A stretch of DNA of 62,422 nt from Patescibacteria group bacterium (GTDB lineage: Bacteria > Patescibacteriota > Patescibacteriia > Patescibacteriales > JAQTRU01). The stretch's first letter is position 1, and each line of letters begins with the position of its first letter. Shown here piece by piece: positions 1-62,422 of this stretch. Location: positions 1-62,422 of the forward strand of contig JBAZPX010000005.1 in the NCBI GenBank assembly GCA_041645555.1. The letters run 5' to 3'. The notes under the pieces were generated by a model that was given only the letters and a program-made list of their open reading frames with translations, was not told where the DNA came from and made no database searches. The position numbers were made by a program, and so were the translations under genes.

Positions 1-3000
1 GTTCAGACCGGTTGGACAATACAGTACAACAAAATAGCGGGTTATAGATATGCCGGTATTGAATTAACCAACGTCGCCAATTCAAAAGTTAAAGATAACG
101 AGATTGCGGCGCCGACAAGTCTTTTTGATGACCCGGGTGACGCTGGCGTTGGCATTGAAATTGCGGCTCGTTCGCGCACGAAACCGGTAATTGCCGGCAC
201 AGATATAGAAGTTAGCGGCAATACGATTACAGGTGCTTTCCCAACTGGTTCGCGGGCTGCTATTAATCTCTTGTCCCGCGCCTACACAGCAACCAGCGAT
301 GCAACTCTTTCCGGCGTGACTGTGAGTGGAAATAATATTTCCGGTGCTGTTAATACACGCGCGGCCATATTGGCAGTTTCTGAGGTTAGATCAAGTGGTC
401 CGGCAACAATCAGTAATTTAGCGATCACCACCGACAATATACTTGATGGCAACTTGAATGCTATAGAAATTAAGGATTATGTAAAAAGTGGGTCGGGAAC
501 TGCTTCGCATTCTTCCATTACTATTACCGGAAACGAAATTAAAAATAGCACGGGTATAGGGTTATATTTATCGGCTACTACCTCGGCAACAGAAATTACA
601 GTTAGCTCTAATAAAATTCTTGCAAATGCGCTGTTCGGAATTAAAAATGAAGGAACAGGCACGCTCAATGCCGAAAACAATTGGTGGGGGACTGTAAAGA
701 AAGCAACAATCAGTGGTTTAGTTTATGGCGCGGTTGATTTTGAGCCTTATTATTTAGATGAATTAAAAACTACTTTAAGTTCCGCTTTACCACAGGTTTA
801 TGTGGATTCTACTTATAGCGAGGGAAACGCCAGTCCGCATACTTTTGATTACGATGCGTTTGCTACGATTTCTGACGCAATAACTGCCGTTGATTCCGGA
901 GGTACTATTAACGTGGCCGCCGGAACATACACGGTAAACAGTTCAATTAACGTAAATAAAAGCGTAACGATAACCGCCGACACATCCGCGACTATTATTT
1001 CAACAGCACAAAATACCCCCGTATTTAATATAACCGCGAATAATGTCACGATTGAAAATTTTAACATAACAACCAATTTATCTCCTTTTAGCGTGCCTGG
1101 AACCGGAAGCGAAACCAGTGGAGCCCTTGTTCTTATTAATGCTCAAAACGTGGCAATTACCCATAATGTAATTCATGCAGATGAGACCTCTTTGGGTGCA
1201 ATGTCTACTTGGACTGCAAGAGGCATAACTCTTCAAACAGGTTCAGCCACAATTAGTGGAAATACAATATATGGAGTTAGGAATGGCATTATAGGAAGAT
1301 ATGGTATTACGGCTGATATAGAAGATAATACTATTTTTAACACCAAGGGCGGAATCATGAATTATACCAACACTCAAGTAGATGCGGATAATAGGACGAT
1401 GGTTAATAACTCTTGGGATTCTACGCTTGAAGGCGCAATGAGTCATAACGAATGGGACATCGTCTGGAACTCCGGTGGTGGACCCTACGCGCCAGACTAC
1501 AATCAGAGTGTGCTTGTTCTCTCTGGCGCTAACAATAATGCTTATGTGGTCAGTTTGATGACGAGCACGCCTTACTCTGACCCCAACCGTTCTACCACTC
1601 TAACCGGAAACCGGAGCCACGTTTTTGTGAACACAACGGGTACGGCTACTAAGACGTGGACCAACGGCAATATGAACCTGCCCTATACCACGATTGCACT
1701 CGGCATAGAGGCCGTTGTGCCAGGCGGAAAGGTTAATGTCGCAGCCGGAACGTATTCCGAGAATATAAATGTAAATAAATCACTCACCTTGACTGGTGAA
1801 AGCAGTGATACTGTAACTGTGACCGCAGCAAGTCAAACCAATAGCGTCTTTACTATAAATGCGAATAATGTAGAAATTTCAGGATTCACGGCTACGCACA
1901 CAACTATGACAGGCAATGAGGGCTATGCGGGAATAAAATTTAATAGTGGCGTGACAGGCTGTAGTATTTACGATAATATATTAGTAAATAATCAATATGG
2001 CATATTGATTATTGAACCGGAAGACAGCACAACCCCCGGGAATAACACGTTTACAAATAACAATGCTTCAAGCAATGGCGTTTCTGGCATAGAAATGCAG
2101 CACTCGTATGGCAATACATTTACAAATAACACAGCAAACTCGAACGGCAGCTACGGCTTTAAATTGGACTCTGCGCGTAACAACACGTTCACGGGCAACA
2201 CGGCAAATTCTAACCAAAGAGGATTCTATCTAACCACAGGCTCTGGTGTCGGGTCCAACAACAACACATTTACGAACAATACCGCAAGCTTGAACACTAA
2301 ACACGGTATTCATTTAATTGGTATAAGCAACAACAACACGCTTACCGGCAATACCTTTTCCGGAAACACTACAACCGGTATCAAACTGCAAGGTGAAGTC
2401 AACTCTCTCGCAATAAGCTCCAGCACAATTACCAACAGTCTTACTGGTATTAATATTTCTAACGAAAGTTCTCCGAGCCCTAGTGTCGCTGCTTGGACAG
2501 TGGCGAAGAATAACATTTCGGGGAACACTACTGGTGTCTCCAATAGCGGTACGGGCACCCTTAATGCCACCAATAACTATTGGGGAACGGATTATCCTGT
2601 TTTTAGCACGATTATTTCAGGTAGTGTCAGCCATGACCCCTGGTATTTTGATGGCGACCTAAAACAATCAAGTTCTCAAATAGCGACTATTTTCCAGGGT
2701 ATTGCTGAAACTTTGTCGGGCAATGGAGTTGCCAGCAACATCGGTGATGTCACAGCTTCTAAAATCAAGTCTTTCCCGAATTTATATTTTGAAAAATCAA
2801 TTGACGGCGTGAAAATGGGTAAAATAAAGTTTACTTCGGCGCTGGACTTGTCCAGTCAGGCTACGACAGATTTCCTTAAAGCTCTGGGCAGTAAAATGGA
2901 CGCCAACTCCGGAGTAATCGGGCTTGATTTTAGAGAGACGGGTGAAACCCTAAGCCTTAAAGGAGTGAGTGCGGAAATTAAATTTTATGGTTTAGATAAT

Positions 3001-6000
3001 TTGGGCTTTGGCGACAACTCTACGATTGAGCAAATCAATGCGAAACTAATTGCCAGAGATGATGAAGGAGGTATTGTGGATAAGAGCGGACTTATTGCTC
3101 CGGAGAGCGCTAGTTATATTGGCGCTTGCGGAGTTGGAGAAACGGAATGCCATGTTTTCACTATAGGCGTTAACCACTTTACCAAATATCAAATTGATAA
3201 TACGCCTCCAACTTTCGGCCCTTGTCCGCCCGCGACAGGCACAACCGGGGGAACATCAATGGTAAGAGTTACAGCCGAGGACAATGTTGCCGTGGCCAAT
3301 GCCCAAATCAGTGTCAACGGCGGGGTGTCATACACCGATATGGAATACGTCAGTTCTCTTGATTTGAAAAAACGATATACCTATAAAGTTAATGTTCCCT
3401 ACAATTCAACAGGCATCACTTATCAAGTCAAAATATCTGACGCCGTAGGCAACTTAACTATTTCAGACCCCAAGACAATTACAGTTACCGGTATTGATTT
3501 TGCCGCTGGTTCAGCCACTACTAATTCTTTAGTCTTGAGCTGGGAAAATAATGAAGCTAACGGCAGTTATTATATTATAAAGCGTTCAACCAGCGCCATA
3601 ACTGCGGAAAATTTTTCCGCGGCTACAACTTTGGGCGGAGCGCCAGCAGTAACCAGTGGCAAACAAGGATATGTTGCCAAAAACCTCTTGCCTGATACGA
3701 CTTATTATTTTGCCATTAAGTTAATTGATTATGAAGGAAATACTTCTGCCATGGCAGTAACTTCAGGTAAAACTTTAACGCCAGCGGCCGCGCCTTCTGA
3801 TTTGGCCGCTCCGGCAGCTATTAGCGATTTAGCGCCTACTGAGAAGAAAGGTCCGACCACAACCGAGGTAAGATTAACCTGGACAGCGACAGGCGATGAT
3901 GGCGCTTCTGGCATTGCTTCCAAATATATTATTAAGCGTTCAACCAGCGCCATAACCGCGGAAAATTTTGCGGCGGCTACGACAATATTTAACACTCTTT
4001 CGCCCCAGCCGGCTGGTTCGACTGAATTCTTTATCGTAACCGGGTTAACATCAGGCGCAACTTATTATTTCGCGATTAAAGTACAGGATGAAGTTCCTAA
4101 TACTTCTATTATGAGTAATGTTGCCATTAAGACTACTGACAGTAATTTGCCGACTGTAAGCGCGATTACTCCAACCCAAGGTGAAAACGGGGGAGCGGTG
4201 GCGATTACGGTTACCGGGACTAACTTTATCGACGGTACCAATACTTTAAGATTTTCCAATTCCAGCAATACTTTTGAATTAGCGGCTACTTATGCTAGCG
4301 CGACTAGTTTGACGGCCTCTGCTCCGGTTGGCGCTCCGGTTGGCGCTTATAGCTTAAAAGTCGCTAACAGCAACGGCGCTTCTTCGGCTTTGGCTTCAGC
4401 TTATACGGTAAAAGTCGCGCCCATACCTTTGCCAACCGTAAGCGATTTGCTTCCAGCCAATATCGGCTCTAATGATTCTGATGTAAGCTTAACTATCTAT
4501 GGCGTTAATTTTACCGGCGCTACCGCGGTTAGTATTGATACAGCGCCGGAAACCGCTTTAGCCATCGCTTCAGTCAGCAGTACTAAAATTGTCGCTACTA
4601 TACCGGGTATGGTTGCGGCCGGCAACTATAATATTAAAGTAACTACGGCTGGCGGTACTAATACTATCAGCTCGGTAAAATTGGACGTTAAAGCGCCTGT
4701 AGTTATTGATAATATGACGGTTCAGGATGTTTCTACTGACCAGCCGGTTGATTTAGACAATACCGGCACTATTCCGGTGCAGATAACCATGCAGTCTGAT
4801 AATACGATTGTTAATACTGATACGGTGGCCACGATTGAAGTGGTTATTCCGCCGGCAACCCAAGTGAAGAAAGCTGACGGCACGGCCTATACCGGCAATA
4901 TTAATCCGCCGCAGATAGTTAAAACAACCGATGAAATGAAGGAAACAGCCGGTGAGGACGCGATTGTTATTACGATGGGAAATCCGGATGAAAAAATTAG
5001 TTTTAGCAATGATTTCGTCACAACCGTTACCCTGGAAACAACCAACACCAAGGCGCCATTAATCTGGTACTATAAACCGGATGGTACTTTTGAAATCGCG
5101 GGCAAAGACGGAGTTAAGGACGGCGTAACCTACATTAAAGGCGGTACGGTCTTAAATACCGTTAATAACAACGGCGTTTATACTTATACTATCGGCTTGC
5201 TCTTAGACCATATGTCCAGCTACGTCGCCGGAGTTAATCCTTCTATTATTTCTATTTATCCGTCATCCGAAACAGTTGGAGCAACTCTAACAATTATCGG
5301 CACTAATTTTAGTACGAGCGCAACCGTGAAGTTTGGCGCTACGTCCGCAACTGTTTCTTCTTTAACCACTACCAGTATTTCCGCTACCGTGCCTTCAATT
5401 AGCACAGGCAGTTATAATATTACCGTAACTAATAGCGATGGTTTGGTTAGCAATGCTAAGACTTTTAGCTTTACGGCTAAAGTTCCGGGGCCGAACATAG
5501 GTGGCGGAGGCGGAGGCGCACAACCGCAAGCAGCTGCTCCGGCTACCCCAGCGACTCCAGCGACTCCCGCTACTCCCGCTACTCCCGCTACTCCTGAGGT
5601 TTCCCCGGCTGCTCCGGCCACTCCCGCTACTCCGGCTACCCCGGCGGCTCCAGCCGTCCCGGGCAGACCAGCCCCACAAGTTTTGGGTGAAAAAACCTAT
5701 GCTGACGGAACCTTAGTCCGAGGCAATGATAAAAAAATATTTGTCATTGTTGATGGGCAGAAGAAGTATATTCCTAACCTGAAAGAACTGGCTAAATACG
5801 CCGGACAAAAGATTTATGATGTGGCGAATACGGTTTTAATCCAATATCCGGAAGTCTTGGGAACGAAAGTTATTTCCGACGGCGCGTTGATAAGAGGCGG
5901 CGACGGTAAAATTTATGTCATAAAGAATAGCAAAAAACAGTATGTTAGCAGTTTGGAGGAATTGCGGAAAAATTATCGCGGTAAAAAGATTTATGATGTA

Positions 6001-6027
6001 AGCGATGAAACTTTGGCTAAGTATTAA
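1..6027 (+). CDS. Giant cell-surface protein, 5'-partial: parallel beta-helix (PbH1/NosD-like) repeats, FN3-like and IPT/TIG-like modules, Pro-Ala-Thr linker, duplicated C-terminal ~50-aa module
   Basis: Frame 1 is open from nt 1, with no stop before the track ORF 271..6027, so the gene starts upstream of the window. It has repeated short N/T/G-rich units and NNWWGT / NNYWGT motifs typical of right-handed beta-helix proteins. Two near-identical IIKRSTSAITAENF units look FN3-like, and several ...ITVTGTNF / LTIYGVNFTG / LTIIGTNFS units look IPT-like. Stop TAA 6025-6027 is followed by a hairpin terminator. Confidence 0.8.
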   Translation, partial: VQTGWTIQYNKIAGYRYAGIELTNVANSKVKDNEIAAPTSLFDDPGDAGVGIEIAARSRTKPVIAGTDIEVSGNTITGAFPTGSRAAINLLSRAYTATSDATLSGVTVSGNNISGAVNTRAAILAVSEVRSSGPATISNLAITTDNILDGNLNAIEIKDYVKSGSGTASHSSITITGNEIKNSTGIGLYLSATTSATEITVSSNKILANALFGIKNEGTGTLNAENNWWGTVKKATISGLVYGAVDFEPYYLDELKTTLSSALPQVYVDSTYSEGNASPHTFDYDAFATISDAITAVDSGGTINVAAGTYTVNSSINVNKSVTITADTSATIISTAQNTPVFNITANNVTIENFNITTNLSPFSVPGTGSETSGALVLINAQNVAITHNVIHADETSLGAMSTWTARGITLQTGSATISGNTIYGVRNGIIGRYGITADIEDNTIFNTKGGIMNYTNTQVDADNRTMVNNSWDSTLEGAMSHNEWDIVWNSGGGPYAPDYNQSVLVLSGANNNAYVVSLMTSTPYSDPNRSTTLTGNRSHVFVNTTGTATKTWTNGNMNLPYTTIALGIEAVVPGGKVNVAAGTYSENINVNKSLTLTGESSDTVTVTAASQTNSVFTINANNVEISGFTATHTTMTGNEGYAGIKFNSGVTGCSIYDNILVNNQYGILIIEPEDSTTPGNNTFTNNNASSNGVSGIEMQHSYGNTFTNNTANSNGSYGFKLDSARNNTFTGNTANSNQRGFYLTTGSGVGSNNNTFTNNTASLNTKHGIHLIGISNNNTLTGNTFSGNTTTGIKLQGEVNSLAISSSTITNSLTGINISNESSPSPSVAAWTVAKNNISGNTTGVSNSGTGTLNATNNYWGTDYPVFSTIISGSVSHDPWYFDGDLKQSSSQIATIFQGIAETLSGNGVASNIGDVTASKIKSFPNLYFEKSIDGVKMGKIKFTSALDLSSQATTDFLKALGSKMDANSGVIGLDFRETGETLSLKGVSAEIKFYGLDNLGFGDNSTIEQINAKLIARDDEGGIVDKSGLIAPESASYIGACGVGETECHVFTIGVNHFTKYQIDNTPPTFGPCPPATGTTGGTSMVRVTAEDNVAVANAQISVNGGVSYTDMEYVSSLDLKKRYTYKVNVPYNSTGITYQVKISDAVGNLTISDPKTITVTGIDFAAGSATTNSLVLSWENNEANGSYYIIKRSTSAITAENFSAATTLGGAPAVTSGKQGYVAKNLLPDTTYYFAIKLIDYEGNTSAMAVTSGKTLTPAAAPSDLAAPAAISDLAPTEKKGPTTTEVRLTWTATGDDGASGIASKYIIKRSTSAITAENFAAATTIFNTLSPQPAGSTEFFIVTGLTSGATYYFAIKVQDEVPNTSIMSNVAIKTTDSNLPTVSAITPTQGENGGAVAITVTGTNFIDGTNTLRFSNSSNTFELAATYASATSLTASAPVGAPVGAYSLKVANSNGASSALASAYTVKVAPIPLPTVSDLLPANIGSNDSDVSLTIYGVNFTGATAVSIDTAPETALAIASVSSTKIVATIPGMVAAGNYNIKVTTAGGTNTISSVKLDVKAPVVIDNMTVQDVSTDQPVDLDNTGTIPVQITMQSDNTIVNTDTVATIEVVIPPATQVKKADGTAYTGNINPPQIVKTTDEMKETAGEDAIVITMGNPDEKISFSNDFVTTVTLETTNTKAPLIWYYKPDGTFEIAGKDGVKDGVTYIKGGTVLNTVNNNGVYTYTIGLLLDHMSSYVAGVNPSIISIYPSSETVGATLTIIGTNFSTSATVKFGATSATVSSLTTTSISATVPSISTGSYNITVTNSDGLVSNAKTFSFTAKVPGPNIGGGGGGAQPQAAAPATPATPATPATPATPATPEVSPAAPATPATPATPAAPAVPGRPAPQVLGEKTYADGTLVRGNDKKIFVIVDGQKKYIPNLKELAKYAGQKIYDVANTVLIQYPEVLGTKVISDGALIRGGDGKIYVIKNSKKQYVSSLEELRKNYRGKKIYDVSDETLAKY
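5542..5652 (+). repeat. 9-nt tandem repeat GC(T/G)AC(T/C)CC(N) in two blocks (5542-5595, 5617-5652) encoding a (P-A-T)n linker
   Basis: Six consecutive 9-mers (gctacccca gcgactcca gcgactccc gctactccc gctactccc gctactcct) are followed by a second block of four. The translation is PATPATPATPATPATP. Confidence 0.9.
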
Positions 6028-6051
6028 AATCTGAGATTGATATATAAAAAA

Positions 6052-6084
6052 CCCCGCCGCTCTCAAGCGGCGGGGTTTTGTTTT
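6052..6084 (+). terminator. Intrinsic terminator after the giant surface-protein gene
   Basis: Stem CCCCGCCGC (6052-6060) / GCGGCGGGG (6067-6075), 6-nt loop, then a T-rich run TTTTGTTTT. Confidence 0.85.
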
Positions 6085-6110
6085 ATTTATGATGTCATTG
6101 CGATCCCGCT

Positions 6111-6236
6111 CCCTCACCCCCTCGCCCCTCTCCCGCTCTTATCATCGCGGGCGAGGGGAGCTGGAGAAACACTCCTTTAAATAACTCCCTTCTCCTTTCG
6201 GCTCGCAGCCGAAGGGAGAAGGGTTGGGGATGAGGG
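6111..6236. other. GC-rich compound stem-loop element (three-way junction-like), function unknown
   Basis: An inner 17-bp hairpin is 6187-6203 / 6207-6223 (CCCTTCTCCTTTCGGCT cgc AGCCGAAGGGAGAAGGG). A second hairpin is 6121-6136 / 6147-6160 (12 of 14 pairs). An outer pairing is CCCTCACCCC (6111-6120) with GGGGATGAGGG (6226-6236). It is strongly GC-rich compared with its flanks. Confidence 0.6.
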
Positions 6237-6302
6237 TTTATCGTTTGCTCCTTTCCATTGTAAATGTTATTATAAAACCTAGGTTATAAATAACAAAAAC
6301 AT

Positions 6303-7217
6303 ATGCCGGAACTGCCGGAAGTGGAAACAATTAAAAATGATTTAAAGAAAAGAATTTTAAGAAAAAAAATAATTGGGGTTGAAATAAGGGGTAAAAAGAT
6401 AGTAAACCCCATTAGAGATAAATCTCTAAACGGGGCAAGAAATAAACCGGCTGGCTTCACTAAAATTTTACAAGGCAATTCTTTTCATACTATAAATAGA
6501 ATTGGCAAACTTTTAATTTTTGAGCTGGCTGATAAGAAAAATTTTCTGCTGATTCATCTGAAAATGACCGGCCAGCTGATTTATTGCGGGAAAGGCGAAA
6601 TAGTGGCCGGGGGTCATGAGGCGGGAGGAGAAGAAAAGAAAATTCCCGGGGTGGGGGAGGCGTTGCCGAATAAACATACCCGTCTGATTTTTTCTTTCCA
6701 GGGCGGGGTAAAATTATTTTTTAATGATTTGCGCAAATTTGGTTATGCTAAAATTGTAAACGAAAAAGAGCTGGAAAAAATAAAAGGGGAGTATGGGCCG
6801 GAGCCCCTTACTAAGAGGTTTACTTTAGCGGCTTTCAGAAAGATTTTGGAAGGCAAAAACGCTCCTATTAAGGCGATTTTACTCAATCAGGGTCTAATTG
6901 CCGGAATTGGCAATATTTACGCTGATGAAGCCCTTTTTGAGGCCAGAATTAGGCCCAGCAGGCCGGGCAGGAGCCTATCGACCAGAGAGAAAGAGGCGCT
7001 TTTTAAAGCCATCAATTATTTATTGAAAAAGGCCATAAAATACCGCGGCACTACCTTTAGCAATTATGTGGATGCGGCCGGCAAAAGAGGCAATTTTACT
7101 AAACTATTAAAAGTTTATCATCGGGAAGGGGATAAGTGTAAACGATGCGGGGCAGTGATAAAAAAGGTAAGAGTGGCTGGCAGAGGAACAAGGTTTTGTG
7201 AAAAATGCCAAAAATAA
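6303..7217 (+). CDS. mutM: Formamidopyrimidine-DNA glycosylase (Fpg/MutM)
   Basis: N-terminus MPELPEVE with the catalytic Pro2/Glu3. H2TH region. C-terminal zinc finger CKRCG...RGTRFCEKCQ. Confidence 0.93.
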   Translation: MPELPEVETIKNDLKKRILRKKIIGVEIRGKKIVNPIRDKSLNGARNKPAGFTKILQGNSFHTINRIGKLLIFELADKKNFLLIHLKMTGQLIYCGKGEIVAGGHEAGGEEKKIPGVGEALPNKHTRLIFSFQGGVKLFFNDLRKFGYAKIVNEKELEKIKGEYGPEPLTKRFTLAAFRKILEGKNAPIKAILLNQGLIAGIGNIYADEALFEARIRPSRPGRSLSTREKEALFKAINYLLKKAIKYRGTTFSNYVDAAGKRGNFTKLLKVYHREGDKCKRCGAVIKKVRVAGRGTRFCEKCQK

Positions 7218-7266
7218 GATCTAACGTGGCGCTACAAATGCCACACATGCAAATAGAGCAAGGAGT

Positions 7267-7296
7267 TTGACTTTTTAAGTATCTTATGGCTATAAT
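7267..7296 (+). promoter_or_regulatory. Sigma70-like promoter upstream of rpmG
   Basis: TTGACT (7267-7272), 18-nt spacer, TATAAT (7291-7296). A second TATAAT lies at 7301-7306. Confidence 0.5.
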
Positions 7297-7359
7297 TAGG
7301 TATAATTTAGTTTCCGCCAAAGGCGGATCAGCCCCTGGCTGAAATTAATCATTTAAATT

Positions 7360-7515
7360 ATGTCTCAAGACAACATGATAAAATTAGAGTGCAAAGATTG
7401 CAAAAGACTCAATTATTTTTCCCGAAAGAATAAGAAAACTTTAAAAAACAGGCTGGAGCTGAAAAAATACTGTAAGCATTGCAAAAAGCATACTTTACAT
7501 AAAGAAACTAAATAA
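7360..7515 (+). CDS. rpmG: 50S ribosomal protein L33
   Basis: This ORF is below the 60-aa cutoff of the track. My own translation is [51 protein letters not shown]. It has the L33 pattern, with two CxxC pairs and the motif L.L.KYC..C..HT.HKE.K. Confidence 0.85.
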
Positions 7516-7526
7516 GATAGTTTTTT

Positions 7527-7922
7527 ATGTTTGGGTTTAAAACAACTAATCAGCTCGCTATCTCGCTGATTTTTGTTTTGCTTTTTTCCGGCTGTAATTT
7601 GAAAGACGCCGGTAGCGAGCTGAAAAAGCTTGATGATAAGGTCGGGCAGAAACTGGACCAAATACAGGAGAAACAGCAGGAAGATGTGGTTAATTTTTTT
7701 AATGAAGAGAAAATTGCGCCGGCGGCAAAGGACCTAACCAAAGAGCAGAAAGAAAAAATTGACAAGTGGCTTGAGAAAAATAATTTGAACCGCTATGGCG
7801 ATTCGGTAGATATGATGTATACGGGCGGCACGCCCCTCTTTAACGAAACGACAGGGGAGAGCCTTGACCGCTATGATTATATTTTAAAAAATCATCCGGA
7901 ATTATTGGATGAATTAAAATAA
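7527..7922 (+). CDS. Hypothetical lipoprotein
   Basis: Signal peptide ending in the lipobox-like LFSGC. The mature part is charged. Confidence 0.55.
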   Translation: MFGFKTTNQLAISLIFVLLFSGCNLKDAGSELKKLDDKVGQKLDQIQEKQQEDVVNFFNEEKIAPAAKDLTKEQKEKIDKWLEKNNLNRYGDSVDMMYTGGTPLFNETTGESLDRYDYILKNHPELLDELK

Positions 7923-7928
7923 AAATAT

Positions 7929-8264
7929 ATGAAAAATAAATTTATTAGTTTTAGCGCTCCAATCTTGATGTTGCTGGCGACGGTTAATCCGGCGATGGCC
8001 GCGACCTGCGCTGTTAACGGGAAAGAAATTCCTTGTGATATTTTTTGGGCGCGATATGGCTGGATATTTGTTATTGGTTTTTTGATTCCGGGATTATTGT
8101 TTATGATAAAGCCCGATTGGCTGCTTAAATTGCAGATTTGGAGTTCTGAAAAATTTATGGGCGCTAAATATATTCCGTCTAAAAAAACCGAAATGATTGT
8201 GTTCATGATAGGCGCTGTTTTTACCATTTTAGGCTTATTTTTTCTATACCAAGTATTCCCTTAA
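7929..8264 (+). CDS. Hypothetical small membrane protein
   Basis: Signal peptide (...NPAMA/AT) plus two hydrophobic helices. It follows the previous gene by 6 nt. Confidence 0.5.
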   Translation: MKNKFISFSAPILMLLATVNPAMAATCAVNGKEIPCDIFWARYGWIFVIGFLIPGLLFMIKPDWLLKLQIWSSEKFMGAKYIPSKKTEMIVFMIGAVFTILGLFFLYQVFP

Positions 8265-8337
8265 TAATTTATTTGGCTTTGCCAATTCTAAAAAAAATCA
8301 GCCGGAATTATTAAGTGAGTTAAATTAATTATATGAA

Positions 8338-8493
8338 CCCCGTTAGAAATAGATTTCTAAGCGGGGTGAACCCCACTAGAAATTTGGTTAACTAGAAAAA
8401 ATAAAGAAATTTTTAGTGGGTGGAAAGAAGATATATTTAAAATAAATTAAAATATTTTTATGGAAAAAAATAATAACGAAATTTCTAACGGGG
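8338..8493 (+). repeat. CCCCGTTAGAAAT-armed cassette, copy 1 (expanded; contains a nested variant arm pair)
   Basis: Left arm is 8338-8350. An adjacent imperfect right arm ATTTCTAAGCGGGG is at 8353-8366. A variant pair is CCCCACTAGAAAT 8371-8383 / ATTTTTAGTGGG 8409-8420. The perfect right arm ATTTCTAACGGGG is at 8481-8493, inside codons 8-12 of the transporter ORF. A mini-ORF spans 8333-8395. Confidence 0.85.
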
Positions 8494-9533
8494 TGAATAA
8501 AAACATTATTTCCAAAGTTTTTTTAATTATTCTGATTATTTTTGTTATTTTCGCCTGTTATTTGGTATTCCGGCCCTTTTTAGTAGAAATCCTGGCCGCC
8601 GCGATTCTCGTTTCAATTTTTTACACCCCTTACGAGTGGCTGGTTAAAAAATTCCGCAATCACCGGAATTTAGCTTCGCTTGTCATGTGCTTATTGGTAA
8701 TTTTAATCGTAATTATTCCGGCTATAAATTTAATTATTTATACGGCGCAAAGGTCGGTTCTGGCCTATTCGGATACGATTAATTTTTTAAACCGGACTGA
8801 TTTGGACGGCGCCATAAAAAATAGTATTTTAGAGAAAGCCAATTTATTGGGCCTGGACAGCAGCGACTTAAAAGTTTTTGTCGCCGATATCGCTAAAAAG
8901 TCAAGCAACTGGCTGGTAAGCGGGGCGGCGACTTTAGTAAGGGGGACAACCAGTTTTATTATCTCCCTGATCATAATTATTCTGACTATGTTTTTCTTTT
9001 TTGTGGACGGCAATAAAATGATGGAAAAAATAATGTATTGGACGCCGCTTTCCAATAAATACGACCGGGAAATATTTAAGAAATTCCGCGATGTGAGCTA
9101 TTCAACCATGATTTCAACTTTCGTGGTGGCGATTGCCCAGGGAACGGTTGGCGCAATCGGATTTATGATTATCGGCTTGCCGGCCTTTTTTGCCGGTTTG
9201 CTGATGGGGTTCTTTTCCCTTGTTCCTTATATCGGCTCCGGTTTTATCTGGTTTCCAACGGCCATCTATCTTCTTTTTACCGGTAAAATTTGGCAGGGAG
9301 TTTTCCTTCTGGCCTGGGGCGTTTTAGTGATTAGCGTGATTGATAATCTTATCCGGGCTTATATTATTAAAGGCAGAGCCCAGGTCCACCCGATTTTTAT
9401 TATTTTATCAATTTTGGGCGGAATTTCTCTATTCGGCTTTTGGGGAGTGTTTTTAGGCCCGTTAGTAATTTCCATCGCCATTACGGTTTTCCATATTTAC
9501 GAACTGGAATATGGGGAAGCGCTGGAGAAATAA
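8460..9533 (+). CDS. AI-2E family transporter (PerM/UPF0118-like permease)
   Basis: About 357 aa and multi-pass, with the family-typical layout and a C-terminal P.FIILS.LGG...G..G.FLGP motif. The first 12 codons come from the repeat cassette, and GTG at 8493 is an alternative start. Confidence 0.8.
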   Translation: MEKNNNEISNGVNKNIISKVFLIILIIFVIFACYLVFRPFLVEILAAAILVSIFYTPYEWLVKKFRNHRNLASLVMCLLVILIVIIPAINLIIYTAQRSVLAYSDTINFLNRTDLDGAIKNSILEKANLLGLDSSDLKVFVADIAKKSSNWLVSGAATLVRGTTSFIISLIIIILTMFFFFVDGNKMMEKIMYWTPLSNKYDREIFKKFRDVSYSTMISTFVVAIAQGTVGAIGFMIIGLPAFFAGLLMGFFSLVPYIGSGFIWFPTAIYLLFTGKIWQGVFLLAWGVLVISVIDNLIRAYIIKGRAQVHPIFIILSILGGISLFGFWGVFLGPLVISIAITVFHIYELEYGEALEK

Positions 9534-9536
9534 CGG

Positions 9537-9585
9537 TTGACAATCAACAGTTGACAGTTAACAATTAACAATTGACTATTGTTAA
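9537..9585 (+). repeat. Heptanucleotide tandem array (TTGACAA/TTAACAA family, 7 units)
   Basis: ttgacaa tcaacag ttgacag ttaacaa ttaacaa ttgacta ttgttaa. Confidence 0.9.
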
Positions 9586-9604
9586 GGAACGAAAATAGTT
9601 AATT

Positions 9605-9955
9605 ATGAAGACTTTTAGATTTTTTGATTTTCCGGTTTATGAATAGGCGAAGAGATGTTATAAAAATATTTTGATTATATCGCTAAGAGTTCAAGATTAT
9701 TCTTTCAGGGATCAGATAAAACGGGCGGCTCTGTCAGTAATTTTGAATATTGCAGAAGGTTCCGCGAAAAAATCCGACAAAGATTTTGCTAAATTTTTAG
9801 AAATTTCTATCGCCTCAGCAAACGAAGTAGTCGCTTGTTTAGATATTATGCATGATTTTAAGAAAATTTCCGATAAAGAATGGGAAGTTCTAAAAGAAGA
9901 TTTAGAAAGTGTAGTAAAACAGTTAGGCGGATTTATAAAAAATTTAAGAAAATAA
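9605..9955 (+). pseudogene. Four-helix-bundle protein (23S rRNA intervening-sequence protein family) interrupted by an in-frame TAG
   Basis: ATG 9605 gives MKTFRFFDFPVYE, then TAG (9644-9646), then the same frame continues AKRCYKNILIISLRVQDYSFRDQIKRAALSVILNIAEGSAKKS... The core motif RAA.S...NIAEG is typical of this family. The track ORF 9671..9955 is only the part downstream of the stop. Confidence 0.7.
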
Positions 9956-9989
9956 AGTCAAAAGTCAATTGTCAAATGTTAATTGTTAA
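9955..9989 (-). repeat. Heptanucleotide tandem array (TTGTCAA/TTGTTAA, 5 units), in inverted orientation relative to 9537-9585
   Basis: aagtcaa aagtcaa ttgtcaa atgttaa ttgttaa. The reverse complement contains TTAACAATTAACA, which matches 9558-9570. Confidence 0.9.
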
Positions 9990-9993
9990 TAAT

Positions 9994-10067
9994 GGGGGAA
10001 TAGTTCAATGGTAGAACACGGGTCTCCAAAACCTGTGATGAGGGTCCGATTCCTTCTTCCCCTGCCA
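9994..10067 (+). tRNA. trnW: tRNA-Trp (anticodon CCA), CCA end encoded
   Basis: Manual cloverleaf: acceptor GGGGGAA/TTCCCCT (G1-U72 wobble), D-arm GTTC-AATGGTA-GAAC, anticodon stem CGGGT/ACCTG with loop CTCCAAA, T-arm GAGGG-TCCGATT-CCTTC. It aligns closely with bacterial tRNA-Trp. The T-loop reads TCCGA instead of TTCGA. Confidence 0.85.
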
Positions 10068-10077
10068 GTCAAAAAAT

Positions 10078-10097
10078 AGCCGAAATCGGCTTTTTTT
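10078..10097 (+). terminator. Intrinsic terminator after tRNA-Trp
   Basis: AGCCG-aaat-CGGCT followed by TTTTTTT. Confidence 0.7.
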
Positions 10098-10135
10098 GTT
10101 ATAATGGGGATAAATTAAATACATTAGATTAAATT

Positions 10136-11296
10136 GTGGCCTATATATTTTTGTTTATAGCAATAGTTTTTTTAATTGCCGCCCATTGGCTGGTTTACGA
10201 TTTTTTTGTCCGCAGTTTTTCCGCAAGCAGCAAGCGGGGAAAAAACATCTGGCGCTTGCTTTTTTTCTTTTTGCCGATAGGCTTTATTTTATCTTCAATT
10301 CTGGTCCGCTGGCAGGAGATTTTATTGACTAAGATTTTATATTTTGTTTTTTCCCTTTGGCTGGGCGTATTAATAAATTTTTTGCTCGCTATTGGCGCGG
10401 CCTGGCTTATAACAGGGGCAGCAGAAGCTTTGGGCAAAAAAATAAATCGGTCTGTTGTCGGCGTAGCGGTTTTGCTGATCGTTCTTCTTTATAGCGGCTA
10501 TGGCGTGTTTAATGCTTTGTCGCCGGCAGTAAAGAGAATAACGGTTTCTGTCGGCGGCCTGCCTAAAGAGTGGCAGGGGAAAACTATTGTCCAGATTTCT
10601 GACCTGCACTTGGGAGAAATTTTAGGAAAAAATTTTTTAAACCGGGTTTTAAATAGGGTAAATAGCCTTAACCCGGAAATGGTTGTAATTACCGGGGATT
10701 TGTTTGACGGCATGGACGGAAATCTGGATGCCTTTGTCGGGATCCTTAACGGTTTTAACGCGCCCAAAGGCGTTTATTATGTTACCGGCAACCATGAAAT
10801 CTATTTGGGCATGGAAGACGCTTTGACCGCCTTAAAAAAGACCAAGATAAATGTTTTAGATAATGAAATAGCGGAAATAGACGGTTTGCAAATAATTGGC
10901 GTAAGTTATCCCGGCCTTAATCCGGGCGAGGATGAAGAGAATATCATAAATAGTTATAATCAGGAAAAACCAAGTATTCTGCTTTATCATGCGCCGGTTG
11001 ATATTTTTTCTAGCCAGACAAACGGCAATAATTCGCATAAAGATATTTATTTATCGCCCAATACGGATTTTACCGCTGTCAAAAAGCTTGGTATTGATTT
11101 GCAATTATCAGGCCATACGCATGGAGGCCAGATTTTCCCCTTTAATCTAATCACAAAATTAATTTATCATGGCCATGATTATGGCTTAAATCGGGACGGG
11201 GATTTTACCCTCTATACTACCAGCGGCACCGGAGTCTGGGGGCCGACGATGCGGACAGGGAGCCGGGGAGAGATAGTTTTAATTACCCTAAAGTAA
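10136..11296 (+). CDS. Membrane-anchored metallophosphoesterase (calcineurin-like, YkuE-type)
   Basis: N-terminal TM helices, then the motifs ISDLHLG, ITGDLFDG, TGNHE and SGHTHGGQ. GTG start. Confidence 0.85.
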   Translation: MAYIFLFIAIVFLIAAHWLVYDFFVRSFSASSKRGKNIWRLLFFFLPIGFILSSILVRWQEILLTKILYFVFSLWLGVLINFLLAIGAAWLITGAAEALGKKINRSVVGVAVLLIVLLYSGYGVFNALSPAVKRITVSVGGLPKEWQGKTIVQISDLHLGEILGKNFLNRVLNRVNSLNPEMVVITGDLFDGMDGNLDAFVGILNGFNAPKGVYYVTGNHEIYLGMEDALTALKKTKINVLDNEIAEIDGLQIIGVSYPGLNPGEDEENIINSYNQEKPSILLYHAPVDIFSSQTNGNNSHKDIYLSPNTDFTAVKKLGIDLQLSGHTHGGQIFPFNLITKLIYHGHDYGLNRDGDFTLYTTSGTGVWGPTMRTGSRGEIVLITLK

Positions 11297-11311
11297 ACCC
11301 ATTTTTATGGA

Positions 11312-11418
11312 CCCCGTTAGAAATCTAGCTACAAAAAATAAAGTTTCTAACGGGGAAAAAGATATTCAAAAATAAAATATTATTATGGAGGAAAAAATCA
11401 ATAAAATTTCTAACGGGG
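11312..11418 (+). repeat. CCCCGTTAGAAAT-armed cassette, copy 2 (mgtA leader)
   Basis: Left arm is 11312-11324. The first right arm GTTTCTAACGGGG is at 11343-11355. The second, perfect right arm is at 11406-11418, in mgtA codons 8-12. A mini-ORF spans 11307-11375. Confidence 0.85.
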
Positions 11419-13985
11419 TGGATAACCAGAAGCAAAACTTAGATTATTTTTTCAAAAATAGAATTGAGGATATTTATTCATTTTTGCAATCTTCTTCTAA
11501 TGGGCTTAAAGCCGAGGAAGTGGAAGCTAGGCTTTTAAATTACGGGTATAACGTTATAAAAAGGGAGAAAAAACTAAGTTTGGCCGTTGAGTTTTTGTCT
11601 CATTTCAAAAATCCCTTAGTAATAATCCTGTTATTTGTTTCCGCCGTTTCCGCTTATTTCGGCGAAACCACAAACGCGGTTATTGTTATAATAATGGTCT
11701 TGGCCAGCGTTATCCTTGATTTTTTTGAAGAACATAGCGCCAATGATGCTTCTAAAAAGTTAAGGGAAAAAGTTTCAATTACCGCCACGGTTTTGCGCGA
11801 CGGAGAGGCGAAAGAAATAAAAACGAAAAAACTTGTGCCGGGAGACGTTGTCCTTTTAAATTCGGGCGATTTAATCCCGGCTGATTGCCGGATTATTGAG
11901 GCGAACGATTTTTTTGTCAACCAATCGTCTTTAACCGGAGAATCGTTTCCTCTGGAAAAGGCCGCCGGCGTTCCGGCAAACGAGGAGGCGGCTCTGGGCG
12001 AGATAGAAAACATCGCTTTTATGGGTTCTAATGTCGTGAGCGGTACGGCTAAAGCGATTATTTTTTCGACCGGCAGCCAGACCCAATTCGGCAAAATTGC
12101 CGGTTCTTTAAGCAAAAAAGAGGCGAAAAGCGAATTTGAAGTCGGCGTAGTAAGCTTTGGTTATTTTATAATGAAGGTTATTATTTTTTTAGTGCTGCTC
12201 ATCTTTTTCTTTAATGCCTTAGTGGGCCGGGATATAATTGAGGTTTTTATATTTTCTCTGGCTATTGCCGTCGGCGTTACCCCCGAGCTTCTGCCTATGA
12301 TTATGTCGATTACCATGGCGCGCGGTTCGGTGAAAATGGCGAAAGACGGGGTAATTGTGAAAAAGCTTTCCTCCATCCCGGGTTTTGGCAGCATGGACAT
12401 ACTTTGCACGGATAAAACCGGAACTCTGACAGAAGATAAAATTAAATTAATTAAATATACAGACACCATCGGCAAGACGAATGAAGATGTATTTCTTTAT
12501 ACTTTCCTTAATAGTTTTTATCAGACCGGGGTGGAAAATCCTTTAGATAAAGCTGTTTTGGAGTTTAGAAAAACGAATTGCGAGGAGTTCAAAAAAATTG
12601 ACGAAATTCCTTTTGATTTCATAAGGAAGATGATGAGCATTATTGTTGAGGGGAAAAAAGGGCAGAGGTATTTAATAACCAAGGGAGCGCCGGAAAATAT
12701 TTTTTTAATTTGTAATAATTTTAAAAATGGTTCAAAGAATGAAAAATTCACGGGTAAGGCGGTTTCCAAGGCGACAGAGTATTACAAAAACATGAGCGCT
12801 GCCGGGTATCGTGTTTTAGCCGTGGCGATTAAAGAACTGCCTAAAGATTCTGACAAAAGAGAATTGTCTAATATTGATAAATATTCCAAGAGCGATGAAT
12901 CGTCTATGACGCTTATCGGCTTTGTGTCTTTTCTCGATCCGGCCAAAGAAGATGTGCGCGAGGTTTTGCGGGAGCTTGAAGCCATGGGCGTGGAAATTAA
13001 GATTATCACCGGCGATAACGAATTGGTGGCGCAAAAAATTTGCCGCGATGTCGGGCTTAATGTTCGCGGGATTTTATTAGGCAGCGAACTTGATAATTTA
13101 ACGGACGATGCCCTGGCTAAAAAAGCCGAGGCCACGACTTTATTTGCTAAATTTTCGCCGGATGAAAAAAATCGCGTGATTGTCGCTTTGCGGTCCCGGC
13201 ATCATGTGGTAGGCTATATGGGCGACGGCATTAACGACGCGCCGTCCATTAGGGCCGCGGATGTGGGCATATCGGTTAATAACGCGGTCGATATCGCCAG
13301 GGAGTCGGCTGATTTTATTTTAACCCAGAAAAACCTGAGATCCCTGGTCGACGGAATAATCCAGGGCCGGCGGTCTTTCGGCAACACGATGAAATATATT
13401 ATGATGGGCTTGAGCTCTAATTTCGGGAATATGTTCAGCGTTGTCGGCGCCATTTTTTACCTCCCCTTTCTGCCGATGCTGCCTATCCAAATATTGCTTA
13501 ACAATTTTATTTATGACCTTTCGCAGGTAACCATACCGACCGATAAGGTTGATAAAGAATGGATTAAATTGCCCAGGCGCTGGGACATAAGTTTTGTCAA
13601 AAAATTTATGCTCACTTTCGGGCCGATAAGCTCTTTGTTCGATTTTATTACGTTTTTTATTCTTTTCTCTGTTTTTAAGCTTTCGGCGCCGGAATTTCAA
13701 ACCGGCTGGTTTTTGGAATCATTAGCCACTCAGACTTTAGTAATTCATATAATCAGGACCAGAAAGCTGCCCTTTTTTCAGAGCCGGGCAAGCGCGCTGC
13801 TGTTTTTATCAACCTTTGCCTGCGTGGCAATCGGCTGGCTGATTCCCTATACCGCTTTAGGCCGATTTTTCCAATTCGCCCAGCTTCCTTTTCATATATT
13901 AGCAGTCATCGCCGTCTTGGTTTTGATTTATCTGGTTTTGGTTGAAATAGTAAAAAGAATTTTTTATAGAAAATTCGCGCAATAA
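11385..13985 (+). CDS. mgtA: Magnesium-translocating P-type ATPase
   Basis: DKTGTLT phosphorylation site and GDGINDAP hinge. The C-terminal region SSNFGNMFSV...LPFLPMLPIQILLNN.IYD.SQ..IP.D.VD closely matches the MgtA-type signature. Confidence 0.9.
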   Translation: MEEKINKISNGVDNQKQNLDYFFKNRIEDIYSFLQSSSNGLKAEEVEARLLNYGYNVIKREKKLSLAVEFLSHFKNPLVIILLFVSAVSAYFGETTNAVIVIIMVLASVILDFFEEHSANDASKKLREKVSITATVLRDGEAKEIKTKKLVPGDVVLLNSGDLIPADCRIIEANDFFVNQSSLTGESFPLEKAAGVPANEEAALGEIENIAFMGSNVVSGTAKAIIFSTGSQTQFGKIAGSLSKKEAKSEFEVGVVSFGYFIMKVIIFLVLLIFFFNALVGRDIIEVFIFSLAIAVGVTPELLPMIMSITMARGSVKMAKDGVIVKKLSSIPGFGSMDILCTDKTGTLTEDKIKLIKYTDTIGKTNEDVFLYTFLNSFYQTGVENPLDKAVLEFRKTNCEEFKKIDEIPFDFIRKMMSIIVEGKKGQRYLITKGAPENIFLICNNFKNGSKNEKFTGKAVSKATEYYKNMSAAGYRVLAVAIKELPKDSDKRELSNIDKYSKSDESSMTLIGFVSFLDPAKEDVREVLRELEAMGVEIKIITGDNELVAQKICRDVGLNVRGILLGSELDNLTDDALAKKAEATTLFAKFSPDEKNRVIVALRSRHHVVGYMGDGINDAPSIRAADVGISVNNAVDIARESADFILTQKNLRSLVDGIIQGRRSFGNTMKYIMMGLSSNFGNMFSVVGAIFYLPFLPMLPIQILLNNFIYDLSQVTIPTDKVDKEWIKLPRRWDISFVKKFMLTFGPISSLFDFITFFILFSVFKLSAPEFQTGWFLESLATQTLVIHIIRTRKLPFFQSRASALLFLSTFACVAIGWLIPYTALGRFFQFAQLPFHILAVIAVLVLIYLVLVEIVKRIFYRKFAQ

Positions 13986-13986
13986 T

Positions 13987-13998
13987 CCCCGTTAGAAA
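13987..13998 (+). repeat. Solo left-arm copy CCCCGTTAGAAA immediately after the mgtA stop
   Basis: This is an exact 12-mer match to the cassette arm. A short partner TTCTAA lies at 14016-14021. Confidence 0.6.
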
Positions 13999-14036
13999 GG
14001 GCGGGGCTCATCATGTTCTAATAACATCTTACTTTT

Positions 14037-14876
14037 ATGAGCAGAACTCAAGGCTGGACAGAAGTCGCTAAAAACAGGGGACAGAAACAAAATAGGATTC
14101 CGCCGTTCGCGCCTTCGCCAAAAGAGCAAAAAATTTATCAAGAATTCATAAAAAAAACGAGCGCAAGCGATTTACCGCGGAGAGCTTTAATTTTGGGCGC
14201 CACTCCGGAATTAAGGGATCTCTCTATTAAGGCGGGGCTGGAAAGCCATGCGGTTGACATCAGTCAGGAAATGATGAGTAAGTTTTCTAAATTGATGGAT
14301 AATGGCGGCAATCGCCTGGACAAAAGGATAATTTGCGATTGGTTGAAAATGAATTTTCCGGATAATAATTTTGGCGTAATCATGGGGGACGCATCTCTAA
14401 TTAATCTTCCGACCAGATCCGGCAACCTTAAATTAATTAAGAAATGCCGAAAATTTTTGAAGAGCGGAGGGTATCTGGTATTAAGGCAGTTGGTTTATCC
14501 GGAAACATATAAGGGCTACAAAAAAGCCGGGGAGCTTATAAACGATTATCGGAAAGGAAAAGTTACTTGGGAAGATTTCTTTATGGAATTGAGAATGATA
14601 ACTTTTAGAAAACAGGTTTTTAATCAGAAAACCTGCCAATTTGACGCCGGAAAAGCATTTAAAAAAATTGAAGATTTATACAAAAAAAGTTTATTAAAAA
14701 AAGAAGAATTTGACAGAATAAATCTATTCAGAAATAATATTATAAATACTTTTTTTCCGGAGAAGGAGTTTGTTAAAACCGTGGAAGGGGAGGGATTCAA
14801 ATTGGTGCGCGTTTTCAAGGATAAGCCTCATTTATTCTTCAATTATCTGTACATGATGGTATTTCAAAAAGAATAG
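14037..14876 (+). CDS. Class I SAM-dependent methyltransferase-like protein, paralog 1 of 3
   Basis: Rossmann-like order of motifs: ILGATPELRDL (motif I-like, non-canonical), acidic residue after beta2 (VDIS), GVIMGDASL, LKSGGYLV. The same layout recurs in the ORFs at 16275 and 17101. Confidence 0.55.
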   Translation: MSRTQGWTEVAKNRGQKQNRIPPFAPSPKEQKIYQEFIKKTSASDLPRRALILGATPELRDLSIKAGLESHAVDISQEMMSKFSKLMDNGGNRLDKRIICDWLKMNFPDNNFGVIMGDASLINLPTRSGNLKLIKKCRKFLKSGGYLVLRQLVYPETYKGYKKAGELINDYRKGKVTWEDFFMELRMITFRKQVFNQKTCQFDAGKAFKKIEDLYKKSLLKKEEFDRINLFRNNIINTFFPEKEFVKTVEGEGFKLVRVFKDKPHLFFNYLYMMVFQKE

Positions 14877-14930
14877 GGTGAGAATTATAAAAAATAAAGA
14901 CTAATTTTAGCCAAAATAGCCAAGTTTATC

Positions 14931-14959
14931 TTGACTTTTTTTGTTATATATGGTATGAT
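14931..14959 (+). promoter_or_regulatory. Near-consensus sigma70-like promoter with extended -10 for the PLP-enzyme gene
   Basis: TTGACT (14931-14936), 17-nt spacer ending TGG, TATGAT (14954-14959). Confidence 0.6.
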
Positions 14960-15049
14960 ATTCAATTAGTGTTCATTACAACGGAATTAATTGGACTATA
15001 TAGATAATCGAAGTAATAAAATTACACTTTTTGATGAAGGGAAGTTTCA

Positions 15050-16165
15050 ATGAGACAGAACGGAATTGTTACCCTGTTTGGCTCCACGGCGGAAATGTTA
15101 GCGGAGTGGGGCGGGCATTATGTGTCAGGTTTACCGCAGACAGTAAAGTTGGAAAAAGAACTCGGCAAGATTCACGGCATGCCCACGCTGGTAACAACGC
15201 GAGGTATGACCGCGATCACAGCTGCGGTCTTTGCTTTTCTGCCGGCGAGAGTCATTCTTTCAAACGAATGCTACCCCGGCACTATGCTCCAATTTCGGGA
15301 GTGGAAAGGCGCTGATGTCATACCCAGCCTCAGCTTATTCGACCCAGACGACTTGGACGGGTTGGAAAATCAATTAAGCGATCCGCTCTCCGAAAGCAGC
15401 GAGTTTGCGATTGTTTTTGTGGAATCAATCGGTAATTCGCGGCTGATGAAAGTCGCGAATGTCCCGGCCATTATCGCGCTCTGCAAGAAGTATGGGGCGA
15501 TGCTGGTCGTCGACACCACATTCACACCGCTCGCGGTTTTCGAACCGGATTCGTCGCTTATCGTCGTGGGCTCGCTCACGAAATACGAGCAGCCTGATGA
15601 TGAAGCCATGGGCGGAAGGATTTCCTCCGCCGCGGAAATCATCGCAAAAATCAGAGCTACTCGCGCTTACGGCAATGTTGCTATGCTCCCGAGTGTGGCG
15701 GCGTATTATCTCCTCCAGGCTATTGGGGGATTTGATCGTCGTTTCCTCGATCATAGCGACAATGCTTTTTTACTTTCTTCGGAAAAGATTCGTTCCCACT
15801 CCGCGGTCAAGGCGGTGCATTATCCGGGGTCGTTGGACCATCCGGGCTATTCGATAATTCAGCGCGATTTCAGCTGTCTGGCAGGCGGAGTCCTGTATTT
15901 GGAATTTAAGGGCGGAGACGAAGCAGCCCGGCTGTTCTGCGACAAGCTCGTCCAGGGAAGCGAAAACTGGAGTCTGGCCGTGAGTTTCGGAAGTTCAGAC
16001 TGGCGCATTTGCCCGATCGTCGACTTCCTGACCGGCTACTTCGATTATCGTCCCGGGTTGGTGAGAATCGCCACCGGCCGGATTAATTCGCGCAAAGCCA
16101 TCTCGGAGTTCATCAAGGCTCTGGATTGGGTCATAACGGCGGTAAGTGAGCGTCAGGAAGCGTAA
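15050..16165 (+). CDS. PLP-dependent enzyme of the Cys/Met-metabolism (trans-sulfuration / gamma-lyase) family
   Basis: About 371 aa. It has an SLTKY segment resembling the S-x-T-K PLP-lysine motif, and a VVDTTF segment resembling the aspartate motif of fold-type I gamma-family enzymes. It is markedly GC-richer than all neighbours. Confidence 0.7.
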   Translation: MRQNGIVTLFGSTAEMLAEWGGHYVSGLPQTVKLEKELGKIHGMPTLVTTRGMTAITAAVFAFLPARVILSNECYPGTMLQFREWKGADVIPSLSLFDPDDLDGLENQLSDPLSESSEFAIVFVESIGNSRLMKVANVPAIIALCKKYGAMLVVDTTFTPLAVFEPDSSLIVVGSLTKYEQPDDEAMGGRISSAAEIIAKIRATRAYGNVAMLPSVAAYYLLQAIGGFDRRFLDHSDNAFLLSSEKIRSHSAVKAVHYPGSLDHPGYSIIQRDFSCLAGGVLYLEFKGGDEAARLFCDKLVQGSENWSLAVSFGSSDWRICPIVDFLTGYFDYRPGLVRIATGRINSRKAISEFIKALDWVITAVSERQEA

Positions 16166-16193
16166 GTTTCCTTATGCTCCAAAGTAAAAAGAG

Positions 16194-16228
16194 AGGAGTG
16201 TTTGTTTATAGACACTCCTTTTTCTTTT
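16194..16228 (+). terminator. Intrinsic terminator after the PLP-enzyme gene
   Basis: AGGAGTG (16194-16200) / CACTCCT (16213-16219) followed by TTTTTCTTTT. Confidence 0.8.
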
Positions 16229-16274
16229 GCTAAAAACCTTGAAAAATCTAGAAATTCTGCTAAAATATAAGCAT

Positions 16275-17144
16275 ATGAGGAGTAAAGAATGGCGGGGGAA
16301 GATTCTTGAGCAAAGGATAAAAAACCGCAAAAATTACATGCAGGGTCCGAAATCCTCGCAACAGCAATGGCAGACCTATGGGCGGCTGTTTAAGGTCGCA
16401 TTAAATGGGCGGAAGAATTCGGTCATATTAATTCTCGGATCTACTCCCGAATTACGGGATCTGGCCTTAAGTTATAAAAATTCAAAGCTTATTACGGCCG
16501 ATCTTAATCCTGATATGATTTCCGGAATGTCGGAATTGATGAAATTCAAAAATTCAAAAAGAGAGGCAATTTTGATAAGAGAATGGTCGAAAATGAAAGT
16601 TAAAGAAAATAGCCTGGATTTGATCGCCGGCGATGCGGCCATGGTTAATTTAAATTTAAAACAGCTGCACGCCTTTTTTTCTTTGGCATCACGCGCTTTA
16701 AAGCCCGGAGGGAAGATTGTGCTTCGGGAAGCCGTCCGGGTAAGTAAATTAATACTTCCCCCAGAATCGATAATAAAGAAATCAAGGGAAGAGAAATGGC
16801 ATTGGTTCGATTTGCATGCCTTCTTGTGCTTTGGCTCCAGCGGAAAATGGTATAATAAAAAAACCTTCAAAAATTTCATGGCCGTTTTTTATAAATGGGC
16901 GGAGAAAGAATTTTTTGAAAAAAAATTTACTAAAGAAGAATATAAGAAATTACGCGCCTGGAAAGGAAATTTAGTCCACTCAATCCTGCCGGAGAAAAAA
17001 TTTCAGGGCATATTCCATGAATTTTTTATTCCGCTTAAAGTCAATCAGCCGAATGATTTAAGATATCAAAAATTTATTAAATTCTTTTTTGGCGAAAAAT
17101 ATGGAAAGGCACACACAGAAATACATAAAAAGCAGCTGCGGTAA
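16275..17144 (+). CDS. Class I SAM-dependent methyltransferase-like protein, paralog 2 of 3
   Basis: Motifs ILGSTPELRDL, DLIAGDAAM and LKPGGKIVL. The track start TTG 16227 lies inside the upstream terminator T-run, so ATG 16275 is preferred. Confidence 0.55.
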   Translation: MRSKEWRGKILEQRIKNRKNYMQGPKSSQQQWQTYGRLFKVALNGRKNSVILILGSTPELRDLALSYKNSKLITADLNPDMISGMSELMKFKNSKREAILIREWSKMKVKENSLDLIAGDAAMVNLNLKQLHAFFSLASRALKPGGKIVLREAVRVSKLILPPESIIKKSREEKWHWFDLHAFLCFGSSGKWYNKKTFKNFMAVFYKWAEKEFFEKKFTKEEYKKLRAWKGNLVHSILPEKKFQGIFHEFFIPLKVNQPNDLRYQKFIKFFFGEKYGKAHTEIHKKQLR

Positions 17145-17964
17145 TCAATCGGCTGTTTCAAGGAGCAACCGGGCGGCGTCTTCGGCTCCGCGCGCTTATG
17201 AACTTAAAAATTATAAATTTTATCTAGCCAAGAGCTTAAAAAACAAAAAGAACCCTTTCGTTTTAGTTTTAGGAGCGACACCAGAATTGCGGGATTTGGC
17301 TATTAAACTTGGCGCTTTCTGCGTCGCCGCGGACGTAAGCGCAAATAACCTTGAAAAATTAACCGAGGTCATGAAATTTAAAAATAGCGATAAGAATTTG
17401 TTTATCAAAACTGATTGGCTGATGCTTGGAAAAATATTTAAACCCCGAATTTTCGACGCGGTTTTGGCGGATGCTTCGTTAAATAATTTTCCCCCGAAAA
17501 AGCATGAGCAAATTTTTAAAGACATTAATTCTTTATTGAAGCCGGGCGGCCGTTTTTTGGCAAAAAATTTGGTTTATCTGCCCGAAAAGCCTAAAGATAA
17601 CCTGTTTGAAATTCAAAAAAAATACGATTCCGGCGGAATTGACTGGCTTTGGCTGATTGTGCATCTCGGCTTGTATGGAGATTTTTATCAACTGTATGAC
17701 CGCCAGAACAAAGCTTTATTTTTTGGCAAGCTTTTAAAAGAACTTCTTTCTTTAGAGAGAGCGGGAAAATTTAAAATTAAAAAAGAGGATCTTCTAAGGC
17801 TGAAAAATATTTTGCTCCACGCCGAAAAAATCACCCATATTGTTTTTAAAGACGAAGATTTTAGAAGAATGGCCGAGAAATATTTTATTATTGAGGGGCG
17901 GGCGACGGCAAAAGGCAAAGAATGGACCGAATACGCGCCGGTCTGGTCATTTTTAAAAAAATGA
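17101..17964 (+). CDS. Class I SAM-dependent methyltransferase-like protein, paralog 3 of 3
   Basis: Motifs VLGATPELRDL, AVLADASL and LKPGGRFL. The start is uncertain: ATG 17101 overlaps the end of the previous gene. The stop TGA overlaps the next ATG (ATGA at 17961-17964). Confidence 0.55.
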   Translation: MERHTQKYIKSSCGNQSAVSRSNRAASSAPRAYELKNYKFYLAKSLKNKKNPFVLVLGATPELRDLAIKLGAFCVAADVSANNLEKLTEVMKFKNSDKNLFIKTDWLMLGKIFKPRIFDAVLADASLNNFPPKKHEQIFKDINSLLKPGGRFLAKNLVYLPEKPKDNLFEIQKKYDSGGIDWLWLIVHLGLYGDFYQLYDRQNKALFFGKLLKELLSLERAGKFKIKKEDLLRLKNILLHAEKITHIVFKDEDFRRMAEKYFIIEGRATAKGKEWTEYAPVWSFLKK

Positions 17965-19415
17965 AAACCGTAAAAAAATACATAAAAATCGCAACAAATT
18001 ATAATGTAAGCCTTTATCCGATTTGCCTGGTCGGAGAAATGCTTTTCTATGATTTTCATAAATTAGCGGGGAAGGATTTCGCAAAAGGCCTGGCCGTTTT
18101 TAAAAACAGGGTTAATTCATGGTATTTTATTCCGGGGAGCCGAGATAAAATAGCAAAAATTATTTTTAATAAAATTAAAAATAAAAATTGGGTTAAGCGC
18201 AATTTGGAGAATATCCATAAAACCAGCCGGGAGCTGGAAAATTATTCGGCTGGAATTAATAAACTGAATTTACAATCGAAAACCGACCAGGAACTCCTGG
18301 GTTTATATGAGCGTTATAATGAGTTATTTAAAAAAATGTATCTTTTTGGCTGGCTGCCAAACGCGGCCGAAGGAGACAGTTCCTTGTTTTCAAAAAAGCT
18401 TGAAAGGATTATTTTCGATAAATTAAAAAAGATAAACAGGATTAATAAATTGGGCGAATACTTCAGTATTTTAGGCGCTGAAGAGAAAGACTCTGAGAGA
18501 GATAAAGAGAGAGAAGATTTATTAAAAATAGTAAAATCCGGGAAAAATTTCGAAACAAATATAAAGAAGCACCACAAAAAATATTGCTGGCTTTATTATG
18601 ATTATGACGGGCCGGCTTTGACGCTTGATTATTTTATTAAGGAAGCGAAAAAGATAAAAAAGAACGGCGCAAAAACGGGATTGGAATTGGAAATGCTTAA
18701 GAAAAAAAGGGCGGGAATCAAAGCAAAAAGAAAAAAAATTGAAAGAGAATTGGGCCTTAGTCCGGCTGAAAGGGATTTATATGCGCTCGCCCGCGAATTT
18801 TCATTTATAAAAAATTACCGCAAAGACATTCTATATAAATCATATTGCCAAACGGAAAAATTATTAAAAAAGCTGGGGGAAAGATTGAATCTTAATTTAA
18901 TCCAAGTCAAGCATATTCTCCCGCGTGAAATGAAGCCTTTTCTTGATGGCGGCAAGGCGTTGCAGAAAATTTTAAATGAGAGAATAAAATATTCCGTCTT
19001 AGCCTATGAAAAAAATCCAAAAGTTTATATTGGGCAAGAAGCGAAAAAAATCATTGTTGAAAATACAGGCATCCCGATGCCCGTACAAGTACGGAACGAA
19101 TTAAAAGGGCAATCGGCTTGCGCCGGTTTGGCTCAAGGCAGAGTGAGAATAGTGAATACGCCGAAAGATATGGCTGGATTTAAAAAAGGCGAAATTTTAA
19201 TCTCGGAAAAGACGAATCCGAATTTAATTCCGGCTATGAAACTCGCCGCGGCCATTGTGACCAATATTGGAGGCTTAACTTGCCACGCGGCCATTGTGTC
19301 GCGCGAATTAAATAAACCATGTGTTGTCGGCACAAAAATTGCTACGCAGATTTTTAAAGATGGGGATTTGGTGGAGGTTGACGCGAATGCGGGGGTAGTC
19401 AGACTAATTAGGTAA
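17961..19415 (+). CDS. PEP-utilizing-enzyme mobile (phosphohistidine swivel) domain protein with a Lys-rich helical N-terminal region
   Basis: The C-terminal ~90 aa read ...GEILISEKTNPNLIPAMKLAAAIVTNIGGLTCHAAIVSRELNKPCVVGT..., the classic swivel-domain signature with the catalytic His. I saw no recognisable ATP-grasp motifs in the N-terminal 380 aa. ATG 17961 is coupled to the upstream stop. Confidence 0.75.
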   Translation: MKTVKKYIKIATNYNVSLYPICLVGEMLFYDFHKLAGKDFAKGLAVFKNRVNSWYFIPGSRDKIAKIIFNKIKNKNWVKRNLENIHKTSRELENYSAGINKLNLQSKTDQELLGLYERYNELFKKMYLFGWLPNAAEGDSSLFSKKLERIIFDKLKKINRINKLGEYFSILGAEEKDSERDKEREDLLKIVKSGKNFETNIKKHHKKYCWLYYDYDGPALTLDYFIKEAKKIKKNGAKTGLELEMLKKKRAGIKAKRKKIERELGLSPAERDLYALAREFSFIKNYRKDILYKSYCQTEKLLKKLGERLNLNLIQVKHILPREMKPFLDGGKALQKILNERIKYSVLAYEKNPKVYIGQEAKKIIVENTGIPMPVQVRNELKGQSACAGLAQGRVRIVNTPKDMAGFKKGEILISEKTNPNLIPAMKLAAAIVTNIGGLTCHAAIVSRELNKPCVVGTKIATQIFKDGDLVEVDANAGVVRLIR

Positions 19416-19440
19416 TCCGCCCATCCCGTGCTCGGTATAA

Positions 19441-19466
19441 AATAGCCGATATTGGCTATTTTTGTT
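19441..19466 (+). terminator. Intrinsic terminator after the PEP-swivel gene
   Basis: AATAGCC (19441-19447) / GGCTATT (19454-19460) followed by TTTTGTT. Confidence 0.75.
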
Positions 19467-19498
19467 ATAATTATGATAAACTAAAAGGAGCGATTACT

Positions 19499-20530
19499 AT
19501 GGATTTCAATAAGTTACAACTAATCTTAAAAGAAGCAGGGGAGCCGGCTTTTAGATATAGCCAGATTAAAGACGCTTTTACCAAGCAGTCTATTTTGGAT
19601 TTTAAAGATATTTCAACTATCACCAAATCCTTGGCCGAAGATTTAGCTAAAAAAATTTCCCCTTTGTCTTTTAAAGTAGAGAAAGTGCTTGAGTCAAGGG
19701 ATAAATTATCGTTTAAAGCCCGCTTGCGGCTTTTTGACGGGCTGGCAATTGAGACGGTTTTCCTGTCGCCCTTGTCAGGGCGCTGGTCCGCTTGTATCTC
19801 AAGCCAGGTTGGCTGCTTATTGGCCTGCCGTTTTTGCGCGACCGGCCAAGGCGGTTTTAAGCGCAATTTAACGAACGAGGAAATTACGGACCAAGTTCTT
19901 TTCTGGAAAAACTTTTTTAAGGAAAGGAAGCTATCCGGGAAGTTCTCCAGTATAGTCTTTATGGGCATGGGCGAGCCGTTCCTCAATTGGCCCGAGGTTA
20001 AAGAATCTTTAAAGATTCTAATTAGCCCGGAATTTTTTAATTTCGGCTCAAGGAGCATTTCCGTTTCCACTTCCGGCATAATTACCGGCATAAAAGATAT
20101 GGCGCGGGAATTCCCGCAGATTAACTTGGCCGTTTCCCTTATTTTCCCGAATAACAAGGACCGCAGCCAGCATATGCCGGTTAACCGGCGTTTTAATTTG
20201 GGCGACCTTAAGAAAGCCCTAACTTATTATTTTTCTAAGACAAACCGCAAAGTTTTCTTTGAGTATATTATGTTTAAAGGTATAAACGATCAGCCGGCCC
20301 AGGCCGATGAGTTAATCGAATTTATTAAGTCAATTGAAGGCGGGGCAAAGCTTATCCATGTTAATTTAATCCGCTATAATATTGCCAGCGGCGGTTTGGC
20401 TCCGTCTGATGTTAAAACAACGGAATGGTTTAAAAATTATCTTGCCCGGAATAAAATAGGGGCGACTATAAGAAAAAGCCTTGGCGCGGAGATAAAAGGA
20501 GCCTGCGGCCAGTTAGTTAGAAAAGATTAA
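19499..20530 (+). CDS. rlmN: 23S rRNA (adenine2503-C2)-methyltransferase, radical SAM (RlmN family)
   Basis: N-terminal FRYSQI motif. Radical-SAM cluster CLLACRFC (CxxxCxxC) in the context SSQVGC. C-terminal GA.IKGACGQL with the catalytic Cys. Confidence 0.9.
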   Translation: MDFNKLQLILKEAGEPAFRYSQIKDAFTKQSILDFKDISTITKSLAEDLAKKISPLSFKVEKVLESRDKLSFKARLRLFDGLAIETVFLSPLSGRWSACISSQVGCLLACRFCATGQGGFKRNLTNEEITDQVLFWKNFFKERKLSGKFSSIVFMGMGEPFLNWPEVKESLKILISPEFFNFGSRSISVSTSGIITGIKDMAREFPQINLAVSLIFPNNKDRSQHMPVNRRFNLGDLKKALTYYFSKTNRKVFFEYIMFKGINDQPAQADELIEFIKSIEGGAKLIHVNLIRYNIASGGLAPSDVKTTEWFKNYLARNKIGATIRKSLGAEIKGACGQLVRKD

Positions 20531-20799
20531 TTTTTGTTTAATATTAGCTAAAATTAAGTCTAATATTTGATTAAAATAAAGCGGCACATCCAGTGAAAAC
20601 GGGTAAGAGGGGATGATTTCTTTAAAATTATTGGTGTTTTTTAATATTTTACTGTATAATGTAATTAGCTTGTGGATCAGTTGTGGGTAAACCCCGTTAA
20701 ATAAGAGCTGTTTGTCCGCCTGTTGGGCGGGTAATTTAATGGCTTTTGCCTTGTTAAATACTTTATATTTAACGGGACAAGACGGGGTTATTTAACAGG

Positions 20800-20866
20800 G
20801 GTAAATATATAAATAAAATTAAGGATTTAGGCCTTTAAAACTCCTTAATTTATTTATATATTTACC
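20800..20866 (+). promoter_or_regulatory. Long AT-rich perfect-type hairpin in the HU leader
   Basis: GGTAAATATATAAATAAAATTAAGGA (20800-20825) pairs with TCCTTAATTTATTTATATATTTACC (20842-20866). That is 25 bp with one bulge and a 16-nt loop. Confidence 0.7.
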
Positions 20867-20922
20867 ATGAAAATTATTTTCAATTGATTCCACAAATTAA
20901 CAAATTAATTTTTAAAAAACTT

Positions 20923-21204
20923 ATGGCAAAAATGACCAAGTCACAAACGCTTTCTGCTTTGGCTGAAAAAACCGGCTTGAGCAAGAAAGATGTGGCTAAT
21001 TTCATGGACTCTTTGACCGAGATGGCGTATAAAGAGGTAAAGGGCGCGGGAGAGTTTGTCGTTCCTGGGATCGGCAAATTGGTAAAAGTGCACAGAAAAG
21101 CAAGAATGGGCCGCAACCCGGCTACTGGCCAAGAGATCCAGATTCCGGCCAAGACCGTAGTTAAATTCAGAGTGTCTAAATCTGCTAAAGACGCTGTTCT
21201 CTAG
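20923..21204 (+). CDS. hup: HU family nucleoid-associated DNA-binding protein
   Basis: MAKMTKSQTLSALAEKTGLSKKDV... then GIGKL.V..R.AR.GRNP.TG..I.IPA..V.KF, the HU/IHF arm signature. ATG 20923 is preferred over the track start at 20884. Confidence 0.9.
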   Translation: MAKMTKSQTLSALAEKTGLSKKDVANFMDSLTEMAYKEVKGAGEFVVPGIGKLVKVHRKARMGRNPATGQEIQIPAKTVVKFRVSKSAKDAVL

Positions 21205-21233
21205 TAAAAAGTAAAATTTCTAAAATTCGTAAA

Positions 21234-21272
21234 AATAATACCGCCCCTCGCAAGGGGCGGTATTATTTTTTG
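21234..21272. terminator. Bidirectional intrinsic terminator between convergent genes
   Basis: CCGCCCCT (21241-21248) / AGGGGCGG (21253-21260), flanked by AATAATA and TATTATTTTTT. Confidence 0.85.
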
Positions 21273-21284
21273 TTTTATTCTTAT

Positions 21285-21323
21285 TTATCTTTTCGATCCA
21301 GAGTAAGCTATAGCTCGAACCAT
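21285..21323 (-). pseudogene. Relic 3' end of a paralog of the adjacent surface-protein gene
   Basis: The minus-strand translation MVRAIAYSGSKR-stop matches the C-terminus VVRAIAYSGSKR-stop of 21379..22761. Many synonymous codon differences separate the two copies. In-frame stops lie ~14 codons upstream of the conserved match. Confidence 0.6.
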
Positions 21324-21378
21324 CCCGTCATCCGACGGGACAAGAGTGCTATGTACACGGCCGTTTCATCAAATATGT

Positions 21379-22761
21379 TTACCGTTTAGAACCTGAATAG
21401 GCGATAGCTCGAACCACATCCCAAGCAGTGGCAGCCGAAGGCGTGTAGCCATAGATGGCTTTAAAAGATTTAATAGCCGCTTTTTCACTGTTTAAGTTTC
21501 TGTCAGCCGGTCTTAGGCCATAAGCCATCACAGTTACGGCTGCGTCGTCATGGGCATTTGTCCGGTTCGGATCCCTTAAATAAACTTTTTTAAAGTTTAT
21601 CGTCGCCTTGTCTTCAGCCGCTTTGCTTATTTGGCTCGGCCAGCGTCCGTTAGCTATCTTTATGACGTCATTCCAGTCTGCTTCCGTAGTTGGCAATTTG
21701 CCCAACGCCGCTTTAAAACTGTTAACAACACCGGCTCGTTCGCCCGCGCCTAATACTTCAGTAGCTTTTGTGCCGTAAGTAACAAAGTTAGTTATGGCGT
21801 TGCGGACTTCGGCAGTAACGCTTGAGCCAGCTACCACTTTAGCGACAATTCCCTCGTTATAAGTTTTTTCTGCGGCCGCATCTCGGCTTACGCCCATCTC
21901 GGCGATAACATGGTTTACATCTGCCGTAGCTACTGTATTGGCGTCATCTGCCATCTGCTCTAAAGTGACTTTGCCAGCACTGTCAGTAGCTGGCACTCCG
22001 GCGGTAGTAGAAATTTTTTCTGCCGTTGCGGCTGGAGTGGTGGTAGTGGTTGGAGTTTCAGCAGTGGTTTCTTCGGGAGTGGTGGTAGTGGTTGGAGTGC
22101 AAGATTGGCTTATTGCTGGACTACCGCCGGTGCAACCGCTTGGCGACGAAGATACAATCGTTCTTGTCTGCTGTCCGCTAGCCGAACAAGTTCCCCAGCT
22201 AGAGTATGTCCAAGAAGTACAAGTAACTGGAGCGGCCGGAGTGATGGTTGTGGTACTACCGCCAGGACTACCGCCCGAGGCTTGCCCCGCGCAATCAGCG
22301 TTAACTCCGGTCCCGGTAACAGTATATCCAGAAGCGCAGGTAGCGGCGCCACAGGTAGAATTATAAGTCAGAGAATTAGATATATTCTTTTCGATAGGCG
22401 TTATCGTGTAAGTGTCGGCGGTCGTAGGAAGAGTAACGTAGCTTGTGCCTGGAGTAGAATTTTTAGCACAAGCGACCGTATCTCCCGCCAAGTTGGTGAC
22501 CTTAATTCCCTTAACAGTTGACTCGGCAACGGCGGAACTAACCATAAAAGTACCGGGATTAGTCACGGTAAAAGCGCCGCCACTATATATCCAACTTTCA
22601 GCGGTAGAAGTATCCTTAATAAGCATATCAGCTGTAGTCCCTCCGAAAGTGACAGCGTCAACCGTAATATCGCTATTGGCTGTAAATTCAGTAGTGGCCA
22701 GCGCCGGGAAAGCGAGCAGAAGAGCAACTAAGAATAAAACCAATTTAGGTGTTTTAGCCAT
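21379..22761 (-). CDS. Secreted/surface protein with a Thr/Pro-rich linker
   Basis: Signal peptide MAKTPKLVLFLVALLLAFPALA, so the start is taken at 22761 rather than 22827. The middle part is Cys-containing, followed by the TPTTTTTPEETTAETPTTTTTP linker. Confidence 0.7.
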   Translation of the reverse strand: MAKTPKLVLFLVALLLAFPALATTEFTANSDITVDAVTFGGTTADMLIKDTSTAESWIYSGGAFTVTNPGTFMVSSAVAESTVKGIKVTNLAGDTVACAKNSTPGTSYVTLPTTADTYTITPIEKNISNSLTYNSTCGAATCASGYTVTGTGVNADCAGQASGGSPGGSTTTITPAAPVTCTSWTYSSWGTCSASGQQTRTIVSSSPSGCTGGSPAISQSCTPTTTTTPEETTAETPTTTTTPAATAEKISTTAGVPATDSAGKVTLEQMADDANTVATADVNHVIAEMGVSRDAAAEKTYNEGIVAKVVAGSSVTAEVRNAITNFVTYGTKATEVLGAGERAGVVNSFKAALGKLPTTEADWNDVIKIANGRWPSQISKAAEDKATINFKKVYLRDPNRTNAHDDAAVTVMAYGLRPADRNLNSEKAAIKSFKAIYGYTPSAATAWDVVRAIAYSGSKR

Positions 22762-22836
22762 AAGTTTTATCAAATTAGTTATAATTGCTCTAAGTCTTTT
22801 CGTAAAACCGACCAAGAAAGAGAGCAATAGCTATAT

Positions 22837-23682
22837 CTAATTTCTGCAATCAATCGTAGAAGTAGCAAAAATACCAGCCGAAGCATTAGCCGCATCCATA
22901 TTTAGAGTAATATACATAACATTACCTGTTTGGTCTTCCGCATACATACAAAATCTTCCTACACCAATAGTAGAAGTAGCAGCATCAGCCCCTACACTTA
23001 ATTGAAAACTAGGTGTAGAAGTGCCAACGCCAACTCTGCCATTAGTAGTGTCAATCCTGAAAGTATTAGTTTGAGCCTCGGCGCCAACATTAACATCGCC
23101 ATAAACATCTAAAGCATAAGTCGAAGCGGTGGAAGTGCCGATGCTTAAAGCGTCAGGAACGAGAATATCATTTCCGGTTGGGTCTAAGGTCAAATCGCCC
23201 CCGGAGCCGACTGCTAAAGTTAGGTAGTTGGTTTCATTGTAAGCGATAAAACCTTGATAAGTATTAGTGCTGGTTATAGATAAAGCTCCTGTGGGGGTAG
23301 TCGTTCCTATACCAATCCTATTGTTCAAGGCATCCACATACAGAGTGCCAGCGTCAACCGTTAAATTTCCATCGTGGCTCATCGTTAAGTAAGTAGAGGT
23401 GGAAGAGCCTATCACAAAAGGACTTTTAAGTTCATCAACATCTATTGACAGAGTGGCGAGCGGAGTGGTTGTGCCAACGCCGACTTTGTCGTTTGTGATA
23501 TCAACATAGAGGGTATTGGTATCAACCGTTAAGGTTCCGGTGGTAAGAATATTAGTCCCGATAGTGGTGGCGTAAGCAACGCCGACTATGGCTAAGGCGG
23601 CGACAAAAGAAGTTATAGCAATCTGCGCAACTAATTTTGATTTAGTAAATTTTTCCATAATTTTTTTATTGTTCGCTCTCAT
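22837..23682 (-). CDS. Membrane-anchored/secreted repeat protein with tail-fibre-like (N.VGIGTTTP) repeats
   Basis: N-terminal hydrophobic anchor. Three repeats of L.VD...LYVD..N.(V/I)G(V/I)GTTTP...LS(I/V). Confidence 0.6.
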   Translation of the reverse strand: MRANNKKIMEKFTKSKLVAQIAITSFVAALAIVGVAYATTIGTNILTTGTLTVDTNTLYVDITNDKVGVGTTTPLATLSIDVDELKSPFVIGSSTSTYLTMSHDGNLTVDAGTLYVDALNNRIGIGTTTPTGALSITSTNTYQGFIAYNETNYLTLAVGSGGDLTLDPTGNDILVPDALSIGTSTASTYALDVYGDVNVGAEAQTNTFRIDTTNGRVGVGTSTPSFQLSVGADAATSTIGVGRFCMYAEDQTGNVMYITLNMDAANASAGIFATSTIDCRN

Positions 23683-24442
23683 AATTAATTTAATCGACTT
23701 TTAGAATTAAATTACCAGATAGAGCGGTTCATTTTATTAAGATTAGCGGAATTAATAAATAGGCCTATAGGTTATTAATTTTTGCTAATTTTTAATATAA
23801 TATATTAGAGGAGAAGAGAACTTCCCGTAAAATAAAATTTACGGAATCGACCTTTTAAAGCTCTTTATTTTTTAAATCCTCCTTTTATATTTTTATTATA
23901 TTATACTTTATGCTAAATACTAGGACATTTTTAATGAAGAAAATAGGACTTTAAAATTTACTTGCTCTGGAAAACATTCATCCTCTTTCCTGTAAAAAAA
24001 TAATACTGGCCGTCAGAAATTCAGTCAGTACTATTAAAAGTGATTTTTAAATATAGAATTCGGGAGAAAGTTTTATCAGCATTAACAAAAAAATTGTTCT
24101 TTTTTTTACTAAAACTAAACATAAAGCATGGGGATTATTATGTTTACGATTTTATTAGCAATTTGCGGATAACCGTTTGTTCTTCCTTGTTTATATTATA
24201 AGATATTTTTTGGATATTTACAATTATTGGTTGTGGATAACTCCGTTATAAAAATTAAATAATTAAATAATAAAATAAAAACGGTCGTGGAATGGGATTT
24301 TAAGCCTCTTTGGCTATGGTTAGGGGCAAACAAAAATACAGGGAATTAACCCCGTATTTTATCTATTTTTACCCGCTTGCCTTGCTTACGCAAGCATAGC
24401 GGGCAGGTATTATTTTGTTATTTTATTTTTATATTTTTAAGC

Positions 24443-24790
24443 CTATCTTTCCCATTTTTCTATATATTGCCCAAGGCCGTATTCGTTTAATTTGTTTTTG
24501 AGTTTTCTTTTGGTATACGAAAAAGCTATTAGGGATTCTAAATTGATCAAATAGCGGTTGCCAATAACTTTATACCTTAAATGGTTCGATTTTATGGCCC
24601 GCCTGATAGTTTTCGTCTGCACCCCGCCTAATTTAGCTGCTTCAGATACAGAAAGCCAGAGAGAGTTTTTTATGCTTTTTTCCAACAAAGGCAGATATTC
24701 ATTTCCCTTATCTTTTTTACTATAGTCCTTTGTGTTTTCAATATTGTTGGTTTCAAGGATTGGGGTGGGTGTTTTATATTTTTTTAACAT
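24443..24790 (-). CDS. Helix-turn-helix DNA-binding protein (excisionase/MerR-like HTH_17 type)
   Basis: LSVSEAAKLGGVQTKTIRRAIKSNHLRYKVIGNRYLINLESL fits the excisionase-family HTH pattern. Confidence 0.65.
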   Translation of the reverse strand: MLKKYKTPTPILETNNIENTKDYSKKDKGNEYLPLLEKSIKNSLWLSVSEAAKLGGVQTKTIRRAIKSNHLRYKVIGNRYLINLESLIAFSYTKRKLKNKLNEYGLGQYIEKWER

Positions 24791-24892
24791 CTTTTTGGGT
24801 TATTTCGCCCTTGTGCTACCGCTAAAGCTTTAGCGACACGCGGTCGGGCGAAAGCCGTACTACAAATACGGCACATGCGAATTTAGAACTTT

Positions 24893-24912
24893 AGTCTACG
24901 TTCTTGTAGACT
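24893..24912. promoter_or_regulatory. Palindromic operator-like site 1: AGTCTA-N8-TAGACT
   Basis: agtcta cgttcttg tagact. It is part of a 29-nt direct repeat (24890-24918 vs 24951-24979). Confidence 0.6.
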
Positions 24913-24953
24913 TAAATATAAAGTTAGCTAATATAAAACAATTTTTTAGTTTT

Positions 24954-24973
24954 AGTCCACATTCTTGTAGACT
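24954..24973. promoter_or_regulatory. Palindromic operator-like site 2: AGTCCA-N8-TAGACT
   Basis: agtcca cattcttg tagact, with one mismatch in the left half-site. Confidence 0.55.
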
Positions 24974-25049
24974 TAAATAGTATATATTTATTCAAAAAAT
25001 AGTATTTTGGCTGTTCCTTGCGGGTTTAAATAAGAGAAATGTTGTTTTA

Positions 25050-25069
25050 AGTCTAAGCTATATTAGACT
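25050..25069. promoter_or_regulatory. Palindromic operator-like site 3: AGTCTA-N8-TAGACT
   Basis: agtcta agctatat tagact. Confidence 0.55.
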
Positions 25070-25123
25070 AAAGTCCGTTTATTTTTAATATCTTATCATA
25101 GTATAGAAAAAAAGCAAGGGCGA

Positions 25124-25158
25124 TTTTAACCTTTAACTATTAACAATTAACAATTAAC
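25124..25158 (+). repeat. Heptanucleotide tandem array (TTTTAAC/AATTAAC, 5 units)
   Basis: ttttaac ctttaac tattaac aattaac aattaac. This is the same TTAACAA family as 9537-9585 and 41566-41600. Confidence 0.85.
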
Positions 25159-25526
25159 TTTGTCCCGGTTCCATCGTTCCTTCTCTGCCCATAAGATTCT
25201 ATTTGTCCTGTTGGGCAGGGGGGTCTTTATAATAACAGTTATTTTGATACTTTGAGATAATTTTCTTGCCCTATTGAGTTAAATGTGTTAGGATTTAAGA
25301 AGTAAATAAAGGTGTTAATGATTGAAAAAATAATGATTTTTTGGGGCTAATATTAGCTCTTTTTGTTGATAACAGGGGATTGTTTTCCCTGATTTTTGAA
25401 TTACTTCTTTAAATTTTTTTCTTTTTTTCCGTTTATTTCCTCAATATTTAGTGTAATATTTCCTTGTTTTCTACGTATAATTAATTAGTTTGCCTAAGCC
25501 GAAAACTTAGGCCAACAACAGAGATA

Positions 25527-26126
25527 ATGGACTTTAATAAAATCCAAAACACTTTCGCCAAAAAAAGGCAGGAAAAGAAGCTCTTGTCCGGGGTAAAGAA
25601 AAGGGATAAGGAAGCCTTTATAGAGGCTTATGATTTATATGTTGATCAGATATTCCGTTTTGTATATTTTAAAGTAGGCAATAAAGAAGAAGCTAATGAC
25701 CTCACTTCAGTCGTTTTTTTAAAGACCTGGAATTATATTCAGGACAGCAGCGTAGAAGATTTCAAAACTTTAAAAGCTTTGATTTATAAGATAGCCAGGA
25801 CATCAATTATTGATTATTACAGAAAAAATTCTAATTTCAGCAAAGTCGCCTTTGAAAATAAAGAAGGCGAGCCGATAGACATAAAAGATGAAAAGCAGGA
25901 TATTGCCAGGCAGGCGGAAATAAATTCCGATTTCGGGATAATTGAGCAGAAATTAAAAGAACTAAAAGATGAGTACCGGGAAGTTATTATTTTAAGATTC
26001 ATTGACGAGTTAAATATAAAGGAGATAGCGGCTATTCTTAATAAGCCGAAAAATAACGTGCGGGTTCTCCTCCACCGCGCTTTAAAAGCTTTAAGAGAAT
26101 TAATGGAAAATAAAGATGGAAAATAA
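25527..26126 (+). CDS. ECF-type RNA polymerase sigma-70 family factor
   Basis: Region 2 (YDLYVDQIFRFVYFKVGNKEEANDLTSVVFLKTW) and region 4 HTH (REVIILRFIDELNIKEIAAILNKPKNNVRVLLHRALKAL). Confidence 0.85.
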   Translation: MDFNKIQNTFAKKRQEKKLLSGVKKRDKEAFIEAYDLYVDQIFRFVYFKVGNKEEANDLTSVVFLKTWNYIQDSSVEDFKTLKALIYKIARTSIIDYYRKNSNFSKVAFENKEGEPIDIKDEKQDIARQAEINSDFGIIEQKLKELKDEYREVIILRFIDELNIKEIAAILNKPKNNVRVLLHRALKALRELMENKDGK

Positions 26127-27030
26127 AGAGTTAATAAAAAAATTAAATAGTTTAAAATCAATGGCTCCGGACAGGGAATGGAAGGAAAAAAATCGGGGTA
26201 TTTTATTTAGCCAGATTTCGGCTACGGCTGCTGTCCCCGCGGAAGAAACCGGGGCGATGATAAAGATTTTTGTTTTACCGCGCATGCTCGCGAGATTTTT
26301 CTCAACTCCGGCCTGGGCGGTATTTTTTGTTTGTTTGCTGGTTGTTGCCGGAAGCGCCTTTAGCGTTGGAGCCGCCCGTTTAACTAAACCGGACAGCTCT
26401 TTGTATATTGCGAGAATTATCAGCGAGAAAGCCCAATTAGCCGTTACTTTCGGCGAAGAGAAAAAAGCCAAGCTTAGTTTCAGGTTTGCCAATGACCATG
26501 CTAAAGACATAACGGAAATTTTAGCCAAGACTGATTCAAGCGATGAAGCCGGAAAATCAAAGACGGAGAAATTGTCGAAAAATTTTAAGAAGGAAATGAC
26601 GGTGGCTAAGGCAAAACTGAAAGAGATGGGAGCGCCGGGCGGGTCGGAAGAAGGGGATGAGGAAAATAAAGTTTTCAGCGCCAATTTGAAAAAAGAAGAG
26701 CGGGGAATGCAGATTTCTGAACCGCAGCCGAAAGAAGAAATAGTTTCGGAAAATAACCAGACTGACGCCGGGATAATTAAAACCGAGGGAGAAGAAAAGG
26801 CGACAAACACGCCGGCCGAAGAAATTAGCGGCCATCCGGCTGATTTAGGGGATGCCCAAAAAATGCTTGAAGAGGCGGAAGAGTTTTTAAATGAAAAAGA
26901 TTATAGCGGTATTTTAAATAAGCTTGAAGAAGCTAATAATATTGTGGAAAATGCTGATTTAGGAGATAAGGGTGAAGTGAAGGGGATAAGCGATGGAGCC
27001 AGTTCCACTCAAGAAATCTTAAAAAAGTAG
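26116..27030 (+). CDS. Putative anti-sigma / membrane-anchored partner protein
   Basis: It overlaps the sigma gene by 11 nt. It has a single TM helix (FFSTPAWAVFFVCLLVVAGSAF) after a short cytoplasmic N-terminus, and an acidic coiled extracytoplasmic part. Confidence 0.5.
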   Translation: MENKELIKKLNSLKSMAPDREWKEKNRGILFSQISATAAVPAEETGAMIKIFVLPRMLARFFSTPAWAVFFVCLLVVAGSAFSVGAARLTKPDSSLYIARIISEKAQLAVTFGEEKKAKLSFRFANDHAKDITEILAKTDSSDEAGKSKTEKLSKNFKKEMTVAKAKLKEMGAPGGSEEGDEENKVFSANLKKEERGMQISEPQPKEEIVSENNQTDAGIIKTEGEEKATNTPAEEISGHPADLGDAQKMLEEAEEFLNEKDYSGILNKLEEANNIVENADLGDKGEVKGISDGASSTQEILKK

Positions 27031-27038
27031 CAGATTAT

Positions 27039-27857
27039 ATGGCTAATATTTTTGATGAACGGCTTATTATCAATAATGAAACGAAAGAAAATATAATATA
27101 TAATGAACATTTGGCGCGTTATGAATTGGCTAAAGAGATAATAGCCGCCAGAGGCGGGGCGGAAAAAATTTTGGATGCGGCGTGCGGTTCCGGGTACGGC
27201 TCTAAAATATTAGCAGAAACAGGCGCTCAAAAAGTCGTGGCGATTGATATTAGCCCGGAAGCGATTCGATTGGCAAAAGAATTATATTCTTCCCCGAACA
27301 TAAAGTATGTCTTGGGGGACGTTAAAAACACAAAAGAGGAGAACAATTCCTTTGATTTCATTACTTCTTTCGAGACTATTGAGCACATAGATGACCCCGG
27401 CTTATTTTTAAAAGAGTTAAAAAGAGTTTTGAAGGATGACGGCTTAGCGATTATTTCAACTCCGAATAGCGAAGTTTTCGGAGAAGAAAATCCTTTTCAC
27501 CTTAAAGAATTTAACCGATCCGAGTTTACGGAATTGATTGGAAAATATTTTAAATATTTTCAAATAATAGAACAGGGGAACGGCCTAGCCAGTTTTATAA
27601 AAGGCGGTACTGGAGAAACAAAAATAAATAAGCTCTGCGGCTTAGATAATTTTAAACCGTTGTATTTAATAGCCGTTTGTTCACAGATTAGTTTTAGCGA
27701 GAAGATATTGGAGAAAAATATTATTAGTATTAATTTTTCCGCGCTGCAGAATATTTATAACAACCCCGGCTTGAAAATTATTAATAAGATTTATGCCTTG
27801 TTAGTTAAAATTCCGGGAGTAAAGAAAATATTAAGATCATGTCGAAAGGCGGAATAA
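27039..27857 (+). CDS. Class I SAM-dependent methyltransferase
   Basis: Canonical motif I LDAACGSGYGS, acidic AIDIS, and FDFITSFETIEHI. Confidence 0.85.
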   Translation: MANIFDERLIINNETKENIIYNEHLARYELAKEIIAARGGAEKILDAACGSGYGSKILAETGAQKVVAIDISPEAIRLAKELYSSPNIKYVLGDVKNTKEENNSFDFITSFETIEHIDDPGLFLKELKRVLKDDGLAIISTPNSEVFGEENPFHLKEFNRSEFTELIGKYFKYFQIIEQGNGLASFIKGGTGETKINKLCGLDNFKPLYLIAVCSQISFSEKILEKNIISINFSALQNIYNNPGLKIINKIYALLVKIPGVKKILRSCRKAE

Positions 27858-27894
27858 TATTAAGAAGCGTCTAGTGTTGATTTTTTAGTTCCGA

Positions 27895-28275
27895 TCCCGA
27901 CCCGCCGCTGGCGGATTCGGGAAGGGCTCTAAAAATCCACATTAGTGGAGACAAGTAGGCCCAGTAAAGGTCGGGTCCCGACGATTCGGGATGGGTTTGC
28001 TCAAATTAATAAATAAAAATTGTCTTTTAGATTATGGGTTATCAATAGATCGGCAAAGTTTTACCCCCACACTTATGTATATTAAGTGGGGGATCCCGAT
28101 CCCGAGTACTCGGGAGGGATTGGCGAATTTCCCTATGCAATTTGCCCCCTATTTATCGCTTATTATATATAAGTGTGGGGGGGGACGGAATTCCGGCCGA
28201 TTTATTCGGTTTACCTTCTTAATTTAAAGGACAGAACGCAATCGGATGTTCGCGCTTTCAGGCGCGGGACATCCG
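27895..28275 (+). promoter_or_regulatory. Highly structured GC-rich leader upstream of the 1305-aa surface-protein gene
   Basis: Hairpins seen: TCCCGA...TCGGGA (27895-27922, 27976-27991, 28100-28115). A 12-bp long-range pairing is CCCCACACTTAT (28065-28076) with ATAAGTGTGGGG (28169-28180). A strong hairpin CGGATGTTCGCGC/GCGCGGGACATCCG spans 28243-28275, ending 19 nt before the ATG. Confidence 0.55.
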
Positions 28276-28293
28276 GTGTGAAACAAATTATCT

Positions 28294-31200
28294 ATGAGTA
28301 AAATACGAAAAGTTTTTACTATCAGCGTAATGCTAGTCACGGTTTTATCTATGAGTGTGGTTGTCGCTCCGGACGTGAACGCGGCCGCTTCTGCCGGTGA
28401 CTTGATTAAGATAAACGGGCTTTCTTCCGTTTATTACTTAGGCGCTGATGGTAAAAGATATGTTTTCCCTAATGAACAGACTTATTTTTCCTGGTATAGC
28501 GATTGGAGCGGAGTAGTGACTATTCCTCAAAGCGAATTAGAGTCATATGCTCTAGCGGCCAATGTTACTGTAAGACCAGGTACTAAATTAGTTAAGATCA
28601 CAACCAACCCAGTAGTTTATTCTGTTGAAGCAAAAGGCACTTTGCGTTCAATCGTTTCCGAGAGCAACGCGATTGCTCTTTGGGGCGCGGATTGGGCAAA
28701 GCGCGTGATTGACGTTCCGGACGCGTTCTTCACTAACTATGCCGTTGGAACTCCTCTAACAGCAGGAGCTTATCCAGCCGGCAGTTTAGTAAAGTTCGGA
28801 ACTTCAACTGATGTTTACTACATCAATACCGATGGTAAAGCTTCGAAGTTTTCTAGCGAAGCCGCTTTCACGGGTAACCGCTTAAAATGGACGGATGTCG
28901 TTACTTCCACTTTGACTTTACCGGCTTTAGGAACTGAAGTCGCTGCCGCTACTTTAATTGACACTTCTCAGGGCGGTGGAGCAGGCTCAGGCATTGTGGC
29001 TGGCGTTGTCGGCACCGGTTTGACTGTAGCTTTAGCCAGCGATACGCCGGCTGCGGCTACTGTTATTGATGATTCAACAGCATCCGACACCTCACAGGCT
29101 AAAGTAGAGCTTGCTAAAGTAAACTTTACCGCGGCTTCTGACGGGGATGTAAAACTTACTACGGTTAAATTTACCAGATCAGGCATCTCATCTGATACCG
29201 ATATGGTAAACTTAGCTTTGTATGATGGCAATACTATTTTAATGGAAAGCACTTCCGTAGCCAGTAATGTAGTAACCTTTACCAAAGCTTCAGGCATCGC
29301 CACTATAGCCAAGGGAACAACAAAGGCCATTACTTTGCGCGGCGATGTGGCTGATGCGGCAAGTTCAGGGGTTACATTCAGTTATGGTATTACCGCTGCC
29401 AGCAATATTGTGACTGACGGAGCTGCTGTTTCCGGCAGTTTCCCGGTTAACGGAAATTTAATGACGGTCGCTCAAGTCGCGGCCAAATTGGGTTATATAA
29501 CCTTTGCTAATGTTTCTCCGGCCGCTGCCGCTACTGTTGATCCCGGGCAGACCGATTATGAATTATGGAAATTCAGCGCCATTGCTTCAAGGCAGGATAT
29601 GGAAATCCGCAAGCTAACCATTACCCAAATCGGAACGGTTGCTACAGGCGACTTAAAGAACTATAAATTAAAAGTAAACGGAGCCCAAATTGGCACAACT
29701 GTTGCTGACTTAGCCAGTGACGGGACAGTTACTTTTGATTTTGGCGCCACTCCTTATAAGATTACGGCGGGAAACACCAAAAATATTAGCGTAACCGCTG
29801 ATATTGTTGGTGGGTCTTCAAGGACTGTTAAGTTTTCTTTGCAAAATGGTTATGATTTGTGGGTTTATGACACAAATTATAGCGTTTATACAAAGTCCAA
29901 CCAGACAGATTCCTGGACGGCTATCACTTCAAACAGCTCTACGACAAGCACAACCGTTAATTCCGGAAATTTAGTTATTAGCATCGCCACCGATTCTCCA
30001 AGCGGGAATATCGCTTTAGGCGCTACTAACGTAGAACTGGCCAAGTTTAACATTAAAGCCGCTGGAGAAAAGGTAAGAGTTACCAGTTTAGCTGTTTACT
30101 ATGGCGGAACCGCCGCCACCACCCATAATGATGGGTTGGATAATGTTAAATTATTGCTTGATGGCACGCAGGTAGGCAGCACCGCGGATTTAGCCGCCGC
30201 TAACGTTGCGGCCGCCGGTAAATCCTTTACTTTTGGAACCAGCTTTGAAATTGAAGCTGGCGTAACAAAAGTATTGACAATCAAATCCGACGTTAAAGAT
30301 GATGACGCGGGCGCGTTTACGGCCGCTGAAACTTTGATTGTCGGCCTTGACGCTGGGGTTAATAATGCCAGAGGGTTAGTTTCTTCTACTAATATTAGCT
30401 CTGCGGGCGTGGCCAGCAGATCATTAACTATTTCAAGCGGAGCCTTAAGTATAGCGGAAAATACTGCAATTGGAGACGCTAGCGCAACTGTCCCAAGCGG
30501 AGTAGTCGGGCAAGCCGGTGTCGTGATTGGGTCTTTCGTTATTACGGCCGGCGCCGGTGAAGGAGTAAGTATCAGCTCAATTGTTTTGACTGATGATGTG
30601 TTAACCACAAACTCCACCTTAGCCGACGTCTTCCAGAACCTAAGGCTTACCAGAGGCGATACGGGAGCCGCTATCGGAGCTACTATCGGTTCTTTAACCG
30701 ATACTAATGCTACTACCTATACCTTTACTCCAAGCCCGCAGATTAGCTTACTCAAAGGAGCGCAATTAGTGGTTAATATTTATGCCGATGTCTTATCCAG
30801 CCCGCAGAACTTAACCAATCTTAACGCGGACACAGGCGGTATAATTTTCCCTTCCACTGTTTACGCTACCGGGAATGATACCAGTTCTACCGCTGACGCC
30901 ACTAGGACTACCGGATTGCAGGCTGTATACATTAGCAGTGTCGGCACTTTAGTTGCCACTGTTAGCGCCGGAACTCCTGCTGGCGGAATATTAGTAATGA
31001 ATAGCACTGACAACGCTTTGTCTAAGTTTAAGTTAACCGCAGGCAACAGCGAAGATGTCCAAGTGACAAAGATAGTATTTTCCATTATTTCCACAGACGA
31101 AGCCGGGACTGTAGATCCTGCCACTGACGCGACCAATAGATTGGGAAACATGCTCAACTTTGATTTATTGGTTGACGGAGTTGCGAAGAAAACCGTAAGT

Positions 31201-32211
31201 TCGGCCGCTATTACTGACGGCAGTTCTGTAAGTCCAGCCTACGGAGTTACTAATGGTTTTGTCGTGTATGATTTAACTGCCGATCCTATTACCGTTAAGA
31301 AAGGAAGCAATGTAGTTTTGACCGTCCAAGCAGACGCCAACTCTAACGCTCAGGCAGCGTCCGGCTCCCAGTACGAAGTTATTCTTGACGGGGACTATAA
31401 CGGCGCGGAAGCAACGACTTACAGCCCGATTACCGCGAAAGGCGCTTCTTCGGGCGTAACCGTAACGGCGACTGGCATTGTGGCCGCCGCTACTAACTTA
31501 GACACTACTAATGCTATGTTGATTAGAAAGACTAAGCCGACCATTGCCACCGCATCCCTATCCACCTCATCGTTAACTGACGGGACCGTAGAATTGTATA
31601 AATTCACAGTAACCGCCGACGCTAACGAGGATGTGGCTATCAAGAAGATTCCGTTTGATGTCATGTTGAATGACGCCGCTACCGTTAACTTAAAGGTTGA
31701 TACCTTCGCTATCTATGATAACGCGTCTCCGAGCGTCGCTTTAACAGGCGTTCGGTTCTTCACGACTGACGTAGCTAATACCGGCACTAAAGCATCCTTA
31801 GCAAGCACAGCGGCCAGTATCTCTTCGCAGACTTATTCCGGGACCAGGGCAATCGCCCTTTGGGGATATGATACAACCGTATCTACCCCGGATGAATTAT
31901 TAATTTCTGCTGGAACCACTAAGACTTATATTGTAAAAGCCAGAGTGGCCAGTTCAGCGATTAATGATTCTATCCAGACGAGGATTGGCGCTGAAGATTC
32001 TACTACCGTAATAACCGCTTATCCTATCTATAACGCAGCCCTGTTAGGGGTAGTAAACGGCGATACTAGCGCCGATGTCTTATGGTCGGATTATTCTAAC
32101 GCCGCCAATCACAGCTCGGTCGTTGATACTAACGCTACCGGGGCCGATGACTGGACTAACGGTTATCTGGTGCAGACTCTTCCGACTGCTTACGCCACTC
32201 TTTCCCGATAA
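28294..32211 (+). CDS. Large Ala/Thr/Ser/Val-rich cell-surface (S-layer-like) protein
   Basis: Signal peptide (...APDVNA/AA). Three N-terminal copies of a G.L(I/V)K....VY(Y).....GK(R).F module. The rest is a long beta-rich low-charge region with internally similar segments. A terminator follows. Confidence 0.8.
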   Translation: MSKIRKVFTISVMLVTVLSMSVVVAPDVNAAASAGDLIKINGLSSVYYLGADGKRYVFPNEQTYFSWYSDWSGVVTIPQSELESYALAANVTVRPGTKLVKITTNPVVYSVEAKGTLRSIVSESNAIALWGADWAKRVIDVPDAFFTNYAVGTPLTAGAYPAGSLVKFGTSTDVYYINTDGKASKFSSEAAFTGNRLKWTDVVTSTLTLPALGTEVAAATLIDTSQGGGAGSGIVAGVVGTGLTVALASDTPAAATVIDDSTASDTSQAKVELAKVNFTAASDGDVKLTTVKFTRSGISSDTDMVNLALYDGNTILMESTSVASNVVTFTKASGIATIAKGTTKAITLRGDVADAASSGVTFSYGITAASNIVTDGAAVSGSFPVNGNLMTVAQVAAKLGYITFANVSPAAAATVDPGQTDYELWKFSAIASRQDMEIRKLTITQIGTVATGDLKNYKLKVNGAQIGTTVADLASDGTVTFDFGATPYKITAGNTKNISVTADIVGGSSRTVKFSLQNGYDLWVYDTNYSVYTKSNQTDSWTAITSNSSTTSTTVNSGNLVISIATDSPSGNIALGATNVELAKFNIKAAGEKVRVTSLAVYYGGTAATTHNDGLDNVKLLLDGTQVGSTADLAAANVAAAGKSFTFGTSFEIEAGVTKVLTIKSDVKDDDAGAFTAAETLIVGLDAGVNNARGLVSSTNISSAGVASRSLTISSGALSIAENTAIGDASATVPSGVVGQAGVVIGSFVITAGAGEGVSISSIVLTDDVLTTNSTLADVFQNLRLTRGDTGAAIGATIGSLTDTNATTYTFTPSPQISLLKGAQLVVNIYADVLSSPQNLTNLNADTGGIIFPSTVYATGNDTSSTADATRTTGLQAVYISSVGTLVATVSAGTPAGGILVMNSTDNALSKFKLTAGNSEDVQVTKIVFSIISTDEAGTVDPATDATNRLGNMLNFDLLVDGVAKKTVSSAAITDGSSVSPAYGVTNGFVVYDLTADPITVKKGSNVVLTVQADANSNAQAASGSQYEVILDGDYNGAEATTYSPITAKGASSGVTVTATGIVAAATNLDTTNAMLIRKTKPTIATASLSTSSLTDGTVELYKFTVTADANEDVAIKKIPFDVMLNDAATVNLKVDTFAIYDNASPSVALTGVRFFTTDVANTGTKASLASTAASISSQTYSGTRAIALWGYDTTVSTPDELLISAGTTKTYIVKARVASSAINDSIQTRIGAEDSTTVITAYPIYNAALLGVVNGDTSADVLWSDYSNAANHSSVVDTNATGADDWTNGYLVQTLPTAYATLSR

Positions 32212-32239
32212 TAATTCCGATACCGTTGAAATAGAAAAA

Positions 32240-32270
32240 CCCCGCCTCTCGCGAGAGGCGGGGTTTTGGT
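32240..32270 (+). terminator. Intrinsic terminator after the surface-protein gene
   Basis: 24-nt palindrome CCCCGCCTCTCGCGAGAGGCGGGG (32240-32263), then TTTTGGT. Confidence 0.8.
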
Positions 32271-32365
32271 ATGTTGAAATGAACGGCGGCATGGCAAAAG
32301 GCGGGCGAATTTTATATCCAATTTAAGGCCTTGTTTTTTTCTTATATTATTGATAAAATTAAAAC

Positions 32366-34645
32366 ATGAATATATTGAAATTAGAAAAAAATCTTAATAA
32401 AATTTTAATATTTTGCTTATATATCGCTGTTTCCGCTCCGCTTTGGGTAACGAACGCTTTTTATTATCCGGGAATGTTTACTAAAACAATTATTTTTTGT
32501 TTAGTTGTCCAAGTTGCCCTGGCTTGTTATTTGGTTTTATTGAAAATTAATTATAAAAAATATTTGCCGAAAGGCGATTATCTAATCTATTGGCTTTCCG
32601 GTTTTTTCGCGCTAATGCTTTTAAGCTGTTTTTTGGGGGTTAATTTTGAAAGAAGTTTTTGGGGGAATTTTGAAAGATTAAACGGCTTTTTTACGCAAAT
32701 CCATTATTTTATTTTTTTCTTTTTGCTGGCGGCGATTCTTAAAAATAAAGAGCAATGGGATAAATTATTAAAATTTAATTTAATTATTGCTTATTTGGTA
32801 GGTTTATACGCTTTGGCGCAAAAATTAGAACTGCCGATAGTTTATGAAACGGGTTTCGGACGCTTAACTTCGTCACTCGGCAATCCTCTTTTCTTGGGAA
32901 GCTATCTATTGATCCAGACTTTTATTAATATAAAAGTTCTTTTCTCGTTATGGCAGGAAGGAAGCAAAAAATGGATAAAAGTTTTATATTCCATAGGATT
33001 AGTCTTAACGGTTTATATTTTAATTCTTACAAAAGTCAGAGGTGTTTTTTTGGGATTTGCTGTCGGAATATTTTTATTATTTATAGGGGCGCTGTTTATC
33101 TGGAGAAAGCAGAAAAAAACTAAAACCTATTTAAGCCTGGCTATAATTTTATCTGTTATAATTCTTGGCGGAGCGGTCTTATTTAGGAATAGCGATATAG
33201 TAAGGAATACCGGCGTAAGCCGGCTGGTTAATTATTCTCTTAAAGGAAGCACTATCCAGACAAGGTTAACCGCCTGGCAGGGCGGTCTAGAGGCAATCCG
33301 CGATAATTGGCTTGTCGGCGTCGGCTGGGAAAATTATTATACGGTTTTTAATAAATATTTTGACCCGATTTTCTATACTTTAATTTTTCAGGAAACTTAT
33401 TGGGACAGAGCTCATAATAATTATCTTAATATTATTAATGAATTGGGCGTGCCGGGGCTGCTTCTTTACCTGGCCGTATTTTTTATGGCCGTTAAACGTT
33501 TATGGCAGTCATTAAAAGATGAGGAAGATAAAAAAGAAAAAGCCGGTTATTGGACGTTAATAGCTTTGCTAATTGCGTATTTTATCCAGAATGCTTTCGC
33601 TTTTGATGCCGCTTCTTCCTATATTGTCATTTTTTTAGTTTTAGCTTTTGCGGTTTTCGAGAAGCAGAGCGCGCGAAATAATGGGGCGGATAACGCAATA
33701 AAAAAATATAATGAAAATATAATATATATTGTAATTATTGTTTCAATAATTTTAGGCTTGGCAATATACAAAATAGACTATAATAAATACATAAAGAGCA
33801 ATTTAGCTATTATCGGCGTTATGGATACGGGCGAAAATTATGAGGATGATTTAAAGGGCGGAATTGAGCAATACAAAAATGCTTTAAATGAAACCGCGAT
33901 AGACAAAAGGGATATAAGGCTTAGATTGGGATTATACACCTCTAGTTTTATAGCCGAGGCGGCCGAAGACCAGACTGCTATGAATAACAGCTTCGCCTAT
34001 GCTTTATCCGAAGTAGAAAAGGAAATATCTAAGAATCACAAAGACGCGCTTTTTATGGTATCGGCCGCTAATTTTTATAATGCTTGCGGGGAGTATAATA
34101 AGGATAAAGACGCTAACATGGCCGTTAGCTGTTTAAATAGGGCGGAAGAACTTTTAAATCAGGCCATTGAATTAAGCCGGAATCGGCAGCAAACTTATTT
34201 GTCTTTAGGAAATACTTACTTAATCAGGGGCGATTACGATAAAGCTTTGGATATTTTTGAAAAAGCTATAAGCTATAACAATAAATTTCCGGATTTATAC
34301 TGGTTTATGTCTTTAACTTATTTTTCAAAAAATGATATTAAAAATGGCATAATCTACGCGGAAAAATCCATGGATTTAAAGTATGAATTTAGGACTGAAC
34401 AAGAAATTAATTATTTAGCCCAGGCTTATGCCAAGTCGGGAGATTTTAATAAATTATTAGGTCTATATTTAAAATTAACGGAAAAGTTTTCGAAGTCAGG
34501 TTCGGCTTTTGCGAAATTGGCCGCGGTTTACGCGCAGATAGGAGATATGGAAAACGCCCGGAAAGCGGTAGCCAAGGCGGTTGAATTGGATCCGAGCCTG
34601 CGAGAAGAAGCGGAAGTTTTCTTAAATATGTTAATAAACAAATAA
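32366..34645 (+). CDS. Wzy_C (O-antigen ligase/polymerase-like) polytopic membrane protein with C-terminal TPR repeats, paralog A
   Basis: About 10+ TM helices. It has the motifs TKVRGVFLGF and WDRAHNNYLNIINELGVPGL characteristic of the O-antigen ligase-like family. The C-terminal ~300 aa carry TPR-like A..Y......G.Y.KA...F.KA repeats. Confidence 0.75.
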   Translation: MNILKLEKNLNKILIFCLYIAVSAPLWVTNAFYYPGMFTKTIIFCLVVQVALACYLVLLKINYKKYLPKGDYLIYWLSGFFALMLLSCFLGVNFERSFWGNFERLNGFFTQIHYFIFFFLLAAILKNKEQWDKLLKFNLIIAYLVGLYALAQKLELPIVYETGFGRLTSSLGNPLFLGSYLLIQTFINIKVLFSLWQEGSKKWIKVLYSIGLVLTVYILILTKVRGVFLGFAVGIFLLFIGALFIWRKQKKTKTYLSLAIILSVIILGGAVLFRNSDIVRNTGVSRLVNYSLKGSTIQTRLTAWQGGLEAIRDNWLVGVGWENYYTVFNKYFDPIFYTLIFQETYWDRAHNNYLNIINELGVPGLLLYLAVFFMAVKRLWQSLKDEEDKKEKAGYWTLIALLIAYFIQNAFAFDAASSYIVIFLVLAFAVFEKQSARNNGADNAIKKYNENIIYIVIIVSIILGLAIYKIDYNKYIKSNLAIIGVMDTGENYEDDLKGGIEQYKNALNETAIDKRDIRLRLGLYTSSFIAEAAEDQTAMNNSFAYALSEVEKEISKNHKDALFMVSAANFYNACGEYNKDKDANMAVSCLNRAEELLNQAIELSRNRQQTYLSLGNTYLIRGDYDKALDIFEKAISYNNKFPDLYWFMSLTYFSKNDIKNGIIYAEKSMDLKYEFRTEQEINYLAQAYAKSGDFNKLLGLYLKLTEKFSKSGSAFAKLAAVYAQIGDMENARKAVAKAVELDPSLREEAEVFLNMLINK

Positions 34646-34654
34646 CCGAAAAAT

Positions 34655-35320
34655 ATGCCAAAAAAGATTATTATTACTATTATTATTTTTTTAGTTCTAA
34701 TTCTCGCGGGAGGTTTTTTTGTTTATAAAAATAAATTTAATTATTGCTCTGAATATATCTGCTCCGTAAAGGTAGAAATAAGCGGAGAAGAGTATAATAA
34801 GAAACTCGAGTTAATAAAAGAGACTAAAGAAAATATTAAAAAAGATCCCGAAAATTTGGATAATTATTTATCTTTAGGCCTTTATTATAAAAGCCTCGGA
34901 GAATTAAAAAAGGCTGAAAATTCTTATCTGGACGGCCTGAAAATTGATGATAAATTTTATTTATATTATTTAAATTTAGGCAATATTCTGGTTGATATGC
35001 GCGACTATGGAAGCGCGAAAGAATCTTATCTTAAAGCGATTGAAAATAAGGCCGTAGAACCGAACAGCTATTTAAAGCTGGCTGATTTATTAGCCATTCA
35101 AATTAAAGCGCCTGATGGGGAGATTAGGGAAGTTTATTCGGAGGGGCTAAAGAACACAAATAATGATCCGAATATTTGCAGGTCTTATGCGTCTTATTTA
35201 GAAGAAATAAAAGAAGATAACGCGGCGGCTGATATGTGGCAGTTATGCCTGTCTAAGGATCCTAACAACGAGGCGATTAAGGGGATAATTGAGGAATTGA
35301 GAAATAAAAGTTCCAAATAA
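34655..35320 (+). CDS. Membrane-anchored TPR-repeat protein
   Basis: N-terminal TM helix, then TPR-like repeats (LGLYYKSLGELKKAENSYLDGLKID..., LGNILVDMRDYGSAKESYLKAIE). Confidence 0.65.
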   Translation: MPKKIIITIIIFLVLILAGGFFVYKNKFNYCSEYICSVKVEISGEEYNKKLELIKETKENIKKDPENLDNYLSLGLYYKSLGELKKAENSYLDGLKIDDKFYLYYLNLGNILVDMRDYGSAKESYLKAIENKAVEPNSYLKLADLLAIQIKAPDGEIREVYSEGLKNTNNDPNICRSYASYLEEIKEDNAAADMWQLCLSKDPNNEAIKGIIEELRNKSSK

Positions 35321-35339
35321 CAAATTTTAAATTTTAAAT
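35315..35339 (+). repeat. 25-nt direct repeat AAATAACAAATTTTAAATTTTAAAT, copy 1
   Basis: It is identical to 35945-35969. It overlaps the stop codon of the TPR gene. Confidence 0.9.
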
Positions 35340-35349
35340 TACTGTGTAT

Positions 35350-35937
35350 ATGAAAAAAATAATTTTTAGTGTTTTAGCTTTAATTATTATCGCCGGTGCC
35401 GGCTGGTATTTTTTTGCCGGCGATAATGAACAGTTTGATTTAAAAAAATTAAAACAGCAATATCCGAATTTAACGGCTTATGCTGACGGCGTGATAAAAG
35501 CGCAGGAAAATTTAAACCAGAGCAAGGAGGAGATAGAAAATTATACTACCCTTGGCTTGGCCTGGAAGAGTTTGGCCGAGCGGGCAAGACAAGCCGGTAT
35601 AGCCGATTATGCGGGTTACTATAAGAAAGCTTTGGACGTTTACGAGCAGGGAATTGAAAAAACCTCCCGTCGGAATACTTTGCTGATGACCAATGCCGGC
35701 AATATGGCTAAATATTTGGGAGATTATAAACTGACCGAGAGTTATTATAAAGAAGCTATTTCCGTATCGCCCGGAGATGAAACCTATTACGCTTTACTCG
35801 CTGAATTATATGAATATGAGATGGGAAAAACAAAAGAAGAAATTTTAGCTGTTTATGATGAAGGGATGGAACAAGCGCTCAATGCTAGTTGGCTTACGGC
35901 CAGGAAAGAGTCGTATCTGGAAAGAACGGGAAAATAA
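35350..35937 (+). CDS. Membrane-anchored TPR-like protein
   Basis: N-terminal TM helix (MKKIIFSVLALIIIAGAGWYFF), then helical-repeat-like sequence. The alternative GTG start at 35344 is the one in the track. Confidence 0.55.
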   Translation: MKKIIFSVLALIIIAGAGWYFFAGDNEQFDLKKLKQQYPNLTAYADGVIKAQENLNQSKEEIENYTTLGLAWKSLAERARQAGIADYAGYYKKALDVYEQGIEKTSRRNTLLMTNAGNMAKYLGDYKLTESYYKEAISVSPGDETYYALLAELYEYEMGKTKEEILAVYDEGMEQALNASWLTARKESYLERTGK

Positions 35938-35944
35938 GAATTTT

Positions 35945-35969
35945 AAATAACAAATTTTAAATTTTAAAT
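35945..35969 (+). repeat. 25-nt direct repeat AAATAACAAATTTTAAATTTTAAAT, copy 2
   Basis: It is identical to 35315-35339 and starts 8 nt after the stop of the second TPR gene. Confidence 0.9.
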
Positions 35970-36054
35970 AACGGCGAGTAGCAAATTTAGGCAATTAAAA
36001 TTTAATAATCACATTTCTAATTAACCAATCCCGAGCCCTCGGGACTAAATACCC

Positions 36055-38316
36055 ATGAGCCAGAAAATTTATTTAATAATTTTAAGATGGGGCGTTTATT
36101 TTTCTTTTCTTTCGGTCCTTTTGACTTCAAAGAACTTTTATTTTCCTTATATCAGCACCAAGCAAATTTACTTTAATATTTTAATAGAAATATTGCTTGT
36201 TTTTTGGCTCGCCTTTATTATAAAATATCCGAGTTGGCGTCCGAAAAAATCGTGGATTTCTTTCGGATTATTAGCCTTTTTTTCCGCCCTGCTTTTATCT
36301 TGTTTTTTTAGCATTGATTTTAATTTAAGTTTTTGGGGCGATATTGAAAGAATGCTGGGATTTTTTCAGCTTTTTCATTTTTTAATTCTCTATTTTATTA
36401 TAATTACCGTGATGCGCTCCTGGACGGATTGGCGCAACTTGTTTTTGGTTTTTTTATTTGTAGGAGTCTTAGTAAGTTTGCACGGCATCGGCCAGCGGCT
36501 CGAAATTATCAAGAGCCCCTGGGGGCCGGGCCGGGTTATCGCCACGATTGGCAATGCCGCTTATGTCGGCGCTTATACCATCTTTAATCTTTTTTTTGTT
36601 TCCATTTTGTTTTTTAAAACCAGAGATAGAATTTGGCGGGCCGTTTTAGCAGGAGCGGCTTTTATCGTTTTGCTGGCTTTAATTTTTTCCGGAACGCGCG
36701 GGGCCTTTCTCGGTTTCGGCGCCAGCCTTCTTTTTATGCCGTTCCTTTTGGTTATTTTAAGCAGGAGCAAAAAGGCGAGGCGGTATGGTTTTCTTTTTCT
36801 ATTCATTTTAATAATTTCCATAACCGGCCTGGTTTTAAACCGCGATAGCGCTTTTGTCCAAAATAATTCTTTCTTGGCTCGGTTGGCAAATATTTCCATG
36901 TCCAGCTCGACTATGCAAACGCGCTTTATTTCCTGGCGGGCCGCGGCTAAGGATTTTACCAGCCATCCAATCCTCGGCACCGGGCTTGGCAATTACGCTA
37001 TTATTTTTGACAAGTATTTTGACCCGACTTTTTATAATTACACCAGGAGTGAAACTTATTTTGACCAGGCGCATAATAATTTAATTGATATTGCCTCCAC
37101 TACCGGTTTATTGGGCCTTCTCACTTATTTATCGATTTTCGTTGCCGCTTTTGCCTATCTTGTCCGCGGATTAAGAAAGAGAAAAATAAGTCCAGCGGAT
37201 TTTATTTTGCTTATCGGTTTAATAATCGCTTATTTCATCCAAAATCTAGCGGTGTTTGACGCTTTGGTGACTTATATCGCTTTAATGGTGATGCTGGCTT
37301 ATATTTATTGGCTCATCCAAGATAGAGCCGCCGGAGAAGAAGAGGAAGACGATAAGGATTCGCTAGCTGGCGAAGAGGCGGACAGGGAGCTCGAAAATAA
37401 AGAGATTTATTCGTTATTTATTTTCGGCCTTATCGCCATTGTTTCAATTTACCAGTTTGGCCTAAAACCGGCCAAGATGCTCCTTGGGACGATAGAAGGC
37501 CAGATGGCTTTAGCTAAAGGCGACGTCGTCAGCGCTGTGGAAGAATATAAAAAAGCTTTAAGCTATAAGACTGTTTTAGATCGCGATAGCCGCGGGAGTT
37601 TGGTAAGGGCTCTTGGCTCTATGACCGTTGGCGAGGGCGATCAACAGAAAGCCAAGGAAATTCTGGATTATGGCGCGGAGTTGGCTAAGACTAATGTCAA
37701 ATATAATCCTAAAGACAACTTAATGCAGCTGCAGCTGGCCCAGATTTTAGATAACGCCTCCAGGGTTAATATTGATAATTCGGAAAAGTTTTATTATTAC
37801 TCCGACCAGGCCCTGGAAGCGGTAAACATAGCGATTGCTTCAAGCCCGGGCCGGGTTCCGGTTTATTTTGTCAAAGCCCAGATTTACCTTAGCCGAGGCG
37901 AGGCGGAAAAAGCCATAGAAACTTTAAAGTATGCTATCAGTTTAAACGAAGATTATTATGAAAGCACCTGCCAGCTGGCTAAGGTTTATATAATTTTAGG
38001 AAGAGAAGATGAGGGTTATGCCGAGATGGACAAATGCCTTGATAAGGGGGGAGCGGAGATATTCTCTTCCGCCGCTTTTGTTAAAACCTTAATTAACCAT
38101 TATGCGGACAATAATGATACGGATAAACTCATAAAGCTTTATGTCCAGTTATTAACAAGGTTAGAGTCAAAAGATGTTCAAGCCTGGATAAATTTATCAA
38201 AATTGTATATCCAGGTTGGCAGAAAAGAAGAAGCGATTGAAGCCGCCCGAAAAGCGGCCCAGCTAGACCCAAGCCTAGAAACTTCTGTGGAAAGATTTAT
38301 AGAGGGTTTAGAGTAA
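36055..38316 (+). CDS. Wzy_C (O-antigen ligase/polymerase-like) polytopic membrane protein with C-terminal TPR repeats, paralog B
   Basis: Same architecture as 32366..34645, with SGTRGAFLGF, FDQAHNNLIDIASTTGLLGL and a C-terminal TPR region. Confidence 0.75.
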   Translation: MSQKIYLIILRWGVYFSFLSVLLTSKNFYFPYISTKQIYFNILIEILLVFWLAFIIKYPSWRPKKSWISFGLLAFFSALLLSCFFSIDFNLSFWGDIERMLGFFQLFHFLILYFIIITVMRSWTDWRNLFLVFLFVGVLVSLHGIGQRLEIIKSPWGPGRVIATIGNAAYVGAYTIFNLFFVSILFFKTRDRIWRAVLAGAAFIVLLALIFSGTRGAFLGFGASLLFMPFLLVILSRSKKARRYGFLFLFILIISITGLVLNRDSAFVQNNSFLARLANISMSSSTMQTRFISWRAAAKDFTSHPILGTGLGNYAIIFDKYFDPTFYNYTRSETYFDQAHNNLIDIASTTGLLGLLTYLSIFVAAFAYLVRGLRKRKISPADFILLIGLIIAYFIQNLAVFDALVTYIALMVMLAYIYWLIQDRAAGEEEEDDKDSLAGEEADRELENKEIYSLFIFGLIAIVSIYQFGLKPAKMLLGTIEGQMALAKGDVVSAVEEYKKALSYKTVLDRDSRGSLVRALGSMTVGEGDQQKAKEILDYGAELAKTNVKYNPKDNLMQLQLAQILDNASRVNIDNSEKFYYYSDQALEAVNIAIASSPGRVPVYFVKAQIYLSRGEAEKAIETLKYAISLNEDYYESTCQLAKVYIILGREDEGYAEMDKCLDKGGAEIFSSAAFVKTLINHYADNNDTDKLIKLYVQLLTRLESKDVQAWINLSKLYIQVGRKEEAIEAARKAAQLDPSLETSVERFIEGLE

Positions 38317-38377
38317 AAGTTTATTGTTATCTGATTCTGTGTTATAATATACAGGTAATAACTAAATTTTAAAAAAT

Positions 38378-39226
38378 ATGATTTGTTTTAATTGCCGGAA
38401 GCAGATTCCGGATAACTCGGAAACCTGCCCTTCCTGCGGGCAGACGATTTCTCCCCGCGAACAGTTAGGCAAAGAAATTTCTCTGCGCCGGTACCAGCGG
38501 TGGTTTTTTTATGGCGTTTTGATTTTAATTATTTTGGGCATGATTCTGGTAATTGTAAAGATATATAATGCCAACACTAAACTGCTTTTGTCCGTCAATA
38601 GCGTCCAAAAAGAGCTGGAAGAAGCCAAAGGCACTTTGGGGACAACCCAGGCAGACCTGGCCCAAAAGGAAGAATTATTAAAACAGGTGCAGGCCGACTT
38701 GCTCGAAAAAAGCCAGGCCGTAGACGCTAAAACCACGGAGTTTAAAACCGTGCTTGATGAGAAAACCGCAGTTGAAGAAAAATATTCTCAAAGCCAGCTT
38801 GACCTTAATTCGGCCGAAGCCAATATTTATAACTTGATAATAAGACTGGGCGTGGGCATAAGCAATGAAAATTTGAAAAAAATTCCGGTGGCGGACGCTA
38901 ATTTAGAAGGTGATGACACGGACGCGGACGGCTTGTCTGACATGGCGGAAGAAGCTTTGGGCACGGACGCGGCTAAAGCCGATACGGACGGGGATGGCTT
39001 TAATGATAAACAGGAAATTTTGGGCGGGTTTAATCCGCTGGGCGCTGGGAATCTCGGCGTAGACATAAATTTTGCCAATAAGCAAAAAGGAAAAATCCTC
39101 CTGCAGGTGGAAGGTCATGGCGAGGCCTGGTTCGTAAATACCGGCGATGGCAAACGATATTTCTTGGGCAAACCGGCTGACGCTTTCCGGATAATGAGAA
39201 GCGTGGAGTACTGGACAAAGAAGTAA
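38378..39226 (+). CDS. Zinc-ribbon / single-TM / coiled-coil protein with Asp-rich calcium-binding-type repeats
   Basis: N-terminal CFNC...CPSCG zinc ribbon, a TM helix and a coiled coil. The DTDADGLSD and DTDGDGFND motifs are thrombospondin type-3-like. Confidence 0.55.
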   Translation: MICFNCRKQIPDNSETCPSCGQTISPREQLGKEISLRRYQRWFFYGVLILIILGMILVIVKIYNANTKLLLSVNSVQKELEEAKGTLGTTQADLAQKEELLKQVQADLLEKSQAVDAKTTEFKTVLDEKTAVEEKYSQSQLDLNSAEANIYNLIIRLGVGISNENLKKIPVADANLEGDDTDADGLSDMAEEALGTDAAKADTDGDGFNDKQEILGGFNPLGAGNLGVDINFANKQKGKILLQVEGHGEAWFVNTGDGKRYFLGKPADAFRIMRSVEYWTKK

Positions 39227-39252
39227 ATTAATTAAAATAAAATATTTTTAGC

Positions 39253-39290
39253 AAAAGAAAAAAGGGTCGGCGCACAGCTGACCCTTTTTG
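39253..39290. terminator. Bidirectional intrinsic terminator; copy 1 of a 38-nt direct repeat
   Basis: AAGGGTC / GACCCTT stem flanked by an A-run and a T-run. It matches 39982-40019 at 36 of 38 positions. Confidence 0.75.
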
Positions 39291-39309
39291 AGAGAAGAAA
39301 AGAACCGTT

Positions 39310-39879
39310 TTATTTTCCCGAAGCATGTCCTTCTCTGGCAAACGGGTTGCCTTCAATAAGACAGTTTATTTCCCCTTGGAGCCGTTCAAGCCTTTTTCTC
39401 TCTTGTTCACCCAAGGGGTTTTTTAACTCTTCAGCAACGGCGTTTACCCTGCGCATTCTGACAAGGAGGTAGGCGCAATTTACGCCGATATTGCTCCAAC
39501 TTACTGCTCTTACGATCTCAATAAAACATTCGGCCAGCTGATCCCTTTTTTCCTCGGGTATTTCAAACTCTCTGATATGAATGAACAAACCAGTGAGTAA
39601 ATCCACTAGCCAGATGTTGTGGCGGAAAAGGTTTTCGTTGGCTTCCAATATTTTCTTTTTTTCTTTTTTATTCTCTTTTTTCCTCCCCGAGTTATAAAGG
39701 AGAGAACCTATGGAGAGAAAAAGCGCCTCAAGGAGTAAGATGCAGCCGAAGGAACTGAGAGAAGGAGTTTCCTGGGCTTGCATATAGCCCGAGCCATAAA
39801 GCAGAAGCATAACTCCGTGGAGCACCAACAAGACAAGGGCGACGGAAAAGAGAATTCCTCCGATGGTTTTCATAGCCAC
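39310..39879 (-). CDS. Hypothetical two-TM membrane protein
   Basis: Two N-terminal hydrophobic helices, a Lys-rich segment and a helical C-terminal domain. A strong SD (AAAGGAG) precedes the ATG. It is GC-richer than the typical local genes. Confidence 0.45.
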   Translation of the reverse strand: MAMKTIGGILFSVALVLLVLHGVMLLLYGSGYMQAQETPSLSSFGCILLLEALFLSIGSLLYNSGRKKENKKEKKKILEANENLFRHNIWLVDLLTGLFIHIREFEIPEEKRDQLAECFIEIVRAVSWSNIGVNCAYLLVRMRRVNAVAEELKNPLGEQERKRLERLQGEINCLIEGNPFAREGHASGK

Positions 39880-39981
39880 TCCTTTGTTTTGGGAAAGAGC
39901 CGTTTATGTTTGGATTTAATAACCAAAATGAAGCGATAAAAAATTTTAACATAAGCAAGTTTTTTTGTCAACTTAGCAGAT

Positions 39982-40019
39982 AAAAGAAAAAAGGGTCGGC
40001 GCAGAGCTAACCCTTTTTA
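39982..40019 (-). terminator. Terminator-like element; copy 2 of the 38-nt direct repeat (stem weakened)
   Basis: AAAAGAAAAAAGGGTCGGCGCAGAGCTAACCCTTTTTA. It lies just downstream of the minus-strand gene 40048..40746. Confidence 0.55.
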
Positions 40020-40047
40020 AGTCAAAGGAGTAAAAATCGCGTCGTTT

Positions 40048-40746
40048 TTATTCAACGACCCTGATTTCTTCAACATTACCCATCAAGTATTCTTTAAGGC
40101 GGTTGGAATTAAATTTCTCATTATTCCTGCAATCTCCGCAACTAAATCTCTCGGTGAGTATTATTTTAACTGTCCGGTCGCCTTCCGTGGGCCATTTTCT
40201 TTCGTCTGCGAATTTTTCGAGTGTCGGCTTGCAGACATTGCCATCTCCGAGTTCTATTTCCTCCATTTTGGCCATTATAACCAGAAGACGGATTCCGATC
40301 GTCGTTTCCGCTTCGCGCTTAAAAGTAACCTCTAACTTTCTGGAGCTCGCGAGAGCATGGGCGATTATTACGGGGATATACTCAATTAATTCTCTCTCTG
40401 CCTCCTCTACTGTCTCCTCCTCTATTTTTTCTACTATCTCTTCTGCCCAGCGGTCTCGCAAAAAGTAAAAATAGAAAACGCCACCGCCGGCAATGGGGGC
40501 AAGCGCTGGAATGGCAAATCTTAACTGCTCAAGAAATGCCCAGGTTTTTTCCGAATAAAGATAATCGAGACCAAAATATAGAACAGCCGTAATCGCCAAG
40601 ATGGCTATCACGATGATTGCCAGGTAAATATTATGAAGAATTTTAGACGGGGACGCGCCAGACTCTTCTTCGCCATCTTCTTCATCTCCTCTGTAAAAAT
40701 AAATATCTCTCGCGTCTTCTGGCTCTAATATTCCGATAGCTCCCAT
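40048..40746 (-). CDS. Hypothetical two-TM membrane protein with acidic N-terminus and Cys-containing C-terminal domain
   Basis: Acidic N-terminal segment (DEEDGEEES), two TM helices and a C-terminal soluble domain containing CGDC. Confidence 0.45.
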   Translation of the reverse strand: MGAIGILEPEDARDIYFYRGDEEDGEEESGASPSKILHNIYLAIIVIAILAITAVLYFGLDYLYSEKTWAFLEQLRFAIPALAPIAGGGVFYFYFLRDRWAEEIVEKIEEETVEEAERELIEYIPVIIAHALASSRKLEVTFKREAETTIGIRLLVIMAKMEEIELGDGNVCKPTLEKFADERKWPTEGDRTVKIILTERFSCGDCRNNEKFNSNRLKEYLMGNVEEIRVVE

Positions 40747-40785
40747 TGCCGCCTCTTTCTTTAAAAGTGCGATTATATTATCTAT

Positions 40786-41934
40786 TTATTTTTTATAATA
40801 AACCTCTTTTGTCTCCCTGATCATTTTTTCCAGATTAAATTCCTCCTGGGCTTTAATTCGGGCCTGAGTGCTTAATTCCTGCTGTAGGTCCGGATTATTG
40901 ATGAGTTTTTTAATTTTTTCCGCCAAATCATCGGCGTCCCGCGAGTTTACCAAAAGCCCGGTTTTTCCGTCTTCAATCAATTCCGGATTGCCGCCGACCC
41001 GAGTAGCGATAATCGGCAGGCCGTTTAGCATAGTTTCAATAATGGTATAAGACAGGCCTTCTTTAACCGAGGAGCAGACGTAGATATCAAAAGCCGATAA
41101 AGCTTGAGCGGCTTCAGGAATCCGGCCGGCCAGTATTACGTTATTTTCCAGCTTATTCTTCTTTATAAGTTCGGTCAATTGCTTTCGCTCCTGCCCTTCA
41201 CCGATTATAACCGTGGCAATTTCCATTCCTTCTTCAATTAATTTTTTTGTTGCTTCTATCAAATAGGCAAACCCTTTGGTTTTATAAAGGTTGCCGATAC
41301 TGCCTATAATAAATTTGTTTTCCGGCAGGTTTAATTTTTCCCGCGCTTCCTGGCGGGAGAGAAATTCAATCGGGGCAATGCCATTATGGACCATAATTAG
41401 TTTCTCTCTGGGGCAGATTTTTTCTTTTAGAGCTGTCTCATAATCAAACTCGGAAACGCAGATAATTTTATTTTTAAATATGGCCGTAAATTTTTCCGCG
41501 TATTTATAAAAAAGTTTCTGCCAAACCGGCATTGGCTCGTTAAAAACCCAACCGTGCGCGGTATAAACAATTAACAATTCACAATTAACAATTAACAATT
41601 TTGAAATAAACGCAGCTAATGAACCGAGGATAGAAATTTTAGAACTGTTTAAGTGAATTATATCCGGTTTAACTTTTTTTATCAGTTTTACAATCTGGAT
41701 TAAAGCTAAGAAATCGCTAATTGGCGAAATAGACCGTTTAAGATAGGGGACAGAGTAATATTTGATTTTTTCTTTGTATAGTTTTTTAGCCAGTTCTCCT
41801 TTCTCTCCCTGCTCGCCAAAAGCCATAATGACGTTAAATTCATTCTTTAAGGCCAAAGCCAAATCAAGAGAGTAGCGCTGGGCGCCGCCCAGTTCGCTCT
41901 GGGTTATAATATAAAGAATAGTTTTTTTAGGCAT
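40786..41934 (-). CDS. Glycosyltransferase family 4
   Basis: The N-terminal GGAQRY and C-terminal E(G)LSYTIIETMLNGLPIIATRVGGNPELIEDGKTGLLV resemble the EX7E region of GT4 enzymes. Confidence 0.88.
   Translation of the reverse strand: MPKKTILYIITQSELGGAQRYSLDLALALKNEFNVIMAFGEQGEKGELAKKLYKEKIKYYSVPYLKRSISPISDFLALIQIVKLIKKVKPDIIHLNSSKISILGSLAAFISKLLIVNCELLIVYTAHGWVFNEPMPVWQKLFYKYAEKFTAIFKNKIICVSEFDYETALKEKICPREKLIMVHNGIAPIEFLSRQEAREKLNLPENKFIIGSIGNLYKTKGFAYLIEATKKLIEEGMEIATVIIGEGQERKQLTELIKKNKLENNVILAGRIPEAAQALSAFDIYVCSSVKEGLSYTIIETMLNGLPIIATRVGGNPELIEDGKTGLLVNSRDADDLAEKIKKLINNPDLQQELSTQARIKAQEEFNLEKMIRETKEVYYKK
41566..41600. repeat. Heptanucleotide tandem array (AACAATT x5) inside the GT4 ORF
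   Basis: aacaatt aacaatt cacaatt aacaatt aacaatt. On the coding strand it encodes LLIVNCELLIV. Confidence 0.9.
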
Positions 41935-42015
41935 AATTGACGAAAGTTGAATTTTATGCTTATATTATTACATTATACTATATTTTGAACTTTGTAAATT
42001 AAACAGAGAGGAGAG

Positions 42016-42390
42016 ATGAACATGCCATTCTTTCATACTTTGGGCGATTATGGTCTGGCAGAGATAACCGACGGCAAGATGGCGAGCTATAGCGTCGTCT
42101 TTAAAGCTCCTTGCCTTGAATCTTTGGTCGGGGGGATGGAGAGGGTGAAGAAAATCGGCGATTGCGCCGGTTCTATTCTTTTGGCAGAAATAGAAATGGG
42201 CAAAGAGCAGGTTTTTAAAGCCGGTTTTTGTTCCTTTAAATTTAAGGGCATTCCCCGCCGGATTGTGGAATGGGGAGAAAAAGGTTATAAGAAGCGGTAT
42301 TTGAAGATTGTAATTGTAAGAGGAAAAATATTTTGCTATGTGCGGATAAAAGAAGACAGGTGCGATTATCTTGAAATCGTTAGCGAATAA
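42016..42390 (+). CDS. Small uncharacterized protein, triad paralog 1 (FKAP...AG...F.GIP...Y.RI...C..LEI family)
   Basis: 124 aa with no signal peptide. SD GAGAGGAGAG lies upstream, and ATG 42022 is an alternative start. It shares a motif skeleton with the next two ORFs. Confidence 0.6.
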   Translation: MNMPFFHTLGDYGLAEITDGKMASYSVVFKAPCLESLVGGMERVKKIGDCAGSILLAEIEMGKEQVFKAGFCSFKFKGIPRRIVEWGEKGYKKRYLKIVIVRGKIFCYVRIKEDRCDYLEIVSE

Positions 42391-42404
42391 AAGGAGAGAC
42401 GGCC

Positions 42405-42758
42405 ATGGTTAACAAAATTTTCAAGCCGGAATTAGGCGAACTGGTAGCGGTGGAGCCGGGGAAAGAGCACCTGCTCAATATTTTTTTCAAAGCCCCGGGC
42501 CTTGGGGTGTTGGGAGAATATGTGCTGTTGGTTGCCGGCCCCTGCGCCAGGAAGACCGCTTTGGGGTCGGTTGTATTACATAAGCCGTACCGGTTAAAAG
42601 CGGGCGACCCCTTTGAATTTGAGGGGACGTTTACGGGCATCGTGGCCATTGGCGATGGTCCCTGCAACGAGTATGTGGAGATTGAGATAGCGGAGGGAAT
42701 TTATTTCTATTCCCGCATCCTTGACGGTTTCTGCCTTTTCTTGGAAATTGTTGGTTGA
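42405..42758 (+). CDS. Small uncharacterized protein, triad paralog 2
   Basis: 117 aa. SD AAGGAGA lies 7 nt upstream. Motifs FFKAPGL, LKAGD, FTGIV, FYSRILDGFCLFLEIV. Confidence 0.6.
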   Translation: MVNKIFKPELGELVAVEPGKEHLLNIFFKAPGLGVLGEYVLLVAGPCARKTALGSVVLHKPYRLKAGDPFEFEGTFTGIVAIGDGPCNEYVEIEIAEGIYFYSRILDGFCLFLEIVG

Positions 42759-42773
42759 ACAAAAGGAGGGAAC

Positions 42774-43145
42774 GTGAATCATTTTTATGGTTTCAGCTAC
42801 CCTGATTTTTGTGTAATCGCGGGAAGTCGAAAATCGCTTCTCAGCTCTACTTTCAAAGCGCCGAGTATTGCGATTTTGAGAGAGTGTTTGCCAGTAAAGG
42901 AAGGAGAATTGATAAGAGGCTCAAAGGTGGAAGAAATCTCCATGGGTGTAGAACAAAGATTCAGGGCTGGGCTCATAAAGGAGATTACAGTTGAATTTAC
43001 CGGAATCCCGGAAAGAAGGAAGCGGGTTGGCAACAGGGAAATTCTGGTAATAAGAATAACAAAGGAAGCAGGGGAACATGAGTTATACCACTATGCTCGT
43101 ATTATTGGAGGGATATGTGAGAGCCTGGAGTTAATTCCGGCATAA
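42774..43145 (+). CDS. Small uncharacterized protein, triad paralog 3
   Basis: 123 aa with a GTG start preceded by AAGGAGGG. Motifs FKAPSI, FRAGL, FTGIP, HYARIIGGICESLELI. Confidence 0.55.
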   Translation: MNHFYGFSYPDFCVIAGSRKSLLSSTFKAPSIAILRECLPVKEGELIRGSKVEEISMGVEQRFRAGLIKEITVEFTGIPERRKRVGNREILVIRITKEAGEHELYHYARIIGGICESLELIPA

Positions 43146-43160
43146 ATTTGGCTATAAGAA

Positions 43161-43198
43161 AGCGGGATTTACCAAAAGTCCCGCTTTTTCTTTTTTCT
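43161..43198 (+). terminator. Intrinsic terminator after the three-paralog operon
   Basis: AGCGGGA (43161-43167) / TCCCGCT (43179-43185), then TTTTTCTTTTTTCTT. Confidence 0.8.
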
Positions 43199-43317
43199 TG
43201 ACTTTTAATCTTTTTTATTTAATAATATCTATAGATTAAGAAAGTTTAAATCATTACTTTAAGCTAAGAAAAAAACTTAGTATTTTTTATTTATTATTAA
43301 GCAAAACTCAAAAATCT

Positions 43318-44169
43318 ATGGGTAAAAAGATTGGTTTTATCGGCCAGGGCTGGATCGGCAAAAATTACGCTGATAATTTTGAAAAAAGAGGCTACGAGAC
43401 CGTTCGCTACAGCCTGGAAAAGCCCTATGTCGACAACAAAGAGAAAATAAAAGATTGCGACATTGTTTTTATTGCCGTGCCGACGCCATCTACGCCGACC
43501 GGTTTTGATGACAGTATTTTAAGGCAAGCAGTGAAGTTAGTCGGGAAAGGAAAAATCGCTGTTATTAAATCAACTATGTTGCCTGGCACGACCAAATCAA
43601 TTCAGAGAGAAAATTCCGATATTTATGTTATGCATTCGCCGGAATTTTTGACAGAAGTTAACGCCGCCCACGATGCGGCTAATCCGGACAGGAATATCGT
43701 TGGTATACCCGAAGACAGTCTTCTCTTCAAGGAGAAGGCTAAAGAAGTTATGGAGGTTTTACCAGATGCGCCTTACCGCCTTATCTGCCCGGCCAAAGAA
43801 GCCGAATTAATAAAATATGGAGGCAATTGTTGGTTCTATTTTAAGGTGATTTATATTAATATGCTTTATGATTTAGCTAAGAAATTAGGTTGCCAATGGG
43901 AGACAGTCAGAGATGCAATGATCGCTGATGCCAGAATCGGGGAAACTCACCTAAATCCAGTTCATAAAGGCGGGCGCGGCGCCGGCGGCCATTGCTTCAT
44001 AAAGGATTTTGCCGCCTTTTCCGATATATACAAAAAATACATTGGCGATGAGTTTGGCTTAAAAGTTTTAGAGAGCTTAAAAGATAAAAATATTGATTTA
44101 CTGGTTTCAAGCGGCAAAGATTTGGATTTGCTGGCCGGGGTTTACGGCGAAGAAATTATAAAGAAATAA
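43318..44169 (+). CDS. UDP-glucose/GDP-mannose dehydrogenase family protein (short form)
   Basis: N-terminal Rossmann IGFIGQGWIGKN. PEFLTEVNAAHDAANPDRNIVG resembles the PEFLREG...PDR.V.G motif. The catalytic-Cys motif is GGHCFIKD. At 283 aa it lacks the usual C-terminal UDP-binding domain. Confidence 0.7.
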   Translation: MGKKIGFIGQGWIGKNYADNFEKRGYETVRYSLEKPYVDNKEKIKDCDIVFIAVPTPSTPTGFDDSILRQAVKLVGKGKIAVIKSTMLPGTTKSIQRENSDIYVMHSPEFLTEVNAAHDAANPDRNIVGIPEDSLLFKEKAKEVMEVLPDAPYRLICPAKEAELIKYGGNCWFYFKVIYINMLYDLAKKLGCQWETVRDAMIADARIGETHLNPVHKGGRGAGGHCFIKDFAAFSDIYKKYIGDEFGLKVLESLKDKNIDLLVSSGKDLDLLAGVYGEEIIKK

Positions 44170-44272
44170 TATAAGAAAATTTTCCCGCAAATTATTATGG
44201 CAGGGGAAATTCATAAAGGTTATCGGCAAAGGGTTTTCCAATAAGAATGGGACTAAAGGTGTATGGGAATGT

Positions 44273-44728
44273 GTGGAGCTGAACAAAACCAGAAATATCG
44301 TGATGATCTTGGCTCTAACGAAAAAGAAAGAGGTAATCTTGGGGAGGCAATTTCGTTTCCCGCTAGAGAAAGATATCGTGGAATTGCCGGTTGGCTTGGC
44401 GGATAAGGGCGGGGAGAGTTTGGCCGAGGCCGCAAAAAGAGAACTTTTAGAAGAAACCGGTTATAAAGCGGGCAAGCTAATTTTTGCCGGCCGGGGATAT
44501 TTTAACCAGGGGCTTACCAATAGCGAGATTTTTATTTATTTTGCCCAAAGCGCAACTTTTGTCGGCTTTGATGACGCTTCTTCTGATGACAGCGAGGAAA
44601 TAGAAGTGGTAAAAGTTCCCCTTAAAAAGTTGGCGGATTTTTGTTTAAAAAAGCACAAAAATTTTGTGGTTGACTTAAAAATTTTAAATGCTTTAAAAAT
44701 ACTGGAGAAGAAGAAAATAATTAAATAA
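44273..44728 (+). CDS. NUDIX hydrolase (ADP-ribose pyrophosphatase-like)
   Basis: Nudix box GLADKGGESLAEAAKRELLEETGY. The frame is open upstream to 44171 and encodes family-typical sequence, so the true start is probably upstream (see findings). Confidence 0.8.
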   Translation: MELNKTRNIVMILALTKKKEVILGRQFRFPLEKDIVELPVGLADKGGESLAEAAKRELLEETGYKAGKLIFAGRGYFNQGLTNSEIFIYFAQSATFVGFDDASSDDSEEIEVVKVPLKKLADFCLKKHKNFVVDLKILNALKILEKKKIIK

Positions 44729-44733
44729 ATTTT

Positions 44734-45666
44734 ATGGCAAAATGTTTGGTTACCGGGGGTGCCGGATTTGTTGGCTCTAATCTAGTTGATGAATTAATAA
44801 AAAAAGGCCACAAAGTTGCGGTCATTGATAATTTGTCAACAGGGAGAAAGGAATATTTAAACCAGAAAGCAAAATTTTATAAATTTGATGTTGGCTCTAA
44901 AAAAGTAGAGAAAATATTTAAAGCGGAAAAACCGGATTTTGTTTTTCATCTGGCCGCCCAAATTGATGTTCGGAAATCAGTAGCTGATCCGGTTTTTGAC
45001 AACAAAGTTAATGCTCTGGGCAGCATAAATATTTTTTCCGCTTGTGCTAAGAGCAAAGTAAAAAAAATTATTTTTATATCAACCGGCGGGGCTATGTATG
45101 GGGACACAGTAAGGCCGGCTGGCGAGAAGACTTTGCCTGCCCCGGATTCTCCTTATGCAGTTCATAAATTAGCGGCGGAAAAATATCTAGAGATATTCAG
45201 TAAATTATACGGTTTAGATTATATAATTTTGCGTCCCGCCAATATCTACGGGCCGCGGCAATACAAGGGCGGAGAAGGAGCGGTTATAGCGGTTTTTACT
45301 TATAATGCTTCAAGCAACAAAGAAAGCATTATATACGGCGACGGCCGGCAAACAAGGGATTTTGTTTATGTGGGGGATGTGGTTAGCGCCTGTCTGAAAG
45401 CAACGGGAAAAGGTCGCCGGGGAGTTATAAATATAAGCAGCGGCCGGGAGACTGACCTTTTCGCTTTAATTAAAGAAATCGAGAAAGTGACCAGGAAGAA
45501 AATGGAATTTGCCTATCGCAAAGCCAGGCCGGGAGAAGTAAGGAGGAGCGTTTTGGATAATAGTTTGGCTAAGAAAGTTTTAGGCTGGGAGCCAAAAATA
45601 AGTTTAGAGGAGGGGATTAAAAAAACCATTGATTGGTTAAATAAAAAAGTATGTCAAAAATATTAG
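44734..45666 (+). CDS. NAD-dependent epimerase/dehydratase (UDP-glucose 4-epimerase-like SDR)
   Basis: VTGGAGFVGSNL glycine motif and the YAVHK catalytic YxxxK. Confidence 0.88.
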   Translation: MAKCLVTGGAGFVGSNLVDELIKKGHKVAVIDNLSTGRKEYLNQKAKFYKFDVGSKKVEKIFKAEKPDFVFHLAAQIDVRKSVADPVFDNKVNALGSINIFSACAKSKVKKIIFISTGGAMYGDTVRPAGEKTLPAPDSPYAVHKLAAEKYLEIFSKLYGLDYIILRPANIYGPRQYKGGEGAVIAVFTYNASSNKESIIYGDGRQTRDFVYVGDVVSACLKATGKGRRGVINISSGRETDLFALIKEIEKVTRKKMEFAYRKARPGEVRRSVLDNSLAKKVLGWEPKISLEEGIKKTIDWLNKKVCQKY

Positions 45667-46553
45667 TTACCGGCGGCGCCGGCTTCATCGGTTCTAACTT
45701 AGTTGATGAGCTGATTAACCGGGGAGAAGAGGTAATTATAATTGATAATTTATCGGCCGGCAAAAAAGAAAACATTAACCCTAAAGCCGAATTTCACCAG
45801 GTCGATATCAGGGATTTGGATAAAATAAAACCTTTATTTAAAGGCATTGATTATGTTTTTCATCTGGCGGCTTTAACTAGCATCCAATTTTCAATTGATA
45901 ATCCGGTCGAGAGCCATGATGTAAATTTAAACGGGACTATTAATGTGTTAATCTCGGCGCGGGAGGCGGGAGCGAAAAGAGTAATTTACAGCGCTTCCTC
46001 TTCGGCCTACGGTTTGCAGGACAAATTGCCCTGGCAAGAAAATATGGTGCCGAAGGTTTTGAGCCCTTACAGTGTTCAGAAATATGTGGGCGAGTTATAT
46101 TGCCGTTCTTTTAATTTAGTTTATGGCTTAGAAACTGTTTCCTTAAGGTATTTTAACGTTTACGGAAAAAGGCAGAGGCTGGAAGGAGCTTATGCCCCGG
46201 TGATGGGTATCTTTATCAGGCAGCGTTTAGCCGGAGAACCGATGATCATTTACGGAGACGGCGGGCAAACGCGTGATTTTACGTCAGTGATTGATGTGGC
46301 GAGAGCTAATATTCTAGCGATGGAGAGTAAAAAAGTCGGCAAAGGAGAGGTGATAAATATTGGCCGGGGGAGAAATTACAGCGTCAATGAACTGGCCAAA
46401 ATGGTTGGCGGTCCGGTAAAATTTTTACCGCCTCGGATTGAAGTAAAAAAAAGCTTGGCCGATAATAGTTTAGCTAAAGAATTATTAGGCTGGGAGCCGA
46501 CGGTTAATCTGCCCCAGTGGCTAGAGGTTTATAAGAAAGAAATGGGGCTTTAG
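45651..46553 (+). CDS. NAD-dependent epimerase/dehydratase (extended SDR)
   Basis: VTGGAGFIGSNL and YSVQK (YxxxK). It overlaps the previous gene by 16 nt. Confidence 0.88.
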   Translation: MSKILVTGGAGFIGSNLVDELINRGEEVIIIDNLSAGKKENINPKAEFHQVDIRDLDKIKPLFKGIDYVFHLAALTSIQFSIDNPVESHDVNLNGTINVLISAREAGAKRVIYSASSSAYGLQDKLPWQENMVPKVLSPYSVQKYVGELYCRSFNLVYGLETVSLRYFNVYGKRQRLEGAYAPVMGIFIRQRLAGEPMIIYGDGGQTRDFTSVIDVARANILAMESKKVGKGEVINIGRGRNYSVNELAKMVGGPVKFLPPRIEVKKSLADNSLAKELLGWEPTVNLPQWLEVYKKEMGL

Positions 46554-46584
46554 GGATTTAAAATTTAAGATTTGATTTTATGAA

Positions 46585-46689
46585 CCCCGTTAGAAATCTT
46601 GCTAGAAATAAACGGATAAAAAATAGAATATTAAAAAATCAATTAGTATATTATTATGGAGAAAAAAAATAATAAAATTTCTAACGGGG
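46585..46689 (+). repeat. CCCCGTTAGAAAT-armed cassette, copy 3 (epimerase leader)
   Basis: Left arm is 46585-46597. The right arm 46677-46689 covers codons 8-12 of the ORF. A mini-ORF 46580-46672 overlaps the annotated ATG 46656. Confidence 0.85.
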
Positions 46690-47546
46690 TGAAAAAAATA
46701 TTAGTCACGGGCGGAGCCGGTTTTATCGGCTCGCATTTGATAGAGTGGCTAGTCCAGGACAAAAACAATAAAATAGTGTCTTTGGATAATTATTTTAGCG
46801 GCTCGGAAAAAAATCATATTAAGGGCGCTACCTATATAAAAGGGGAAACGAAAGATATTGAGGAGCATATTAAAGAAATTCCAGACATTGTTTATCATCT
46901 CGGAGAATATCCGCGGGTGTTAACGAGTTTTGACGATGTCTCCCTGGTCTGGAGGTTAAATATAACCGGCACCTTGGGCGTTTTGGAATTTTGTCGAAAA
47001 AATAATATAAAATTAGTGTATGCCGGCTCAAGCACAAAATTTGGCGATAATATCGGCGGCCGGACCGAGTCGCCCTACGCTTGGAGCAAAGCCAATAATA
47101 CTGAATTGGTAAATAATTACGGCCGGTGGTTTAACCTGCCGTACGTCGTAGTTTATTTTTATAATGTGTACGGCGGCCGGGAGATTTCCGAGGGGAAATA
47201 CGCCACGGTCATAGGGATTTTTTCCAGAAAATATAAGAATAAAGAGCCTTTAGCGGTTGTATCTCCGGGAACCCAAAGAAGGGCCTTTACCTATATTGAG
47301 GACACGGTAAGCGGCCTGGTCTTAGCCGGAGAAAAGGGGGAGGGCGACGGCTATTGCATAGGCTCGGAAAATACATACTCAATTTTGGAAATAGCCAAGC
47401 TTTTTGGCGGGGAAATTAAAATGCTGCCGCAGAAAAAGGGGGATAGATTGGCTTCAACCATTGATTTATCAAAAATGAAAGAATTGGGCTGGGCGGCAGA
47501 GCGTAGCGTTGAAGATTATATAAAGTCATTAAAGAATGGAAAATGA
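46656..47546 (+). CDS. NAD-dependent epimerase/dehydratase (UDP-glucuronate decarboxylase-like SDR)
   Basis: VTGGAGFIGSHL and YAWSK (YxxxK). The N-terminal 11 codons derive from the cassette. GTG 46689 would give MKKILVTGGAGFIGS, matching its two paralogs. Confidence 0.85.
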   Translation: MEKKNNKISNGVKKILVTGGAGFIGSHLIEWLVQDKNNKIVSLDNYFSGSEKNHIKGATYIKGETKDIEEHIKEIPDIVYHLGEYPRVLTSFDDVSLVWRLNITGTLGVLEFCRKNNIKLVYAGSSTKFGDNIGGRTESPYAWSKANNTELVNNYGRWFNLPYVVVYFYNVYGGREISEGKYATVIGIFSRKYKNKEPLAVVSPGTQRRAFTYIEDTVSGLVLAGEKGEGDGYCIGSENTYSILEIAKLFGGEIKMLPQKKGDRLASTIDLSKMKELGWAAERSVEDYIKSLKNGK

Positions 47547-48708
47547 AGCAAAAAAAATATTAATTTTTTCAACTGCCTATTTTCCTTTTGTCGGCGGAGC
47601 GGAAGTGGCGGTTAAAGAAATAACCGACCGGATTTCTGATATCGAGTTCAGTATGATTACGGCCAGGATGGACTCTAAACTGCCTAAATTTGAACGCCTT
47701 GGCAAGATTGATGTTTATAGAGTCGGCATCGGGTTGCCGATTTTTGATAAGCTAATACTTGCTTTTGGAGGAGCTAGGTTTGCTAAAGAATTACATAAAA
47801 AAAATAAATATGACGCTGTCTGGTCGATTATGGCGAGTTTCGGCGGTCTGGCCGCTTCCGTTTTTAAAAAGAAAAACCCGGAGGTCAAATTTTTATTAAC
47901 TTTGCAGGAAGGGGATAACCTGGCCGAAGTGGAACGCAAAGTGGCGCTTGTCAAAGGACGGTTTAAAAATATTTTTACTGGCGCCGACTATATTCAGGCC
48001 ATCAGCAATTATCTGGCGGATTGGGCTAAGAAAATGGGGGCGGTCTGCCCGATTGGGGTCGTGCCGAACGGAGTGGACATAAATCAATTTTCAATTTTCA
48101 ATTTTCAATTTTCAATTCCCGAATTTAAAAAAAAGTTAGGGATTGAGGAAAATGAAAAAGTAATAATTACAGTTTCGAGGTTGGTGGAGAAAAATGGAGT
48201 TGACGATTTAGTAAAGGCAATATCAGAATTACGAATTACGAATTACGAATTACCGGTCAGATTACTAATTTGCGGTGTAGGAGAAGAAGGAAAAAAGCTG
48301 AAAGAATTGGCAAAAAGATTAGCCGTAGATAACAAGATTTTATTTTTGGGTTATATCCCATATAGCGAATTGCCTAAATATTACGCGGTCAGCGATGTTT
48401 TCTGCCGGCCGTCTTTAACGGAAGGCCTGGGCAATGTTTTTTTGGAAGCGATGGCGGCGGGCGTGCCGGTTATTGCCACGCCGGTCGGAGGAATCCCTGA
48501 TTTTTTAAAGGATAATGAAACCGGCTGGTTCTGCCGGGTAAAAAATTCGGAAAGCATTGCGGAGAAAATAAAATTGATTTTAGACCAAAAAAATGCGGTG
48601 TCTGTAAAAAACGTATTAGATAACGCCAGGAAGATGGTCGAAGAAAAGTATGAGTGGGATAAAATTTCTAAACAGATGGATAATATATTTAATAAAATAA
48701 CAAGTTAA
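47536..48708 (+). CDS. Glycosyltransferase family 4
   Basis: C-terminal PSLTEGLGNVFLEAMAAGVPVIATPVGGIPDFLKDNETGWF (EX7E region). Confidence 0.88.
   Translation: MENEAKKILIFSTAYFPFVGGAEVAVKEITDRISDIEFSMITARMDSKLPKFERLGKIDVYRVGIGLPIFDKLILAFGGARFAKELHKKNKYDAVWSIMASFGGLAASVFKKKNPEVKFLLTLQEGDNLAEVERKVALVKGRFKNIFTGADYIQAISNYLADWAKKMGAVCPIGVVPNGVDINQFSIFNFQFSIPEFKKKLGIEENEKVIITVSRLVEKNGVDDLVKAISELRITNYELPVRLLICGVGEEGKKLKELAKRLAVDNKILFLGYIPYSELPKYYAVSDVFCRPSLTEGLGNVFLEAMAAGVPVIATPVGGIPDFLKDNETGWFCRVKNSESIAEKIKLILDQKNAVSVKNVLDNARKMVEEKYEWDKISKQMDNIFNKITS
48084..48118 (+). repeat. Heptanucleotide tandem array (TCAATTT x5) inside the GT4 ORF
   Basis: tcaattt x4 plus tcaattc. It encodes INQFSIFNFQFSI. 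Confidence 0.95.
48226..48253 (+). repeat. Heptanucleotide tandem array (GAATTAC x4) inside the GT4 ORF
   Basis: Four perfect gaattac units encoding ELRITNYEL. Confidence 0.95.
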
Positions 48709-48713
48709 AAGTT

Positions 48714-49256
48714 ATGTCAAAAAAAACAAAAATTATTATCGCGATTTCAGTAATTGTGTTGGCCGCCGCTTCCCGCTTAGCGGAGCATCCTTTCAATTTT
48801 ACTCCGATTATCGCTATGTCTATATTCGCCGGCTGCTATTTAGAGACGCGCTGGGGAATAATCTTGCCGATACTGGCTATGCTTGTCAGCGATTATTTTA
48901 TCGGTTTTTATGACTGGCAAGTTATGGCCTCGGTGTATCTGGCGATTGTTATAGCCTTCGGCATCGGCTGGGTTTTGAGAAAATATAAAAAATGGTACAA
49001 CGTGGCGTTGGCCTCTTTAGTTTCTTCCCTGGCCTTCTTTTTTATAACTAATTTCGCGGTTTGGGCCTTTTTTGACTGGTATCCGCATACTCTATCCGGG
49101 CTGGCTAATTGTTTTACTTTAGCCCTTCCGTTTTTCCGCAATAGTTTAGCCGGCGATTTGTTTTATTCCGCTTTGCTTTTTGGCCTATTTGAGTTAGCTT
49201 TGGCGTGGGACAGAAAAAGAGTAAGGGCGGTGGCGGCAGACAATAAAATTAATTAA
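48714..49256 (+). CDS. Hypothetical polytopic membrane protein (~5 TM)
   Basis: Hydrophobic throughout. It sits in a tight operon context between GT genes. Confidence 0.55.
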   Translation: MSKKTKIIIAISVIVLAAASRLAEHPFNFTPIIAMSIFAGCYLETRWGIILPILAMLVSDYFIGFYDWQVMASVYLAIVIAFGIGWVLRKYKKWYNVALASLVSSLAFFFITNFAVWAFFDWYPHTLSGLANCFTLALPFFRNSLAGDLFYSALLFGLFELALAWDRKRVRAVAADNKIN

Positions 49257-49284
49257 GCGTCAGGCAATTCCTCTAAAAGATTTT

Positions 49285-50877
49285 ATGGATAATATATATA
49301 AAAAGGGCAAGGATTTTTTTCATTCCTTGGCTCCGGGCGTTTATGGCGAAATTGAAAAATATAAATTAATTATAAAATATATTATTTCCGGCGGGATGGC
49401 GGCTTCAGTTGACCTCATCTTTTTGTATATTTTTACCGATGTCTTCGGGGTTTGGTACATAATTTCGGCTTCCCTGTCTTTTTTGATAGCTTATTTCGTA
49501 AGCTTTTCCATGCAGAAATTTTGGACTTTTCGCGACAGCGGCCGGGGAGCTATTTACCGGCAGATGTATTTATATTTTATCGTCGGGGTGGCGAACTTGC
49601 TTGTTAATGCCGGCGGCATGTATTTGTTGGTTGATGAATTTGGCATTATGTATATGCTGGCCCAGATAATTATGGGCGCTTTATTGGGTTTCAGCAGTTT
49701 TTTAATCTATAAATTTATAATTTTTGAAAAAAAGAAAATTGAAGCCAGGAGGGGAAGGGAAGGGAATTTAAGAATTTTGATTGCTACCGGCATCTTCCCG
49801 CCGGATATCGGGGGACCGGCCACTTACACAAAAATCCTGTGCGAAGAATTGCCTAGGTTCGGGTGCGAAGTTAGGGTTGTTACCTATGGCGACGGCGAAA
49901 TCGCAGATTGCGGGTGCCAAGTTTTTAAGGTTAGCCGCAAACAGAATATTATTTCCCGCTATTTAAAATATTTTTGGCGGGTCTGGAAATTGGCCGGCCG
50001 GGCGCATATAATTTATGCCCATGATTTAGTAAGCGTCGGTTTGCCCTGCGCCTTAGTTAAACTTTTTAAACCAAGATTAAAGCTGGTTATCCGTTTAGGC
50101 GGAGATTTCCTTTGGGAAAAAGCTTATAATAGCGGCTGGACAGGTAAGCCCTTAAGCCGATATTATAAGGAGCCAAAGAATTTTTCTGAGAAGATTTTTT
50201 TGCTTATTTATAAATTCGTTTTATCAAGAGGCAATAAAATAATATTTTCCACCCGCTGGCAAAAAGAAATTTATGAGAAATATTTAAAAGTTAATCCGAA
50301 TAAAGCGGATGTTATTGATAATATTTTTCCCGAATTTAGTCTGCCGGAAAAGCCGTCCGGAGATAGCAGGCGGATTTTACTGGCCGGAAGACTGATTAAG
50401 TTAAAAAATTTCGCTAAAATTTTTGCCGTGGTTAAACGGCTGCCGGAGATTAATTTATTGGTTATCGGCGAAGGGCCGGAAGAAGAAAATTTAAAAGAAT
50501 TGGCTAAGCAGTTGAAAATTGGCGACCGGGTTAATTTTAAGAAGAAACTCCCTTGGCCGGAATTGGCCAAAGAAATTTTAGGGAGCTTCTTGGTTTTAGT
50601 GCCGTCAATAACGGAAATAAGCCCGAATTTAGTCTTAGAATGCCTTAAATTAGGCCAGCCCATCTTAGTTACCCGAGAATGCGGTTTTAGAAGTAAATAT
50701 AACGAAGAACTGATTTTCATAGACCCCTTCAGCGAGGATGACATAAAAGAAAAAATAATTTATCTTTCAGACGGAAACAATTATAATAATTACCTTGAGA
50801 AAATAAAATCGATAGATACAACAAGAAATAAAATCGATTTAGCCAGAGACCATTATAATTTTTTTAAAAACTTATAA
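49285..50877 (+). CDS. GtrA-like membrane domain fused to a GT4 glycosyltransferase
   Basis: The N-terminal ~150 aa have the GtrA pattern (YIISGGMAASVDLIFLYIFTDVFG...SF..QKFWTFRD). These are followed by ILIATGIFPPDIGGPATY and a GT4-like C-terminal half. Confidence 0.78.
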   Translation: MDNIYKKGKDFFHSLAPGVYGEIEKYKLIIKYIISGGMAASVDLIFLYIFTDVFGVWYIISASLSFLIAYFVSFSMQKFWTFRDSGRGAIYRQMYLYFIVGVANLLVNAGGMYLLVDEFGIMYMLAQIIMGALLGFSSFLIYKFIIFEKKKIEARRGREGNLRILIATGIFPPDIGGPATYTKILCEELPRFGCEVRVVTYGDGEIADCGCQVFKVSRKQNIISRYLKYFWRVWKLAGRAHIIYAHDLVSVGLPCALVKLFKPRLKLVIRLGGDFLWEKAYNSGWTGKPLSRYYKEPKNFSEKIFLLIYKFVLSRGNKIIFSTRWQKEIYEKYLKVNPNKADVIDNIFPEFSLPEKPSGDSRRILLAGRLIKLKNFAKIFAVVKRLPEINLLVIGEGPEEENLKELAKQLKIGDRVNFKKKLPWPELAKEILGSFLVLVPSITEISPNLVLECLKLGQPILVTRECGFRSKYNEELIFIDPFSEDDIKEKIIYLSDGNNYNNYLEKIKSIDTTRNKIDLARDHYNFFKNL

Positions 50878-50878
50878 A

Positions 50879-52819
50879 ATGAAGATTTTAAGCTTAGGAT
50901 TGGACAATTCACTATTGGACAAAAATTCCCGCTTGTCCGGTCGGGTTATTGATTACGGCGGTTTGGTTGATAAATACACCGTAATTGTTCCTGCCCTGGA
51001 AGATAAGGAAGTAACTTTGTCGGATAAGGTAAGAGTTTACGGCCGGGGAGGCGGCAATAAGATAACAAGATTTTTCAGGGTTTTTAGTCTGGCCAAAAGA
51101 CTATTAAGAAAAGGGGATTATACTCTTATAACTGTCCAGGACCAATATTATTTAGCTTTGATTGCTTGGCGGCTGGCCGCTAAATTTAAAGTCGGTCTGG
51201 AAATTCAAGTGCATGGTTTTGAAAAATTTTCTGGTTTGCGCAAGGCTATAGCTAAATTTGTTATTCCTAAAGCCGATGCCATCAGAACCGTAAGCCAGAG
51301 ATTGTGCAGGCAGCTGGTTGATGATTTTAAAGTGGCTGAAAATAAAATCACAGTTGTGCCAATTTATGGCGAACCCGAATTTTCAATTTTAGACAATAAA
51401 ATGAATAAAAAAAATGGTGAATTTGTGTTTTTGAGTGTAAGCAGGTTAGTAAAAGTTAAAAATATTGGAATGATGATTAAAGCAATAGCAAGCGATAAAT
51501 TTAAAAAAGCGAATATTAAATTAAAAATTGTAGGGGAGGGGAGTGAACGCAAGAAATTAGAGTCAATAAGCAAGAAGTTGGGCGTTGAAGACAGGGTGGA
51601 ATTCATGGGACGAAGATATGATATGGGGGTAATTTATGGGGATGCAGATACATTTTTACTTACATCGAATGCAGAAGGTTGGGGGTTAGTTGTTGTTGAG
51701 GCGGCTAGTTTTGGTTTGCCGATAATTATGACAGACGTGGGATGTGCGGGGGAAGTGATAAAAGATGGGGAATCTGGGATTGTAATCCCGGTAGGCGGAC
51801 AGAAAGAACTGGAAGAGGCTATGCGTAAGATAATAGGGGATAGGGATTTGAGGGAAAAATTAGGCAGTAATGCTAAGAAAGCCTTAGAAAAGTTACCGAG
51901 CAAAGAAGAAACACTAAAGTTGTATAAAGAAAGTTGGGAAAGAGTTGTAAATAATACGAATGTCGCAACAGATAAAGATATATCCTATAAACCTATATAT
52001 AAAACTGTTTTTATTTTTATACTGTTCTCTGCCATATTTTTAATATTATTTTTGGGCGCTAAGAAAATGCAGGAATTAATGATAATTAGCTTGGGCTATG
52101 GTATTCTAATAATTATATTTATATTGTTTGTCGTTTGTTTATTTTTTTTATTACTATACAAAAAATTTCTCCTTACTACGAACGTTATACTTATTATACT
52201 TGCAGTACTAGCCCTATTAATTGCGCCCTTCCTTCATTTTTACTCAGAGTATATAAATAATAAGAGCGCTATAATAAGTTTACAAGATAATAGTATAAAA
52301 AATCACTATTTCGCTATAAATATTATAAATGATCTTAAGAATCTACCAGGAGCAAATGATGGGAGTGGGGCTAAGAGTGTCGATTTTGAAAATACTCTAG
52401 ACAATTCACAATACATTAAATATGAATCGATTATTAATAATAAATGTTTCGCAGTTAAGATGAATTATTTTTCCTTGATAGAGATAATTAATGTTATTAA
52501 TGAAAAAAATAAAAAAATTAGAGACATCGCGTTTCAGGGATTTAATAATAACACATCTTTTATAGCGGAACAGCAACTGGAATTAAGTAATCATGCGGAA
52601 AAAGCATGTGAAAATTTAAGTATAGTAACATTATATAATTATTACAAATTCCCATTTTTATTTAATAATAAATTTTATAACATGGGTGGGATTATAAAGA
52701 TAATTAAGAAAAATTGTGAAATGAACTTTTGTAATTTAAAAAATGAATTTCCCGAGTGCAATATTGATAAAGATAATTTTTTTAAAAAGCTAAAATTAAA
52801 TGAAATTAATAATAAATAA
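50879..52819 (+). CDS. GT4 glycosyltransferase fused to a TM-containing, Asn/Ile/Lys-rich C-terminal extension
   Basis: The GT4 EX7E region is TSNAEGWGLVVVEAASFGLPIIMTDVGCAGEVIKDGESGIVI. After ~aa 360 come several TM helices and a very AT-rich tail (from ~51950). Confidence 0.72.
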   Translation: MKILSLGLDNSLLDKNSRLSGRVIDYGGLVDKYTVIVPALEDKEVTLSDKVRVYGRGGGNKITRFFRVFSLAKRLLRKGDYTLITVQDQYYLALIAWRLAAKFKVGLEIQVHGFEKFSGLRKAIAKFVIPKADAIRTVSQRLCRQLVDDFKVAENKITVVPIYGEPEFSILDNKMNKKNGEFVFLSVSRLVKVKNIGMMIKAIASDKFKKANIKLKIVGEGSERKKLESISKKLGVEDRVEFMGRRYDMGVIYGDADTFLLTSNAEGWGLVVVEAASFGLPIIMTDVGCAGEVIKDGESGIVIPVGGQKELEEAMRKIIGDRDLREKLGSNAKKALEKLPSKEETLKLYKESWERVVNNTNVATDKDISYKPIYKTVFIFILFSAIFLILFLGAKKMQELMIISLGYGILIIIFILFVVCLFFLLLYKKFLLTTNVILIILAVLALLIAPFLHFYSEYINNKSAIISLQDNSIKNHYFAINIINDLKNLPGANDGSGAKSVDFENTLDNSQYIKYESIINNKCFAVKMNYFSLIEIINVINEKNKKIRDIAFQGFNNNTSFIAEQQLELSNHAEKACENLSIVTLYNYYKFPFLFNNKFYNMGGIIKIIKKNCEMNFCNLKNEFPECNIDKDNFFKKLKLNEINNK

Positions 52820-53222
52820 AAATCAAATCGATACAGCGCCGGAGCAATTCCTGCGAAAAGCCGGCTATGCTTATATAAGGGATAGGCGTAGCGGCCAGGA
52901 AAGCTACTCTCGGCGGATGGGCGGCGGTTTTTATCCGCGTTTTCATATTTATTTTAATGAGGACAACGGTAAAATTATATTTAATTTACATCTTGACCAA
53001 AAACAAGCAAGTTATGCCGGTGCGCATATGCATAATGCCGAATACGAGGGAGAGACTGTGGCGGCGGAAATTGCCAGATTAAAAAGTTTATTAGGCAGCC
53101 GTCAAGATATCCGCGCGAATGTGTTTGGGAGTAGCGATCCATTAGACAGAATGGTGCGCGGAGAGTATGATAAGGAGGCTAAACCAGAACCCCGAAAGCC
53201 TTGGTGGCGCCGCATTTTTTAA
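52800..53222 (+). CDS. Hypothetical protein (140 aa)
   Basis: ORF with normal local composition. It overlaps the previous gene by 20 nt. I did not recognise any motif with confidence. Confidence 0.45.
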   Translation: MKLIINKNQIDTAPEQFLRKAGYAYIRDRRSGQESYSRRMGGGFYPRFHIYFNEDNGKIIFNLHLDQKQASYAGAHMHNAEYEGETVAAEIARLKSLLGSRQDIRANVFGSSDPLDRMVRGEYDKEAKPEPRKPWWRRIF

Positions 53223-53232
53223 TGTTTTACCC

Positions 53233-53267
53233 TTAAATCTAAAATCTGAAATCTTAAATCTAAAATA
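53233..53267 (+). repeat. Heptanucleotide tandem array (TNAAATC x5) upstream of dnaG
   Basis: ttaaatc taaaatc tgaaatc ttaaatc taaaata. Confidence 0.9.
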
Positions 53268-53271
53268 AAAA

Positions 53272-55206
53272 ATGGATCAAGTAGAGGAAATAAAATCACG
53301 GCTGGACATAGTGGAAATAATCCGCGAATATATCCCCTTAAAGCCGGCCGGAATAAATTTTCGGGCGCTTTGCCCTTTCCACCGGGAGAAATCCCCGTCT
53401 TTTATAGTTTCTTCGGAAAAACAAATCTGGCATTGTTTCGGCTGCGGCCGGGGCGGCGATGTTTTTTCTTTTTTAATGGAAATTGAAGGCTTGGGCTTTG
53501 CCGAGGTTTTGCGCAATTTAGCCCCCAGGGCCGGCGTAACTTTAAAAAGGCAGGATCCGAAACTAACTTCGCAGCGCAACCGGCTTTTAGATATTATGGA
53601 AGCGACGGTTAATTATTACCATAAAGCCTTGGAAAGGGAGGAGGCTAAAAGTGTAAGACAGTATTTAGCCGGCCGCGGTTTGCGGGACGAAACTATTGGA
53701 TCCTGGCAGATTGGTTATAGCCCTGACTCCTGGGATGATTTAATAAACTTGCTTAGAGGGAAAGGTTATAGCGAAAATGAAATATTTTTAGCAGGACTTA
53801 GCACGAAAAAAGACAATAGCGCCAGATTTTATAACCGGTTCCGCGACCGGATTATGTTTCCTATTTTTGATGCCAGTGGCGCGGCCGTAGCTTTTTCAGC
53901 TCGGGTCAGGTCGGAGAAAGAGGGAGAGGAAAAAATGGGAAAATATATAAACAGCCCGGCCACTATGATTTATGACAAAAGCCGAATTTTGTTCGGCCTG
54001 GATAAGGCTAAAATGGCTATTAAAAATGAAGATTTGGCCATAATCGTTGAGGGCCAGATGGATATTATTACCGCTCACCAGAACAATTTTAAGAATGTCG
54101 TGGCCTCCTCGGGCACGGCCTTGACTGGCGAACAGATAAAATTATTAAAACGTTATACCAATAATATCGCTTTAGGGTTTGACATGGATCAGGCCGGGCA
54201 GATGGCATCCGACCGGGGTATAAGGGAAGCGTTGGCGGCCGAGATGAATATAAAAGTAATTATTATCCCTTCCGGCAAGGATCCGGATGAATGCATAAGA
54301 AATAATCCGGAAAATTGGGCAGCGGCTGTAAAAGAGGCCAAGCCGATAATGCAATATTATTTTGATAAGATATTTTTTGGCCTCAATCTTGAGGAAGTGG
54401 GGGATAAGCGCCGGGCCGCCAAGGAAATATTGCCGATTTTATTTAAATTAGGCAGTAGAATTGAGCAGGATTTTTGGCTTAAAAAATTGGCGGAAAAGAT
54501 TGAGGTAGAGGAGAATATATTGCGCGAGACTCTTATGAATATGGCAAAAAAAGAGTCTCGGCGGCCAGCCGAGCTTGAGCCGGAAAATAAGCCAGGAGAC
54601 CAAAAATCTCGGCCAGGCCGGGAGGAGATGCTTTCCGAACTGATGCTTGTCTTGGGGATAAGGTTTCCCGGCTTGCTAGCTTATATAGTAGATCGTATCC
54701 AGCCGGACCAAGTCGTTGGTTCCGCTAACAAGTTATTTTACAAGGATTTAATAATCTATTATAATAGTACTATTGGCAGCGAAAATGAAGCGGAGGAGGC
54801 GAGGATTTTTTCAAGAATTAACTACGATGACCTGAAAAAATGGCTTGAAGAAAATTCTTCCCCGCTTTTTTCGCCGGATTCGCCAGCTGCCCGCCTGCCG
54901 GCCCGCTTCGCCGAAGCATCAGCGAGGCGAGCGAGGCAGGGCGGAGAAGGCAATACCCAGCTTAAATTATTAGACCGGCTGGTTCTTTTGGGCGATAAAG
55001 ATTTTTATGACATAGATGAAGAGAAAGCCAAAGGAGAAATAATAAAGATAATTATGGCTTTAAAAAGGTGTTACTTAACCCGCCGCATGAAGGAGATAGA
55101 AAAAACGATTGCCCATTGCGAGGGAGAGGGAGAGGGGAAGAAGGCAGGGGAACTTATGGAAGAATTAAAGATATTGTCTGATGAGATGAGAGAGGTTGGA
55201 GAGTAA
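53272..55206 (+). CDS. dnaG: DNA primase
   Basis: CHC2 zinc finger [11 protein letters not shown]...[21 protein letters not shown] region ([13 protein letters not shown] ... GFDMDQAG). Confidence 0.93.
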
Positions 55207-55238
55207 ATTATATAAAATTTACAAATTATAAATCAAAT

Positions 55239-56567
55239 ATGTCTAATAAAAGGAGAAAAATGAAAAATAAAAAGAAGGCAATTGGTTTTAAAAAAATAAA
55301 AAAAGCAAGCCGTGGGCAGCCGAAAAAGAAAGCGGGCGGAAAGAGGCGAACTGGCTGGGCGGAAAGAAAGGGAAGTTCTGGCGGCAAAAGGTATGCGGCG
55401 AAACAAAAAAGAAAGGGAAAAATTTTAGGAAAGAAAAAGGCCGAGCCGGTGAAAACAGAAAGACCGGCAGAAGAAGGCATGGAAAATTTAATCAGGAAAG
55501 GGAAGATGCGCGGTTTTGTTACGGAAACGGAATTGCTCCATTTGTTCCCGGAAGTGGAAGAATATATTTTTGATTATGAAGTTTTTTTAAGCCGGTTGCA
55601 GGAAAGTGGCGTGCAGATATTTGAAGATACGGGGAAAATTTTAGATTTTGAGGATAAGAGAGGGGAGAAAGCGGGAGATAAAAAATCGGCTTCAAAAAGG
55701 GCTCTGGCCGACAGCGCTAAGAATGTTGATTTGCTGAAATTAAATTCCGATTCTATCCAGATGTATTTAAAAGAAATCGGACGGGTCCCTTTGCTTAATG
55801 GGGAAGAGGAAATTGAGCTGGCCAAGAGGAAGGAAAAAGGCGATAAAGAAGCGGAGAAAAAAATAATAGAAGCCAATTTGCGCTTAGTTGTTTCTATCGC
55901 CAAAAAATTCGTCGGCGCCAAGGGCTTAAGTTTATTAGATTTAATCCAGGAAGGCAATATCGGCCTCTTTCGCGCTGTGGAAAAATTTGAATACCGCAAA
56001 GGGTATAAGTTTTCCACTTATGCCACCTGGTGGATTAGGCAGGCGATTACCCGCGCTTTGGCCGACCAGTCGCGCACTATCCGCATTCCGGTCCATATGG
56101 TGGAAACCATCAATAAATTTACGCAGGTGGAACGGCGCTTAATCCAGGATTTGGGCCGTGAGCCTATGCCGGAAGAAATCGCCTCCGAGATGGGCGAAGA
56201 TATTGATAAAGTAAGGCATATTATAAAGATTTCCCAGGATACAATTTCCCTGGAAACGACCGTAGGCGAAGACGAGGAAGATTCTACCTTAGAAGACTTT
56301 ATTGAGGACGTGAAAAATGTTGCCCCGGATCGGGCTGCCGCCTTGCAGTTATTAAAGGATTATGTCAAAGAAGTCGTAGCGACTTTATCTCCCCGCGAGC
56401 AAAAAATCCTGGAAATGCGCTTCGGCCTAATTGACGGAGTCGCCCATACCTTAGAAGAAGTCGGGCAGGAGTTTGAAGTTACCCGCGAGCGCATCCGCCA
56501 AATTGAAGCCAAAGCTTTAGAGCGCATCAGAAAGCACGACGGATTGCAAAAGCTCCGTGATTTCTAA
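55239..56567 (+). CDS. rpoD: Primary RNA polymerase sigma factor with a highly basic N-terminal extension
   Basis: Region 2 ([15 protein letters not shown]...[39 protein letters not shown]), region 3 and region 4 ([24 protein letters not shown]). Confidence 0.93.
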
Positions 56568-56600
56568 GAATTATGATTTAAGATTTAAGAATTAAGAATC
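56566..56600 (+). repeat. Heptanucleotide tandem array (AAGAWTT x5) right after rpoD
   Basis: aagaatt atgattt aagattt aagaatt aagaatc. This is the reverse-complement family of 56657-56691. Confidence 0.9.
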
Positions 56601-56610
56601 CTATAAAATC

Positions 56611-56638
56611 TTGACATTCCGAGAGAATTTATTATAAT
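56611..56638 (+). promoter_or_regulatory. Sigma70-like promoter upstream of the tRNA-Asn region
   Basis: TTGACA (56611-56616), 16-nt spacer, TATAAT (56633-56638). Confidence 0.55.
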
Positions 56639-56656
56639 AAAATAACAAAAAATTCG

Positions 56657-56691
56657 TCAATCTTAAATCTAAAATCTTAAATCTAAAATCA
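56657..56691 (+). repeat. Heptanucleotide tandem array (WAAATCT x5)
   Basis: tcaatct taaatct aaaatct taaatct aaaatca. Confidence 0.9.
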
Positions 56692-56696
56692 AAATA

Positions 56697-56896
56697 TTCC
56701 CGGGTAGCGCCCGACTTCACTTCGTTTCGGCGAGGCAGGCAGCGGTAGCTATTCGGAAATAATTTGGAAATTCGTAAATTAGTAAATTTATTAACATTCC
56801 CGGGTAGCGCCCGCCTTCACTTCGTTTCGGCGAGGCAGGCAGCGGTAGCTATTCGGAAATAATTTGGAAATTCGTAAATTAGTAAATTTATTAACA
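56697..56896 (+). repeat. Two 100-nt tandem repeats, each holding a split 5' fragment of tRNA-Asn plus leader
   Basis: 56697-56796 and 56797-56896 differ at one base (A56714 / C56814). Each unit is T + tRNA nt 1-13 + a 30-nt GC-rich insert + tRNA nt 14-22 + a 47-nt AT-rich tail. Confidence 0.95.
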
Positions 56897-56897
56897 T

Positions 56898-56972
56898 TCC
56901 CGGGTAGCGCAGCGGTAGCGCAGTTGGCTGTTAACCAATTGGTCGTCGGTTCGAATCCGACCCCGGGAGCCA
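56898..56972 (+). tRNA. trnN: tRNA-Asn (anticodon GTT), CCA end encoded
   Basis: Manual cloverleaf: acceptor TCCCGGG/CCCGGGA, D-arm GCGC-AGCGGTA-GCGC, anticodon stem GTTGG/CCAAT with loop CTGTTAA, T-arm GTCGG-TTCGAAT-CCGAC, discriminator G, then CCA. Confidence 0.92.
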
Positions 56973-57286
56973 GATAGGATGAGCCTTTATTAAAAGGGCT
57001 AAATTCCACTCAAATTCAGCTAAAAATCCAAACTTTTTGCCTTGCAAAATAAAGTTCAAGCCGATATTTTTACAGGTTCTTTGGCAGTTTTTTAAAGTCG
57101 GGCTTCGCCCGCGGGGAAATTATTGCTTTTAAAAGCTTTTTATAAAATAGTTTAAAACCTTTTTTTAAATTCCGTTCTAACTTTTTTATAAAATCCGAGC
57201 CAAGTCGGAAAAGCGCTTGTCCGCCAAAGGCAGGCGTTTTTTATAGGCATTTACTTTTGATTTTGGATAAAGTATAATTATGTTGT

Positions 57287-57568
57287 ATGAGTAAAAAGTT
57301 ATTAACAATCGTTTTAGCCGTATTAATTCTCGGCCTGGCTGGCGGAGGTTATTTGTGGCGGGCTAATAAAAAGCCGGCGCCTTCGGCAGGTGAAAAAGTG
57401 GTCGCGACTATCCAGGATACGGCGGCGTCTATAAACGAAAGCGCGGCCGGAGGCGTTTTGCCGGACATAAGTACGGCCATGGTTAATCCGATGGAGGACG
57501 TTCCTGACGTTAACCCCTACAGAAATACCAATCCCTTTTTAAATATAAAAATCAATCCTTTTAAATAA
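57287..57568 (+). CDS. Small membrane-anchored/secreted protein
   Basis: N-terminal hydrophobic helix (LLTIVLAVLILGLAGGGYLW) and a short soluble tail. Confidence 0.5.
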   Translation: MSKKLLTIVLAVLILGLAGGGYLWRANKKPAPSAGEKVVATIQDTAASINESAAGGVLPDISTAMVNPMEDVPDVNPYRNTNPFLNIKINPFK

Positions 57569-57621
57569 ATCCCCCTTACCCCCTTTGTCAGGGGGGGGCA
57601 GTTGTATGAAATATAAAAATA

Positions 57622-59619
57622 ATGAAAACTTCTAAAGGGATAAAAATTTTCATATTAATTTCAGCCATAGCGGTTTTTGGCATGGTTGCTAAGGCCCAGG
57701 AGCAAACCGATGGCCAGAATTTGTTGGCGAACATCCAATTTCCCATAGCCGAATTAGATAATTGCCAGAGCCGGGAAGACTGTGAAGTTTATTGCGATAA
57801 AACGGAAAACACGGATGCCTGCCTGTTTTTTGCCGAAACCAAAAATTTAATGACAGGGGAAGAACTGGCCGCGGCCAAAAAATTTAAAGAGATGGGGATG
57901 AAAGGGCCTGGCGGTTGCGAGGGCAAAGACGAATGTGAAAAATATTGCGACAATAATGATAATATGGAAGCCTGTCTTAGTTTTGCCGAAGAGAAAGGGT
58001 TAATGTCAGGCGAAAATTTGCAGGAAGCGAAAAAAGTTTTAACGACTGTCAAAAGCGGGGCAAAACCGCTGGGCTGTAATGGCCGGCGGGAATGCGATGA
58101 TTATTGCGCGTCGGCCGAGCATATGGAAGAATGCCTGAATTTTGGTTCTGAAGCCGGAATACTGCCGGCCCAAGAGCAAGAGAATGCGCGAAAAGTTTTG
58201 ACGGCTATAAAAAACGGCGCTGTCCGACCGGCGTGCCGCGGCCAGGAGTGTGAAGTTTATTGCGCTGAGGGTTCAAAGCATGCGGAAGAATGCGGAAGTT
58301 TTGCGGTGGCGGCTGGAATTTTGTCGCCAGGAAAAATGAGGCAAGTTCAAAAAATACTTACGGCCATACAGGAGGGGACTACTTTACCCAGCTGCAGCAA
58401 CGAAGAGGAATGCCGAGATTACTGCTCGCAGGATATCCATTTTGAAGAATGTATTAAATTTGCCGAGGCCACGGAAATAATAACGCCGGAGGAAGCAACA
58501 AAGGCGAGAAAGACCGGAGGCGAAGGGCCGGGCAACTGCAAGACCAAGGAAGAATGCAATACTTTTTGCGATAATTCGGATAATTCCGAAGCCTGCTTTA
58601 ATTTTGCTAAAGATAATGGTCTCATTTCCGAAGATGACCAAAAGAAAATACAAAATAGCCAGCAGCAGATAAAGGAAACTTTTAATAATCTGCCGGAGGA
58701 GGCGCTTACCTGCCTGACTTCTTCTTTGGGCGTGGACATGATTGAGAAATTAAAAAGCGGAAACGCTATGCCCGGGAAAAAAATGGCCGAAAAAATGGAA
58801 GTTTGTTTAGGCAAGCCGGGGGAGAAGCCTTTTCCGCCTGAAGGGCCAGAGCAGCCGGCTCAGCCCGGGCAAACTGGGAAGAACAAAGGCGGCGGCCAGC
58901 AGCCAGAGCAGTCGGGAGAGCAAGGGGAGCAACCAACTAAACCTGGAAAACCGGCCGATGCTGTTAATCCGACTAAGTGCGTTGAAGATTGTGAGTATGT
59001 CGGAAAGACTTGTTTGGGTCAAGCGGGCGATGAGGGCAAGGTTTGCGCTTCAGAAGGGCAATATTGCAGAACAGTAACCTGCGAGACTTTTGGTGCCGGA
59101 GGTACTCGTCCTACGACGCAGGAAGAATGGAATCGGTGTGCTTCTTATTGCAGAACGATAGAGGATAATTGTTATGCCGAGATTTCTCCAACAGATGGTG
59201 AATGTAGAACCACAAAGGATGTTTGCGTTATGAATTGTCAAAAGGCATCAAAACCTTCTAAACCAAATCCGCCGTCTCAATCTACTCAGCCAACTCAACC
59301 GGGTCAACAACCCAGTCCACCCACTCCGCCTAGTCAACCTGGACAGCCTGGGCAACAACAACCCAGTCAACCTAGCCAACCCACTCCGCCTGCTGTGGGT
59401 AATTGTGGAGATGGAAAATGCGGGCGCGTGGAACAGGCGGATCCGACCTTATGTCCGCAGGATTGCGGAGGATCCAGTGAGTCCAGTCAACCCGGGCAAG
59501 GCGACCAGCCAACTCCACCCAGTCCGCCGAGTCCGCCAAGTGGTCCTGGGGGTGGAGGCCAACAACCCACTCCGCCTAGTCCTCCCACTCCGCCTAGTCC
59601 GCCGACCCAGTCCAATTAA
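57622..59619 (+). CDS. Secreted Cys-rich repeat protein (six C-x5-C-x3-C-x8-C modules) with Pro/Gln-rich tail
   Basis: Signal peptide (...MVAKA/QE). It has six ~50-aa repeats such as CEGKDECEKYCDNNDNMEACLSFAEEKGLMSGENLQEAKKVL. The C-terminal part has more Cys plus QPGQ / PTPPSPP low-complexity sequence. Confidence 0.7.
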   Translation: MKTSKGIKIFILISAIAVFGMVAKAQEQTDGQNLLANIQFPIAELDNCQSREDCEVYCDKTENTDACLFFAETKNLMTGEELAAAKKFKEMGMKGPGGCEGKDECEKYCDNNDNMEACLSFAEEKGLMSGENLQEAKKVLTTVKSGAKPLGCNGRRECDDYCASAEHMEECLNFGSEAGILPAQEQENARKVLTAIKNGAVRPACRGQECEVYCAEGSKHAEECGSFAVAAGILSPGKMRQVQKILTAIQEGTTLPSCSNEEECRDYCSQDIHFEECIKFAEATEIITPEEATKARKTGGEGPGNCKTKEECNTFCDNSDNSEACFNFAKDNGLISEDDQKKIQNSQQQIKETFNNLPEEALTCLTSSLGVDMIEKLKSGNAMPGKKMAEKMEVCLGKPGEKPFPPEGPEQPAQPGQTGKNKGGGQQPEQSGEQGEQPTKPGKPADAVNPTKCVEDCEYVGKTCLGQAGDEGKVCASEGQYCRTVTCETFGAGGTRPTTQEEWNRCASYCRTIEDNCYAEISPTDGECRTTKDVCVMNCQKASKPSKPNPPSQSTQPTQPGQQPSPPTPPSQPGQPGQQQPSQPSQPTPPAVGNCGDGKCGRVEQADPTLCPQDCGGSSESSQPGQGDQPTPPSPPSPPSGPGGGGQQPTPPSPPTPPSPPTQSN

Positions 59620-59645
59620 ACAAGATAGCTGATAAAATAAATAAA

Positions 59646-59690
59646 AATCATCCCACAATTCTGCGGGATGATTTTTATTTTTTGCTTTTG
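59646..59690 (+). terminator. Intrinsic terminator after the Cys-rich protein gene
   Basis: AATCATCCC (59646-59654) / GGGATGATT (59665-59673), then TTTTATTTTTT. Confidence 0.8.
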
Positions 59691-59763
59691 GAGTTAAATG
59701 GCTTGCTTTTATTTCAATAACGCGTTAAGATGAATTTACATTATTAATAAATAAAATATTCAT

Positions 59764-59898
59764 ATGGCAAAAAGAAGCACCGGGGTAGGGAAGAGGAGAA
59801 AAACGCATTCCCATAAAACCAAGAAGCGGCTGGAAATAAAGCGGCTTATGCTTGAAAAAAAGGTTAACAGAAAAACCTCAAATAAAGTTCATAGCTAA
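59764..59898 (+). CDS. Small highly basic protein (44 aa), unassigned
   Basis: This ORF is below the 60-aa cutoff of the track. My own translation is MAKRSTGVGKRRKTHSHKTKKRLEIKRLMLEKKVNRKTSNKVHS. A strong terminator follows it. It does not match L33/L34/L36 patterns that I know. Confidence 0.4.
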   Translation: MAKRSTGVGKRRKTHSHKTKKRLEIKRLMLEKKVNRKTSNKVHS

Positions 59899-59920
59899 AT
59901 TTAGGTTTGTTGCTTTAATA

Positions 59921-59957
59921 AAAACCCTGCCTTTCGCGAAAGGCAGGGTTTTTATTT
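59921..59957 (+). terminator. Intrinsic terminator
   Basis: ACCCTGCCTTTCG / CGAAAGGCAGGGT (13-bp palindromic stem), then TTTTTATTTT. Confidence 0.85.
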
Positions 59958-60020
59958 TATAATCATCTTTATTTATGTTATAATAGTATAAGAAATAAGT
60001 TAATTTTTATTGTTTTTAAT

Positions 60021-60521
60021 ATGAGAGTGCCAATAAGAAAACCTGGAAAATATACGAATTTAAAAACCGATTTTCATATTACGCGGGAAAAATTTGCTGA
60101 ACTTAAAGATAAGCTGGAAAAGTTAAGAAAGATAAGTCGGCCTCGGGCTGCGGCTTTAGTAAAAGACCTTTCCACCACTGGCGATTTTTCGGAAAATGCC
60201 GGCTATCAAATGGCTAAAGGGAGACTGCGCGGGATAAACCAGCGCATTTTGGATATGGAAGAAATGATAAAAAATGCCGTAATTATTGAGTCTGGGAAAA
60301 GTTCCGGCATTGTCCGGCTGGGGAGCACAGTAACAGTGGAAATGTTGGGGAGGCAGAAAAAATATAAAATTCTCGGGTCTTCTGAAACCGACCCGGAGAG
60401 GGGAGTAATTTCGCATAATTCGGCCGTGGGCCGTGGCCTACTTGGCCAACGGGTTGGCGATACCGTGAAAATTCAATTAGGCGACAAGGAAGTTATTTAT
60501 AAAATCATAAAAATAGAATGA
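60021..60521 (+). CDS. greA: Transcription elongation factor GreA
   Basis: Coiled-coil N-terminal half with GDFSENAGYQMAK (the GreA D-x-x-E-N-A-x-Y motif) and a C-terminal globular half (LGSTV...SP.G..LLG...GD). Confidence 0.9.
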   Translation: MRVPIRKPGKYTNLKTDFHITREKFAELKDKLEKLRKISRPRAAALVKDLSTTGDFSENAGYQMAKGRLRGINQRILDMEEMIKNAVIIESGKSSGIVRLGSTVTVEMLGRQKKYKILGSSETDPERGVISHNSAVGRGLLGQRVGDTVKIQLGDKEVIYKIIKIE

Positions 60522-60904
60522 GGTGGTTTAAAAACAAAATATTGGCCGTCGCCGTTCTTTTTTCTCTTTTATCCGCCATTGCCGGATATTGGGTTTTTGA
60601 AGTGGACTGGTATTTTTTGCCTTGGCCGCTAACAGCCGGATTATTTATGGTTTTGGCGCAAGACGGAAAAAGGAGTTTAGACTTTATTAAAAAATTATTG
60701 GTTGGCTCGCTAATTTACGGGGGATTATCCTGGTTTCTGATATTACTCCGCCTGTGGCTGGGCGGGGCGCCTTTCTGGAAGTTTTCCAGGCCATGGGAGT
60801 TTCTGGTCTTCGCCCTGATTTTTGTTTTTGTCTCTTTTCTCGGCGGGCTGGCCGGCATTGTTATAAAAGGATTTTATTTTCTTTTAAAAAAGCAAGACGG
60901 ATAG
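60518..60904 (+). CDS. Hypothetical membrane protein (4 TM)
   Basis: Hydrophobic ORF whose ATGA start overlaps the greA stop. Confidence 0.5.
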   Translation: MRWFKNKILAVAVLFSLLSAIAGYWVFEVDWYFLPWPLTAGLFMVLAQDGKRSLDFIKKLLVGSLIYGGLSWFLILLRLWLGGAPFWKFSRPWEFLVFALIFVFVSFLGGLAGIVIKGFYFLLKKQDG

Positions 60905-60929
60905 GCAATAAATATAACGCGGAAGACTT

Positions 60930-61532
60930 ATGAATTTTTATAATACCATAGCTATTGAAATATTCGGATATTTATCGGGATTGGCGATTCTTATATCCTT
61001 TTTGCCGTATATCAGAGATATTTTTTCCGGGAAGACGAAACCGGAACGGATTTCCTGGTTAATCTGGGCCGGGCTTGGCTTAATTTCCCTTTTTTCTCAA
61101 TTTGCTAAAGGAGCGTCTTATTCTTTAATTATGACCGGCGCTCAGGCGGTTGGCGATTTATTTATTTTCCTGCTGGCGATTAAATACGGTCTGGGCGGAT
61201 TTTTAAAAAGAGATATTGCGGCTTTAATCGGCGCTGGCCTTGGTTTATTTTTGTGGTACATAACCAAAGAAGCCGCGGTGGCCTTATTTATAGTTATTTT
61301 TGTTGACGCTATCGGCGTAGTTTTGACTGTTATTAAGTCCTACGAAAAGCCGAAGACAGAAACAATCAGCGCCTGGGTTTTTACTTTTATCGGAGGTTTT
61401 CTGGGGTGCCTGGCCGTAGGAGGCTTTAATTTTATTTTGTTAGTTTTTCCTTTTTATATTTGTTTAGCCAGTCTATCTATCCTTTTGGCCATAAAATTAG
61501 GATTAAAACATAATAAGAGCGCCAGTTCGTGA
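60930..61532 (+). CDS. Hypothetical polytopic membrane protein (~6 TM)
   Basis: Hydrophobic throughout, with no diagnostic motif recognised. Confidence 0.5.
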   Translation: MNFYNTIAIEIFGYLSGLAILISFLPYIRDIFSGKTKPERISWLIWAGLGLISLFSQFAKGASYSLIMTGAQAVGDLFIFLLAIKYGLGGFLKRDIAALIGAGLGLFLWYITKEAAVALFIVIFVDAIGVVLTVIKSYEKPKTETISAWVFTFIGGFLGCLAVGGFNFILLVFPFYICLASLSILLAIKLGLKHNKSASS

Positions 61533-61670
61533 AATTTATAATATTTGTCCAACCGATTTCTAAAAAGAAACCCCCAGCGTTCAAGCTAGGGGTTTTATTA
61601 AAATAGGATTTTTGGTGGAGTTATTTTTATATATATTTTATTTAATTTTAGCCAAAAATTCTTAAAATTA

Positions 61671-61699
61671 TTGACATTTTAATAATTATGTGCTATACT
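61671..61699 (+). promoter_or_regulatory. Consensus-grade sigma70-like promoter with extended -10
   Basis: TTGACA (61671-61676), 17-nt spacer ending TGC, TATACT (61694-61699). Confidence 0.65.
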
Positions 61700-61771
61700 A
61701 TAAATATTAACGGTACAGGAGCAATTGTACCAAAATGTTTATTCAAAAAACAAAAAACAGGAGAACTCGTC

Positions 61772-61984
61772 ATGAACGAGAAATTCCTCGTCAGAATCCT
61801 TATCGCCGGCCCGGCGATACTGGAAAACATGGCAACCCATGTCGGTTTCGCCAAAATGGGCGTTGTTTATTCTCACTTCCAGACCTTGATGGATTTGTCG
61901 CGTCAGGTTTGGAGCAAGCAGGACGGCGAATGGATCAACATTCGCTTAACTGCTGAGGAATTGAGAGGAATTAATCTCGCCTAG
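61772..61984 (+). CDS. Small hypothetical protein (70 aa)
   Basis: ATG 61772 is preceded by the SD CAGGAGA. The track start 61688 lies inside the promoter, so it is unlikely. The gene is GC-richer than its flanks. Confidence 0.45.
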   Translation: MNEKFLVRILIAGPAILENMATHVGFAKMGVVYSHFQTLMDLSRQVWSKQDGEWINIRLTAEELRGINLA

Positions 61985-62215
61985 AAAGGGACGATATACA
62001 TCCAGAAAATGGATTTGTATATTCCCTATTGGGCGATCAGCGTGATTGAAATTTCGAGCAGCAGTTCGAAAATTCATCCGAGCGGTCGGCATTGGGCAGT
62101 TTGGTCAAAGTTTCCTGCTTGGGGAAATTGTGACTACCTGAAATGAATTCTACTCCTCGTCATTTGTAAAATGTATCTCTACCTGCTAATAAGCGGGTCG
62201 AGATCAAAGAAAAAG

Positions 62216-62250
62216 AAAAGAGGTTATCTGCGGATGCCTCTTTTTTCTTT
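62216..62250 (+). terminator. Intrinsic terminator ~230 nt downstream of the small ORF
   Basis: AAGAGG (62218-62223) / CCTCTT (62237-62242), then TTTTCTTT. Confidence 0.6.
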
Positions 62251-62357
62251 GCTTTGATTTTTAGGATAAAAAATGTGAAAATTAGAGAGGATAGTATTAT
62301 TGGCGGCCAAAGTTCTCTCGTGCTATAATAAAAGTATAATTATTAACATAGAACCTT

Positions 62358-62422
62358 ATGAAAAAATCTTTATTTTTCTTCGGGATTGTTATAGCCGCTC
62401 TGCTTCTGGTTGGCGCGGGCTG
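62358..62422 (+). CDS. Start of a secreted/membrane protein (3'-partial at window end)
   Basis: ATG 62358, then MKKSLFFFGIVIAALLLVGAG... (signal-peptide-like). It is open to the end of the window. Confidence 0.5.
   Translation, partial: MKKSLFFFGIVIAALLLVGAG

Follow-up and report, generated by a model that had tools for sequence, protein, structure and literature searches.

A candidate start-codon-carrying MITE inserted at gene starts in Patescibacteria

The cassette that heads three unrelated genes in the window (the whole stretch of 62,422 nucleotides analysed here) is, with a probability of roughly 0.85, a MITE that carries a start codon and inserted just after the gene start, leaving the gene viable with a short new N-terminus. 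Its terminal inverted repeats (TIRs), target-site duplications, small size and dispersed, polymorphic copies are those by which a MITE is recognised. Of the two readings put forward in the preliminary description of this DNA, a MITE-like mobile 5' cassette donating a start codon is supported by the duplications, the empty sites, the dispersal of copies and the frame- and orientation-biased internal ATG; the other, a shared control module, does not hold as the identity of the element.

The element has TIRs of 13–15 bp (CCCCGTTAGAAAT...ATTTCTAACGGGG) and is too short to hold a transposase, which was probably supplied in trans. Insertion duplicates 4 bp, sometimes 5 bp, with TNAA, often RTRAA, as the preferred target; in the window copies it took place 4 nt past the A of the original ATG, where ATG is followed by AA or GA. 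The old ATG now opens a short dead-end ORF in which the left repeat is read as (M)NPVRN, and the last G of the right repeat with the duplicated TG forms a GTG, which takes up the position that the old ATG had in relation to the gene body. The element's own ATG lies 6–12 codons 5' of this junction and shares its frame with the gene and with the right repeat, which is read as ISNG. Translation most likely begins at this ATG and adds an 11-residue extension, M-x-x-x-x-x-x-ISNG-V, and copies that lack it would start at the junction GTG. The repeat stem is predicted to form in the mRNA and to hold the new AUG in its loop, and the stem or the leftover upstream mini-ORF may affect expression.

Anatomy of the elements in the window

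All features described here lie on the forward (+) strand. The cassette stands at three loci between perfect 13-nt inverted arms, CCCCGTTAGAAAT and ATTTCTAACGGGG, with end-to-end lengths of 156, 107 and 105 nt in copies 1, 2 and 3, exactly as the preliminary description had it. In copy 1 the outermost arms occupy 8338–8350 and 8481–8493. The 3' half is near-identical in all three and holds an ATG in frame with the host gene. Translation confirmed both the common predicted N-terminus of the three unrelated proteins (MEKNNNEISNGV, MEEKINKISNGV and MEKKNNKISNGV) and the three upstream mini-ORFs reported earlier. Absent from that report are 4-bp direct repeats abutting the arms: TGAA in copies 1 and 3, TGGA in copy 2. 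With up to two mismatches allowed, the arm motif has 12 matches in the window versus 2.6 in dinucleotide shuffles (maximum 6). The only ORFs inside the elements are the mini-ORFs, of 20–30 codons, and there is no transposase ORF among them.

At the AI-2E transporter gene, the original ATG (8333–8335) is now apart from its gene and opens the mini-ORF 8333–8395, which translates to MNPVRNRFLSGVNPTRNLVN followed by a stop. A nested arm pair had been described in this copy; its arm sequences stand, but the nesting does not, as copy 1 consists of two tandem units, with TGAA present three times (8334–8337, 8367–8370 and 8494–8497; the first was read as a duplication from the sequence and the flank statistics given below). 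Unit 1a is a hairpin-only mini element of 29 nt (8338–8366; CCCCGTTAGAAAT-AG-ATTTCTAAGCGGGG; −16.5 kcal/mol) with TGAA on both sides. Unit 1b is a full element of 123 nt (8371–8493), with its left TIR CCCCACTAGAAAT at 8371–8383, a proximal partner at 8409–8420, the internal ATG at 8460–8462 and the right TIR at 8481–8493. At the junction (8493–8497), the last G of the TIR and the duplicated TGAA produce a GTG (8493–8495) at the native N-terminal position. More generally, an attC- or integron-like reading of back-to-back arms was considered and rejected.

Copy 2 (107 nt, 11312–11418) follows the original mgtA ATG (11307–11309) and the left TGGA duplication (11308–11311), which together span 11307–11311; the right TGGA is at 11419–11422. 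Its TIRs occupy 11312–11324 and 11406–11418, the proximal partner GTTTCTAACGGGG lies at 11343–11355, the internal ATG at 11385–11387 and the junction GTG at 11418–11420, and the mini-ORF (11307–11375) translates to MDPVRNLATKNKVSNGEKDIQK and a stop. In copy 3 (105 nt, 46585–46689), the original ATG of the SDR epimerase gene (46580–46582) and the left TGAA (46581–46584) span 46580–46584, and the right TGAA is at 46690–46693. The TIRs are at 46585–46597 and 46677–46689, the internal ATG at 46656–46658 and the junction GTG at 46689–46691; the mini-ORF (46580–46672) gives MNPVRNLARNKRIKNRILKNQLVYYYGEKK and a stop.

Besides these three copies, the window contains one related element and one remnant. 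The cousin motif noted earlier in the HU leader is present and belongs to a complete related MITE (20692–20801) with TIRs CCCCGTTAAAT (20692–20702) and ATTTAACAGGGG (20790–20801) and its own TAAA duplication (20688–20691 and 20802–20805), so that the whole feature spans 20688–20805. The solo arm directly 3' of the mgtA stop is likewise there, with one mismatch, as a degenerate remnant or solo left TIR, CCCCGTTAGAAAG..CGGGG (13987–14006), whose flanks do not match.

Target-site duplications and empty sites

A first scan of other genomes required GGGGTG and was therefore skewed to duplications that begin with TG; a second scan, with both arms fixed and the flanks left free, corrects this bias. 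In the resulting metagenome set of 118 non-redundant elements, the 4-nt flanks were identical in 72, compared with 11.3 ± 2.9 expected by permutation (2000 permutations, maximum 22). The duplicated tetranucleotides are diverse and include TAAA, TGAA, TTGA, TCAA, TGAG, CAGG, CCAG, CTTG, GCCG and GTTC. The flanks do not match in about one third of copies. One recurrent class, whose left flank is TTTA and whose right flank is TGAA or TGGA (13/106 in the genome set), is not accounted for by a simple target-site duplication; a longer, 17-bp TIR (TTTA...TGAA) with the duplication further out was tried for it and dropped, as the flanks beyond showed no identity.

At two of the three window loci, comparison with orthologs showed the site to be cleanly empty in close relatives: ...TTTTATGAAAAAT... 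(MKNILVTGG) and ...ATGAACAAAAAT... (MNKN..IS). The SDR locus is empty in the syntenic orthologs L239 (JAQTSG01), L242 and L245, at 85–92% amino acid identity, where the site reads TTTTATGAAAAATATTCTC.. (MKNILVTGG), or in its wider form ...TTTTATGAAAA(A/C)T.... Removing the element and one TGAA from the window sequence gives ATGAAAAAAATATTAGTC, which restores MKKILV. The AI-2E locus is empty in L246, L248 and L249 (...ATATGAATAAG and ...CATATGAACAAAAAT; MNKN..IS), has one unit in L251 (JAQUPG01, 92% identity) and two in the window, which makes a series of empty, single and double states. For copy 2 at mgtA, no empty site was found; the best homologs to its N-terminal query were 58% identical. 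On the basis of the empty sites, we read the mini-ORF ATG as the gene's original start, severed by the insertion.

Start codons, reading frames and predicted pairing of the arms

Exact insertion at a start codon was observed in 74 of the 213 sampled elements (68 ATG, 5 GTG and 1 TTG). The junction GTG was in frame with a long ORF in 89 of 122 copies, and the other two frames accounted for 2 and 5. An internal in-frame ATG was present in 58 of the 74 start-codon copies; inversion of the element would leave one in only 6. The ATG closest to the junction was in frame in 54 copies and out of frame in 8, and 12 had none. The ATG-to-junction distances (18, 24, 27, 30, 33, 36, 42 and 45 nt) vary in length and keep to multiples of three. 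This constancy and the in-frame bias argue that the element's ATG was selected as the new start, and it is probably the codon that ribosomes use. Some copies, however, have no internal ATG at all (in L061, a same-subfamily copy at another gene of JAQUPG01, whose AI-2E ortholog is L251, ACG stands in its place), and the junction GTG must therefore suffice at least sometimes. An SD-like motif precedes the internal ATG in only 9 of 54 copies. Base-pairing between the arm and the 3' tail of 16S rRNA was rejected, as the resemblance extends over only 7 nt.

The single orientation at gene starts in the assemblies (58 productive versus 6) also bears on the idea of an invertible promoter or leader, in which the repeats would be recombinase sites and the flipping of about 80–130 nt would switch the downstream gene. 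Such an inverton would explain a short directional segment between inverted repeats immediately 5' of genes, and a repeat sequence kept across genomes is known from the invertons of some gut bacteria. Nevertheless, an inverton should produce neither direct 4-bp flank duplications nor empty sites, and the orientation bias, units as short as 29 nt and copies within ORFs do not fit it either; we give it almost no chance.

Eleven copies lie inside genes and are read through; their lengths include 53, 62, 68, 71 and 74 nt, and length plus 4 is divisible by three in all but one. They add ..NPVRN..ISNGV.. to the protein (for example, AVNPVRNSSRALNPAAGQRGSISNGVNHG). Since one peptide is predicted on many unrelated proteins with the frame kept, the ..KISNGV.. 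stretch might be regarded as an N-terminal tag or signal selected for a role in the protein. We consider this, too, extremely improbable. What is conserved is the DNA, the non-coding left arm included; the residues from M to ISNG are unconstrained (KNNNE in the window versus KEDKK in a 92%-identical ortholog), and the peptide is wholly missing from close orthologs. Searches of the element-encoded peptides against Pfam and NCBIfam returned no family, only the SDR core being matched; these profile matches start at residues 12–17 of the SDR protein, which places the extension outside the family core.

Folding predicts that the arms pair (MFE −24 to −29 kcal/mol, z −2.4 to −4.6), and the left arm has a competing proximal partner in copies 1 and 2. 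These features would suit a conserved riboswitch, attenuator or thermosensor in which the left arm alternates between proximal and distal right arms and gates the start codons of a regulon, and two further observations point the same way: the TTTA left flank lengthens the stem through U-A and U·G pairs, and both in the window (CCCCACTAG/CTAGTGGG) and in L077 (CCCCGCTAG/CTAGCGGGG) compensatory changes preserve pairing. The GT/AC change described earlier in copy 1 is real, but it does not demonstrate an RNA function, because the upkeep of a palindrome within a mobile element would account for it just as well; such changes can arise mechanically, by template switching, with no selection on RNA. 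As the identity of the element, the riboswitch reading is already contradicted: the copies are inserted DNA, with target-site duplications beside them and vacant sites in close relatives, the host genes are functionally unrelated, some copies are read through inside ORFs, and the arms are invariant across phyla instead of covarying. Rfam searches of the whole window at the gathering threshold, and of two copies at E ≤ 1, detected two tRNAs and, below threshold, two chance matches to snoRNAs, but nothing else, and a promoter and terminator scan near copies 1 and 2 showed no enrichment over shuffles. We judge a cis-regulatory RNA to be very improbable, if somewhat less so than an inverton or a protein tag.

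A wider role for the MITE is also conceivable. It may act as a portable translation-initiation module, long retained by CPR, Omnitrophota and Planctomycetota-type genomes, the TIR stem and stranded mini-ORF putting dozens of unrelated genes per genome under one post-transcriptional control, and/or its transposase may target first codons; we hold this to be unlikely, though less remote than the RNA reading. In 30 of 58 copies the mini-ORF stops no more than 20 nt from the new ATG, with an ATGA overlap in 7.

In line with such targeting of first codons, ATG-bearing copies lie a few nucleotides from a start codon whatever the duplicated tetranucleotide; elements with duplications other than TGAA (CAGG, GTTC, CCAA and CTCA) are likewise a few nucleotides from an ATG.

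Dispersal of the family and comparison with known elements

The family occurs at more than 117 genome loci and on more than 120 metagenome contigs, in all at more than 237 loci outside the window. Among 122 right arms from other genomes, 106 have a left arm with ≤2 mismatches at most 260 nt upstream. The hosts include many CPR phyla and MAGs labelled Omnitrophota and Planctomycetota, and the near-identity of the TIRs across these lineages implies a shared transposase and horizontal traffic among them. Phage carriage is not prominent, with one match only on viral contigs. Among the target genes, which are unrelated to one another, are topA, holB, tsaB and those for pilins, SDRs and transporters.

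In roughly 1.5 Mb of retrieved loci there was no TIR pair around a long ORF and no orphan arm convincingly adjoining a transposase; the candidates for the parent, which were orphan arms and widely spaced TIR pairs whose flanks matched, turned out to belong to separate short elements or to degenerate copies.

The family resembles bacterial MITEs (Correia/NEMIS of Neisseria, ERIC, RUP and Nezha) in being non-coding and shorter than 200 nt, with TIRs, short target-site duplications, many dispersed copies and presence/absence differences between close relatives; the transcribed repeats of such MITEs likewise fold into a stem, and expression of the neighbouring gene can change. Correia and ERIC elements duplicate TA, unlike this family with its 4–5-bp duplication at TNAA. 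It differs further in near-identical TIRs that span many phyla and in its systematic placement at start codons, together with an in-frame ATG inside the element that reads outward through the TIR. Its TIR matches none in the searched literature, and a search for the arm sequences, the peptides and MITEs or IS elements in Patescibacteria/CPR found no description of it. IS elements that re-head neighbours through outward-facing ends also lend expression signals from a terminal region; here, in contrast, the element is non-autonomous and contributes a translation start (ATG, occasionally an SD) and a coding TIR, not a promoter.

Rickettsia palindromic elements are mobile palindromic insertions that enter unrelated genes in frame and add a conserved peptide (PMC10969869). 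The present elements tolerate translation in the same way, as the 11 read-through insertions in unrelated ORFs indicate, and other subfamilies are in-frame insertions within genes. The likeness is one of function alone: the host (here CPR) and the length (about 150 bp in Rickettsia) differ, clear target-site duplications are present here, and most copies replace the start at the first codons instead of forming internal fusions. The T4 gene 60 gap and mitochondrial byp elements are also hairpin insertions in coding regions with identical short flanks. Bypassing of this type is not favoured: it is unneeded here, the flank identity, seen at intergenic sites too, is an ordinary target-site duplication, and the internal ATG would explain expression.

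For annotation, many predicted M....ISNGV N-termini and small MNPVRN... ORFs in these genomes would be transposon sequence, and start-codon calls and N-terminal signal predictions near the elements are unreliable. By bringing an outward-reading start codon, a MITE can settle in a gene's first codons, and an insertion that would normally be lethal becomes a viable N-terminal fusion. This offers a route to N-terminal protein novelty and to the persistence of selfish DNA in very compact genomes. The insertions also serve as fine-scale markers, since genomes with about 90% protein identity can be told apart by their empty, single and double states. Across the family, the elements are about 30–160 nt long, with measured lengths of 29–156 nt.

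Insertions in the window and their empty sites

Perfect 13-nt arms, CCCCGTTAGAAAT and ATTTCTAACGGGG, bound a cassette at three loci in the window (8338/8481, 11312/11406 and 46585/46677), those of the AI-2E transporter gene (copy 1), mgtA (copy 2) and the SDR epimerase gene (copy 3); the arm motif has 12 matches in the window at up to two mismatches, against 2.6 in dinucleotide shuffles. When aligned, the 3′ halves are near-identical, passing from ATATTWTTATGGAR through an A-rich run to AAATTTCTAACGGGGTG, and the annotated ORFs begin with MEKNNNEISNGV, MEEKINKISNGV and MEKKNNKISNGV. The arms, 3′ halves and N-termini, checked in the sequence, and the translations of the mini-ORFs opened at the left arm agree with the preliminary description, from which the direct 4-nt repeats outside both arms were absent (TGAA/TGAA in copies 1 and 3, TGGA/TGGA in copy 2). 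Copy 1 is a tandem pair, a hairpin-only unit of 29 nt (8338–8366) and a unit of 123 nt (8371–8493), with TGAA at 8334–8337, 8367–8370 and 8494–8497. The sequences once described there as a nested arm pair are present, but they are not nested, being the left repeat of the second unit and an internal partner.

On sequence comparison, the cassette is a transposable element, and the empty sites settle it. At the SDR locus, where an upstream gene ending ..KKEMGL* is common to the window and the orthologs, the closest orthologs (85–92% identical protein) are element-free and read ...TTTTATGAAAAATATTCTCGTTACC (MKNILVTGG). The window reads GATTTTA[TGAA]CCCCGTTAGAAAT...ATTTCTAACGGGG[TGAA]AAAAATATTAGTC, and removal of the element with one TGAA gives ATGAAAAAAATATTAGTC (MKKILV). 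The AI-2E locus forms a series of no unit in three relatives (ATGAA(T/C)AA(G/A)AAT, MNKN), one in the JAQUPG01 ortholog (92% identical) and two in the window. The related genome JAQTSG01 is empty at both loci, yet a copy of this subfamily lies at a different gene there (L071), so the insertions differ among genomes with ~90% identical proteins. No close mgtA ortholog was found in the database searched, and the insertion of copy 2 is therefore read solely from its TGGA duplication.

Two neighboring observations concern these sites. The empty AI-2E site at L246 1190–1215 (JAQTSG010000010.1), ATATGAATATGAATAAG, holds a tandem ATGAAT-ATGAAT, equivalently TGAA-TA-TGAA, which could be a footprint of the element's excision or simple slippage. 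The protein P0002, a 90%-identical ortholog of the window SDR gene product, has an N-terminal extension MDKSMSVKGGSVSGGK.. instead of the ISNGV type, and its gene may carry a different insertion at the same start codon.

Target-site duplications and distribution

The first scan, for exact AAATTTCTAACGGGGTG in one genome per species, gave at least 117 loci; since it forced TG after the arm, a second scan of metagenome contigs was run with both arms fixed and the flanks free. Among the first-scan matches listed, nearly all hosts are Patescibacteria/CPR MAGs from many candidate phyla (including Moran-, Portnoy-, Buchanan-, Wildermuth-, Nealson-, Kerfeld-, Uhr-, Kaiser-, Azam-, Doudna- and Saccharibacteria), the others being MAGs labelled as Omnitrophota, Pirellulales/Phycisphaerae or a few further groups; for 106 of 122 right arms a left arm (up to two mismatches) is present no more than 260 nt upstream, with element lengths of 29–156 nt. 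Units of 29–35 nt are bare hairpins, and a GC-rich subfamily of 68 nt usually has the flank GTAAA. Tandem or adjacent copies occur in the window (copy 1), L064 and L099.

Left and right flanks covary, as in TGGG/TGGG (L020), TGCTA/TGCTA (L051) and GTGTA/GTGTA (L091, at a tRNA-Pro 5′ end). Among the second-scan matches listed, 72 of 118 non-redundant elements have identical 4-nt flanks (permutation 11.3 ± 2.9, maximum 22 in 2000), and several further elements have 5-bp duplications. The spectrum among the matches listed (TAAA/TTTA 26, TGAA/TTCA 22, TCAA/TTGA 9, TGAG/CTCA 6; single occurrences in the second scan include CAGG, CCAG, CTTG and GCCG) indicates TNAA as a loosely defined target, with a purine often in front of it. 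Roughly one copy in three has flanks that do not match. One recurrent class, 13 of the 106 genome-set elements among the matches listed (L019, L044, L046, L053, L055, L066, L080, L090, L103, L106, L143 and others), has TTTA on the left and TGAA or TGGA on the right, which is not a direct duplication; U-A and U·G pairs could join TTTA to TRRA, lengthening the palindrome by 4 bp. Alternatively, these copies could be recombinants between two neighboring elements.

In the Flavobacteriia Brumimicrobium and Flavobacterium weaverense, the left arm and a right-arm-like sequence lie ~295 bp apart, the latter exact at L039 2565–2860 and with one mismatch (CTGGG for CGGGG) at L068 2903–3199; such pairs may belong to a related but longer element, here in a cultured lineage.

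Effects on genes and transcripts

The mini-ORF ATG is the original start codon of the gene, from whose body the element now separates it. The symmetric repeats would place a GTG (GGGG plus TG) at the old start position in either orientation. Among the first-scan matches listed, a long ORF continues in the frame of this junction GTG in 89 of 122 cases (2 and 5 for the other frames), and the sequences that follow can be recognised as the native starts of unrelated proteins, e.g., VKLIIVESPTK (topA), VKCLITGGAGF (SDR) and VNILAIETSCD (tsaB).

When the genome and metagenome matches listed were pooled with the window, 74 of 213 elements were exact start-codon insertions (68 ATG, 5 GTG, 1 TTG). Unlike the symmetric repeats, the interior is strongly oriented: 58 of the 74 carry an internal ATG that shares the junction's frame with no stop between, and only 6 would do so with the element flipped. 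The ATG nearest to the junction on its 5′ side shares that frame in 54 elements, differs from it in 8 and is missing in 12; the ATG-to-junction distance differs between copies (18, 24, 27, 30, 33, 36, 42 and 45 nt) yet keeps to multiples of three. Selection for translation from the element ATG through the ISNG repeat into the gene would produce this pattern; the use of this ATG by the ribosome is our inference. ATG-less copies, e.g., L061 with ACG, presumably start at the junction GTG. Only 9 of 54 internal ATGs follow an SD-like motif, and the native leaders of target genes, read at the relatives' empty sites, are likewise AT-rich and without SD. Profile matches in the SDR protein begin at residues 12–17, so the N-terminal extension lies outside the SDR fold. 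ATG-bearing elements with the unrelated duplications CAGG, GTTC, CCAA and CTCA also lie a few nucleotides at most from start codons, so the start-codon position owes at least as much to productive insertions having been retained as to a preferred target.

In eleven cases the element lies inside an ORF and is read through, encoding ..NPVRN..ISNGV..; length plus 4 is divisible by three (53, 62, 68, 71, 74 nt) in all intragenic copies but one (L029, 63 nt). The element also adjoins tRNA-Pro genes (L091 739–845; L002 6831–6880), where the terminal CGGGG and duplicated TGTA rebuild the tRNA 5′ end (CGGGGTGTAGTG...), the displaced original GGGGTGTA remaining upstream of the left arm.

In the transcript, the repeats are predicted to pair (MFE −24 to −29 kcal/mol, z −2.4 to −4.6), which would place the new AUG inside the loop and the GUG at the foot of the stem; in copies 1 and 2 a proximal partner competes for the arm. 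Paired substitutions occur in CCCCACTAG/CTAGTGGG (window) and CCCCGCTAG/CTAGCGGGG (L077), although such changes in palindromes can arise mechanically. The mini-ORF ends at most 20 nt from the new ATG in 30 of 58 ATG-bearing copies, with ATGA overlap in 7; the old-ATG frame stays open past the junction in 15 of 74, mostly reading through into the gene. Pairing and mini-ORF would allow stem- or uORF-mediated effects on expression.

Relation to known families and other window features

As to what the element is, the evidence does not support the other early reading, a regulatory module, given insertions with empty sites and no matching Rfam family. Empty sites, duplications and the frame and orientation bias of the ATG instead bear out a MITE-like mobile 5′ cassette donating a start codon. 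The element has the features that define a MITE, namely terminal inverted repeats, target-site duplication, small size, absence of a transposase, dispersed copies and presence/absence polymorphism; ~1.5 Mb of retrieved loci yielded no parent IS. The encoded peptides match no family in Pfam or NCBIfam, and we found nothing in the searchable literature on the arms, on these peptides or on CPR MITEs. As far as these sources and Rfam show, the family is previously undescribed, but the kind of element is known. Its start-donating property is unusual and has good comparative support. In function the element resembles Rickettsia palindromic elements, whose in-frame insertions lie in unrelated genes (PMC10969869), whereas most copies here replace the start codon rather than forming internal fusions.

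The HU-leader motif previously called a cousin is a complete related MITE of 110 nt between an rlmN-like gene and the HU gene (20688–20805; CCCCGTTAAAT/ATTTAACAGGGG, TAAA duplication on both sides). A degenerate arm, CCCCGTTAGAAAG..CGGGG (13987–14006, flanks not matching), directly follows the mgtA stop codon, so mgtA lies between a right arm on its 5′ side and a left-arm remnant on its 3′ side. Its best homologs are only ~58% identical, and several of those with a named source bear archaeal labels, so mgtA may have been acquired horizontally. An unrelated inverted-repeat element at 28064–28181 (23-nt arms CCCCCACACTTATGTATATTAAG/CTTATTATATATAAGTGTGGGGG, 91% complementary, 72 nt apart) may represent another MITE family. 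Units of the TTAAGATTTAAGA type make up a long, imperfect and AT-rich palindrome (56555–56703; 43-nt arms, 74% complementary) ~200 nt upstream of tRNA-Asn (56898–56972). Just 3′ of the AI-2E transporter gene is a gene of the 23S rRNA intervening-sequence-protein family (PF05635, 9671–9955), a position conserved in relatives.
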